A stretch of DNA of 37,344 nt from Acidimicrobiaceae bacterium (GCA_028344675.1 JAOMBT010000006.1:1-37344); one strand, 5' to 3'. Shown: positions 1 to 37,344, numbered from the stretch's first letter. Translations and numbers: made by a program. Notes: generated from the sequence alone by a model not told the origin.

Positions 1-1373
1 ATTAGTTTATTGAACTCCATGGCATATTCCATTGGAAGTGTTTTGGTAAACTCTTCCACAAAACCAGCAACAATCATAGATGTTGCTTCAGATTCGGAAA
101 GCCCCCTACTCATCAAGTAAAATAATTGATCTTCACCAACTTTTGATACTGTAGCTTCATGGCCAATCTCAGCTGATGCTTCTTCTATCTCCATATATGG
201 GTAAGTATCAGATCTTGAATCATCATCAAGTATTAACGCATCACATCTAACAAAACTCTTTGCAGATTCAGCTCCATCTTCTACTTTAACTAAACCTCTG
301 TAGGCTCCTCTACCTCCACCTTTTGATATTGATTTAGATGTAATCAAAGACGTTGTATCCGGTGCAAGGTGTACCATTTTTGCTCCAGTATCTTGGTGTT
401 GACCTGCATTTGCAAAGGCTACGGATAATACCTCACCATGTGCACCAGGTTCCATTAAATAAACGGATGGATACTTTACAGTTAGGGAAGAGCCAATATT
501 CGCGTCAATCCACTCCATTGTTGCATTCGCAAAAGCTTGAGCTCTTTTTGTAACAAGGTTAAAAACGTCGTTTGACCAATTTTGAATTGTTGTATACCTA
601 CAGGTACCTGAAGGTTTGACTATTATTTCAACGACTGCTGAATGAAGAGCATCTGTTGTATAAACTGGTGCAGAACATCCTTCTATGTAATGAACGGATG
701 CTCCTTCATCTACAATAATTAATGTTCTTTCAAACTGACCCATGTTTTCAGCATTGATTCTAAAATAAGCTTGTAGAGGGTCCTCAATATGCACTCCTTT
801 TGGAACATAAATAAACGAACCTCCAGACCATACTGCAGAATTTAGTGCAGCAAATTTATTATCTCCAGGTGGTATGACTGTGCCAAAATATTCTTTAACT
901 AATTCCGGATATTCTCGAACTGCTGTATCCATATCACAGAAAATTACTCCGAGCTCTTCTAGATCTTCTCTGTTCCTGTGATAAACTACTTCACTTTCAT
1001 ATTGAGCAGTTACACCGGCTAAGTAGCTTCTCTCAGCTTCTGGGATTCCAAGTTTTTCATATGTTTCTTTAATTTCATCTGGAACCATATCCCATGAATC
1101 GGCTTGGTCTTCTGTAGGTTTTATATAATAGTAAATATTATCAAAATCTAAAGAATCTAACTTTTCTTTTGCAACCCATTCAGGCATAGGTTTATCTAAA
1201 AATCTTTTATAAGCTTTTAATCTAAAATCGAGCATCCATTCTGGTTCGTCTTTAATCTCAGACATTTTACGAATTATATCTTCGTTTAGGCCTTTTTCAG
1301 GCTTAAATACATTCTTTTCTGGATCAGACCAGCCTAACGAATACTTACCTAAGTCAATATCAACATTTGCCAT
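1..1373 (-). CDS. sufB: Fe-S cluster assembly protein SufB (3' end runs off the window)
   Basis: Absent from the ORF track because there is no stop in the window. Manual translation from ATG 1373 gives [55 protein letters not shown]..., with internal GQFERTLII and HYIEGCSAP, ending in frame at ...[13 protein letters not shown]; all typical SufB motifs. Confidence 0.96.
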
Positions 1374-1454
1374 ACTTCTATGTTAATAAGGTACTGAATC
1401 AATCGTAAAAGTATTGATTTAATTTATTTCTATTATTAAGTTAATCTTAAAATT

Positions 1455-1889
1455 ATGCCTGCAATATTTATAAACCCTTCTAATAATGAACATCAACAAT
1501 TGTTAAAGAAGTTAGATATTCAAAATCAAGATTTGAGAATTTTTGTATCAGACAAGTTGCCAAAGGATTTTATTGAGAAACTTCCAGGAAAAAAAGCATT
1601 AGGAGATATTGAAGACAACAGCCATATTTCTACCGCTTCACAAGGGGCTTATTGTGCAATTTACTATGAAGATCCGGATAATCAATTACGGAAAGTGTTT
1701 TTAGATTCAATTAATGATTCATCGGTGCAAAGAATTATATGGATATCAGCTAAAGAACCTTCCAAAGAAATTCTAGAAATTAAAAATCTTGTATATGTTA
1801 AGTATGTTGAAAAAATTAGTTATATTGAGAAGGTTTTGGAACTTGAAGAAGTAGAGGAAATTAAAGATTCAATTATTTACTTAAAATAA
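1455..1889 (+). CDS. hypothetical protein, possibly a degenerate NAD(P)-binding Rossmann/NmrA-like fold
   Basis: 144-aa ORF filling the gap. ALGDIEDNSHISTASQGAYCAIY and VQRIIWIS resemble atypical SDR strands, but there is no GxxGxxG motif. Confidence 0.6.
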   Translation: MPAIFINPSNNEHQQLLKKLDIQNQDLRIFVSDKLPKDFIEKLPGKKALGDIEDNSHISTASQGAYCAIYYEDPDNQLRKVFLDSINDSSVQRIIWISAKEPSKEILEIKNLVYVKYVEKISYIEKVLELEEVEEIKDSIIYLK

Positions 1890-2477
1890 ATTAATACCCA
1901 TTTTCTTTGGAAATTTAATGAATCTTTCAAACCTTTCCCAGGATACTTTGATGTAATCATATATATCATATGACTTTCCCATATATCTAACCTCAAAGTG
2001 TACATGTGGGACTGTTCCTTCTGCATTCCCAGAATCTCCAACGTAGCCGATTGTTTGCCCAGCAATAACTTCAGCACCCAGATAAATACCGTCTGCAAAT
2101 GCGGTCTGTCTACCACCTAAATTATCATTTTCATTTATATCATCATTTAAATGAACATACAAAGAGAGCCATCCATTTTGATGATCAATTGCGATATAGT
2201 AACCAGATGACTGTGTAAAAGAAACAGTGTTAACACGTCCATCTGCAATTGCTACAATAGGAGAGCCTTTTCGTGCTCTTATGTCAATACCTTCATGAAC
2301 TCTTTCTCCATTTCCTCTTATTTCTCCCCAATCATCATAAAAATGGGACATAATATTTTTTACAGGAAACACCATAGTTTCCAGGAATTTAGAATGCTTT
2401 GCATTTAATTGAGATTGATTTAATAAACTAACTAATACAAAAATCCCAATAAAAATGAAACTTTTTCTCTTTGACAT
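1881..2477 (-). CDS. M23 family metallopeptidase, secreted or membrane-anchored
   Basis: N-terminal hydrophobic signal; HEGID (HxxxD) and PHVHFE (HxH) zinc motifs; GQTIGYVGDSGNA. Confidence 0.9.
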   Translation of the reverse strand: MSKRKSFIFIGIFVLVSLLNQSQLNAKHSKFLETMVFPVKNIMSHFYDDWGEIRGNGERVHEGIDIRARKGSPIVAIADGRVNTVSFTQSSGYYIAIDHQNGWLSLYVHLNDDINENDNLGGRQTAFADGIYLGAEVIAGQTIGYVGDSGNAEGTVPHVHFEVRYMGKSYDIYDYIKVSWERFERFIKFPKKMGINLF

Positions 2478-2508
2478 GTAGTTAGTTTAAAAGATGTAAA
2501 ATTTAGTT

Positions 2509-3345
2509 ATGAAAAAAACTTCATATTTTAAAATTGGTTCTGGGTCGAGAAAAGGTTTTATTTCTAAATTTCAAGATCAAGAATTTAAAGAAACTATAAA
2601 GGAAAATAATATTTCTAAAATAAGAAATCAGCTCTTTACTAAAAGCTCAGAATTAATGGATGAATTAGTTGATAATTGTATATCGTTGACCATAACTTCA
2701 CCTCCTTACAATATTGGAAAAGATAGTGACGAAGATTTAACAGATGATGAATACTGGAAAATGATAACAAAGGTATTTGAAGAAGTATATAGAGTGACTG
2801 AGTCTGGCGGCAGGCTAGTAGTAAATGTTGCAAACCTTGGAAGAAAGCCATATATACCTTTTTCGAAATTTTTTATTGAAATAATCACAGAAATTGGATT
2901 TCTGATGAGAGGCGAGATAATATGGCAGAAATCTAAAGGAGCTAACGCAAATTTTGCATGGGGAAGTTGGCTTTCTGCTTCGAATCCGGTAATTCGTGAT
3001 ATTCATGAGTATTGTTTAATTTTCTCAAAAGATTCAATGAAAAATTCAAGTAAAGGAAAATCGACAATTGAAAAAGAAGAATTTATGGAGTCAACTTTAT
3101 CAATATGGAATATAAGTCCAGCTAGAGCAAAAAAAATAGGTCATCCTGCTCCTTTTCCTGTTGAGTTAGTAAAAAAATTTATAAATCTATATAGTTTTAA
3201 AAATAACCTTATATTAGATCCTTTTATGGGTAGTGGTTCAACAGCAATTGCCTCAAGAATGCTTGAAAGAGATTACATTGGATATGAAATAAACCCTGAC
3301 TATGTAAAAATAGCAAATAAAAGAATCAAAGAAGAAATTAGTTAA
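2509..3345 (+). CDS. site-specific DNA methyltransferase, beta class (N4-cytosine/N6-adenine)
   Basis: Catalytic TSPPY precedes HPAPFP and the SAM-binding DPFMGSGST (beta motif order). SPPY is typical of m4C enzymes. Confidence 0.92.
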   Translation: MKKTSYFKIGSGSRKGFISKFQDQEFKETIKENNISKIRNQLFTKSSELMDELVDNCISLTITSPPYNIGKDSDEDLTDDEYWKMITKVFEEVYRVTESGGRLVVNVANLGRKPYIPFSKFFIEIITEIGFLMRGEIIWQKSKGANANFAWGSWLSASNPVIRDIHEYCLIFSKDSMKNSSKGKSTIEKEEFMESTLSIWNISPARAKKIGHPAPFPVELVKKFINLYSFKNNLILDPFMGSGSTAIASRMLERDYIGYEINPDYVKIANKRIKEEIS

Positions 3346-5059
3346 CTAAATCCCAGGCTGAGAATAGATCTTTATATATATCATTTTTGCTTAATAAATT
3401 TTTATGATTATCAAATCCAACAAGCTTACCTTTATCCATTACAATAATTTTTTCAGCATTCAATATAGTTTCTAATCTGTGAGCTATAACAATTGAAGTT
3501 TGGTAGTCCAACACTTTGTCAGTTGCTTCAAGGATAGAATTTTCAGATTCAATATCTAGATTTGCAGTAGCTTCATCAAAGACAATAATTTGCCTTCTTG
3601 CAAGAACCGCTCTTAATAATGAAATAAATTGTCTTTCTCCTGCAGATACATTTGAACCTCTTTCTCCAACATTTTGATTTAAGCCTTTTTCATATCTATC
3701 AAACCAGCGAAGAACTCCTATTTCTTCAAGTTCTTTCTCTAATTCAATATTTTTTGGATCTGAATAGATTAAATTATCTCTTATTGTTCCTCTAAATAAA
3801 AAACTTTCTTGAGGTACGTATGCAATATTTTTTCTAGCCCATCTTTGTGTTACGTTTTTGGATGACTCTCCATAAAAGTTTACTTCTCCTTTAGTAGGCA
3901 AATAAAATCTAAGAACTAATTTTGCAATAGTGCTTTTACCAGCTCCTGTTTCTCCAACGATGGCAATTTTTTCACCTTTATTGATTGAGATATTTACATC
4001 ATGTAAAACAGTATCTCTACCATAAGAGAAATCTACATTTTTGAACTCAATTACTTTGTTTGAATCCATTTGCGGTTCAATATCGCCTGTCTTGCTTAGC
4101 ACTTGCTCTTCGTCTAATATTGAAAATACTTTTTTCATAGAAGAGCCAGCCGAACGAAGGACATCGTAGTTAAACGAAAGTTGAATAAGCGGGTCGAAAA
4201 AATAATTTAAATAAAATAATAATGCGACTAACTCACCAACTGATAAAGTTCCTTCATTGATTCTTACAGATGCAAACCAAATGACTACAGCAATAGATGT
4301 AACTCTTGTAATTTCTAGAAAAGGAAAATATATTGCGATATTTTTGGCAGATTGCATATTAGCTTTTAAGTGTTCATCATTTACATTCTTAAACCTTTCA
4401 AATTGAGTTTTTTCATCTGAATAAGCCTGTATAATTCTTACTCCTGAAATTCCTTCCTGAAGAGATGAAAGAACTTGACCAATCCACTCTCTTATTGACC
4501 AATAAGCTTTATCAGCATGACTACGAAATATTCGTGTTGCTATCCCCAGTAAAGGTAAGATCAAAAATGATAGTAATGCTAATTGTGCATCAACTAAAAA
4601 TACAGCAATTGTAGCTCCAAGAATAGTAAGCAGAGAAGTAATGACACTACTGGCACCTTCCCGCGCAAACTCATTTAAGCTTTGCATGTCTGAGGTCATA
4701 CGGGCAACTAATACACCTGTTTTGTTTTTTTCAAAGTAACTTATATCGAGTGAAGATAAATGTCTAAACAGTTTTTCTCTTACGCTTTTAACATATGATT
4801 CACCGACTAAACCAATAGCAAGAAGAGCCTTACTTGTGACAAAATAAAGTAAAACTAATACAATGAAATAATAAAGACTTTGTTCAAGCAAATATGAGTA
4901 ATTTGACTTAAGTACTCCTTCATCAATTCCTCTTGATATTAGTTGAGGGCCAACCATTCTTAAAGCAGATCCAGCCATAGCAATCAAAGAACTTAAAAGA
5001 AAAGCCCTTCTTACCTCAGGCACTAACCTCATTGAACGCAAAAATGTGTTATCTTTCAT
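3338..5059 (-). CDS. ABC exporter, fused TMD+NBD (heterodimer subunit 2)
   Basis: TM domain, Walker A GETGAGKS, signature VSAGERQ, Walker B VFDEAT, AHRL. ATG 5059 (MKDNTF) preferred to the track's 5071. Confidence 0.92.
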   Translation of the reverse strand: MKDNTFLRSMRLVPEVRRAFLLSSLIAMAGSALRMVGPQLISRGIDEGVLKSNYSYLLEQSLYYFIVLVLLYFVTSKALLAIGLVGESYVKSVREKLFRHLSSLDISYFEKNKTGVLVARMTSDMQSLNEFAREGASSVITSLLTILGATIAVFLVDAQLALLSFLILPLLGIATRIFRSHADKAYWSIREWIGQVLSSLQEGISGVRIIQAYSDEKTQFERFKNVNDEHLKANMQSAKNIAIYFPFLEITRVTSIAVVIWFASVRINEGTLSVGELVALLFYLNYFFDPLIQLSFNYDVLRSAGSSMKKVFSILDEEQVLSKTGDIEPQMDSNKVIEFKNVDFSYGRDTVLHDVNISINKGEKIAIVGETGAGKSTIAKLVLRFYLPTKGEVNFYGESSKNVTQRWARKNIAYVPQESFLFRGTIRDNLIYSDPKNIELEKELEEIGVLRWFDRYEKGLNQNVGERGSNVSAGERQFISLLRAVLARRQIIVFDEATANLDIESENSILEATDKVLDYQTSIVIAHRLETILNAEKIIVMDKGKLVGFDNHKNLLSKNDIYKDLFSAWDLVN

Positions 5060-6815
5060 TTTTGAAACCACTCGTCTGACTTTCTAAGAATAAAGATTTA
5101 TAACTTTCAATTTCCTCTATTAATTTTGTGTGATTACCCTGACCTCGTACTTTTCCATTTTCAAGAAAAATAACCTCATCACAGAGCTCAATTGTTGGGA
5201 CTCTATTCGTAATTATTAATGTAGTCATATTTGACATGACTTTTTTAAGTTGATTTCTAATTTCTTCTTCGGTCGAAGCATCAACAGCAGATAGAGCGTC
5301 ATCAAGTATTAAAATTCTTGGTTTGCGTAATATTGCTCTAGCTAAAGCAATTCGTTGTCTCTGACCTCCTGAAAGACCAAATCCCCTTTCTCCAACTTTA
5401 GTTTCATATGATTCAGGTAACTGAGCTATAAATTCATGAGCTCTTGCAATAAGTGCGGCATTTTCAATTTGCTGTTGTGTAGCTTTATCCGAGCCAAGAG
5501 AAATATTATCTTTAGCTGAATTGGAAAATAAAAAGCTTTCTTCAAAAGCGAGACTTACCTGGGATCTTAATTCATCAAGTTTTACATTGTGAATATCTAC
5601 TCCATCTATTTCAATTTTTCCTGATTCAATATCATAAAGCCTTGGAAGCAAATAAGCTAAAGTTGATTTTCCAGAACCAGTAGATCCAACAATAGCAACT
5701 GTTTTCTTTCCATCAATCTCAAAAGATAAATTGTCAAATATTTTTTCATCACCGTATCTAAAATTAACATTTGAAAATTTTAAACTTCCACTTCCTGTTT
5801 CTGGAAAACTTTCTGATGAATTGCCATCAACAATACTTGGAGTCTCATTAAGTAAGTCTAGAATTCTATTACCTGCAGTGACACTTGACGGTATCTCTGA
5901 CAAGAACCACGCAGTAATTCGTAATGGCCAAAGTAGCAAAAAGACATACTGAGTAAAAGCTATAAAATCACCCAACGTTATAAAATTATTTATAGATAAA
6001 TAGCCTCCAAGAAGTAAGACGAGTAGTGTTATCACCATTGGTATCAATTCAAACATTGGAATAAATTTTGTTCTTAATTGCAAATATTCAAGTGATGAAT
6101 TGTAAATACCGGAGATTGCTGTCTCTACCTTAGACGAAGCTAAATCCTCATTTCCAAAAGCTTTTACAACTCTTATTCCTCCAAGTTGCTCTTCAACTTC
6201 TGTTGTCATCTGAGCTTCAGCTTCTTTAACTCTTAATGAAATTCCTAAGGCTTTTGAAGAAAAATTAGAAGCTAACCATAAGACAGAAGGAATAGATAAA
6301 AGTACCAAGGCGCCCAATGGCAGACTTAAGCTGAGTAAGGTGATGCTTAGAATTATAAGAAGTAATATATTTGCAGAAGCTAATGGAGCAATTGCGTATG
6401 CAAGCCTGACTTGAGAAGCATCGCTTGAAGCCCTTGCCATTAGTTCTCCTGTTGGAACTTTATCATGATATTGAAATGCCAACTTTTGCATGTGTGTAAA
6501 TATTCTATTTCTAATTCCAGCTTCTACATTAAAAGAAACATGCATAGAGAAGTACCTTCTTATACCAATTGATGAAGCACGTAGGTAACCAGCAATCAAC
6601 ATGAATGAAATTAAAATAATCAACATTTGTCTATTTTCTATAACAATTGCATCATCAATAATTCTTTTTATGATGTAAGGCTGAATAACAATCAAAAAAC
6701 ACCAGACCACGGCCGAACCCATTGAAATTAGAAAACTTTTTCTATTTTCTTTTATTCCATCTTTATAAAAGTTAATAGCTTTTTTAAATTCAGGAGTTTT
6801 AAAAATTTTAAACAT
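5049..6815 (-). CDS. ABC exporter, fused TMD+NBD (heterodimer subunit 1, degenerate ATP site)
   Basis: Walker A GSTGSGKS, LSGGQRQR, ILDDALS (catalytic E>D) and TNR in place of the H-switch, as in TmrAB-type heterodimers. Likely start ATG 6815 (MFKIFK). Confidence 0.92.
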   Translation of the reverse strand: MFKIFKTPEFKKAINFYKDGIKENRKSFLISMGSAVVWCFLIVIQPYIIKRIIDDAIVIENRQMLIILISFMLIAGYLRASSIGIRRYFSMHVSFNVEAGIRNRIFTHMQKLAFQYHDKVPTGELMARASSDASQVRLAYAIAPLASANILLLIILSITLLSLSLPLGALVLLSIPSVLWLASNFSSKALGISLRVKEAEAQMTTEVEEQLGGIRVVKAFGNEDLASSKVETAISGIYNSSLEYLQLRTKFIPMFELIPMVITLLVLLLGGYLSINNFITLGDFIAFTQYVFLLLWPLRITAWFLSEIPSSVTAGNRILDLLNETPSIVDGNSSESFPETGSGSLKFSNVNFRYGDEKIFDNLSFEIDGKKTVAIVGSTGSGKSTLAYLLPRLYDIESGKIEIDGVDIHNVKLDELRSQVSLAFEESFLFSNSAKDNISLGSDKATQQQIENAALIARAHEFIAQLPESYETKVGERGFGLSGGQRQRIALARAILRKPRILILDDALSAVDASTEEEIRNQLKKVMSNMTTLIITNRVPTIELCDEVIFLENGKVRGQGNHTKLIEEIESYKSLFLESQTSGFKNER

Positions 6816-6864
6816 GTACACCAATCTTAAATGATTTAAATATTTAAAAATAACCCAAAGGACT

Positions 6865-6882
6865 TTGTGCATTATTTCACAA
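6865..6882. promoter_or_regulatory. palindromic operator TTGTGCA-TTAT-TTCACAA (Rex/CRP-like) upstream of menA-menG
   Basis: One mismatch to the Rex consensus TTGTGAA-N4-TTCACAA; ends 19 nt before the menA ATG, just 5' of a candidate -10 TATTAT (6886-6891). Confidence 0.7.
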
Positions 6883-6901
6883 GCATATTATTGTACTTTC
6901 T

Positions 6902-8419
6902 ATGACAGATGTTTTAGATAAAAAAATAGAACAAGTATTAGATTCAGCTGATCGTATGTTTATTGCTACTAGTGTCGGAGGTAACTCCTCTGGTGCATCA
7001 GTATTTTTTAGTAGAGATGGTGAAGATTTAGTATTCTTCACATTCCATCCAACAAGAAAGGCTGAACAGATTAGGCTAAACCCCCGTGTTCATGTTGTAA
7101 TCTGGCCAAAAGGTCAGGAAGGAATTGAAGGTCTTCAAATTGACGGAGAGTGTTACAAAATAAAAGATGAAGATGAAAAAAAGAAAGCCTACAATCTTGT
7201 ATTAGAAACAACTCATGCATTCAAGGAGTTTATGGAAGATGACTTTCTCATTGAAAATGATGTTGTTGGCTACTACAGAGTTAAACCTACAACAATTAAA
7301 TATGTTAATTTCTATCAAGAAGAAAAATTTGAATGGAAAACTATTCCATCCAATAAAACATCGGCAATAAAGATGGCATTCAAATTGGGGTTAAAAAGAA
7401 TTGGACTCTGGTTAAGGACTATCCGTGCTCCCTTTCTTACAGCTACTTTTGCTCCTATCTTAATTGGTGCTGCTGTAGCTTGGAGCGATCTTAAAGATTC
7501 AGGTTTTGATTTATCCTGGTCATGGAAAATGTTTTGGCTTGTTTTAGCTGGAGCATCATTAGCTCAAGTAGCTACGAATGCATCTAATGATTACTTTGAT
7601 CATACATCAAATGCAGATGAAATAAATAAGGTAGCAAGTCCATTTAATGGTGGGAGTAGGGTAATTCAGGTAGGGCTTATGACACCTGGTCAAGTATTAA
7701 TTACTGCACTTGTTAGCATTGCTGGAACTATAGCAATTGGTCTTTATTTAAATCAACAAATTGGTGGTGGATATTTTGCTAATACTCCAATCTTATGGGC
7801 TGGAATCCTTGGAACATTCCTTGCTCTTGGTTATACAGGTGATCCTGTAAGACTTGGTTACAAAGGGTTTGGTGAAGTAGCAATTGCACTAGGTTTTGGA
7901 CCGGTTATGGTAATGGGAGCACACTACGTACTTACAGCACCAATTCACAATAATATTCTTTCAAGTTGGAACTGGGTTGAGGCCCTAGTTGCCTCTATCC
8001 CAATAGCAATATTGGTAATGCTTATTGTCTGGATAAATCAATTCCAAGATGCTCCATCTGATGCAGCAGTGGGTAAAAATACTTGGGTAGTTAGAACAGC
8101 TGAAGAAGGTGAATGGATGAAGCTAGAGAAGCCAATGAAACTGTATAAGTACTTCATGATTGAATCCTTTATTGCTGTAGCTTTCATTGGGGTGCTGAGT
8201 TTGTTTACAGATATTGGCACAGTTTATGCATTTATAGCCCTTGCTCCATTAGCTCTAGTTTGGAAAGCTTTCAAAATGGCAGATGAGTGGATGATTAAAT
8301 GGAACAACCCTGAGGCAGACAGGCAAAAAGTGCCATATGAGCTCCTACTTGTCAACGTTTCAACAATTGGAATTCATTTCCTTACAGGATTGCTTTTAGC
8401 TGCAGCATATATTTTATAA
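6902..8419 (+). CDS. menA: fusion of a PNPOx-like flavin split-barrel domain and a MenA-type (UbiA family) 1,4-dihydroxy-2-naphthoate prenyltransferase
   Basis: aa ~1-150: FIATS...LVFFTFHPTRKAEQIRLNPRVHVVI...GLQIDG split-barrel pattern. aa ~170-505: RAPFLTAT, NDYFD, GGSRVI, GFGE, INQFQDAPSDAAVGKNT and multiple TM helices. menG follows directly. Confidence 0.85.
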   Translation: MTDVLDKKIEQVLDSADRMFIATSVGGNSSGASVFFSRDGEDLVFFTFHPTRKAEQIRLNPRVHVVIWPKGQEGIEGLQIDGECYKIKDEDEKKKAYNLVLETTHAFKEFMEDDFLIENDVVGYYRVKPTTIKYVNFYQEEKFEWKTIPSNKTSAIKMAFKLGLKRIGLWLRTIRAPFLTATFAPILIGAAVAWSDLKDSGFDLSWSWKMFWLVLAGASLAQVATNASNDYFDHTSNADEINKVASPFNGGSRVIQVGLMTPGQVLITALVSIAGTIAIGLYLNQQIGGGYFANTPILWAGILGTFLALGYTGDPVRLGYKGFGEVAIALGFGPVMVMGAHYVLTAPIHNNILSSWNWVEALVASIPIAILVMLIVWINQFQDAPSDAAVGKNTWVVRTAEEGEWMKLEKPMKLYKYFMIESFIAVAFIGVLSLFTDIGTVYAFIALAPLALVWKAFKMADEWMIKWNNPEADRQKVPYELLLVNVSTIGIHFLTGLLLAAAYIL

Positions 8420-9043
8420 TTGCCTGAATCAGCAAATTTTTCAAATATTTACAAATTTTACGATTTAATTAATACGGTTCTTACACTTGGTTTTGATAAA
8501 TCTTGGAGAAGTAAAGCAGCAAATAATCTTACTGGGACTTCAGTACTAGATTTAGGAAGTGGAACTGGTGCTGCTTTTGCACAGTTGACAGATTATGAAA
8601 CTACAGCTTTGGACCCAGATAAAAAGATGTTGGAATTAAATATATTTGAAAATAAAGTTCTAGGTACTGCTGAAAAATTACCTTTTGAAGACAAAAGCTT
8701 TGACAATATATTTTGTAGTTTTGTCTGGAGAAATATATCCGATACAGATAAAGCACTTGGTGAAATATACAGAGTCTTAAAACCTGGAGGAAAGTTTGTT
8801 CTACTTGATATGACAAGACCGAAAAATTCAATATTAAAAATACTACATAAGATTGGGTCATTCAAAATACTGCATCTTATTGGTCTTTTAACATTTAATT
8901 TAAAAGAGTATAGATTTCTATATAGATCTCTAGACTTTTATCCCCAACCTGAAAATCACCTCAAGATGGATAATTTTATAAATATAAATATTGAGAGAAT
9001 GGGGTTGTTTGGTTTTGTTTACTTGGCAGTATTTACAAAATAG
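8420..9043 (+). CDS. menG: demethylmenaquinone methyltransferase (UbiE/MenG family)
   Basis: YDLINTVLTLGFDKSWR, VLDLGSGTG, LPFEDKSFD, EIYRVLKPGG. The TTG start abuts the menA TAA. Confidence 0.82.
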   Translation: MPESANFSNIYKFYDLINTVLTLGFDKSWRSKAANNLTGTSVLDLGSGTGAAFAQLTDYETTALDPDKKMLELNIFENKVLGTAEKLPFEDKSFDNIFCSFVWRNISDTDKALGEIYRVLKPGGKFVLLDMTRPKNSILKILHKIGSFKILHLIGLLTFNLKEYRFLYRSLDFYPQPENHLKMDNFININIERMGLFGFVYLAVFTK

Positions 9044-9065
9044 ATAATTTTTTAAATATATAAAT

Positions 9066-9692
9066 TTACTGATTGGCTAAAGCTACAAGCAATTGTCCGA
9101 CTTGATCTTGTGGTAAGTTTCCACTTCTTCTTGCAACAACTTTTAAATCTTTATCTAAAAACACCCAGTATGGAAAAGAGTTGACGCCATAAGCAGTACC
9201 GATATCTCTATCTAAATCATAAATCTGAGTTTCTGACCAGCCTTCTCTTTCTAGCCAATCATGTGGTGGGTAATTGTCTCTTGATCTATCAATTGATGTA
9301 GCTACGGCAATAATTTCTACACCCTCTGGAACACCAATAATGTCAATATACTCTTGCATAACTGGAACTTCTTTCTGGCAGTATCCACACCAGTGTGCTA
9401 AAAACAAAAGAGCTTTTGCATTACCATTTTTTTCTAGAGTGACTATCTCAGAGTTTTCATTTGGCCCTGAAAATATTGGTGCATCAAGACCTCTTGCAAC
9501 ATTATCATCGTTTTCTCCAGAATATTCTGGTAAACCTTGGCCTGTAATCGTAGTCTCACCCTCAGGTAAATTTCCATCTAAGGGTTCATCAACTAAAGAT
9601 ACGCCTATTGCAACAGCCAAACCTACTACAAGAACTACTGATCCTGCGATAATGAAGTTTTTATTCAACTGTTTCCCTTCTCGAAATATCAT
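9066..9692 (-). CDS. membrane-anchored thioredoxin-like thiol-disulfide oxidoreductase (TlpA/DsbE/DsbF-like)
   Basis: N-terminal TM helix, LAHWCGYC (CxxC) and the YGVNSFP cis-Pro loop. Confidence 0.88.
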   Translation of the reverse strand: MIFREGKQLNKNFIIAGSVVLVVGLAVAIGVSLVDEPLDGNLPEGETTITGQGLPEYSGENDDNVARGLDAPIFSGPNENSEIVTLEKNGNAKALLFLAHWCGYCQKEVPVMQEYIDIIGVPEGVEIIAVATSIDRSRDNYPPHDWLEREGWSETQIYDLDRDIGTAYGVNSFPYWVFLDKDLKVVARRSGNLPQDQVGQLLVALANQ

Positions 9693-10179
9693 AATACAAC
9701 AATGCTAGGAATATTGTTAAAAATCCTGTAGATGCCATGACAGGTATGCTAATAAATCCAAAAATATCTACATATTTTAAATTACAAGGAACATCGATTG
9801 CGCAAGAACCTCCTCCACCACCACCATTTTGCAAATATATATGATAAATACCAATACCAACACCAACTGCACTTAAATAACCGACTTTGATTACTGATTT
9901 GTTAAATAAACCGATTATTAAAAATAAAGCTACCGGATACATAAGATAACGTTGATACCAACAAAACTTACATGGAATAAAACCTACAACTTCAGAATAG
10001 ATTATGCTTCCAATTGAAGAAAAGACGGCAACACTAGTTGCAAAATTATAAAACTGGTCATTGATTAATTTTCTAAATCTTTTTTTTGTAAATATGAAAT
10101 ACAAAATTAGCGCACTTATGGCCCATGCAACAAAAGTGAAGAAACCAAAAAGTGTATTAAAAAAGATGATTAAATCCAT
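9661..10179 (-). CDS. dsbB: disulfide bond formation protein DsbB/BdbC
   Basis: PCKFCWYQR motif, second Cys pair SCAIDVPC and TM helices. Start set at ATG 10179 because the track's extension crosses the rhodopsin terminator. Confidence 0.88.
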   Translation of the reverse strand: MDLIIFFNTLFGFFTFVAWAISALILYFIFTKKRFRKLINDQFYNFATSVAVFSSIGSIIYSEVVGFIPCKFCWYQRYLMYPVALFLIIGLFNKSVIKVGYLSAVGVGIGIYHIYLQNGGGGGGSCAIDVPCNLKYVDIFGFISIPVMASTGFLTIFLALLYYDISRRETVE

Positions 10180-10194
10180 ATAGAATTTTACCTT

Positions 10195-10230
10195 AAAAAA
10201 AATGATAGGCGGACAAAGCCACCTATCATT
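10195..10230 (-). terminator. intrinsic terminator of the rhodopsin gene
   Basis: Minus strand AATGATAGGTGG-CTTTGT-CCGCCTATCATT (12-bp stem with one G-U pair) followed by a T run, 22 nt after the rhodopsin stop. Confidence 0.85.
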
Positions 10231-10252
10231 AAATTTTTGTTGTTGAAAAGTC

Positions 10253-10912
10253 TTAGACTTTTTCTCCTGATTTGATTCTTGCCATTCCAAGAACTAATAC
10301 ACCAAGACCAACTTTGTTAATAATGTCAGCCACTGTATAAAGTACTTCTCTGATAGCATCAAAATCACCAGCTACTGGAGCTAGATATCCTAAAGGATAT
10401 ATAATCCAGCCAATAAGTATAAGGTTTTTGATTTTCTCAAACTGATCTGCCTCTGCTCCTTTGAGTCCCATTCCTTCTGCTTGAAGGTTTCTCATCAAAT
10501 AAACATATGCAGCCATTGCTACAACAAACCCTACCCAGTATGCATCACTGCCTGCAGCTGATGTCTCACCATAGTATCCGCCACCAATCATTACGACAGC
10601 AGCCAATCCCCAGTTTCTAACTTTTTCGTTATATTCTGCACCCGAAGATGTTACGGCAAGTACCTCTACGAACATTAATGGTACTGTTAAGATCCAGTCA
10701 ACATACCTTAAACCAGTATCATATGATCCACTATCCCAAGATGCTCCCATCTTTTGGTAGTGATACCATGCTATACCAGTTACAAGAGCGGAGATATATA
10801 CTCCTCTTCTGTGTTTTGGATCAACTTCTCTTGATGATGCAAGTAAAAATACTGTACCAGCGAGCATACCCACTGTTGCAACCATAAAGAGTCTATAAGT
10901 AAGTTCAGCCAT
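10253..10912 (-). CDS. microbial rhodopsin, DTE-motif proton pump (marine actinobacterial clade/proteorhodopsin-like)
   Basis: RYVDWILTVPLMFVE gives D-T-E with Met at the PR-105 tuning position (green type); helix-B His in WYHY; retinal Lys in DIINKVGLG; SD AGGAG at 10922-10926. Confidence 0.96.
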   Translation of the reverse strand: MAELTYRLFMVATVGMLAGTVFLLASSREVDPKHRRGVYISALVTGIAWYHYQKMGASWDSGSYDTGLRYVDWILTVPLMFVEVLAVTSSGAEYNEKVRNWGLAAVVMIGGGYYGETSAAGSDAYWVGFVVAMAAYVYLMRNLQAEGMGLKGAEADQFEKIKNLILIGWIIYPLGYLAPVAGDFDAIREVLYTVADIINKVGLGVLVLGMARIKSGEKV

Positions 10913-10942
10913 TTTAGCCTACTCCTTTTGTTTAATATTACT

Positions 10943-10960
10943 TTGTGAATTTAATCACAG
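10943..10960. promoter_or_regulatory. palindromic operator TTGTGAA-TTTA-ATCACAG (perfect TGTGA-N6-TCACA; Rex/CRP-like) upstream of rhodopsin
   Basis: Lies between a candidate minus-strand -10 TAAAAT (10966-10971) and the SD. An extra half-site TTGTGAA is at 10986-10992. Confidence 0.7.
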
Positions 10961-11034
10961 AATATATTTTATTAACTTTGAGATTTTGTGAAGAATTAAA
11001 TAAAAATTTTTTAGAAATTTTTGTAACTTTATTT

Positions 11035-12525
11035 TTAAAGAGTAGTAACTTCTTTTGAAGTGTTTCCCCATTTTTCTAAGTAAGGCTTTAAATTAAATTT
11101 CCTTGCAGCTGAATCAGATGTCATGTATCTAATTTTTCCATATATTTCTCTTTCTGGACCCCATGCTCTGTCATATCTTCCTAAGACCCAGAAAACTCCG
11201 GAGTATGAATTAGGATCTCTTCCATCAAGTGCATATCGATCATTAAGTGTCATCATGTATGACAATGCCATTTGGGGATTAGGAGACCATTCCAGTATTT
11301 TTTTACCCCAAAGCATCCTTAAATAATTTTGAATAACTCCTTCTTCTCTCAACTGGTTTTGTGCTGCATTCCAAATTTCATCATGAGTTTCTGAAAAAGT
11401 TAATTGATCTAAGGAGTAAATATGTCTTCTATCATCTATCGTGTGCTCTTCAAGTGTTTTAACTGCCCACTCAGGTAAAGAAGAATATTGATTATAGTTG
11501 GCTCTTCTAACACACGTATGATACCCCAATTCTCTCCATGTAATTAATTCATCTAGAAAACTATCAAAATTGAGACTTCCACCCCACCATCCCTCTCTTC
11601 TGCCAACTAAATTTGGTTTAATTTGCTCTGGAGACCAAGACTCATGGTTAATTAATTTCTCAAATATTTCATGAGTTGATATATGACCATAGTGTAAATA
11701 GGGAGACATCTTACTACTTGCATTTTTGGATGGGTTGCTACTGTATTGTGCATAATCATTAAAACCATCTTTTAAAAAACTATCAAATTGTTTTGATGCA
11801 TTCTTGTAGCCGCCCTGAATTGAACTAATCTTTACGGTTTTGTCAATATTGAGTGAATTTAAAAATTTATCTATATCTGTATTCTTGAAATCAAATAACG
11901 GCCATTTTTTTAATGTAGAGGAAATCAAATTTTCAGTGAATTTTTTATTCAATCTTGATAATGGGAACTCATCGGGAATCTCTGTTATAAAGTCTTCTAA
12001 ATTTTTATGTAAGTACCGTCTAAAGTCATGTGCTCGTACGTATTCTTTAGGAGAAAGTCGAATGGGAGCTATTCCATTTGAGTCAACTAGTTCATACCTT
12101 GCAGATATTTCACCAGAAGCTTTAACAGTCATTTGGGGAACGAAATATGTAGGATAATCATCAGTAACAACTACTGATGCATTTCTAGCAAGATCTTGGA
12201 GAAGTCCATCTGCTTCGCCTGGAGAGGTCTCAATGAATGGATAGTAATAGGCCATTGTTTTTGATATCTCATCATTCATTTCACTCATTCCATCAAGCAT
12301 GAATTTATGAAAACGTAAACTTGACATTGGATAGTCTAAAATTAAAGGCTCTAATATAACTAATGGTTGAGAAAGCTTATTTGCCCACTCTACTGCTCGT
12401 TGAAGAGCATAGTTATATTTTGTTCTTTTAAAAGCAATAACCCAGTACACAACATATGAGGAGGAATTAATGTCTGGAGTAATTTCTTTTAAAGTAGTTA
12501 CTCGTGAAACAGGTACATTAGTCAT
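11035..12525 (-). CDS. phr: deoxyribodipyrimidine photolyase, class II CPD type
   Basis: YVVYW...R...NYAL, SKMSPYLHYG, DELITWREL, NYLRMLWGKKILEW, DGRDPNSY and GKIRYM are class II signatures. Confidence 0.92.
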   Translation of the reverse strand: MTNVPVSRVTTLKEITPDINSSSYVVYWVIAFKRTKYNYALQRAVEWANKLSQPLVILEPLILDYPMSSLRFHKFMLDGMSEMNDEISKTMAYYYPFIETSPGEADGLLQDLARNASVVVTDDYPTYFVPQMTVKASGEISARYELVDSNGIAPIRLSPKEYVRAHDFRRYLHKNLEDFITEIPDEFPLSRLNKKFTENLISSTLKKWPLFDFKNTDIDKFLNSLNIDKTVKISSIQGGYKNASKQFDSFLKDGFNDYAQYSSNPSKNASSKMSPYLHYGHISTHEIFEKLINHESWSPEQIKPNLVGRREGWWGGSLNFDSFLDELITWRELGYHTCVRRANYNQYSSLPEWAVKTLEEHTIDDRRHIYSLDQLTFSETHDEIWNAAQNQLREEGVIQNYLRMLWGKKILEWSPNPQMALSYMMTLNDRYALDGRDPNSYSGVFWVLGRYDRAWGPEREIYGKIRYMTSDSAARKFNLKPYLEKWGNTSKEVTTL

Positions 12526-12624
12526 AATTACTATTATAAATTCATCGGGAATGTATCTAGTGGATTACACCTCATTTTGATTTTAAAATAGTAAATATTT
12601 CGCTACAATTGAAAAGATTGAATT

Positions 12625-13800
12625 ATGGGTGCAATAAATATTACTGAAGTTGGAAAAATTTATCCCAATGGAACAAGAGCTCTTGAGGACGTAAACATTG
12701 AAATAAATGATGGGGAATTTGTAGTTCTTGTCGGTCCTTCAGGCTGTGGAAAAACTACATTATTAAGAATGGTTGCAGGATTAGAAGATATTACAGAAGG
12801 TGAAATCTCAATTGCTGACAAAGTTGTAAATGATGTAGCACCAAAAGATAGAGATATAGCTATGGTCTTTCAAAACTATGCTTTATATCCACACATGTCT
12901 GTTTATGACAATATGGCATTTTCTTTAAAATTACGTAAATTACCAAAAAGTGAAATTGAAGCAAAAGTAAAAGATGCAGCAAAAACATTAGAGATAGATG
13001 AACTTCTTGATAGAAAACCAAAAGCTTTGTCTGGCGGTCAAAGGCAGAGGGTTGCAATGGGTAGAGCTATAGTTAGAAATCCTCAGGCATTTCTTATGGA
13101 TGAACCTCTTTCCAATTTAGATGCAAAGTTAAGAGTACAGATGAGAGCTGAATTAGGAGAATTACATTCTCAGCTAGAAACTACTACTTTATATGTAACG
13201 CATGATCAGGTAGAAGCTATGACAATGGGTGATAGAGTTGCTGTAATTAGAAAAGGGGAATTACAACAGATTGACACACCTAGAGAAATATATCTATACC
13301 CAAAAAATATTTTTGTTGCTGGGTTTATTGGAAGTCCAGCAATGAATTTCGTTTATGCAAATATCGATGTTTCTGAAAAAGAAACAAAATTACTATTTGG
13401 TGATACAGAAATAGTAAGTTCACATGCACCAAAATCTTTAGTTGATTTTAATGATCAAAAGATTGTACTTGGAATTAGACCCGAAGCTTTTGAAGATTCC
13501 GTTTATGCAAATGATAACGAATTTACTGGACGAATAAACATAGATGTTTCCTTATTAGAGCAATTAGGTTCTGATACCTATATCCATTTTTACAAAGATA
13601 TTCCACCTGTGCAAACAAAAGCAATTGAAGAAATCCTAGCTGATGAAGGTGAAGATATATCTGCATTGGGTACCGAAACAAAGTTTATTGCAAGAATCAA
13701 TCCAAATGCAACAATTGAAGAAGGCCAGAATATCAATTTAGCGATTGATCCTTCTAAACTCCACTACTTTGATCCTGATACAGGACTAGCTATAGTTTAA
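12625..13800 (+). CDS. sugar ABC transporter ATP-binding protein (MsiK/MalK/UgpC family)
   Basis: GPSGCGKT, VFQNYALYPHM, LSGGQRQRVAMGRA, DEPLSNLDAKLR and a C-terminal OB domain. Confidence 0.95.
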   Translation: MGAINITEVGKIYPNGTRALEDVNIEINDGEFVVLVGPSGCGKTTLLRMVAGLEDITEGEISIADKVVNDVAPKDRDIAMVFQNYALYPHMSVYDNMAFSLKLRKLPKSEIEAKVKDAAKTLEIDELLDRKPKALSGGQRQRVAMGRAIVRNPQAFLMDEPLSNLDAKLRVQMRAELGELHSQLETTTLYVTHDQVEAMTMGDRVAVIRKGELQQIDTPREIYLYPKNIFVAGFIGSPAMNFVYANIDVSEKETKLLFGDTEIVSSHAPKSLVDFNDQKIVLGIRPEAFEDSVYANDNEFTGRINIDVSLLEQLGSDTYIHFYKDIPPVQTKAIEEILADEGEDISALGTETKFIARINPNATIEEGQNINLAIDPSKLHYFDPDTGLAIV

Positions 13801-15059
13801 ATTTCTTTATCTAGTTCATTTAATAATCGTTCAAGTGATTCTGGTCCCTGTTTAATATAATCAATTAACATTTTCCAAAGCAAATTTGCTCCAATTGGTC
13901 TTGCCATTATCTCTGAGGCATCATATCTAAACATATCCTTTTTCAAAGCATCATGAGTTATGTCAAATTGATAACTTGTAAGACTATTTTCAATAAATGC
14001 TCTGTCAAAATTCTTATTTGCAGATATAAATTCTGAATCATTTTTTTGTGCCCACACTTCACCAAAGTTTTTTGATAATAAACTCTGCATAGTTTTTATT
14101 GAAACTTCATTATTTTCTACTAAAACTAATGAATCTCCAATACCTACTAAGCTATTTTCATAAGTTACAGACGGTAACTTTATTACACCGAAATCTTTCT
14201 CATACTTGTATTCTTCAGGAATATAATATCTAAAATAATGGCCACTCCATGACAAGAAACAATCATTATTATTATTTAATAACACTCTCGGTAAGTTCCT
14301 AAATTCTATATTGAAAATTTCTCGATGACCATTCTCAATCATTGAGGGATAGAAAATAAAACTGCCTAAATCATTTAAAACTGAATAGATTTTTACATTT
14401 GCTGCTGCAATTTCTAATCTAGACCATTCATCATAGACCTCAGGACCTTGCGTTGTAAGGAGTAGGTCTTCCATCCAGTTTGTTTGAATCCAACCCGTTG
14501 AAGCTCCACTTTCTGAATTGGCACACCATGGAGAGATATTTTTATCTGCCAAATTTTTAGTACTATTTATAAGAGATTCGAAAGTTGTAAAATCAACATC
14601 GGGGTACTCATTTAATTTTGAGACATCAAACCAAATTAAAGAATTAGGAAATAGCCTCAACCATCCTGAATAAATATTCTTATTGTAGGAAACGATATCT
14701 TTTAGATGATTTGGGTAAAGTTCTCTTAAAGAAGTACCGTCAATAATAAGATTATCTAAACTGTAAATATTTCCTCTACTAGCTAAGTTGGTAACGCCTT
14801 GTGGATTAGGAATAATTGCTATTGAAATCTTTGAATTTTGATTGTTAATAATATAAGTTTCTGGATCTTGGACTTCTTTATATTGAATTCTAATATTGAG
14901 CTCTTTAGAAATGTTGACTAATTCTTCTTCAAAATACTCCTTATCATGAAATTCAGGACCAATTACAACAACTTCAGGTGGATTATAAGAAAAAAATGAA
15001 AGTGCTATTGTCACAATAATTGAGATTAGAAAAAATGTATATTTTATATTAATTCTCAA
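13797..15059 (-). CDS. divergent sugar ABC substrate-binding protein (AglE-like paralogue)
   Basis: Shares motifs with the 18743-20041 protein (PWCANSESGASTGWIQTNWMED, FRYDASEIM). N-terminal hydrophobic segment without a lipobox Cys. Confidence 0.75.
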   Translation of the reverse strand: MRINIKYTFFLISIIVTIALSFFSYNPPEVVVIGPEFHDKEYFEEELVNISKELNIRIQYKEVQDPETYIINNQNSKISIAIIPNPQGVTNLASRGNIYSLDNLIIDGTSLRELYPNHLKDIVSYNKNIYSGWLRLFPNSLIWFDVSKLNEYPDVDFTTFESLINSTKNLADKNISPWCANSESGASTGWIQTNWMEDLLLTTQGPEVYDEWSRLEIAAANVKIYSVLNDLGSFIFYPSMIENGHREIFNIEFRNLPRVLLNNNNDCFLSWSGHYFRYYIPEEYKYEKDFGVIKLPSVTYENSLVGIGDSLVLVENNEVSIKTMQSLLSKNFGEVWAQKNDSEFISANKNFDRAFIENSLTSYQFDITHDALKKDMFRYDASEIMARPIGANLLWKMLIDYIKQGPESLERLLNELDKEI

Positions 15060-15062
15060 AGT

Positions 15063-15956
15063 TTAATCCCATAGTAATGCAGCTCCCCTAACTCCACTAG
15101 AAGAGCCATGTAAAGCTTTAACAACAGGGGTGTGAAAAAAATCTGAAGCTAAATAAGGAACTATTCTTTTCGGAATTTCATTATATATTTCATCAATTTC
15201 AGACATTCCCCCACCACAAACAATTACATCTGGGTCAAGAATATTGACTACAGTACTGAGAGCCCTTGCAGCTCTTTCAAAATATACATTCATTATTGAA
15301 ACTGCCTGTTTTTCTTTTGTTCTGTATAAAGCAATAATTTCTTTTGAAGATATATATTTTTTAGTTATAAATTCAAAATAGTTTTCTAAACCAGGACCAG
15401 ACAAAAATACTTCAATAGCTCCAATTCTTCCACAATGGCGCTGCACTGATTTTTCATAATCATCCATTGGTCCAGGAATTGGATTTTGTCCCCATTCGCC
15501 AGTCAATTTATTAGGACCAACCACTAATTGGTTTCTATACGTAAAACCTGCTCCCACACCAGTGCCCATAATGATTGCAAATACTGAATCGTAATCCGCT
15601 CCTGAGCCATCTATTGATTCTGAAACTGCTAGACAATCAGCATCATTTGCAATTTTTATTTCAAAACCTAATAATGTCTCTAAATCATCTTTTACATTTT
15701 TTCCTTCTAGAACTTCTGTATTAGAAACCTGAACTAAACCGGTCTTTGGGTGTAATGAACCCGGCATGCCAATTCCAACAGTATACCTATCGAAATCTTC
15801 TGAAATATCTTCAATCAATTTCTGAACGGTTTGAAGAATTGAGCTATAACCGTCTTTGGGAGATTCAACTCTTTTTCGTTTTAATTCTTTACCCGATGAT
15901 GAATCAAGGCAGATTCCTTCTATTTTTGTACCGCCCCAATCAATACCTATTTTCAT
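15063..15956 (-). CDS. ROK family sugar kinase (Mak/fructokinase-like)
   Basis: GIDWGGTKIE, ANDADC, GTGVGAG, GEWG, GGGMS, SSGVRGAALLW; no HTH domain. Confidence 0.9.
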   Translation of the reverse strand: MKIGIDWGGTKIEGICLDSSSGKELKRKRVESPKDGYSSILQTVQKLIEDISEDFDRYTVGIGMPGSLHPKTGLVQVSNTEVLEGKNVKDDLETLLGFEIKIANDADCLAVSESIDGSGADYDSVFAIIMGTGVGAGFTYRNQLVVGPNKLTGEWGQNPIPGPMDDYEKSVQRHCGRIGAIEVFLSGPGLENYFEFITKKYISSKEIIALYRTKEKQAVSIMNVYFERAARALSTVVNILDPDVIVCGGGMSEIDEIYNEIPKRIVPYLASDFFHTPVVKALHGSSSGVRGAALLWD

Positions 15957-15957
15957 A

Positions 15958-16539
15958 TTATTTACTCAATTCAAAATTAATACTATATCTCTCTATATTA
16001 CTTGTGAAGATTAATTCTATTTCATTGTTGACATCTAGTTTTTGTATATTTGGAGCATCAGGATATAAACCTGCATAATCTGTAGCTACACCAACAAGAT
16101 ACTCTTCACCATTTTTCATAGAAATGTCTAAAAATCTAGCGTAATAGAAGTAGTTGTTGCATCTATCGTCAGACTCCTGTGATGGTTTTCCTTTGATAGA
16201 ATTTTTAAAATTACTCTGATGGTCTAAAAGCATAATAAATTCCCCAGGTCCATACTGATTCCAGCTAGGTCCTATACAGACTCCATTAAATTCACCCTCA
16301 TAACTCTCTCTAAACTTCATATCAAAAACTATTTGATATGAGTCAATCAGATCACCTTTTTTGGGGAAAGCTTGTATTACAATCTCAAGATTGTTTGAAT
16401 TGTCTTCATAAATATTTATTGAAAGTCTTGTATCTATATTTTCTTCAGGGTTGCTGGTTTCAATAGAATAGTTGTAGATTATTGGACTATTGCATGAAAT
16501 GAAAAGAAAAGATATTAATAAATATCGTAAAAGGATCAA
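15958..16539 (-). CDS. hypothetical lipoprotein
   Basis: Signal peptide ending FISC (lipobox-like). The TTG start overlaps the permease TGA, consistent with translational coupling. Confidence 0.7.
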   Translation of the reverse strand: MILLRYLLISFLFISCNSPIIYNYSIETSNPEENIDTRLSINIYEDNSNNLEIVIQAFPKKGDLIDSYQIVFDMKFRESYEGEFNGVCIGPSWNQYGPGEFIMLLDHQSNFKNSIKGKPSQESDDRCNNYFYYARFLDISMKNGEEYLVGVATDYAGLYPDAPNIQKLDVNNEIELIFTSNIERYSINFELSK

Positions 16540-17438
16540 CCCTTTACAGCCCCACCAATAAGACCTCTAATAAAAAAGCGCTGTAATCCAAAAAACACAC
16601 CTAGTGGAACCAAGATAGATATTATTGCTCCTGAAGTTCTTAAGTGCCAAGCTTCTCCAAATCTTCCAACAACAATTTGTGACATGTGTGAAGTCACGAC
16701 TAAGTTTTCTGGTTTATATATTCCAAGAAAAACATTAGCAACTAAAAAGTCATTGTAGACCCATAAAAACTGAAAAGTTGCAAAAGCAGCGATGCCTGCA
16801 ATAGATAATGGGAGAACAAGTTTAAAAAATGTTGTGAAATGTGAAGCTCCATCGATTTTTGCAGATTCAATTACACTTTTTGGCAAGCCCATCATAAAAT
16901 CTCTCAATAAAAAAGTTGCTAATGGCAATCCAAAACCCGTATGTGCAAACCAAGTAGCAACAAATGTTCCATTCAAATCAAGTGCAGGAATAATTGGTAT
17001 ACCCGCAATCTCAATGCCATCTTTAAAAAGCTGAACCAGAGGAATCAGTGACATTTGTAATGGAATTATCATTGAACCAACGACGAATAAAAATAATACA
17101 TTTTTACCTTTAAATTCCATAAAAGAAAAGGCGTATGCTGCAAATGCTGCGATTGTAATTGGGATAATAGTTGATGGTATAGTCACAGCTAAAGAATTAT
17201 AAAAAGACCTGTCTAAATTTTCAGCTCTAAAAACTTCTTGGTAATTGTTGAAGCTTAACTCAGACCAAATTGTACCTGTGTAAACGGCATCCCACCAAGA
17301 CGTACGTTTTATACTTTCACCCGGTCTAAATGAACTTAGCAAAAAACCAAATATAGGAAACATCCACGTGAGCGTAATTGATACAATTATGAGCTTGCTT
17401 ATTGGTTTGTCATACCATTTTTGATTACTTCTTGTCAT
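16536..17438 (-). CDS. carbohydrate ABC transporter permease (MalG/AglG-like)
   Basis: EAA loop IESAKIDGAS, FQFLWVYNDFL, C-terminal QRFFIRGLIGGAVKG. Confidence 0.94.
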   Translation of the reverse strand: MTRSNQKWYDKPISKLIIVSITLTWMFPIFGFLLSSFRPGESIKRTSWWDAVYTGTIWSELSFNNYQEVFRAENLDRSFYNSLAVTIPSTIIPITIAAFAAYAFSFMEFKGKNVLFLFVVGSMIIPLQMSLIPLVQLFKDGIEIAGIPIIPALDLNGTFVATWFAHTGFGLPLATFLLRDFMMGLPKSVIESAKIDGASHFTTFFKLVLPLSIAGIAAFATFQFLWVYNDFLVANVFLGIYKPENLVVTSHMSQIVVGRFGEAWHLRTSGAIISILVPLGVFFGLQRFFIRGLIGGAVKG

Positions 17439-18661
17439 TCGTTTGAATTGTCCCTTTCCCTAAGTGCAGAACCAATAATTACAGGCAGTACACAAACAAA
17501 AATTAATACAGCTACGACTGAAGATCTTCCAAAATTTCTATATTTTGAAAATTCATCTAGCATTTTTACAGCTAATAAATTAGTTTCTAAGTCCCCCCTA
17601 GTAGAAACATATATAATATCAAAAGCCTTTAAAACTGTCACAACCATATAAGTACTTACAACTACAATTGTGCTTTTAATATAAGGAATAATGATAGATC
17701 TAAATACCTTTAATTCTGAAGCTCCGTCTATTTGTCCAGCTTCCATTATTTCTGATGGAATTGCTTTTATTGCTGCTGATAAAACAACAGCAGCAAATCC
17801 TGTATACATCCAGATCATAATAGCCATAAGTAGAAACGTACTAATAGGTAAATTAACTAACATCTCTCCTAACCAACCTGTCCCCTCCAGTCGATTTCCA
17901 ATAGGTAATGCTGATAAGTCTCTTTGCTGAAGCCATCCAACTGCATCAAGACAGCTTGAGTCATCATACCCTTTTAACTCTCCGTTGATAATCCTATTGT
18001 TATAGCATTCCTCACCTCTTGAAACTCTAATTCCATTTATTATTCCAATCTGTGTTAAAGGTGTAGGTCTGTACTCGTATATGAATTTAAAGATTGCAGT
18101 TGCACCAACTGCAGAAATCGCCATCGGCATAAAAATTATTGATTTAAAAAACGACTCTCCTTTATTGAGTCTGTCAGTAAGCCAAGCAAAAACAAGACCA
18201 ATAAATACTGTAAAAAATACAACAAAAATTAACCAAAGTACTTGATTTCTAATTGTTACAATCATTTCGGTGTCTGTAAATGCCCATCTATAATTTTCCA
18301 GACCAACAAATTCTTGGCTATACCTATCCTTAAAACTTAAATAAAATGTCCTTACTGCTGGGTAAAATAAAAATAAAAGAATCATAAAGATTCCAGGTCC
18401 TACAAACATTCTTGCCTCAAGTGATTCTCTGGCATCTTTTGGAGCAAAATCAATTAGTTTGTTCATCCCGTAAAAAAGCAAGAATATGAAAAGAGAACCA
18501 AAAGGAATAGCAATTAAAACTACTATATTTCTGGTTAGTTGTTCAGTTAGTTCACGAAATAGTATTGCTTGTGATAAAAACCATATTAATGGGAAAACTC
18601 CTAAAGCAAGAGAGGATATACCGAATCTTAAAAGCTTCTCTTGTTGAGTTTTATTTTTCAT
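17435..18661 (-). CDS. carbohydrate ABC transporter permease (MalF/AglF-like)
   Basis: FVGLENY, FMPMAIS, EAA loop MEAGQIDGAS, LKAFDIIYV. Confidence 0.94.
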   Translation of the reverse strand: MKNKTQQEKLLRFGISSLALGVFPLIWFLSQAILFRELTEQLTRNIVVLIAIPFGSLFIFLLFYGMNKLIDFAPKDARESLEARMFVGPGIFMILLFLFYPAVRTFYLSFKDRYSQEFVGLENYRWAFTDTEMIVTIRNQVLWLIFVVFFTVFIGLVFAWLTDRLNKGESFFKSIIFMPMAISAVGATAIFKFIYEYRPTPLTQIGIINGIRVSRGEECYNNRIINGELKGYDDSSCLDAVGWLQQRDLSALPIGNRLEGTGWLGEMLVNLPISTFLLMAIMIWMYTGFAAVVLSAAIKAIPSEIMEAGQIDGASELKVFRSIIIPYIKSTIVVVSTYMVVTVLKAFDIIYVSTRGDLETNLLAVKMLDEFSKYRNFGRSSVVAVLIFVCVLPVIIGSALRERDNSNE

Positions 18662-18692
18662 TTAATTAGTAATTTTAACCTATAAATTTAAC

Positions 18693-18719
18693 GATAGCCA
18701 CCCTATACGGGTGGCTATC
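18693..18719. terminator. perfect 11-bp stem-loop between the binding-protein and permease genes (mRNA stabiliser or partial terminator)
   Basis: GATAGCCACCC-TATAC-GGGTGGCTATC, with no clear U-tract on the minus strand. Confidence 0.65.
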
Positions 18720-18742
18720 TAAATTAAGAATACTATCTTAGT

Positions 18743-20041
18743 TTATGGCCAAGAAGTATCTATATTTGCTAATGCTTCATCAATGTATCCTGGACCATTG
18801 ACAGCTAAGTTCATCATTTCTTTCCAGAAAGAACCACCACCAACTTCAGGAGGCATCAAGTCAGATGCATCGAATCTAAATGAGTTAGCAGAAAGTGCTG
18901 CAGAAATTGTCTCACCCATAACTCTATATAAATCATTAGAGTAAAGGCTCTGATCAAATCCTGTATGAGCACTCATTCTAGCGTTGTTAGGCATTTGAGC
19001 TGCTGGAGCATGAAAATCTGCACTCAACAAGTACTCTGCGACAACTTTAGTTGCTTCTCTATCATTAAAAGCAGCCCACATATCGCCACCACCTAATGCA
19101 GCAGCCGGAAGGCTGGCATCAACGGATGGGAATGGGAATACTGTTGTCTCAACACCTGCTTGCCCTTGAGCAGCCTCAGGCCAAAATGATGTTATAAAAG
19201 ATGCTTGCCTATGCATGAAACAACCTGGGTTGCCATTTGCATCTTTTGAGAACATAGGATCTTGTGCATTACCAAAGTATGTTGAAACAATAGCATCTGT
19301 GCCACCAACTACATAACCTTCAGTATGCATAATTTGACTTAATAGTGTTGCTGCATTCTTTACAATTGGGTCTGCGAATTTAAGTTCGTTAGTAACCCAC
19401 TTGTCATAAGAATCAACTCCATCACCGGTACGAAGCATAATGTCTTCCATCCAGTCTGTTGCTAACCAACCTGATGCACCGTTTGAGTACATACCGAAAC
19501 AGAATGGATTCATTCCATCTGCGACGATTTGATCTGCAAGTGCAATCATCTCATCCCAAGTAGCTGGAACGGAATATCCTCTTGCTTCAAACTCTGCCGG
19601 TTGATACCAAACAATACTCTTAAGGTTTGCTGCGTTAGCACCACCATAAATAACTCCATCAACAGTACCTAAACCAACTAGGTATGAAGAGAAATTATTT
19701 TGATACTCTTCTAGATCTATGTCTAGATCAGCTAGAGGAGTTAAGTATCCTCTATTTGCAGCATCTACTACTCCACCTGGTTGTGGAAATAGTGCGAAGT
19801 CTGGTGTGTCACCAGATTCCATTTGAATTTGAATTTCTTGTTCAAAGTTGTCTGAACCTTGATATGTTACAATAATTCCAGTTGCCTCTTCAATGGCTTT
19901 AATATTTTCTCTAAAACCATTTTGGTCTTCACCAATTAGAGCACCTGTGATTGAAACGGTTTCGCCTTCAAGGCTTCCACCACCACAAGCACCAAGAATT
20001 AAAGTAAGAAACAAGAAACACATTAATAATGGTTTTTTCAT
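18743..20041 (-). CDS. sugar ABC substrate-binding lipoprotein (alpha-glucoside-binding AglE-like)
   Basis: Lipobox LGAC; FPQPG, KSIVWY, GWLATDWMEDIMLRT, CFMHRQASFI, FRFDASDLMP. Confidence 0.9.
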   Translation of the reverse strand: MKKPLLMCFLFLTLILGACGGGSLEGETVSITGALIGEDQNGFRENIKAIEEATGIIVTYQGSDNFEQEIQIQMESGDTPDFALFPQPGGVVDAANRGYLTPLADLDIDLEEYQNNFSSYLVGLGTVDGVIYGGANAANLKSIVWYQPAEFEARGYSVPATWDEMIALADQIVADGMNPFCFGMYSNGASGWLATDWMEDIMLRTGDGVDSYDKWVTNELKFADPIVKNAATLLSQIMHTEGYVVGGTDAIVSTYFGNAQDPMFSKDANGNPGCFMHRQASFITSFWPEAAQGQAGVETTVFPFPSVDASLPAAALGGGDMWAAFNDREATKVVAEYLLSADFHAPAAQMPNNARMSAHTGFDQSLYSNDLYRVMGETISAALSANSFRFDASDLMPPEVGGGSFWKEMMNLAVNGPGYIDEALANIDTSWP

Positions 20042-20224
20042 TATTTACTTTCCCCTTTATATATACGTACGTATGCTAAAAACAAGGATTTTTAGCTAAT
20101 GTCATTGTATGGCATTGTTCTATTAGGTGGTTAAGAAATTAAGTTTTTTTCAAAATTGGGTTGAAAATACATTTTGATTTTGTTAATACTTTATAAAATA
20201 ATTTGAAAAATTTATTTTTATATG

Positions 20225-20308
20225 TGCCCGGGGGGGGACTCGAACCCCCACATCCTTTCGAATAACGGATTTTAAGTCCGTCGCGTCTACCAATTCCGCC
20301 ACCCGGGC
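20225..20308 (-). tRNA. tRNA-Leu (TAA)
   Basis: Acceptor stem GCCCGGG/CCCGGGC-A; anticodon arm ACGGA-CTTAAAA-TCCGT; long variable arm; GGTTCGAGTCC T arm; CCA not encoded. Confidence 0.96.
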
Positions 20309-20319
20309 TAATCTCTAAT

Positions 20320-21219
20320 TTAGTATTTTTTTAGTATTAGACCTTCTAAAATATCATTTTTTGAAATTATAATTGAAGAGTTTTCGTATCGTTTCATTAT
20401 ATTTTCAAGTATTACAATCCCAGATGTAATAGTTTTTGCTCTTTTAGGGTCAACGCCTTTAAATTTTATAATTATCTCAGGTTCATTAAAGTCTCGAATG
20501 GTGTTCTTTATATTGATCAGTTCAAGTTGGCTTATTTCAATATTGTGAACTTCACTTTCGTCAAACCTGTCTTGTTCTAAATATATTGAACCTAGAGAAG
20601 TAGCTGTACCAGCAACACCAATTAATAATTTACTATTTGGAATTTTCAAATTATTTACTTTTTCTAATACTTCTTGTTCAGCTTTTATAATCTTGTCTTT
20701 AGTAGCAGGTAACTCAGAGAAATATTTTTCTGTTAGTGTGACAACACCAAGATCAATTGAGTGAGATATTACTTTATTATTATCTTCATAAATAAATTCT
20801 GTACTTCTTCCACCTATATCAACTATTAAATAATTCTGAAGATTTTCCATAAAATGAAGCACTCCGAGACTTGTTATTATTCCTTCTTGTTGACCGGTTA
20901 TGACTTCAACTTCAATATCTATTTTTCTCTTTATTTCATCAATAAACTCATTTGTATTAGTACTATCGCGCATTGCAGCTGTTCCTACTGCGAAGACTTG
21001 TGATACTTCATGTTTTTTTATTTGTTTAAGAAAGGTTTTTAAAGTTTTAATTACCCTTTTTCTAGAATCATCAGATATGAAACCATTTTCTTCTAAGCCT
21101 TCAGCCATCTTTGTTACAACATGTGATTTTTCAAGAATATTAAAGTCTTCTCCCGAAATTTCAGCAATCAATAATCGAGTTGAATTTGAACCGAGGTCTA
21201 TGGCTGCAATCTTTACCAC
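20320..21219 (-). CDS. ppx: Ppx/GppA family exopolyphosphatase
   Basis: AAIDLGSNSTRLLI, GTAAMRD, DIGGRSTE, GVAGT, ILEG; conserved position after DUF501. Confidence 0.92.
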   Translation of the reverse strand: MVKIAAIDLGSNSTRLLIAEISGEDFNILEKSHVVTKMAEGLEENGFISDDSRKRVIKTLKTFLKQIKKHEVSQVFAVGTAAMRDSTNTNEFIDEIKRKIDIEVEVITGQQEGIITSLGVLHFMENLQNYLIVDIGGRSTEFIYEDNNKVISHSIDLGVVTLTEKYFSELPATKDKIIKAEQEVLEKVNNLKIPNSKLLIGVAGTATSLGSIYLEQDRFDESEVHNIEISQLELINIKNTIRDFNEPEIIIKFKGVDPKRAKTITSGIVILENIMKRYENSSIIISKNDILEGLILKKY

Positions 21220-21734
21220 ATTACTTTCCAGTCTGGATTCTTTTTCATTTTAGAGACATCAATACATGGCTGTTCACAGTTAGAATACCCAACTGATTCC
21301 AAAACAATCTTACCTATAGGGTTTAATCCTGTAGATAGCTCATCCGCTGTGTGGGAGTGTAGACATTTAATAGACTCTGTTGCTCCACCTACTCCCCCAG
21401 AAGACCTATATTTTGCTTCAGGCTCTTGAGTTTTATTTCTTTCAGCTTTATAGCTATCTTGTCTAGATTGCCATTCTTGTTTTAAATCAGAGTTCTTTAC
21501 TAATTCATTATCTAAGTCATTTATTAAACCATGTGACTCAAGACTTCCAATTTTTTTATTATACATTGGACAGGTAAGCCAGTAAGTAGTTGGAAAAGGA
21601 GTTCCATCATTTAAATTTGGGGGTACTTTTATTGAAACAGGTAGGTCGAAATGGCACTTACAAGATACGGCAACTGCACTCCTTAAATTTCTACCTATTT
21701 GAATTTCAACAATTTTGTTATCTTTATTGTCCAT
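21213..21734 (-). CDS. DUF501 domain protein
   Basis: DGTPFPTTYWLTCP, GGVGG...IKCLHSH; synteny eno-divIC-DUF501-ppx. Start set at ATG 21734. Confidence 0.9.
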   Translation of the reverse strand: MDNKDNKIVEIQIGRNLRSAVAVSCKCHFDLPVSIKVPPNLNDGTPFPTTYWLTCPMYNKKIGSLESHGLINDLDNELVKNSDLKQEWQSRQDSYKAERNKTQEPEAKYRSSGGVGGATESIKCLHSHTADELSTGLNPIGKIVLESVGYSNCEQPCIDVSKMKKNPDWKVMW

Positions 21735-22116
21735 CTTGTCCGACAATAACATCAATAACGTATTCAAAGACAGTTTTTGATCTTTCAGTATTTAAAACCT
21801 CATCAATTGGTGTTACGGGTTCTGGAACATCATAAATGTACAATATTTCGCCCTCTTCTCCATACCCTCTTTTTCTAAGTACAACCTTTAATTTTTCTGG
21901 ATCATCTAAATCTGAAATTTGTTGATTCCATTCATCTATTTGGTTTTGAATATCTACAACTTTAGTTTTGTTAAGTTCAATTTCTTTTTGCAATGTTGTA
22001 TAGGAAAAATATGTAGGTTTTACTGTTTCGAAAAAAAAGAACAAAAAAGATCCTGTTAAGACAATTAATAATACTCGAGTAAAAATATTGTTACTAGTAT
22101 TTTTTATTTTTGCCAT
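21724..22116 (-). CDS. ftsB: septum formation initiator, FtsB/DivIC family
   Basis: TM helix, coiled coil, LDDPE...LRKRGYGEEGE; directly after eno. Confidence 0.72.
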   Translation of the reverse strand: MAKIKNTSNNIFTRVLLIVLTGSFLFFFFETVKPTYFSYTTLQKEIELNKTKVVDIQNQIDEWNQQISDLDDPEKLKVVLRKRGYGEEGEILYIYDVPEPVTPIDEVLNTERSKTVFEYVIDVIVGQDGQ

Positions 22117-23372
22117 TTTTGATTATCAAAGTTTTCGGAACCTACTTGCTCAGAGATTCTAAGTAACTCATTATATTTTGCAGTTCTCTCACCTCTTGCA
22201 GGAGCACCTGTCTTGATCTGTCCACTTGATGTTCCTACAACTAAATGACTAATAAATGCATCTTCTGTCTCACCAGATCTATGGGAAACCATACTTGTAT
22301 AATTGTTTTCTTTTGCAAGTTGCATTGTTTCAATAGTTTCAGAAATACTTCCAACTTGATTTACTTTTATGAGGATTGAGTTTGCACATTTATCATTAAT
22401 ACCTTTTTGCAAAATTTTTTCCTGTGTGACAAAAAGATCATCTCCAACCAATTGGGTTCGATCTCCAATTTTTGAAGTTAAGTATTTCCATCCTTCCCAA
22501 TCATCTTCTGCCAAACCATCTTCAATAGAAACAATTGGATAGGCTGCTGATAATTCTATTAAATAATCTGCCATTTCAATATTTGTTAAAGAATTTCCTT
22601 CAATCTTATATATATTGTTTTGATGAAATTCAGATGCAGCTGCATCAAGTGCTAGAGAAATTTCATTTCCAGGTTTATATCCTGCTTCTGCAATAGCAAG
22701 CATAATTTCATCTAAAACTTCTTTTGAAGACCCATAATTAGGAGCAAAGCCACCTTCATCTCCAACATTTGTTGCTAAGCCTTTATCTTTTAAGCGTTTT
22801 TTTAATGTATGATAAACTTCAACACCTGCCCTCAAAGCATCATTAAAGTTAGCAAAGCCATGTGGAACAATCATAAATTCTTGAATATCAACTGAGTTAT
22901 CAGCGTGAGCACCCCCATTCAAAATATTCATAAAAGGTACAGGTAAGGAAGGGGGGCCATATATATTAGGAATCAATTCATATATATGCTTTTTTGATGA
23001 TTTACTAAGTGCGACTAAATTGGCCATAGAAACAGCTAAAATTGCATTTGCACCAAAGTTACTCTTGTTTTCAGATCCATCTAGGTCAAGAATTGTCTTA
23101 TCAATCTCAACTTGATTTTCTGCGGACTTGCCAACTATTACATCTGAAATAGCATCATTGACATTCTGAACAGCTTTAGTAACTCCTTTACCATGAAATT
23201 CTTTCGCTTCGTCACGCAATTCATGAGCTTCGAGCTTTCCAGTAGAGGCACCAGAAGGAACTGCAGCTCTGCCTATAGAGCCATCATCTAAAGTAATTTC
23301 TACTTCAACTGTAGGATTAGCTCTTGAATCTAGGATATACCTAGCGAAAACATTTTTAATATTATTATTCAT
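22104..23372 (-). CDS. eno: enolase
   Basis: ILDSRANPTVEV, VPSGASTG, DIQEFM, VGDEGGFAP, VSHRSGET, QIKTGAPARGER. Confidence 0.99.
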   Translation of the reverse strand: MNNNIKNVFARYILDSRANPTVEVEITLDDGSIGRAAVPSGASTGKLEAHELRDEAKEFHGKGVTKAVQNVNDAISDVIVGKSAENQVEIDKTILDLDGSENKSNFGANAILAVSMANLVALSKSSKKHIYELIPNIYGPPSLPVPFMNILNGGAHADNSVDIQEFMIVPHGFANFNDALRAGVEVYHTLKKRLKDKGLATNVGDEGGFAPNYGSSKEVLDEIMLAIAEAGYKPGNEISLALDAAASEFHQNNIYKIEGNSLTNIEMADYLIELSAAYPIVSIEDGLAEDDWEGWKYLTSKIGDRTQLVGDDLFVTQEKILQKGINDKCANSILIKVNQVGSISETIETMQLAKENNYTSMVSHRSGETEDAFISHLVVGTSSGQIKTGAPARGERTAKYNELLRISEQVGSENFDNQKWQK

Positions 23373-23412
23373 AACCCTGTTACTTAAAATCTAGCAGAAA
23401 ATGCTGACATTG

Positions 23413-24153
23413 TTACTTGAATTGGCTTTTCTTCGCTTCTTTCCATAGTTGAGCAATATCAGCATTCTTATCAAAATTTTTCTCAACATACTTTGCTCTT
23501 TCAATAAATCTTGAAGTAGATTGATTTAGTTGAATTTCGGGGTCTGCATCCAAATATCGACATACATTGATAATGGAAAACAAGACATCTCCAATTTCAC
23601 TTTTTCTATTTTCATTATCTTTAGCATTTTGTAACTCTTCTACCTCTGAAAGTAAATCTTGCAACGCTTCTTCATAGTTCTCATAAGTTAAATTTATTTT
23701 TTTAGCTTTTCTTTGGGTTTTAAAGGCCTTAGTAATAGATGGCAGTTTCTGATTAATGTCATCAAATATAGACGTTGTTTCATCAGTCTTTTTAATTTCT
23801 TCCCATTGTTTTTCAACATCTTCGGCATTTTCGAGAACTACGTCACCAAATACATGGGGATGTCTTTTGATAAGTTTATTTTGTAAATTATCGACTACAT
23901 CAACTATTGAAAAGTGATTGTTTTCTTCAGCTATTTTTGAATGAAGTAATATTTGTAACAACAAATCTCCTAATTCATCTTTAAGCATTGAATGGTTTTT
24001 AGAATTAATTTGAAATGCAGCTAGGGCATCTAATAGTTCATAAGCTTCTTCAATTAAATGCTTAGCCAGTGTTTCATGAGTTTGCTCTCTGTCCCAGGGA
24101 CACTCAGTCCTTAATTTACTAACTATTGCAACCAACTCATTAAATTCTTTCAT
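23413..24153 (-). CDS. mazG: nucleoside triphosphate pyrophosphohydrolase MazG
   Basis: CPWDREQTHETL, EEAYE, DELGDLLLQ, KLIKRHPHVFG, second domain EIGDVLF. Confidence 0.95.
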   Translation of the reverse strand: MKEFNELVAIVSKLRTECPWDREQTHETLAKHLIEEAYELLDALAAFQINSKNHSMLKDELGDLLLQILLHSKIAEENNHFSIVDVVDNLQNKLIKRHPHVFGDVVLENAEDVEKQWEEIKKTDETTSIFDDINQKLPSITKAFKTQRKAKKINLTYENYEEALQDLLSEVEELQNAKDNENRKSEIGDVLFSIINVCRYLDADPEIQLNQSTSRFIERAKYVEKNFDKNADIAQLWKEAKKSQFK

Positions 24154-27100
24154 ACAGAAAGAATAGTATTTAAGAATTGGTATGTTTTTTCAGGACTCAA
24201 AGAGTTTTGAAATTTTACAACTAGTCTTTTATTTCTAAACAAAAAATTCCTATCAATATCTTTGACTTTGGAATTGATATTTTCAGTTAAGTTGATTGGG
24301 GAAAGTTCAATTTGATACTCGTTTACTTTACATTTAATAATTTTTTCTTTTTGGAGTAACGATCGAATTTTTGCTGTAGAAAAAAGATTTTCAGTTACCT
24401 CAGGTGTCTCACCAAATCTATCTAGTACCTCTTCTTTCACTTGTTCGACTTTTTTATGGTCTGTGTGCTCTAGCCTTTTATAAATGTCTATTCTTTCGGA
24501 ATCGGCATCAATATATGATTTGGGAATAGATGATCCCCAAAAACATTCAAGTTTAATTTGTGTTGCTGGAGTAAAGCTATCTTTTAACTGTTTTCCCTCT
24601 ATTGAATCCATTACATATTTGTTAAAAATATTTAATCCAACATTTGCAATAAAACCAGACTGAATATCTCCCAAGATACTTCCTGAACCTCTAAGTTGAA
24701 GGTCTTTCATAGATAGTGAGTATCCTGTGGCAGTTTGTCCAATTGATTTAATAGCATCTAGTCTCAATTCTGCATCAACATTTAAATTATCATTATGAAA
24801 AAAGTAGGCGAAACTCTGTTCACCTCGTCGGCCAACCCTGCCTTTAAGTTGGTAAAGCTGTGACATACCAAGCAATTCAGAACGTAAAGTTATCAAAGTA
24901 TTGACTTTTGGTAAATCAATACCGGCTTCAACAATAGTTGTAGCGAAAAGAACATCTACTTTTTTATCCCACACATCTTGCATGGTTTTTTCAATCTGGA
25001 CTGAAGAAAGCTGACCATGAAGAATTCTATGGTTTAATTTAGGAAATTCAGACTCAATTTTTTTCATCCATTGTTGTAATTCTTCAATACGATTTAAAAC
25101 AAAAAATACCTGACCACCTCTGGACATTTCTCTCTGAATAGCAATTGCGATAGTAGACTCATCAACACCACCAACATGAGTTAATGTCTCTAATCTATTC
25201 TCTGGAGGTGTCTCAATTTTGGAAGTCTCTCTTATACCCATTAGTGATTGCTCTAAAGTTCTAGGAATTGGTGTTGCTGTCAAAGTAAGCTTGTGAGTCT
25301 GTGATGTTAAGGATAACAATCTATCTTTATCTTCAACCCCAAATCTATGCTCTTCATCAATAATGATTAATTTTAAATTTTTAAAATCAATATCTTTACT
25401 AAGAATTCTGTGAGTCCCAATTAAAATATCTACAGAACCATCTGCGACACCTTGTATGATTTCACCAATTTCTTTTTTTCTAACAAACCTACTGAGATGT
25501 TTTATATTAAGTGGATAATGTTTAAGTCTCTCTAGAAAAGTTTCAATATGTTGTTGTACTAAAATAGTCGTTGGGGCTAGTAAAGCTACCTGTCCCCCTG
25601 AAAAAGCCACTTTTATTGCAGCTCTTAAAGCTACTTCTGTTTTCCCATAACCAACATCTCCAAAAATTAATCTATCCATAGGAATATTTTTTTCTAGATC
25701 AGATTTAACATCATTTATGGCAGAAAGTTGATCAGGAGTTTCAATATATTCAAAATTGCTCTCAATTTCATGTTGCCATGGTGTATCTTCAGAAATAATC
25801 AAAGAGTCGTTTTTTATATTTCTTAGTTTGTATAAGTTAAGCACCCTGTCTGCCACTACTTTTGCATTTTGTTTTGCTTTCTCTTTAGCTCTCTCCCATT
25901 CACCGCCACCTAAACTCGATAGCTTTGGATTTTCTCCACCAACGTATACTTCAAGCTCATTTATTTGTTCTGAAGGAACAAATAATCTGTCCGAACCATA
26001 AAATTTTATAGAGAGATAATCTTTTTCTAAACCTTTAATTTCTTTAACTACAGTTCCCTCATATAGTCCGATACCATGAAAGCTATGAACAATATAGGTA
26101 TTTGGTATAAGTATCGATTCTTCACTGAGTTTTTTTATTTTCTTTTTTGTTTTCTTTATTTTTCGAACAAAAAAGATTGAATCATCAATAATTGCAATAT
26201 CTAATTCTTTAAATATTGCAGAATAAGAAAAGGGATTTTTAACAATATTTAAATTGTTAATTAAGGAAAAATTTTTAATTATTTGTTCGTTATCTGATGC
26301 AAGATATACCTTATTTACTTTATTAATTTTTTCTAAAATGTCAGAATGAGGGGTTCCTTCAAGAAAGGCTGGGCGATTATCTAGATTTTCTAAATCGTTG
26401 GTGGAATATATTGTTGTATTAAAATTTCCTATTTTATCCAAAATGTTTATATGTCGAGATTTAAATTTTGATATTTTTAATGAAAAATATTTTTTAAGTT
26501 TCTTGAATGTTTCCCTTTCAATGTTGACAATCTCTTCAAGCTCGGTTTTGCACCTTTCTATATCAACAATGTGTAATGAAGAGCCTTCAGCAAAGTTAAG
26601 CAAAGAATAATCACTCAAAAGATTTTGAGAGTATTGAAATAATTCATATTCATCAAGTTCTTTAATATTACTTAGAGAAAGAGCGTCCAAAATATCTGAA
26701 TTATTAATTTGAAAAAGCTCATTAGCAGGAACAACTAAAGCAGAATCTTCAACTGTTGATGATCTTTGTGAGATTGGATCAAAATTTCTTATTTCTACCA
26801 CAGTATCTCCATCAAAAATTAATCTGATTGGTTGGGTTCTGTTAATAGGATAAATATCTAATTGTCCACCTCTAATTGCAAAAGCTCCTTTTGACTCAAC
26901 TCTATCTTTTCTTAAATATTGAAGATGTATGAGATTCTCAATTAAGGATTCAAAATCTATTTCCTGTTTTAAGACAATATCAACTACGTCAAGATTTTCA
27001 AAAAATAAACGTTGTGATACTGCCTTGATACTTGTGGCAATATTTACCTCTTTTGTAGTTAGAAATGAATGAACAGTAGCTAGTCTTTTACCTTGAATTT

Positions 27101-27305
27101 CATAAGAAGGTTTAAAAGAATCATATGTCAAAGTATCCCAACTTGGAAATATATCTATGTTGTCATTGAAATTAGAAAAGTTATTTTTAAATTCATTTGC
27201 TTCTTTGTCTGTTGGAAAAATATAAATGTTTTTTTTTGATACCTGTTCAAGTCCTAAAAGAATAGGCAGAGATTCTATTGATGTAGTAATTGAGTCTAGA
27301 TTCAT
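24150..27305 (-). CDS. mfd: transcription-repair coupling factor
   Basis: UvrB-like N-terminus, CarD/RID region (HGIGLY), GDVGYGKTEV, DEEHRFGV, TATPIPRT, QLKGRVGR, TRG motif, TRCF C-terminus. Confidence 0.96.
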   Translation of the reverse strand: MNLDSITTSIESLPILLGLEQVSKKNIYIFPTDKEANEFKNNFSNFNDNIDIFPSWDTLTYDSFKPSYEIQGKRLATVHSFLTTKEVNIATSIKAVSQRLFFENLDVVDIVLKQEIDFESLIENLIHLQYLRKDRVESKGAFAIRGGQLDIYPINRTQPIRLIFDGDTVVEIRNFDPISQRSSTVEDSALVVPANELFQINNSDILDALSLSNIKELDEYELFQYSQNLLSDYSLLNFAEGSSLHIVDIERCKTELEEIVNIERETFKKLKKYFSLKISKFKSRHINILDKIGNFNTTIYSTNDLENLDNRPAFLEGTPHSDILEKINKVNKVYLASDNEQIIKNFSLINNLNIVKNPFSYSAIFKELDIAIIDDSIFFVRKIKKTKKKIKKLSEESILIPNTYIVHSFHGIGLYEGTVVKEIKGLEKDYLSIKFYGSDRLFVPSEQINELEVYVGGENPKLSSLGGGEWERAKEKAKQNAKVVADRVLNLYKLRNIKNDSLIISEDTPWQHEIESNFEYIETPDQLSAINDVKSDLEKNIPMDRLIFGDVGYGKTEVALRAAIKVAFSGGQVALLAPTTILVQQHIETFLERLKHYPLNIKHLSRFVRKKEIGEIIQGVADGSVDILIGTHRILSKDIDFKNLKLIIIDEEHRFGVEDKDRLLSLTSQTHKLTLTATPIPRTLEQSLMGIRETSKIETPPENRLETLTHVGGVDESTIAIAIQREMSRGGQVFFVLNRIEELQQWMKKIESEFPKLNHRILHGQLSSVQIEKTMQDVWDKKVDVLFATTIVEAGIDLPKVNTLITLRSELLGMSQLYQLKGRVGRRGEQSFAYFFHNDNLNVDAELRLDAIKSIGQTATGYSLSMKDLQLRGSGSILGDIQSGFIANVGLNIFNKYVMDSIEGKQLKDSFTPATQIKLECFWGSSIPKSYIDADSERIDIYKRLEHTDHKKVEQVKEEVLDRFGETPEVTENLFSTAKIRSLLQKEKIIKCKVNEYQIELSPINLTENINSKVKDIDRNFLFRNKRLVVKFQNSLSPEKTYQFLNTILSV

Positions 27306-27308
27306 AGT

Positions 27309-28304
27309 CTAAATTTTAGACAAATGAATATATTGATTATCAATTAACCAGTTGACTGTTTTCTTAATAAATGCTTCAAGATTTGTATAAGGAATTTGTA
27401 ACTCGTCTTTTGCTTTTGAACCATTGTATTGGTGTCCATGAGTTAAAACTCTTGCAGATTCAGTACAAAGGACAGGTGGTGAGTTTGAAAAAACTTTATA
27501 TAAATCTCCTATTGGTGCAATTACCTTTAAACCCAATTTAGGAATATAAACAGGATTACCATTCCAAGTGGATAAATTTTTTAAAACTTTTATTAATTCC
27601 TCACTGGTGCTTTGAAAACTATTTAAGACATATCTTTCATTATTTCTGCCATGAATTAAGGCATTGTAATGTCCGTGAGTGCAGTCATCAATATCAACTA
27701 CAGATAGATGATTTTTAATTAATGGTGGGTATTTTTTACTAAGTGTTGAGATAAGCAATTTAGCTGTACCTGATACTCTTCCTGGTCCCTGTACGGATGA
27801 GGGATTAACAGATACGAAATCAAATTCTTTTTTAAACCTAAACGCTTCTTCTTCAGCTAAAAATTTAGATTCTTCGTACTTGCTTAAAAAATACCCCCTG
27901 TGTTTTGATTCTTCATTTCCCTCAGTACCAAGCTTTTCACCTAAAGTAACCGCAGAAGATGTATAAATAAATTTTTTAATGCCTAACTGGTTACCTAAAT
28001 TTAAAATATTTTTGGTGCCTTCAATATTTGCGTTAAACATATAGTCAGGATTTTTAGAGCACATTTGATTCACACCTGCCACATGAAATATTGCATCGAT
28101 ATTTTTATTTGATAATTTTTCCTCTAGGTTATCAGAGAGAATATCTCCTTCTATTTTTGTTACATTTAGATTGTTAAAAAGTTCATTATGATGTTTTGAT
28201 CTACTTAACCCATAAACATTGTGATTGTTTTCAACTATTTTTCTTAAAAGTGGCTTCCCTACAACTCCAGTTGAGCCTGTTATAAATATATTTTGATAAC
28301 TCAT
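27309..28304 (-). CDS. NAD-dependent epimerase/dehydratase (extended SDR, DFR/HpnA-like)
   Basis: TGSTGVVG, FHVAG, YTSSA, YEESK (YxxxK), VNPSSVQGPG. Confidence 0.88.
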   Translation of the reverse strand: MSYQNIFITGSTGVVGKPLLRKIVENNHNVYGLSRSKHHNELFNNLNVTKIEGDILSDNLEEKLSNKNIDAIFHVAGVNQMCSKNPDYMFNANIEGTKNILNLGNQLGIKKFIYTSSAVTLGEKLGTEGNEESKHRGYFLSKYEESKFLAEEEAFRFKKEFDFVSVNPSSVQGPGRVSGTAKLLISTLSKKYPPLIKNHLSVVDIDDCTHGHYNALIHGRNNERYVLNSFQSTSEELIKVLKNLSTWNGNPVYIPKLGLKVIAPIGDLYKVFSNSPPVLCTESARVLTHGHQYNGSKAKDELQIPYTNLEAFIKKTVNWLIDNQYIHLSKI

Positions 28305-28843
28305 TTAGTTTTTTGTATATAACCAGAAATATATTGATAGCCAGAAATATATGAAAAAATTAATGCGTGAAGGACCACTAAGTCTGCAATATTAAAACTT
28401 AAAATATTAAATTGAAAATCTATCATTACAAACCCTACAGCCCAAAACTGGAGGCTTGCTTTAGCTTTACCAAATTTACTTGGAGGAATCATAATTCCCT
28501 CATTGCCTGCAAGGCCTCGTAATCCTGTGATAATAAACTCTCTAACAATCAATAGGGTTGTTATCCAAATGCTTACTCTATCAATGTATGTAAATCCTAT
28601 AAAAATAAAAGTTATGAAAATTTTGTCAGCAATAGTATCGAGGAAAGCACCAGTTTTTGTGGTTACATTCCATTTTCTTGCTAATCGTCCATCAAAAAAG
28701 TCTGTCCATGCTGATATAAATGCAATGATTGCTGGAATTAACATTAAGCCTTCATTTGAACCGTCTAACAAAATTAGGTATAAGATTACAGGCGCAGAAA
28801 TTATTCTAAATATTGCTAAAGAATCAGGTATGTATTTTTTCAT
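28301..28843 (-). CDS. pgsA: CDP-diacylglycerol--glycerol-3-phosphate phosphatidyltransferase
   Basis: DFFDGRLARKWNVTTKTGAFLDTIADK motif, REFIITGLR, GKAK. Confidence 0.88.
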   Translation of the reverse strand: MKKYIPDSLAIFRIISAPVILYLILLDGSNEGLMLIPAIIAFISAWTDFFDGRLARKWNVTTKTGAFLDTIADKIFITFIFIGFTYIDRVSIWITTLLIVREFIITGLRGLAGNEGIMIPPSKFGKAKASLQFWAVGFVMIDFQFNILSFNIADLVVLHALIFSYISGYQYISGYIQKTK

Positions 28844-29481
28844 TAAACCACATCAATTATTCGTCTCTCGGAAGCTTCTTTTATCGCTGCTTCCTTATCG
28901 ATTACAAAAGTTTTAAGAATATCAATAGAATCATCAATTAAAAACTCTACTTCCTCTGTTTCATTATTATAAAACTTTGAAAGTACAAAAACTGCCGGGT
29001 CTATATCTTTTGGAGGCCTCCCAACACCAACTTTTAATCTAAAATATTCGATTGTACCAAGATGAGAGTTGATTGACTTAATCCCATTATGGCCGCCATG
29101 GGAACTTCCCTTTTTTAGTCTTAGTCTGCCAAATGCAAGATCAATATCATCATGAATTACTAAAATATTTTCAGGAGAAATCTCTTTATATTTTATATAT
29201 GCTTTTAACGATTCACCAGATTTATTCATTGAAACCATAGGGATAACGACATCAACTCTATTTTCATTAATTATTAATGTTCCAGTTTTAAACATTCCAG
29301 ACTTATCTAGGTTGATCTCTACAGAGTTTTGAACAATAAAATGTTCGAGAATATCTGCACCAATATTATGTCTAGTCTTTGAATACTTTGAATGGGGATT
29401 CCAAAGGCCAACTAGAAGAGTGTTACTACTCTCCAGATTCATCTGAGGACTCTTCCCCAGCAGTTTCTTCAGAAGACTCAC
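28843..29481 (-). CDS. pth: peptidyl-tRNA hydrolase
   Basis: GLWNP..Y..TRHNIG, MNKSG, HDDID, GGHNG, RLKVGVGRP. Start uncertain: GTG 29481 (AAGGAG upstream) or ATG 29442. Confidence 0.93.
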   Translation of the reverse strand: MSLLKKLLGKSPQMNLESSNTLLVGLWNPHSKYSKTRHNIGADILEHFIVQNSVEINLDKSGMFKTGTLIINENRVDVVIPMVSMNKSGESLKAYIKYKEISPENILVIHDDIDLAFGRLRLKKGSSHGGHNGIKSINSHLGTIEYFRLKVGVGRPPKDIDPAVFVLSKFYNNETEEVEFLIDDSIDILKTFVIDKEAAIKEASERRIIDVV

Positions 29482-30106
29482 CTTCGGCTCCTTCTTCTCC
29501 TTCAAGTCCTTCGCCTTCAAGACCATCTATCTCTTCTTCTTCTATTGCAGCTCTAGGTAATGTAATTGTTACTAATATTGAGTCATCATCTTCAGTTGCC
29601 AATTCAACACCTTCTGGAAGTTTAACATCTAATACTGTGGCATTTTCACCAACATTCAACTCAGAGATATCTAAATCTAATGATGCAGGAATAGTAGAAG
29701 GCAATGTTGAAACTGTAATTGTGGAGTTAATAGTCTGTACCAATCCTCCTTCATCTTTAACTCCTATAGGAGTTCCTAAGAAGTTAACTTGGACATTAGC
29801 CTCTACATTTTGGGTTAAATCAATTTGAATTAAATCAATATGAAGAAATTCATTTTTATACGGGTGTCTTTGAATTTCTCTAGCAAGTGTAGTGTATTTA
29901 CTTTTTCCAACTTCTAGATTTAAAATAACGTTAGATCCAGCATCAGTTTTAAGAGCATTTGTAAATTCACGAGCATTTACAGCAATAGAAACGGGATCCA
30001 TTCCAAGGCCATAAATTACCGCCGGGAGAAATCCTTCGTTTCTCAGACGCCTTGACTCTCCAGAACCAATACTTTCTCTTAAAGTTGCTTTTAAATTTGC
30101 TTCCAT
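29426..30106 (-). CDS. rplY: 50S ribosomal protein L25/Ctc, long form with acidic tail
   Basis: SRRLRNEGFLPAVIYG, IQRHP...HID, GVKDEGG; upstream of pth. Confidence 0.95.
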   Translation of the reverse strand: MEANLKATLRESIGSGESRRLRNEGFLPAVIYGLGMDPVSIAVNAREFTNALKTDAGSNVILNLEVGKSKYTTLAREIQRHPYKNEFLHIDLIQIDLTQNVEANVQVNFLGTPIGVKDEGGLVQTINSTITVSTLPSTIPASLDLDISELNVGENATVLDVKLPEGVELATEDDDSILVTITLPRAAIEEEEIDGLEGEGLEGEEGAEGESSEETAGEESSDESGE

Positions 30107-30163
30107 ATTTATCCTTACGAATTATATAGAGTAATAAATTTTAATCATTACTCAAAGAGGTAT

Positions 30164-30961
30164 TTATGCTTTTTCTGTGGCTTTTCTTGCTGAAATAACA
30201 GCAAAAGTTAATGTTATGGCTGCAAAAAGACATGCAGATAAATAGCCCCTAAATAGTACATCTGGTTCCCAACCTTGAACCATCACAGATCGCATTCCTT
30301 CAATTACATAAGTTGTTGGGTTGTAAGCAGCAGCAGTTTCTAACCATCCTTTTAAGGCTTCCCTAGGAACAAATGTTGGAGCAAGAAAGATAGCAGGAAA
30401 GAATAAAAAAGTTGCTGCTTGTGCACCTTGTGAAGATCCTGATTTTACCCCAGCAGCTACTGAATATCCTGCAAATCCCATCCCCCATATAAAGGCAATA
30501 GAAAGAACTATTAAAAAACCTACATTGCCAACTGCAGGATCAGCTCCAATAAATTTACCAATTAATAAAATAAGACCTGCTTGCAACAAGACTCTGAATG
30601 CTCCAACGTTCATTGGAGCTAAAATAATAGCCCATCTGGAAATTGGCATACTCTGGTATCGTTTAAAAACTCCTGATTCAATATCTTCTACTAAATAAAT
30701 ACCTGAGGCTGCACCACTTAAAGAGGCAGAGACGATTGAAACAGGAAGAATAAAATTAACAAAATTTCCATTTGCAAAATCAAAAGGTGTTCCACTAGCA
30801 TTTCCCCCAAATACTCCCCCCAAGGCACCATCGTATACAAATAAGAAAAATGCTGAAATGATTAAGTTAGGTAATTCAGCAAGCGGTCTTCTTACTACCC
30901 TTAAAGTCATTCTCTTAGTTAAAATTTGTAACTGTACTAGAAAAGATCTTTTTGATTTCAT
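30164..30961 (-). CDS. ABC-2 type permease (DrrB-like)
   Basis: Multiple TM helices, DIESGVFKR...MPISR, NPTTYVIEGMR; coupled to the ATPase gene. Confidence 0.88.
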   Translation of the reverse strand: MKSKRSFLVQLQILTKRMTLRVVRRPLAELPNLIISAFFLFVYDGALGGVFGGNASGTPFDFANGNFVNFILPVSIVSASLSGAASGIYLVEDIESGVFKRYQSMPISRWAIILAPMNVGAFRVLLQAGLILLIGKFIGADPAVGNVGFLIVLSIAFIWGMGFAGYSVAAGVKSGSSQGAQAATFLFFPAIFLAPTFVPREALKGWLETAAAYNPTTYVIEGMRSVMVQGWEPDVLFRGYLSACLFAAITLTFAVISARKATEKA

Positions 30962-31932
30962 TATCTCTTACTCTTTTGTTTTGCTTGTTGGCTGCTTTCT
31001 GATCCTTCAAGCCTATATCCAGTAACTTCTAGAAAAACATCATCGAGTGTAGGTTTATTAGCTGAAACTGAACTAACTTCTACACCTTGATTACTGAGGT
31101 CCTTCAGATATCCAGGAATTCTAGAAGCACCATCTTCAACTGTAATTCTTAACTCATTTTTTTCTTGAACTGAATTAGTCAGTATATTTTTTGCATTTTT
31201 TAAATCATCATTATGATTAAATGCAAACGTTATTACATCACCGCCTATACTTGCCTTTAATTCGTCTGAAGTGCCTTCAGCAACAACTAAACCCTCATCA
31301 ATGATTGCAATTCTATCAGCTAGTTCATCAGCTTCTTCAAGGTACTGTGTTGTGAGAATGACCGTTACTCCGTTATTGCGAAGTCTTTTAATTTCATCCC
31401 ATAAAACTCTCCTTGAACCAGGATCTAAACCTGTTGTTGGCTCATCTAGAAAAAGAATCTCTGGAGAATGAACAAGGCTTAGACCAAGATCTAATCTTCT
31501 TTTCATACCACCTGAATAAGTTTTTACTCTTCTATCTGCTGCTTCTGTTAAACCAACAAGTTCTAAAAGTTCATTCGTCCTTACCTCAGAATCTTTTTTT
31601 GAGTAACCCCATAATCTGCAAGTTGTGAAAAAGAGTTCGTGACCTGTGAGAAGATTATCTATACCTGTGTCTTGAAGTGCTACACCTATTTTTTCTCTCA
31701 CTTCTTTGTCTTTGGTTGCAACATCTATACCTAAGATAGAGGCACTTCCTTCAGTAATGCTTAAGAGTGTGGTGAGCATTAAAATTGTAGTAGATTTACC
31801 AGCTCCATTTGGTCCAAGTAATCCAAAAATCTCACCCTGTTTTACATGAAAACTAACATCTTTTACAGCTTCAACAGTATCCTGCTTACTGATAAAAGTT
31901 TTCTTAATATTTTTAACGTCTACTGCTAACAT
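30961..31932 (-). CDS. ABC ATP-binding protein (DrrA-like)
   Basis: GPNGAGKS, YSGGMKRRLDL, LDEPTTGLDP, TTQYLEEAD, PTLDDVFL. Confidence 0.93.
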   Translation of the reverse strand: MLAVDVKNIKKTFISKQDTVEAVKDVSFHVKQGEIFGLLGPNGAGKSTTILMLTTLLSITEGSASILGIDVATKDKEVREKIGVALQDTGIDNLLTGHELFFTTCRLWGYSKKDSEVRTNELLELVGLTEAADRRVKTYSGGMKRRLDLGLSLVHSPEILFLDEPTTGLDPGSRRVLWDEIKRLRNNGVTVILTTQYLEEADELADRIAIIDEGLVVAEGTSDELKASIGGDVITFAFNHNDDLKNAKNILTNSVQEKNELRITVEDGASRIPGYLKDLSNQGVEVSSVSANKPTLDDVFLEVTGYRLEGSESSQQAKQKSKR

Positions 31933-31980
31933 TTATATCCTATATGAATTAAATATCTTATTAGTATAACGATTTTAAAT

Positions 31981-32053
31981 GGCCTCGTAGCTCAGGGGAT
32001 AGAGCACAGGTTTCCTAAACCTGGTGTCGCAAGTTCGAATCTTGCCGAGGCCG
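31981..32053 (+). tRNA. tRNA-Arg (CCT)
   Basis: Acceptor stem GGCCTCG/CGAGGCC-G; anticodon arm CAGGT-TTCCTAA-ACCTG; GTTCGAATC T loop; CCA not encoded. Confidence 0.96.
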
Positions 32054-32866
32054 CTATCGATTAAAACGTATTTCTAAATCTTTATTTATATTTGAAAAAA
32101 CAATATTTTTAAACTCATCATGAATGCCAATATTTGAAGCTACTAGTAGATTTGATGCTGTAGTTGGAAATTTATCTTTTTCATCAACTACTTTCCCACC
32201 AGCTTCTTTCAAAATTAAACTAGCTCCAAGGGTGTCCCATGGTTTCATAAAAAATTCAAAATAAGCATCAAACTTATTATCAGCTATCCAACAAACATCT
32301 AATGCCGCACTTCCAAATCTTCTTACTCCACCGCATGATCTCAATACTGCTTCAAAAGTAGTTATGTATTGTTCGGAATTATTAACTCTGTCATATGGAA
32401 AACCTGTAGCCACGATTGCTTTCTGCATTGTAGTTTTCTTCACAATCTCTAATTTTTTACCATTTTTATATGCACCATTGTCTTTATACCCTTCGTATAA
32501 AATATTATTGTAAATATCTAAAACATATACCTGAGTAGGTTGGTTTTCCTCTAAAAGCATCAAGGTAATAGCAACCTGTGGAATATTGTTTGCATAATTT
32601 ACAGTGCCATCGAGAGGATCAATTACCCAAATTCTTGCTGCATCAGAATTAATTGTTTCTGATTCTTCAGAAATAATTCCATCATTTGGGAAGTGCTTTG
32701 TAATAGCGTTTATTAAAATTTCTTCTGATTTTAAATCTGCCTCTGTGACTAAATCAACCTCGTGCAATTTTGAAAAGATTTCAACACCTTCTTTTAATTC
32801 TTTAATTGCTGATGCAGCATCATATAGTGCATTTTTTAATATGTGTATATCAAAGTCTTGATTCAT
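32054..32866 (-). CDS. suhB: inositol monophosphatase family protein
   Basis: DLVTEAD, SEE, WVIDPLDGTVNY, TGFPY, RRFGSAALD, PWD. Confidence 0.92.
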   Translation of the reverse strand: MNQDFDIHILKNALYDAASAIKELKEGVEIFSKLHEVDLVTEADLKSEEILINAITKHFPNDGIISEESETINSDAARIWVIDPLDGTVNYANNIPQVAITLMLLEENQPTQVYVLDIYNNILYEGYKDNGAYKNGKKLEIVKKTTMQKAIVATGFPYDRVNNSEQYITTFEAVLRSCGGVRRFGSAALDVCWIADNKFDAYFEFFMKPWDTLGASLILKEAGGKVVDEKDKFPTTASNLLVASNIGIHDEFKNIVFSNINKDLEIRFNR

Positions 32867-32869
32867 TGG

Positions 32870-34960
32870 CTACACAGAATGTTGCTGTCCCGAGTTCATA
32901 TAATCTTGAGCATAAATACCTGCTCTAGATATTGATTTTAGCTCAAGCCATGTAAATGGATTTTCTGAATTATTTTTTACATAATCTAAAAATATTTGTA
33001 ATGATTCTTTATGACCCTTACCAGATGAAAATACTTTGCTTTTATCTTGATTACCTTCCAGGTAGCGGAGTAACTGAAAATCTTCAACAATATATGAATT
33101 TCCATTTCCATGAACTTCTATTCTCTCTTTACCAAGATTTTTGTTTGTTTCTGAAAGGTACTGAATAGATGCATGGGCACCATTAGCAAAATTTACATTT
33201 ATAAACACTTGGTTTTCATTCACTTCATTATTTTCCTTATCAATTGGTGCAGACGAAGAAATACTTTGAGGCAGTGAATCAAACAAGTAACAAGCAAGGT
33301 CAATTGCATGTATAGCTTCACCAACAACTCTTCCGCCGCCAATTTCTTTTATGTTTGTCCAGTGATCTTTATCTAATGGGGGAACACTAAATCTAAAAGA
33401 TATAGAGTTTGCTGGATTTTGAATTAATTTTTGTTTTACAAACTGTGTTGCTTCAGAGAACCTTCTATTAAAACCAATAAATAACTTAGGATTATCAGCA
33501 TTATATATAGCTTCTTCTATTTCCACTAAAGAGGTACTTGTTAAGGCTAGGGGTTTTTCAACATAGATAGCTTTACCTTTACTTAATGCTTTTATGACAA
33601 GTTCTGCATGATTGAAGTGTGGCGTTAATATCAGTACCGCATCTATCTCAGGTGAGTTAAGAATTTCCTCCTCTGTTGTATATTTATTTTTGATTTTAAA
33701 ATTAGTTGCTAAAGATTGAGCAGATAATCCAGTTGAAGAAGCTACACCCAATACTTGACAGTCTTTTTTTAATTCTTTAAGAATGGGCATTATTGTAGTA
33801 GAAGCGAAGTTACCTGCCCCCAATATACCCAAATTTACTTTACTAGTTGTAGGTTCAAGATTGATATCTGGTGTGAATTCAATTTTTGGTTCAGATTTAA
33901 TATCGTATCTTAAAACTACTGATAGAGGCTTGGTCTCCTCTGTAAATTTCTTATAAACAGTAGGAGCCTCATCGAAACTTACTTCCTCAGATACAAGATC
34001 AAGAAGGTGTATCTGACCTTGAGATAAAAGTTTTATAAAAGCTTCAAAATTTCTATTTTCTGTCCATCTTACATACTCGATTGGATAGTCTTTTCCTAGA
34101 ATTTCATACTGCTTATCGTATCGCCCAGGTCCATATGATTTAGAAACAACAAGTTCTAACTCCTTATAGTAAAATTCATTTCTGGAAATATTTAATGGTA
34201 TATCTCCTACCACAACAATTTTTGCTTTATTTCTAGCTATTTTAGTAGCTACTTCAATAGGTTCATTACTTGAAGTAGCAGCTGTAATTATTACCGAATC
34301 AATGTCTTGAACACTTGCTTTATCAATAGAAGTAAAGTAATTATTATGACCTTCTATTCTTTTTTCATCTGGATCAATACCAATAACTTCAGAACCTTGA
34401 GCTTCAGCTAGCTTACAAACTAACTGGCCTACAATTCCTAAACCTATTACAACAACTTTTGAACCTAAATTTGTCTCAGAAAGCCTGAGCCCGTGTAGAG
34501 CTATGCTACCAAGAACTGTAAATGCGGCTTCTTTAATGTCTGCATTCTCTGGAATACGTGCACAAAGATTCTGGTTAACAGAGACATATTCTGCATGATT
34601 ACCATTTGATACAACCATATCTCCAACGTGAAAACCGCTTACACCTTTGCCAGTTTGCACAACTTCTCCTGCGGAACTATATCCAAGCTGAAGTGGAATT
34701 AAGTTTTTTGGAAATACCGCATTCCACACTGCTTTTACCCCTTCATTTTTTATTAAATCTAAACCCTTTTCGATATTTGAACTACTTTGCAGCTTCTCTC
34801 CAACCGTTGTATTTGCACCTTCGATTGCAGCTAACTCTGTCCCTGAAGAAACAACTGAGTAATGATTCTTAATCAACACTTCTCCATGGCTAGGTTTAGG
34901 AATAGGAGTGTCTAGAAGAATTGGATCGGGGTTGTTTTTTTCAACTACTAATTGTTTCAT
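32870..34960 (-). CDS. bi-domain oxidoreductase (MDR/ADH-like N-terminus + Gfo/Idh/MocA C-terminus)
   Basis: SSGTE, LGYSSAG, GLGIVG, SYGPGRYD...RWTENRN; then GAGNF, YVEKPLA, GFNRRFS, GGGRVVGEAIH. Confidence 0.9.
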   Translation of the reverse strand: MKQLVVEKNNPDPILLDTPIPKPSHGEVLIKNHYSVVSSGTELAAIEGANTTVGEKLQSSSNIEKGLDLIKNEGVKAVWNAVFPKNLIPLQLGYSSAGEVVQTGKGVSGFHVGDMVVSNGNHAEYVSVNQNLCARIPENADIKEAAFTVLGSIALHGLRLSETNLGSKVVVIGLGIVGQLVCKLAEAQGSEVIGIDPDEKRIEGHNNYFTSIDKASVQDIDSVIITAATSSNEPIEVATKIARNKAKIVVVGDIPLNISRNEFYYKELELVVSKSYGPGRYDKQYEILGKDYPIEYVRWTENRNFEAFIKLLSQGQIHLLDLVSEEVSFDEAPTVYKKFTEETKPLSVVLRYDIKSEPKIEFTPDINLEPTTSKVNLGILGAGNFASTTIMPILKELKKDCQVLGVASSTGLSAQSLATNFKIKNKYTTEEEILNSPEIDAVLILTPHFNHAELVIKALSKGKAIYVEKPLALTSTSLVEIEEAIYNADNPKLFIGFNRRFSEATQFVKQKLIQNPANSISFRFSVPPLDKDHWTNIKEIGGGRVVGEAIHAIDLACYLFDSLPQSISSSAPIDKENNEVNENQVFINVNFANGAHASIQYLSETNKNLGKERIEVHGNGNSYIVEDFQLLRYLEGNQDKSKVFSSGKGHKESLQIFLDYVKNNSENPFTWLELKSISRAGIYAQDYMNSGQQHSV

Positions 34961-34984
34961 TTATTTCCTGCTTATTAATGATAA

Positions 34985-35641
34985 CTAATTTACTTCTGTA
35001 ATTAAGGGGGACGTTAAATTTATAATCTTTTCATCTACTGTTTTAATTCTTAATGACCCATCTGTATTTACATCTTCGGCCCAGCCTCTACCCTCTGGAT
35101 ACTCAACTAATTTTCCTATTGTTTGTAGTCGGGACTTGTACTCATTAAGGTCAAAATTATTATTTTTAAGTGTGGCTTCAATCTGTTCAGCCCAGTTTTT
35201 AGCATCATCTTTAATCATTTCTTGGTTTTGATAGGTTTTAAATATAGATCCCGCATTTGGAACTGGAGGATTTTCCCAAAAGTAATTCACCCCCATGCCA
35301 ATACATATTTTATTTTCTACTTTTTCAACTAAAATGCCACCAACTTTTTTTTGATTAAAAATAATATCGTTTGGCCATTTCAGTGTTAAATCTATCTCTT
35401 TCAAAACCTTTGTAAATGTAGTACCAGCAACTAAAGGGATAAGAGTATGGGGTATGTTTATATGTTCATCAAATAAAGCAAACGAGCACGCTAATGACTG
35501 ATCTGCATTTAACCATGTTCTATTTGATGTTCCTTTTCCTTTTTCTTGAGAAAAACTAGTCACAAAAACAGGTTCTGAACTTAATTGAGTTAGTGCAAAT
35601 TCCTGAGTATTGTATATGGAATCAAAAAAAAAGGTTTTCAT
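34985..35641 (-). CDS. birA: biotin--protein ligase, no DNA-binding domain
   Basis: QEKGKGTSNRTW, LKWPNDI, KKVGGILVE, IGMGVN; no HTH; divergent from the carboxylase gene. Confidence 0.88.
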   Translation of the reverse strand: MKTFFFDSIYNTQEFALTQLSSEPVFVTSFSQEKGKGTSNRTWLNADQSLACSFALFDEHINIPHTLIPLVAGTTFTKVLKEIDLTLKWPNDIIFNQKKVGGILVEKVENKICIGMGVNYFWENPPVPNAGSIFKTYQNQEMIKDDAKNWAEQIEATLKNNNFDLNEYKSRLQTIGKLVEYPEGRGWAEDVNTDGSLRIKTVDEKIINLTSPLITEVN

Positions 35642-35700
35642 CTTGTTACTTCTTTACATATATATAGGTCAAATACATACATTAACAATAAACAGGAAAG

Positions 35701-37194
35701 ATGGGCATGTCAGACGAAAATTTAGCTGAAATTCGTAATGAGAAAGCTAAAAAAGTACAGCATCCTAAGGGTAAATTAACTGCGTACGAAAGGCTAGAGC
35801 TTCTTCTAGATGAAGGATCATTTACAGAAATAGACCAACATGTAGCATCTGAAGAGAATCCTGAAGGTGAAGCAGTTGTTACAGGAACGGGAACAATACA
35901 TGGAAGACCTGTTTATGTATTTAGTGAGGACTTCTCTGTTATGGGTGGAAGTCTAGGCGAGGTAGTTGCTAAAAAGATTCTCAAAATTATGGATAATGCC
36001 TTAGAGGCAAGAGCACCAATAATTGGGATTAAAGATTCGGGAGGAGCACGAATACAAGAAGGAATTTCTTCACTTTATGGGTATGCACAGATATTTAAAA
36101 AGAATGTTGAAGCATCAGGAAAAGTTCCACAAATATCAATTGTTGTAGGTCCATCTGCTGGAGGAGCGGTGTATAGCCCAGCTCTTACTGACTTTATTTT
36201 TCAAGTCCAAGAAATTGGACAACTATATGTAACTGGACCCGCTGTTGTTAAAACTGTTACTGGTGAGGATGTGACTTTTGAGGAGCTAGGAGGTGTTGAA
36301 GCTCATGGTACTAAGTCTGGAGTATCACATCAGGTCTGTGAAAGTGAAAAACAAGCATTTGAAGAAGTCAGATACTTAATGAGTTTTTTACCTCAATCAT
36401 CATCACAAAAACCTCCAGTTTTTATTACTGAAGATGAGTCAACAAGAATGGTTGAATCGTTAGATTCTTTTGTTCCAGAAAATAGAAACCAGCCATACGA
36501 TATGGAGAAGATTATTTCAGATATTGTAGATGATGGTGAACATTATCCAATACAGAGCAACTATGCAGCAAATATTATCACTAGCTTTGCAAGATTAAAT
36601 GGAAACACTGTAGGTATTATTGCAAACCAACCAATGGAACTAGCTGGGGTGCTGGATATTAAAGCCTCTGAAAAAGCAGCTAGATTTGTTAGATTTTGTG
36701 ATGCATTTAATGTACCACTTTTAACAATGGTAGATGTACCTGGGTTTCTTCCAGGAGTAGAACAAGAACATGGTGGAATAATAAGAAGTGGTGCAAAGTT
36801 ATTGTATGCATACTCTGAGGCAACTGTGCCAAGAGTCTGTGTTGTCGTAAGAAAAGCATACGGTGGTGCCTATATAGTCATGGACTCAATAGGACTTGGT
36901 GCTGATAAATTATTTGCATGGCCTAGTGGTGAAATTGCAGTTATGGGAGCTGAAGGAGCAGTTGATATAATCCACAGACGAGAGCTTGCTGCCGTAGAAG
37001 ATAAAGAATCACATAAAGCAAAATTAGTTGAAGAGTACAATGAAAAATTTAGTAATCCTGATATTGCAGCTCAGTTAGGGCTAATTGATAATATTATAAA
37101 ACCAAGTGAAACGAGAAAAATTATTATAGATTCATTTAAAGATCTAATAAACAAAGGTGAGTTAGGAGATAAACATGGAAACATTCCCCTCTAA
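35701..37194 (+). CDS. acyl-CoA carboxylase carboxyltransferase (beta) subunit, PccB/AccD family
   Basis: GKLTAYERL, DSGGARIQEG, AGGAVYSPALTD, DVPGFLPG, RKAYGGAY, KHGNIPL. Confidence 0.95.
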   Translation: MGMSDENLAEIRNEKAKKVQHPKGKLTAYERLELLLDEGSFTEIDQHVASEENPEGEAVVTGTGTIHGRPVYVFSEDFSVMGGSLGEVVAKKILKIMDNALEARAPIIGIKDSGGARIQEGISSLYGYAQIFKKNVEASGKVPQISIVVGPSAGGAVYSPALTDFIFQVQEIGQLYVTGPAVVKTVTGEDVTFEELGGVEAHGTKSGVSHQVCESEKQAFEEVRYLMSFLPQSSSQKPPVFITEDESTRMVESLDSFVPENRNQPYDMEKIISDIVDDGEHYPIQSNYAANIITSFARLNGNTVGIIANQPMELAGVLDIKASEKAARFVRFCDAFNVPLLTMVDVPGFLPGVEQEHGGIIRSGAKLLYAYSEATVPRVCVVVRKAYGGAYIVMDSIGLGADKLFAWPSGEIAVMGAEGAVDIIHRRELAAVEDKESHKAKLVEEYNEKFSNPDIAAQLGLIDNIIKPSETRKIIIDSFKDLINKGELGDKHGNIPL

Positions 37195-37344
37195 AAATAT
37201 TGCAATAAGTTGGGTTGAAAAAGGCAGTCTTACTAGAAATTTATTCCTTTCTTTAGGGTTTGCAATAGTTACAGCATTAAGTGCTCAGATTAGAATAGCT
37301 ATCCCTATTTCCCCAGTGCCAATAACTGGCCAAACATTTGTCGT
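37175..37344 (+). CDS. bioY: biotin transporter BioY (3' end runs off the window)
   Basis: Not in the ORF track. ATG 37175 after AGGAG gives METFPSKNIAISWVEKGSLTRNLFLSLGFAIVTALSAQIRIAIPISPVPITGQTFV; PVPITGQTF is the BioY signature; biotin gene context. Confidence 0.88.
   Translation, partial: METFPSKNIAISWVEKGSLTRNLFLSLGFAIVTALSAQIRIAIPISPVPITGQTFV

Follow-up and report, generated by a model that had tools for sequence, protein, structure and literature searches.

Which regulator, if any, recognizes the two similar palindromes that precede a quinone-related operon and a rhodopsin gene in the DNA of an Acidimicrobiaceae bacterium (GCA_028344675.1, JAOMBT010000006.1:1-37344; assembly labelled G000)? 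An earlier note on this stretch of 37,344 nt, hereafter the window, had reported the palindromes together with a half-site and had preferred the NADH/NAD+ sensor Rex to CRP as their ligand. All three elements were located exactly where it had placed them:

6865..6882, unstranded: predicted Rex operator (ROP), TTGTGCATTATTTCACAA, within the 84 nt that separate the divergently oriented ABC exporter and MenA-like operon
10943..10960, unstranded: predicted Rex operator at the rhodopsin promoter, TTGTGAATTTAATCACAG, in the orientation of the gene CTGTGATTAAATTCACAA
10986..10992, unstranded: putative Rex half-site, TTGTGAA, in the orientation of the gene TTCACAA

The first palindrome lies 20 nt 5' of the ATG of the operon (6902, plus strand), and the second occupies the stretch 31-48 nt ahead of the rhodopsin start codon (ATG at 10912, minus strand). 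The half-site is located further upstream, at a distance of about three helical turns from the full rhodopsin box. Comparison with the Rex consensus TTGTGAA-N4-TTCACAA revealed 13/14 matching positions at 6865-6882 and 12/14 at 10943-10960, the rhodopsin site deviating at two bases, the outermost of one arm and, in the other arm, the one adjoining the TGTGA core. The CRP/GlxR consensus of actinobacteria, TGTGA-N6-TCACA, is matched at 9/10 positions at 6866-6881 and at 10/10 positions at 10944-10959. The core pentamers and the spacing of CRP/GlxR sites coincide with those of the Rex operator, whereas the flanks of the sites studied here are Rex-like.

The scan of the window at up to 2 mismatches to the Rex consensus returned these two sites only (0.53 expected; at least 2 were reached by 9 of 100 shuffles), while the heptamer TTGTGAA occurs 12 times (11.4 expected); the motif and heptamer scans also bore out, within the window, the observation that other TTGTGA words lack the second arm. 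The 710-kb assembly contains 1, 1 and 10 sites at 0, 1 and 2 mismatches, compared to 0, 0.53 and 7.7 expected from 30 order-3 Markov simulations. Taken alone, the site numbers in the window and in the genome show no excess over chance. Of the twelve sites in the assembly just three lie mostly outside the longest-ORF mask, in a portion that makes up 4.2% of the assembly: the one without mismatch, the one with 1 mismatch and a single one of those with 2. Each of these three is found 27-40 nt ahead of a start codon. The non-random part is the placement and the conservation in relatives, rather than the counts, and it is on these two features and on the content of the regulon that the case for Rex is built.

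The features around the first site are the following:

6902..8419, plus strand: PNPOx-like domain fused to a UbiA-family prenyltransferase, MenA-like (Pfam PF01243, PF01040)
8420..9043, plus strand: UbiE/MenG-family quinone methyltransferase (PF01209; TIGR01934, 128.7 bits, under the cut-off of 158.35)
6886..6891, plus strand: putative -10 hexamer TATTAT; GCRTATTA follows directly 3' of the box in 39/40 promoters (G002 differs)
5049..6815, minus strand: divergent ABC exporter, the first of two MsbA-like half-transporter genes, with the start at 6815 inferred from ...AAACAT in all relatives

The profile analysis identified the MenA-like protein as a member of the UbiA family (PF01040, 88 bits, cut-off 34.2) with an unusual N-terminal PNPOx domain. 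Its best NCBIfam matches are all MenA models, each under its cut-off, including the MenA equivalogs NF004751 (110.5 vs 264 bits) and TIGR00751 (77.5 vs 102.15). Thus, of the name menA given to this gene before, the family assignment stands, while the MenA identity does not go beyond the name of the best match. Searches of 5 genomes for the naphthoate head-group route identified MqnA/D (PF02621) in 0/5 and yielded nothing above the cut-off for MenD (TIGR00173) in 5/5. The MenG-like gene begins right after the MenA-like stop codon, in the same operon. The box, at no more than 1 mismatch, is present in 40/40 orthologous promoters, including that of the second genus (G001), a count which, like those for rhodopsin below, comes from related genomes and not from independent samples; the entire 18-mer is invariant, including the spacer, and the flanks diverge. 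Judging by the putative -10 hexamer, the box would cover the spacer and the -35 region of the MenA-like promoter, although a canonical sigma-70 promoter was not detected here by the consensus scan. No purine-rich Shine-Dalgarno sequence follows the putative -10, hence the MenA-like mRNA probably starts with no leader or a very short one. The centre of the box is about 58 nt upstream of the conserved ATG of the ABC exporter (6815), which could possibly be co-regulated with the operon via the same site.

The second site belongs to the following unit:

10253..10912, minus strand: type-1 rhodopsin of the proton-pump type (PF01036, E 3.7e-33, 115.3 bits)
10201..10230, minus strand: intrinsic terminator, a 12-bp stem and a T-run, 23 nt past the rhodopsin stop
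10966..10971, minus strand: putative -10 hexamer TAAAAT; in the alignment of 20 promoters, a conserved TAnnAT block precedes the box by 5-6 nt

The rhodopsin exhibits the D..T..E pattern in RYVDWILTVPLMFVE, with the D-T-E type motif of helix C reading DWILTVPLMFVE, and a lysine in DIINKVG (helix G), which we take to be the determinants of a proton pump and the Schiff-base lysine, respectively. As the terminator follows 23 nt after the stop codon, the gene is regarded as a single-gene unit. The putative -10 would place the transcription start near 10958-10960 and thus the box over approximately +1 to +16; the sigma-70 consensus scan found nothing meeting its criteria at this promoter, and the RNA data for the gene consist of contigs only. 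Alignment of 20 rhodopsin promoters revealed conserved box arms separated by a variable 4-nt spacer, and in the clade alignment the TCACAA block of the half-site is conserved too, often with a second CACAA about 10 nt further on. Among 45 rhodopsin promoters the canonical box was found in 27, arms one base closer to each other (N3) in 16, and no box in 2 (G020 and G021, both with rex in the genome); Rex may bind the N3-spaced sites poorly or not at all. The four closest relatives (G011, G027, G033 and G052) exhibit a box with at most 1 mismatch at the same position, more distant clades possess perfect boxes, and two promoters (G016 and G040) have two perfect boxes each. The canonical box follows the -10 in one clade and precedes it in another, and these shifts, together with the double boxes, argue that the link between Rex and rhodopsin has been kept through promoter turnover. 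This link appears specific to the lineage, since no box at up to 3 mismatches was found at the rhodopsin loci of other families of the class (0/15). The test of conservation in related genomes suggested in the earlier note thus came out in favour of Rex.

Nine relatives contain 43 copies of TTGTGAA-N4-TTCACAA at no more than 1 mismatch, of which 39 precede five units: the nuoA operon, a whiB-like gene, an ORF for a 64-aa Cys-rich protein, the MenA-like/MenG-like pair and rhodopsin (34 copies were assigned by checked gene context and 5 by an identical 18-mer or a position beside rex; 4 are elsewhere). In 8 genomes with checked gene context a perfect box lies 22.5-25.5 nt ahead of nuoA, in an operon that comprises nuoE, nuoF and nuoG and thus encodes an NADH-oxidising complex I, and the whiB-like gene is also preceded by a box in 8 genomes; at both genes the arms are perfect and the spacers differ between species. 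At the genes that carry the G000 sites the relatives have 14/14 boxes. Apart from the copies at these five units and the 4 stray ones, the nine relatives yielded no box with up to 1 mismatch, and in the contexts read for the stray copies none is a cyd, atp or hem promoter. Hence, of the canonical Rex targets anticipated in the earlier note, nuo was recovered with perfect boxes in relatives, cyd was not found as a gene in the 5 genomes searched, in which the lineage also differs from Streptomyces (accessible part of PMC5355995), and the scan of the nine relatives gave no box at this threshold that was seen to belong to atp or hem.

Rex (PF06971) is encoded in 35/41 genomes of the family and in 11/12 of those of high quality. 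The protein from G014 passes the equivalog NF003992 (278.5 bits, cut-off 226), contains PF06971 and PF02629, and aligns over the full length with solved Rex structures (E 4.7e-46 to 7e-32). The nearest relative, G011, which has an identical rhodopsin protein and a 96% identical MenA-like protein, possesses rex. The expectation of a rex gene thus held for the family and for the nearest relative, but not for the G000 assembly (70.8% complete), in which rex was not found. TBLASTN searches of G000 with rex of G014 and G004, the neighbouring geranylgeranyl reductase gene, the MATE gene and dtxR gave no match, while the nuoA-D and whiB queries retrieved only paralogues (31-50% identity). As rex and its neighbours are all missing, the whole neighbourhood seems to be unassembled, and the organism probably still has rex. 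The G000 counterparts of the boxed nuoA and whiB-like loci are likewise absent from the assembly. No canonical box at up to 3 mismatches was found directly upstream of rex in 4 loci.

The CRP core, perfect at rhodopsin and 9/10 at the quinone operon, could also be read as the site of an activator or repressor of the CRP/GlxR/FNR type, responsive to cAMP or oxygen. This reading is barely credible, given that the cNMP-binding domain (PF00027) was identified in 0/41 genomes of the family, among which 12 reach a completeness of 90% or more, with positive control genomes. The 36 matches to HTH_Crp_2 are frames of 228-244 aa, and the "Crp-HTH" protein tried as a CRP candidate, the only annotated one among them, was rejected as DtxR-like on its annotation. 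Moreover, conservation is not limited to the CRP core and reaches the outer TT/AA and the A/T beside the core, which is the Rex pattern, and the regulon includes a nuo operon and a whiB-like gene, both of which have been demonstrated by experiment to be targets of Rex in Streptomyces avermitilis (accessible part of PMC5355995). The preference for Rex over CRP is thus upheld by the presence of the regulator in the family, by the nuo and whiB-like targets and by conservation. That the species truly lost rex, leaving the boxes as relics without a present function, is highly improbable: five family genomes besides G000 lack a rex match, but all six are incomplete (71-90% complete), the rex neighbours are absent from G000 as well, rex is present in G011 with its identical rhodopsin, and compared with G011 the G000 boxes show no decay beyond one base.

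It could also be argued that the conserved words are core-promoter elements (e.g. TTGTGN as a -35) or sites of an unknown factor, and that their likeness to ROP is incidental, at least at rhodopsin. The left arm of the MenA-like box is at the -35 position, TTCACA shares 5/6 bases with TTGACA, the invariant 18-mer with its spacer could be explained by a promoter too, and 16 N3-spaced rhodopsin sites are conserved despite a spacing that is not that of Rex. We nevertheless regard this explanation as improbable, because the element has the two-fold symmetry of a palindrome and its spacer varies at nuoA, whiB and rhodopsin. Its position relative to the -10 also differs between clades, before it in some and after it in others, unlike that of a fixed promoter element, and within each genome its 14 specified bases are found at no more than about five units. 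Alternatively, the quinone-operon site alone might work, the rhodopsin site of G000 being a chance or decaying match: it has two mismatches, about 8 two-mismatch sites per genome are expected by chance, and among relatives the box has been lost from two rhodopsin promoters and altered in spacing in 16. However, the chance of a two-mismatch match within the 122-nt rhodopsin spacer is about 0.001 (arithmetic from the Markov expectation), and the near-perfect boxes at the same place in the closest relatives, the arm columns conserved in 20 promoters and the perfect boxes of distant clades make this quite improbable.

It is therefore likely that both palindromes are Rex operators and that they belong to a minimal Rex regulon of about five units, which includes complex I, quinone genes and rhodopsin; the predicted Rex control of rhodopsin is well supported by comparison between genomes. 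The placement of the boxes on the putative core promoters, beside the conserved TAnnAT and TATTAn hexamers, would fit a repressor, presumably one that depends on NADH. At a low NADH/NAD+ ratio, a Rex dimer would bind TTGTGAA-N4-TTCACAA and block RNA polymerase, at the quinone operon from the -35/spacer region and at rhodopsin from the transcription start, with the half-site upstream as a helper. Upon build-up of NADH, Rex would come off its operators and the light-driven pump would be derepressed jointly with complex I and quinone synthesis, which suggests that the bacterium sets its light use by its respiratory state. No description of a Rex-controlled rhodopsin was found in the literature searched. 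A further idea, which we consider speculative and rather unlikely, is that, in a cell nearly devoid of regulators, Rex turns rhodopsin into an indirect sensor of light and energy, and that the two form a self-reinforcing day/night switch of the whole membrane energy module that needs no photoreceptor: light pumping would raise the proton-motive force, slow complex I and increase NADH/NAD+, Rex would then leave the DNA, and more rhodopsin, complex I and quinone synthesis would follow, with the N3-spaced and box-less promoters as natural variants tuned towards constitutive expression.

The predicted system closely resembles the Rex-ROP system of Streptomyces (S. coelicolor and S. avermitilis), as described in the accessible part of PMC5355995, in the 18-bp operator, in the nuoA and WhiB-family targets and in the domains of the regulator. 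The arm variant TTGTGCA of the quinone-operon site occurs in the rex promoter of S. avermitilis too. In that species the ROPs bound by Rex at nuoA1 and wblE are situated over the -35/spacer or shortly after the start, and Rex footprints half-site ROPs beside full ones; both placements and accessory half-sites would recur here, the placements as inferred from the putative -10 hexamers. Unlike in Streptomyces, as far as the same source goes, the regulon is limited to about five units, lacks a canonical box directly before rex, has AT-rich spacers, and includes rhodopsin, the quinone prenyltransferase/methyltransferase pair and the 64-aa protein. The site of Staphylococcus aureus Rex, TTGTGAAW4TTCACAA, is identical in consensus, including the A/T spacer, and the Firmicutes protein is likewise a repressor released by NADH, as proposed here; according to the accessible part of PMC2883068, Firmicutes Rex regulons comprise genes of fermentation and anaerobic respiration, whereas the targets here are respiratory and phototrophic.

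This genome probably belongs to the 'Ca. Actinomarinales' group, described in the accessible part of PMC7771536 as aerobic photoheterotrophs with very little regulatory capacity. The common features include a type-1 proton-pump rhodopsin beside a photolyase, an iron-dependent repressor located between two nuo clusters, a size of about 1 Mb, about 33% G+C and very few regulators. In that source the rhodopsin is "likely cotranscribed" with the photolyase, whereas here it has its own conserved promoter-like region, predicted operator and terminator; Rex has 0 occurrences in its accessible text. As the control of rhodopsin in streamlined ocean bacteria is largely open, the conserved putative Rex operator offers a concrete, testable mechanism, by which, if true, the NADH/NAD+ ratio would switch light-driven pumping jointly with complex I and quinone synthesis. 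With about five units the regulon would be among the smallest seen for Rex, and it would tie the 64-aa Cys-rich protein and the unusual PNPOx-UbiA fusion to respiratory control. Natural variation of the operator, in the form of N3 spacing, double boxes and loss, may be used for metatranscriptome comparison. The lineage as a whole consists of very small, AT-rich marine actinobacteria.

Sequence comparison supports a predicted extension of the regulon of Rex, the NADH/NAD+-sensing repressor whose operator is TTGTGAA-N4-TTCACAA (the box), to a light-driven proton pump. The novelty lies in what the regulon contains and in how small it is; operator, regulator and two of its targets are those of textbook Rex systems. 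The two palindromes and the half-site reported in the earlier note were all found in place when the sequence was re-read, in the following setting (contig C27 of an assembly of 710,810 bases in 30 contigs, 70.8% complete and about 33% G+C):

Conserved start at 6815, minus strand: MsbA-like ABC exporter, divergent from the MenA-like operon
6865-6882: box of the MenA-like operon, TTGTGCATTATTTCACAA, within an 84-nt divergent spacer
6902-8419, plus strand: PNPOx-domain/UbiA-prenyltransferase fusion, first gene of the two-gene MenA-like operon
8420-9043, plus strand: UbiE/MenG-family methyltransferase, second gene of that operon
10230-10201: terminator with a 12-bp stem, after rhodopsin on the same strand
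10253-10912, minus strand: rhodopsin, 219 aa (PF01036), with the D..T..E pattern and the Schiff-base lysine
10943-10960: box of the rhodopsin promoter, TTGTGAATTTAATCACAG, within the 122-nt photolyase-rhodopsin spacer
10986-10992: half-site TTGTGAA, read from the sequence
11035-12525, minus strand: class-2 photolyase, upstream of rhodopsin

The D..T..E residues and the Schiff-base lysine presumably play the roles usually assigned to them. An ATG at 6872 was rejected as the start of the ABC exporter in favor of the conserved start.

The earlier note had asked how the motif frequency compares with the background, and counting revealed no excess over chance, either for the box in the window (2 matches at up to 2 mismatches versus 0.53 expected, a number reached in 9 of 100 shuffles) or for the heptamer TTGTGAA (12 versus 11.4). 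Assembly-wide there are 1, 1 and 10 sites with 0, 1 and 2 mismatches, versus 0, 0.53 and 7.7 in 30 order-3 Markov simulations. The striking part is the placement of the boxes, not their number: the three sites that lie mostly outside the ORF mask (a crude, longest-ORF mask, outside which falls 4.2% of the assembly) are the perfect site on another contig (C23:766-783), the 1-mismatch site at 6865 and the rhodopsin site with its two mismatches, with their centers 27.5, 28.5 and 39.5 nt upstream of a start codon, respectively.

The MenA-like gene was found in 41 of 41 genomes. One promoter is truncated at a contig end; the other 40 all have the box with ≤1 mismatch, 37 of them letter-for-letter as TTGTGCATTATTTCACAA. 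These 37 include the promoter of the second genus (G001, whose protein is 75% identical), and the flanks differ. The site conservation that the earlier note proposed to test is thus borne out for the quinone operon, with the qualification that these and the other comparative counts come from related, non-independent genomes. The box is followed by GCRTATTA in 39 of the 40 promoters. The pair had been named menA-menG; the second gene is indeed of the UbiE/MenG family, but all scores of MenA models against the first product are below the cut-off and 'menA' is only a best-match label. The prenyltransferase (6902-8419) exhibits an N-terminal PNPOx-like (FMN-binding split-barrel) domain. Since neither MqnA/D of the futalosine route nor MenD above the cut-off was found in any of 5 genomes, the aromatic head group may be scavenged or may be other than DHNA.

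In relatives, a perfect TTGTGAA-N4-TTCACAA is present in all four rex loci first extracted. In G014, a relative's genome, it directly precedes nuoA of an operon that runs through nuoB, nuoC and nuoD to nuoE, nuoF and nuoG, and which is the NADH-oxidizing complex I and not the truncated paralog. A pattern search of ten genomes gave 43 sites at ≤1 mismatch in nine of them (G013 is left out of the count). The gene context of 34 was checked, which places them in front of five units: nuoA, a whiB-like gene (PF02467; a GDPD gene is transcribed divergently from it), a 64-aa Cys-rich ORF, the MenA-like operon and rhodopsin; 5 were assigned solely via an identical 18-mer or a position beside rex, and 4 lie elsewhere (two coding or at a 3' end, two intergenic). 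The 2-mismatch tier is mostly noise, since a reversed-pattern control yields similar totals. At nuoA and whiB the arms are perfect and the four spacer bases vary between species, a pattern that, judged from the sequences, typifies the sites of dimeric proteins. For Streptomyces avermitilis, experiments have shown that Rex targets nuoA1 and wblE, a gene of the WhiB family (PMC5355995). Of the respiratory targets expected in the earlier note, complex I is thus represented by the nuoA box in relatives, but none of the 5 genomes searched yielded subunit I of cytochrome bd. The divergent ABC pair was considered as CydDC, a Streptomyces Rex target, and rejected, as the best matches are MsbA-like and every match falls below the cut-off.

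The 64-aa ORF (MTDGLK...; C-x4-C ... C-x2-H) is located outside the window, on the minus strand of contig C23 (L009:553-747), 27.5 nt downstream of the sole perfect box of the assembly (L009:766-783). It is 95–100% identical in five relatives, in every case with the same box and the spacer TATA; it has no match in Pfam, NCBIfam or PDB, and in the Atlas it falls into unnamed clusters only, one of them mostly viral. In G018, a 1-mismatch box (L156:986-1003, contig C8) directly follows TATAAT, 14 nt before a 198-aa CxxC ORF, and may represent a species-specific extra target. In G002, a 1-mismatch box (L153:924-941, contig C2) lies at a gene 3' end between convergent ORFs, not in a promoter, with a second TGTGA...TCACA-like repeat 13 nt further on.

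Both Rex and CRP/GlxR had been considered as the regulator, with a preference for Rex, which the gene content upholds. The rex gene (PF06971) was identified in 35 of 41 sampled family genomes and in 11 of the 12 high-quality ones, and the G014 protein exceeds the NCBIfam Rex equivalog cut-off (278.5 versus 226 bits), comprises winged-helix and Rossmann domains and aligns end-to-end with solved Rex structures. For CRP/GlxR, the HTH_Crp_2 profile matches in 34 of 41 genomes, 15 above the cut-off, all in frames of 228–244 aa; the one match annotated has iron-dependent-repressor domains, with DtxR as the best match, and the cNMP-binding domain occurs in 0 of 41 family genomes, while control genomes are positive; this reading was rejected. 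The presence of a rex gene, which the earlier note had proposed to verify, holds for the family but not for the 70.8%-complete assembly containing the window, where the profile search found none. There, tblastn with the relatives' genes gave no match for rex, the geranylgeranyl reductase next to it, the MATE gene or dtxR, and only paralogs (31–50% identity) of the relatives' nuoA-D and whiB-like genes, suggesting that the whole rex neighborhood (rex and nuoA are about 1.45 kb apart in relatives) is unassembled; the missing rex is best read as an assembly gap. The nearest relative (G011), with an identical rhodopsin and a 96% identical MenA-like protein, has rex. The assembly does contain a second, paralogous nuoA-D cluster (C4:13071-15567), which shares 31–50% identity with the boxed cluster found in relatives and has no box nearby at ≤3 mismatches; it fits the published account of a complex I that is truncated and may be F420-linked. 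Autoregulation of Rex was also considered and dismissed, as the 110 nt before rex contain no box at ≤3 mismatches in 4 loci.

The rhodopsin gene is present in 50 of 61 genomes of the order sample; the order-level search found no further family, and this family makes up all of the order sampled. Among 45 rhodopsin promoters examined (5 others lacked the locus or were truncated), conservation of the site is partial: 27 carry the canonical box (N4, ≤2 mismatches, both cores intact), 3 of them perfect, 14 with one mismatch and 10 with two, but 16, all from one clade, have the arms one base closer (TGTGAACGTTTCACA, invariant amid varying flanks), and 2 (G020, G021) have no box. This palindrome of the 16-genome clade (L028 and 15 other loci, e.g. 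G014:C2 upstream of 97353) has the form 7-3-7, (T/A)TGTGAA-CGT-TTCACA(A/T), with an extended -10-like TGGTACATT ahead of it; the operator may have been weakened or retuned, and Rex may or may not bind it. In the clade of the window's genome and in G031 and G034 the box is located 5–6 nt past a conserved TAnnAT block, in G002, G005, G006, G013 and G039 it comes before a -10-like TGCTATATT or ATATTAT, the arrangement also seen for the MenA-like operon, and G016 and G040 have two perfect boxes, one in each position. Because the canonical boxes sit at differing positions across clades, the link appears to have survived promoter rearrangement, and this is the strongest comparative argument for a functional connection between Rex and rhodopsin. 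The idea of general control of rhodopsin by Rex in the class was rejected, since none of 15 rhodopsin loci in other families contains a box at ≤3 mismatches; the link is therefore lineage-specific. No such link was found in the full-text literature searched (supplements and the main comparative Rex-regulon survey lie outside this scope), in keeping with the earlier note, which knew of no description; 'Rex' has 0 occurrences in the genome paper on a group resembling that of the window (PMC7771536).

A scan for the sigma-70 consensus returned nothing that satisfied its criteria at either box. At the MenA-like promoter, the box would cover the -35/spacer region just upstream of TATTAT (6886-6891), and as no Shine-Dalgarno sequence follows TATTAT, the mRNA probably has little or no leader. 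At rhodopsin, TAAAAT (10971-10966) would direct a start near 10958-10960, with the box over about +1 to +16 and the conserved upstream half-site(s) about three helical turns off. Both placements would be those footprinted in Streptomyces and fit steric repression; in S. avermitilis, the operators lie over the -35/spacer or just past the start, and half-sites are also footprinted by Rex (PMC5355995). Four of the 23 public RNA runs (contigs only) were examined, with high depth across 10203-11007 and low depth on either side; these bounds roughly match terminator and promoter, with disagreeing contig ends near rhodopsin (10937, and 10918 with adapter sequence). The terminator makes rhodopsin a single-gene unit, and together with the conserved promoter-like spacer (10913-11034) it looks like an independent unit, not a cotranscript of photolyase, with which it was termed 'likely cotranscribed' in the genome paper (PMC7771536). 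AGTTACA (11028-11034), which abuts the stop codon of photolyase, does not vary among 20 aligned promoters; it is seen in other clades too and is too distant from the inferred rhodopsin -10 to serve as its -35.

Members of the Rex family bind DNA when free or NAD+-bound and are released by NADH, so accumulation of NADH would derepress the light-driven pump along with complex I and quinone synthesis, a response that would be sensible if the pump serves as a backup for the proton-motive force whenever respiration lags. A bolder possibility is feedback, in which the light-driven force slows NADH oxidation and thereby induces the pump.

Downstream of the rhodopsin terminator, on the rhodopsin strand and convergent with the quinone operon, 9066-10200 encodes a DsbB-like and a thioredoxin-fold (ResA/DsbE-like) protein; at 10290, the TTG listed as the start of the DsbB-like ORF overlaps rhodopsin and its terminator, and this start is probably spurious. 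DsbB-type enzymes hand electrons to quinones.

Follow-up and report, generated by a model that had tools for sequence, protein, structure and literature searches.

Why does a gene that looks like a menaquinone prenyltransferase encode a soluble domain ahead of its membrane part, and what might that domain do? Most Gram-positive bacteria and many anaerobic ones use menaquinone as their respiratory quinone, and MenA is regarded as having a single domain. In the 37,344-nt stretch of DNA analysed here (the window), whose host is Candidatus Actinomarina, the first-pass annotation had described one uninterrupted 505-aa frame, a description borne out by a single ORF that runs from an ATG to a TAA stop and codes for a PNPOx-type split barrel (residues ≈1–150), a linker (151–170) and a MenA-like UbiA prenyltransferase (≈171–505). 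The sequence strings quoted in support of that description were all located in the translation (IAT at residues 21–23, FFTFHPTRKAEQIRLNPRV at 45–63 and GLQIDG at 77–82). Most likely, the fused gene is the Candidatus Actinomarina menaquinone prenyltransferase, built as a two-domain protein, and we hold its two-domain architecture and its role in quinone biosynthesis with high confidence. The features on which the following argument is based are collected in Table 1.

Table 1. Features of the fused gene and of its downstream neighbour, with positions counted from the first letter of the window.
Feature	Position	Strand	Description	Basis
Fused gene	6902..8419	+	505 codons, ATG start, TAA stop	ORF; both Pfam domains above cut-offs; full-length AlphaFold model
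Split-barrel domain	6902..7351	+	residues 1–150, soluble, PNPOx/GSP26-like	Pfam PNPOx_N, AlphaFold, Foldseek
Putative flavin-phosphate motif	7034..7090	+	residues 45–63, FFTFHPTRKAEQIRLNPRV	alignment with PdxH
Linker	7352..7411	+	residues 151–170, poorly conserved, contains Met158	
MenA-family polyprenyltransferase (UbiA superfamily)	7412..8416	+	residues 171–505	Pfam UbiA, MenA alignment, AlphaFold helices
First Asp-rich motif	7577..7618	+	residues 226–239, NASNDYFDHTSNAD	aligned with E. coli MenA NLANDYGDAVKGSD
Second Asp-rich motif	8036..8062	+	residues 379–387, NQFQDAPSD	aligned with E. coli MenA NNLRDINSD
UbiE/MenG-like SAM methyltransferase	8420..9043	+	207 aa, TTG start	Pfam Ubie_methyltran

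Three approaches agreed that the N-terminal ≈150 residues form a split barrel, as originally claimed. Pfam PNPOx_N (PF01243) matched residues 5–97 with an E-value of 8.6e-10 and 39.5 bits, above its gathering cut-off of 28.1; AlphaFold modelled residues 1–165 with a pLDDT of 91.0, placing strands at 18–48, 62–86 and 122–147; and Foldseek retrieved 189 matches in the PDB (E ≤ 1e-3), led by 2i02, 3db0, 2arz, 2re7 and 3ec6. TM-scores normalised to the target lay between 0.76 and 0.83 for PNPOx-like and GSP26-like structures (2i02, 0.76; 3db0, 0.83; 3ec6, 0.79). The kinship of the barrel came from the profile and fold searches, a single-sequence search of the PDB with the N domain alone being insufficient, with matches at chance level (best, ribosomal protein eL31, E 0.011; 3db0, E 0.089). 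Since flavin-binding, heme-binding and uncharacterised barrels are mixed among the best Foldseek matches, the fold by itself names no cofactor.

Conservation within the barrel is highest in the stretch listed as a putative motif in Table 1, where F45, F46, T47, R52 to I57, N60 and P61 do not vary among 19 fused proteins drawn from several phyla. By alignment, its counterpart in E. coli PdxH is FYTNLGSRKAHQIENNPRV (hhalign E 2.5e-5, over PdxH residues 43–102 only), the TRKAEQI..NP that is invariant in the core clade matching SRKAHQI..NP there. The aligned PdxH residues presumably hold the FMN phosphate and, judging from this alignment, the barrel stretch may act as a flavin-phosphate site. In deeper fused relatives (30–36% identity) the R52 and K53 positions vary, and only Q56, I57 and N60 persist. 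A second strongly conserved segment of the barrel, residues 107–129, lies outside the putative phosphate motif. The fused protein scored below the cut-offs of both the PdxH equivalog TIGR00558 (17.4 bits against 180) and the F420-dependent PPOX-class model TIGR03618 (17.8 bits against 79.05), and it carries no NAD(P)H-binding module. Close free-standing relatives of the N domain were not found in a word-based search, which may miss distant stand-alone forms; none of the 99 short matches to the N domain resembles a distant free-standing form, and the five inspected were fragments.

The claim that a complete MenA follows the barrel is supported by a profile of 31 fused proteins, which aligned with residues 7–306 of the 308 of E. 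coli MenA (hhalign probability 99.6, E 3.8e-24). Pfam UbiA (PF01040) covers residues 184–457 (E 7.7e-25; 88 bits, above the gathering cut-off of 34.2), and BLASTP gave 26% identity with E. coli MenA (E 8e-18). Both members of the NxxxDxxxD-type motif pair of the UbiA superfamily are present, with N226, N229, D230 and D239 of the first Asp-rich motif and N379, F381, D383 and D387 of the second invariant in the 31 fused proteins. AlphaFold places nine long helices beyond residue 176, equal to the nine predicted membrane helices, and Foldseek matched the C domain with DGGGPS (6m31/7bpu) and UBIAD1 (8djk). In the full-length model (pLDDT 91.0), the linker belongs to a helix (residues 155–173) running into the first membrane helix, and the pTM of 0.84 suggests that the two domains are packed in a fixed arrangement, with the barrel on the membrane domain.

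As for the MenA identity, the full-length homology and the UbiA fold stood, but the window's clade falls below the NCBI MenA equivalog cut-offs. Indeed, the best NCBIfam matches of the window protein were all MenA models and all below cut-off (TIGR00751, 77.5 against 102.15; NF004751, 110.5 against 264). The TIGR00751 cut-off is passed by the fused protein P0134 (116.4), a member of the 33-row group that also holds the window protein, as well as by P0149, P0170 and many unfused relatives, those at 37–45% identity included. No strong match to homogentisate, 4-hydroxybenzoate or chlorophyll prenyltransferases was found with NCBIfam.

The first-pass annotation had also placed menG directly past the stop codon, and this was right as to position: the TAA of the fused gene (8417–8419) is immediately followed, in the same frame, by the TTG at 8420. 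The link is conserved, the methyltransferase adjoining the fused gene in 53 of 57 Actinomarinales loci (4 of 23 in loci of other groups), with a TTG 0–1 nt past the stop in all 15 Actinomarinales junctions listed with a downstream methyltransferase. The name MenG is less secure: the downstream protein clearly exceeds the Pfam Ubie_methyltran cut-off (E 1.3e-31; 110.2 bits against 20.1), but in the window's clade it stays below the NCBI MenG equivalog cut-offs, as it does below every equivalog model (TIGR01934, 128.7 bits against 158.35; the methyl-plastoquinone MpqE model, 107 against 335). Joining of MenA and MenG by read-through was considered and rejected, since a 1-nt spacer shifts the methyltransferase frame in several Actinomarinales loci. 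No methyltransferase fused to MenA or to the barrel was found among three longer matches, and no methyltransferase domain within the best 120 relatives of the fused protein. A promoter and terminator scan of positions 6600–9300 gave nothing informative, with 4 promoter-like sites, fewer than the 11.6 in shuffles.

The absence of any other men gene from the window was likewise upheld, the 29 other ORFs being scanned without finding a Men or Mqn family. No match to E. coli MenB, MenC, MenD, MenF or MenH was retrieved by tblastn, either in the window or in 81 sequences (1.38 Mb), and NCBIfam detected no Men/Mqn family above cut-off in 80 further ORFs of 14 loci; this look-up of pathway genes covered ≈20 kb around each fused gene. 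An ORF of locus L077, with sub-cut-off matches to both the MqnC and MqnE models, was discarded as a candidate for either, being CofH. In locus L062, a 4-hydroxyphenylpyruvate dioxygenase gene lies ≈6.4 kb upstream of the fused gene.

A survey of the fusion, as suggested with the original description, showed that the single-gene form recurs. Both domains are present in 115 of the 120 best protein clusters, and a genome search gave 133 matches from which 80 loci were kept, the fusion being intact in all 76 complete loci and the remaining four being cut by contig ends. The genome search also met near-complete Actinomarina contigs of ≈1 Mb (JAYQSV010000001.1, CALSSQ010000001.1 and JBJKUL010000001.1). 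Among full-length entries examined, 29 of 121 have the fusion architecture, the window's protein counted. Relatives at 50–60% identity come from Calditrichota, Fidelibacterota/Marinimicrobia, KSB1, Chlorobiota/Bacteroidota, Chloroflexota and Gammaproteobacteria, and the phylum-level groups with the fusion beyond the actinobacteria number at least seven; lineages labelled anaerobes are also among the carriers. The fusion is thus neither rare nor an actinobacterial feature. Some of the phyla with the fusion are ones in which F420 is uncommon, and an F420-specific role of the barrel appears unlikely given this spread over at least seven other phylum-level groups. Across phyla the N domain has a pairwise identity of 0.62 and the C domain one of 0.57, against a mean of 0.31 for the linker, and dN/dS within Actinomarinales is 0.050 and 0.049 for the N and C domains, respectively. 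Judging from these comparisons, barrel and prenyltransferase are held together under equally strong purifying selection in many phyla. No account of a MenA–split-barrel fusion was found in the literature searched, nor any paper on Actinomarinales quinone synthesis, as far as titles and the starts of abstracts indicate; the available portions of PMC12008989 and PMC5317091 hold nothing on quinone synthesis. The fused protein is a real, widespread and uncharacterised MenA variant.

We propose that this variant is a two-domain menaquinone prenyltransferase that includes a tethered flavin reductase, and give the whole model a probability of roughly 0.4. The membrane domain would equip 1,4-dihydroxy-2-naphthoate with a polyprenyl chain; the downstream methyltransferase would finish menaquinone. 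Since UbiA enzymes have both their N-terminus and their Asp-rich active site on the cytoplasmic face, the barrel would sit beside the prenyltransferase active site. There it would bind a flavin, probably FMN, via the conserved TRK...NP motif, and the flavin would keep the naphthoquinone ring reduced, as a quinol, at one of two points: in the air-sensitive substrate that is still to be prenylated, or in demethylmenaquinone that is still to be methylated. The single frame, the constraint on both domains and the motif aligned with PdxH argue for this model. Against it stand the variation of R52 and K53 in deep relatives, the lack of a fused NAD(P)H module, the scores of the window's clade below the curated MenA and MenG cut-offs, and the failure to find pathway genes nearby. 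Protection from oxidation would count for less because of the lineages labelled anaerobes that carry the fusion.

Precedents for such a reaction come from the barrel superfamily, which includes FMN-dependent and F420-dependent quinone reductase families (accessible part of PMC12204192), and from the Ddn split-barrel proteins, which reduce menaquinone according to the portion of PMC11841060 at hand. In the consulted part of PMC5299476, demethylphylloquinone reduction by NdbB/NDC1 is required before MenG acts. A bolder form of the tethered-reductase model, which we put forward as speculative and rather doubtful, would make the barrel a dedicated membrane-tethered naphthoquinone reductase, the counterpart of NdbB/NDC1, filling a gap in the bacterial pathway as textbooks give it; it would hold DHNA or demethylmenaquinone reduced for prenylation and methylation in oxygenated seawater, and with it a cell with the ≈1-Mb Actinomarina genome might also make menaquinone from naphthoquinone head groups that other microbes had produced and that were salvaged in oxidised form.

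The alternative that survives best, unlikely in our view but deserving attention, is a sensor or regulatory domain that would bind a flavin or a small molecule, read the redox or metabolite state and tune prenyl transfer allosterically, reducing no intermediate. A PAS domain is found at the same N-terminal position in the MenA relatives P0180, P0204, P0249 and P0260, and in P0219 (BLASTP), and in four other MenA relatives the extension is a domain of ≈185 aa, closest in the ESM Atlas to DUF2378 clusters (0.88, a lead only). With PAS and other domains fused there, the N-terminus is a recurrent site for ligand-binding modules, and by analogy the PAS fusions seem to favour a sensor somewhat more than the first-pass annotation had allowed. 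The loss of the R/K motif in deep fused forms and the lack of an attached NAD(P)H module of the reductase type are in accordance with a sensor, as is the feedback of DHNA on menaquinone synthesis known for MenD (seen part of PMC9835592). However, the core-clade N domain is conserved as strongly as the catalytic domain, its motif aligns with an FMN-dependent oxidase, PdxH, and the PAS-fused proteins are in other parts of the tree, hence a shared role is not required.

It is less probable still that the barrel carries no redox cofactor and helps the enzyme in another way, by capturing the head group and handing it over, or by dimerisation. Split barrels usually dimerise, and many of the PNPOx-like Foldseek matches have no assigned activity; the packing of the barrel on the membrane domain suggested by the pTM and the conservation of residues 107–129, away from the phosphate motif, would also suit a helper. 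The invariant R52–K53 and N60–P61, common to the barrel and PdxH, speak against it.

Improbable, too, is that the product of the gene pair is some prenylquinone different from menaquinone, or that another aromatic acceptor, which the barrel would prepare, is prenylated. This would agree with the scores of both proteins below the curated MenA and MenG cut-offs, with the sub-cut-off match of the methyltransferase to the MpqE model, with the failure to find DHNA-pathway genes near the fusion, with the dioxygenase gene of locus L062, and with the presence of the fusion in Gammaproteobacteria, which usually rely on ubiquinone. On the contrary, all strong family matches are MenA models, the fused protein P0134 of the window protein's own group exceeds the MenA cut-off and, as tabulated in the part of PMC3914697 at our disposal, actinobacteria use menaquinone.

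Very little favours a heme-binding barrel like HugZ, MSMEG_6519 or At3g03890, which would tie quinone synthesis to heme status: Foldseek matches do include the heme-binding barrels 5bnc (TM 0.71, normalised to the query), 6m0a and 9bl1, but these heme-binding proteins are ≈240–260 residues long with a second domain, the conserved motif fits the flavoenzyme PdxH, and the N domain has no invariant His or Cys among the 19 fused proteins, which disfavours heme binding. An artefact of assembly or gene calling uniting two separate genes, to which short N-only and C-only entries in protein collections might point, is refuted by the conserved single frame, which independent projects recovered in MAGs, in single-cell genomes and on contigs as long as ≈1 Mb, and by the fragment nature of the short entries inspected, the C-only ones beginning at the internal Met158 on contigs of 1.1–2.5 kb and one N-only or C-only fragment ending in a tail recognised as adapter-derived.

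Abundant ocean bacteria (Actinomarina, Marinimicrobia) and several sediment phyla thus have a MenA with a second, equally conserved domain. Should this domain be a redox module, as in the tethered-reductase model, a reduction or quality-control step of bacterial menaquinone synthesis would have gone unrecognised; should it be a sensor, quinone supply would have a direct switch. The family is annotated only as 'UbiA family prenyltransferase' or 'hypothetical' and, because of these vague labels and the sub-cut-off MenA scores, pathway reconstructions for the fusion-bearing lineages may wrongly call menaquinone synthesis incomplete.

Among known systems, E. coli MenA (b3930; TIGR00751, NF0047xx) shares with the fused protein an end-to-end alignment, both Asp-rich motifs and nine predicted helices. 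The fused protein differs in the added 150-aa N-terminal barrel and linker, in two insertions, SPFNGGSR past the first motif and WN..ADRQK.PYELL before the last helix, and in scoring under each of the curated MenA cut-offs. The closest solved structure by sequence profile is human UBIAD1, the menaquinone-4 synthase (8djk; E 4.7e-6), which is placed with the fused protein on the MenA/UBIAD1 branch within the UbiA superfamily (Foldseek TM 0.56 normalised to the target) but has no fused soluble domain and is only 18% identical in the Foldseek alignment. UBIAD1 works on a reduced menadione-type head group.

Other N-extended MenA relatives (P0180, P0204, P0249, P0260; the P0149 group; the P0216 group) have soluble domains of 125–200 aa at the same position. 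These are, unlike the barrel, PAS, possibly DUF2378-like and one unassigned domain, and are located elsewhere in the tree; the N domains of the P0216 and P0149 groups showed no profile similarity with the barrel (E 0.14 and 0.62, respectively), and ESM Atlas matches of the other N-terminal domains, all below 0.9, are leads only. The N domain of P0250 is a divergent barrel (profile probability 97.5).

As regards the barrel itself, the PNPOx and general stress protein 26 barrels (2i02, 3db0, 3ec6) have the same fold at 16–22% Foldseek identity, and PdxH has in common with it the pattern F-x-T-x-x-x-[ST]-R-K-A-x-Q-I-x-x-N-P-R-V. It departs from both in being tethered to a membrane enzyme, and from PdxH in the low score with the PdxH model reported above. 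If the barrel is a reductase, NdbB/NDC1 of cyanobacteria and plants would be its analogue in function, the reduction of the prenylated naphthoquinone by NdbB/NDC1 preceding methylation by MenG (seen part of PMC5299476), but it is a separate protein with an unrelated fold, that of a type II NAD(P)H dehydrogenase, and its own NAD(P)H site. The mycobacterial Ddn/FDOR-A proteins, F420H2-dependent menaquinone reductases, carry no MenA domain, and the fused barrel has no detectable TIGR03618 membership; on the other hand, they are split barrels that act on menaquinone at the membrane (available part of PMC11841060), and by analogy we propose them as the functional precedent for the role suggested here for the barrel.

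An earlier first-pass annotation had described a single 505-aa frame, joining an N-terminal split barrel to a MenA-like UbiA prenyltransferase, with a UbiE/MenG-like methyltransferase gene adjoining it. This was borne out by the ORF list, the stop/start junction and Pfam, and all the sequence strings quoted in that annotation are present in the translated fused protein. The window has a G+C content of ~33%, and mfd, pth, the ribosomal protein L25 gene, eno, DUF501 and ppx were placed in its gene order by family scan, an order that we read as actinobacterial. A DNA methyltransferase gene (N6_N4_Mtase, E 5.5e-46) lies at 2509-3345 (+), no restriction enzyme being recognised beside it among the scanned neighbours.

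Coordinates of the fused gene, its domains and its neighbours (nucleotides of the window, unless residues are indicated)
Feature	Position	Strand	Details
Two half-transporter ABC exporter genes	3338-6872	-	577 + 607 aa; divergent from the fused gene
Fused gene	6902..8419	+	single ORF, 505 aa, ATG start
PNPOx_N domain, fused protein	residues 5-97		Pfam 39.5 bits, cut-off 28.1
UbiA domain, fused protein	residues 184-457		Pfam 88 bits, cut-off 34.2
Met158 codon of the fused gene	7373-7375	+	start of the C-only database entries P0021, P0033
Downstream methyltransferase	8420..9043	+	ORF, 207 aa, TTG start immediately after the fused gene's TAA
Ubie_methyltran domain, downstream protein			Pfam 110.2 bits, cut-off 20.1
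Thioredoxin/ResA-like and DsbB/BdbC-like disulfide oxidoreductase genes	9066-9692, 9661-10290	-	converge on the methyltransferase gene
Microbial rhodopsin and class-II photolyase-like gene	10253-10912, 11035-12525	-	adjoining

From 5.8 billion clustered proteins, 8000 candidates were scored and 395 returned as matches; both Pfam domains were found in 115 of the best 120 (494-662 aa), and the other five measured 324-350 aa, with longest contigs of 1.1-2.5 kb in every case. The MenA-only-looking entries P0021 and P0033 (82-87% identity, contigs of 1.1-2.5 kb) begin at the internal Met158, and are truncated gene calls, not stand-alone MenA. The short N-only entries are fragments as well. In particular, the N-only cluster P0273 (170 aa, 63 members) carries at its end a stretch with no relation to the fused gene, presumably a translated sequencing adapter, and is a chimeric database entry rather than a split gene. 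Scanning one genome per species gave 133 relatives, of which 80 loci were kept; essentially the whole protein was matched in one frame at 76, and the remaining four (L065, L068, L074, L079) are interrupted by contig ends. Since both domains share one frame in the relatives and the short entries are fragments, two separate genes were not found, and the fusion stands as one gene.

Single-cell genomes and MAGs of Candidatus Actinomarina/Actinomarinales account for 57 of the 80 loci (74-96% identity), which places the window in Actinomarina; the count takes in L025, a 3.2 kb locus labelled Flavobacteriales which looks mis-binned (83% identity to the window's gene, with the Actinomarina ABC gene adjoining). 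The other 23, at 50-60% identity, are labelled Calditrichota, Fidelibacterota/Marinimicrobia, KSB1-type 'Zhuqueibacter', Chlorobiota/Bacteroidota, Chloroflexota (Anaerolineales), Gammaproteobacteria and Caldisericota. The sole Caldisericota locus, L060 (labelled Caldisericaceae), is probably mis-binned; its neighbours match those of the Calditrichota loci, with a 787-aa ORF and a solute-binding protein on the upstream side and pntAB downstream.

HMMER, run exhaustively against 1.84 billion cluster representatives, found 4717 matches at E<=1e-3. When the best 150 of these and the window protein were classified with profiles of both domains, 29 (window included) had barrel and UbiA, 74 UbiA only, 18 a different N-terminal extension (100 aa or longer), and 30 were fragments. 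A quick maximum-likelihood tree of 129 C-terminal domains left out the 30 fragments and added eight members of the core clade, i.e., the closer fused relatives. The window protein fell within a 33-row group (SH-aLRT 93) of 25 barrel-fused and eight apparently unfused rows, and inside it within a starred 17-row clade (support 99) with 13 fused; a further 12 fused rows lie outside the larger group. The tree needs 13 changes of the 'fused' label, at least nine of them forced by starred branches, thus either the fusion was gained or lost repeatedly, or gene calls were truncated for some of the 'unfused' rows.

The strong NCBIfam matches of the window protein are MenA models without exception, each under its curated cut-off (NF004751, 110.5 against 264; TIGR00751, 77.5 against 102.15). 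The TIGR00751 cut-off is passed by unfused relatives at 37-45% identity (e.g. P0165, 132.1; P0171, 121.6), by the fused P0134 (116.4), which belongs to the 33-row group, and by the differently extended P0149 (119.7) and P0170 (108.9); judged from these scores, the window's clade therefore belongs to the MenA family as a divergent branch. Its lower score is accompanied by insertions behind the first Asp-rich motif and ahead of the last helix. Across 31 fused proteins, neither Asp-rich motif varies. E. coli MenA is 26% identical to the fused protein (BLASTP, E 8e-18), and the profile alignment covers its residues 7-306 of 308 (probability 99.6). By sequence profile, UBIAD1 (8djk, E 4.7e-6) comes nearest among solved structures, and the archaeal lipid synthase DGGGPS is also among the Foldseek matches of this part.

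The split-barrel assignment of the N-terminal domain in the first-pass annotation was confirmed by the AlphaFold model (residues 1-165: pLDDT 91.0, pTM 0.85) and by Foldseek, with 189 PDB matches at E<=1e-3, and the fold is settled. The top matches are PNPOx-like and general-stress-protein-26-like barrels (2i02, E 4e-10; 3db0, TM 0.83 normalised to target; 3ec6), followed by lower-ranked heme-binding barrels (5bnc, 6m0a), NimA-like proteins and true PNP oxidases. The full-length two-domain model (pLDDT 91.0, pTM 0.84) suggests a fixed packing of the barrel on the membrane domain. As to the cofactor, the stretch FFT...TRKAEQI..NP, invariant in the core clade, aligns (E 2.5e-5) with FYTNLGSRKAHQIENNPRV of the FMN-dependent E. 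coli PdxH, a segment which we take to hold the FMN phosphate, and thus favours a putative flavin, as does the lack of any invariant His or Cys in the domain. The F420 family model scored 17.8 bits (cut-off 79) and, given this score and the phyla carrying the fusion, F420 is unlikely. Counting against a universal flavin site, the R/K motif positions vary among fused relatives with 30-36% identity, only Q56, I57 and N60 being kept.

Across phyla, mean pairwise identity is 0.62 in the N domain, 0.57 in the C domain and 0.31 in the linker, the N domain being conserved at least as much as the catalytic one. Among 15 Actinomarinales genes, dN/dS was 0.050 (N) and 0.049 (C), from the 64 and 68 of 105 possible pairs passing the dS filter, these ratios being rough because dS is near saturation (1.7-1.9). 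The N domain is clearly needed.

In Actinomarinales, two ABC exporter genes (-) precede the fused and methyltransferase genes (+), followed by thioredoxin-like, DsbB-like and rhodopsin genes (-). The methyltransferase comes after the fused gene at 53 of the 57 loci; L046, L049 and L061 lack it, and the contig of L074 ends before that position. Its TTG start lies 0-1 nt past the fused-gene stop and, since the 1-nt spacer shifts the frame in some loci, the arrangement is one of stop-start coupling, read-through from MenA being excluded. The ABC pair is conserved beside the fused gene, and in the window 29 nt lie between the start codons of exporter and fused gene; its best models are MsbA-like, with CydD/CydC weaker, all under cut-offs. 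The thioredoxin/ResA-like and DsbB-like genes stay near the fused gene, shifted upstream in e.g. L044-L048; as DsbB-type enzymes hand electrons to quinones, this may be a quinone-linked neighbourhood. The rhodopsin (Bac_rhodopsin, E 3.7e-33) keeps its position in most Actinomarina loci, and its helix C reads RYVDWILTVPLMFVE, in our reading the D-T-E proton-pump pattern; the photolyase-like gene scored 358 bits with TIGR00591, under the cut-off of 550.

Elsewhere, tblastn found a UbiE-like gene directly downstream in four of the 23 loci (L056, L058, L075, L078), the same four recovered by a Pfam scan of 20 of them. In the Calditrichota-type loci L060, L062 and L063, pntAA, pntAB and pntB transhydrogenase genes lie downstream on the same strand, and in a fourth, L064, pntAA alone was scanned before the contig end; these could indicate NADPH as electron source, or chance. 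Neighbours in the remaining loci vary. No match to E. coli MenB, C, D, F or H was found near the fusion by tblastn in 81 sequences (1.38 Mb), where MenE gave two weak matches, both acetyl-CoA-ligase-type genes, and MenA matched only the fusion itself (78 of 81); no Men or Mqn family scored above its NCBIfam cut-off in 80 further ORFs from 14 loci. Shikimate-pathway genes occur nearby in two loci (aroQ adjoining in L075; DAHP synthase ~6 kb off in L069). One locus only, L077 of Anaerolineales (L077:1711-3908), showed a ribBA-like gene and the genes for FO synthase (cofG, cofH), source of the F420 chromophore, at 6-8 kb upstream of the fusion with unrelated genes between. A 4-hydroxyphenylpyruvate dioxygenase gene is found in L062, and upstream of the fused gene both L062 and L064 have a Flavin_Reduct gene and a weak homogentisate-dioxygenase-like one (regions L062:2466-3554, L062:5952-7763; L064:4243-6054); the dioxygenase genes probably belong to tyrosine catabolism. 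Homogentisate also serves as a prenylquinone head group.

We hold with high confidence that the fused protein is a MenA working with the coupled methyltransferase on menaquinone, which the two would make together. In UbiA enzymes, as in published archaeal structures, the Asp-rich active site is on the cytoplasmic side, as is the N-terminus, therefore the barrel would sit beside the place where head group and prenyl diphosphate meet. With moderate to low confidence, the barrel would be a flavin module that holds the naphthoquinone ring in its reduced state, acting on DHNA before prenylation or on demethylmenaquinone before methylation. Counting against such a module, the fused protein has no donor module, lineages labelled anaerobes have the fusion too, the motif is variable in deep relatives, and PAS domains occupy the same position in relatives.

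The latter were found in the related MenA proteins P0180, P0204, P0249 and P0260 and, by BLASTP, in P0219. Other relatives carry a ~185-aa N-terminal domain (nearest Atlas clusters DUF2378, 0.88, a lead only) or a ~145-aa one (hhalign E 0.14 against the barrel profile; Atlas 0.80-0.82), and P0250 has a divergent barrel at its N-terminus (probability 97.5). Small ligand-binding modules have therefore docked repeatedly at the MenA N-terminus, which keeps alive a regulatory reading, with the barrel as redox or metabolite sensor. The barrel might otherwise be a non-redox helper or dimerisation module, or the enzyme pair might yield a different quinone product. A heme binder is disfavoured, no invariant His or Cys being present in the N domain.

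The barrel-MenA architecture is already present in databases, as 'UbiA family prenyltransferase' or 'hypothetical protein' at NCBI and as 'DHNA octaprenyltransferase', once 'DHNA octaprenyltransferase / NimA-like', at JGI. A full-text literature search, covering main texts and few subscription journals, retrieved no published description of the fusion, and papers matching Actinomarinales and menaquinone had titles not about Actinomarinales. The fusion is real, widespread and experimentally approachable. Precedents for a flavin module keeping the ring reduced are found in passages of three papers, which describe menaquinone reduction by split-barrel Ddn proteins (PMC11841060), FMN-dependent and F420-dependent quinone reductase families within the split-barrel superfamily (PMC12204192) and, in cyanobacteria and plants, the reduction of demethylphylloquinone by NdbB/NDC1 required ahead of MenG (PMC5299476).
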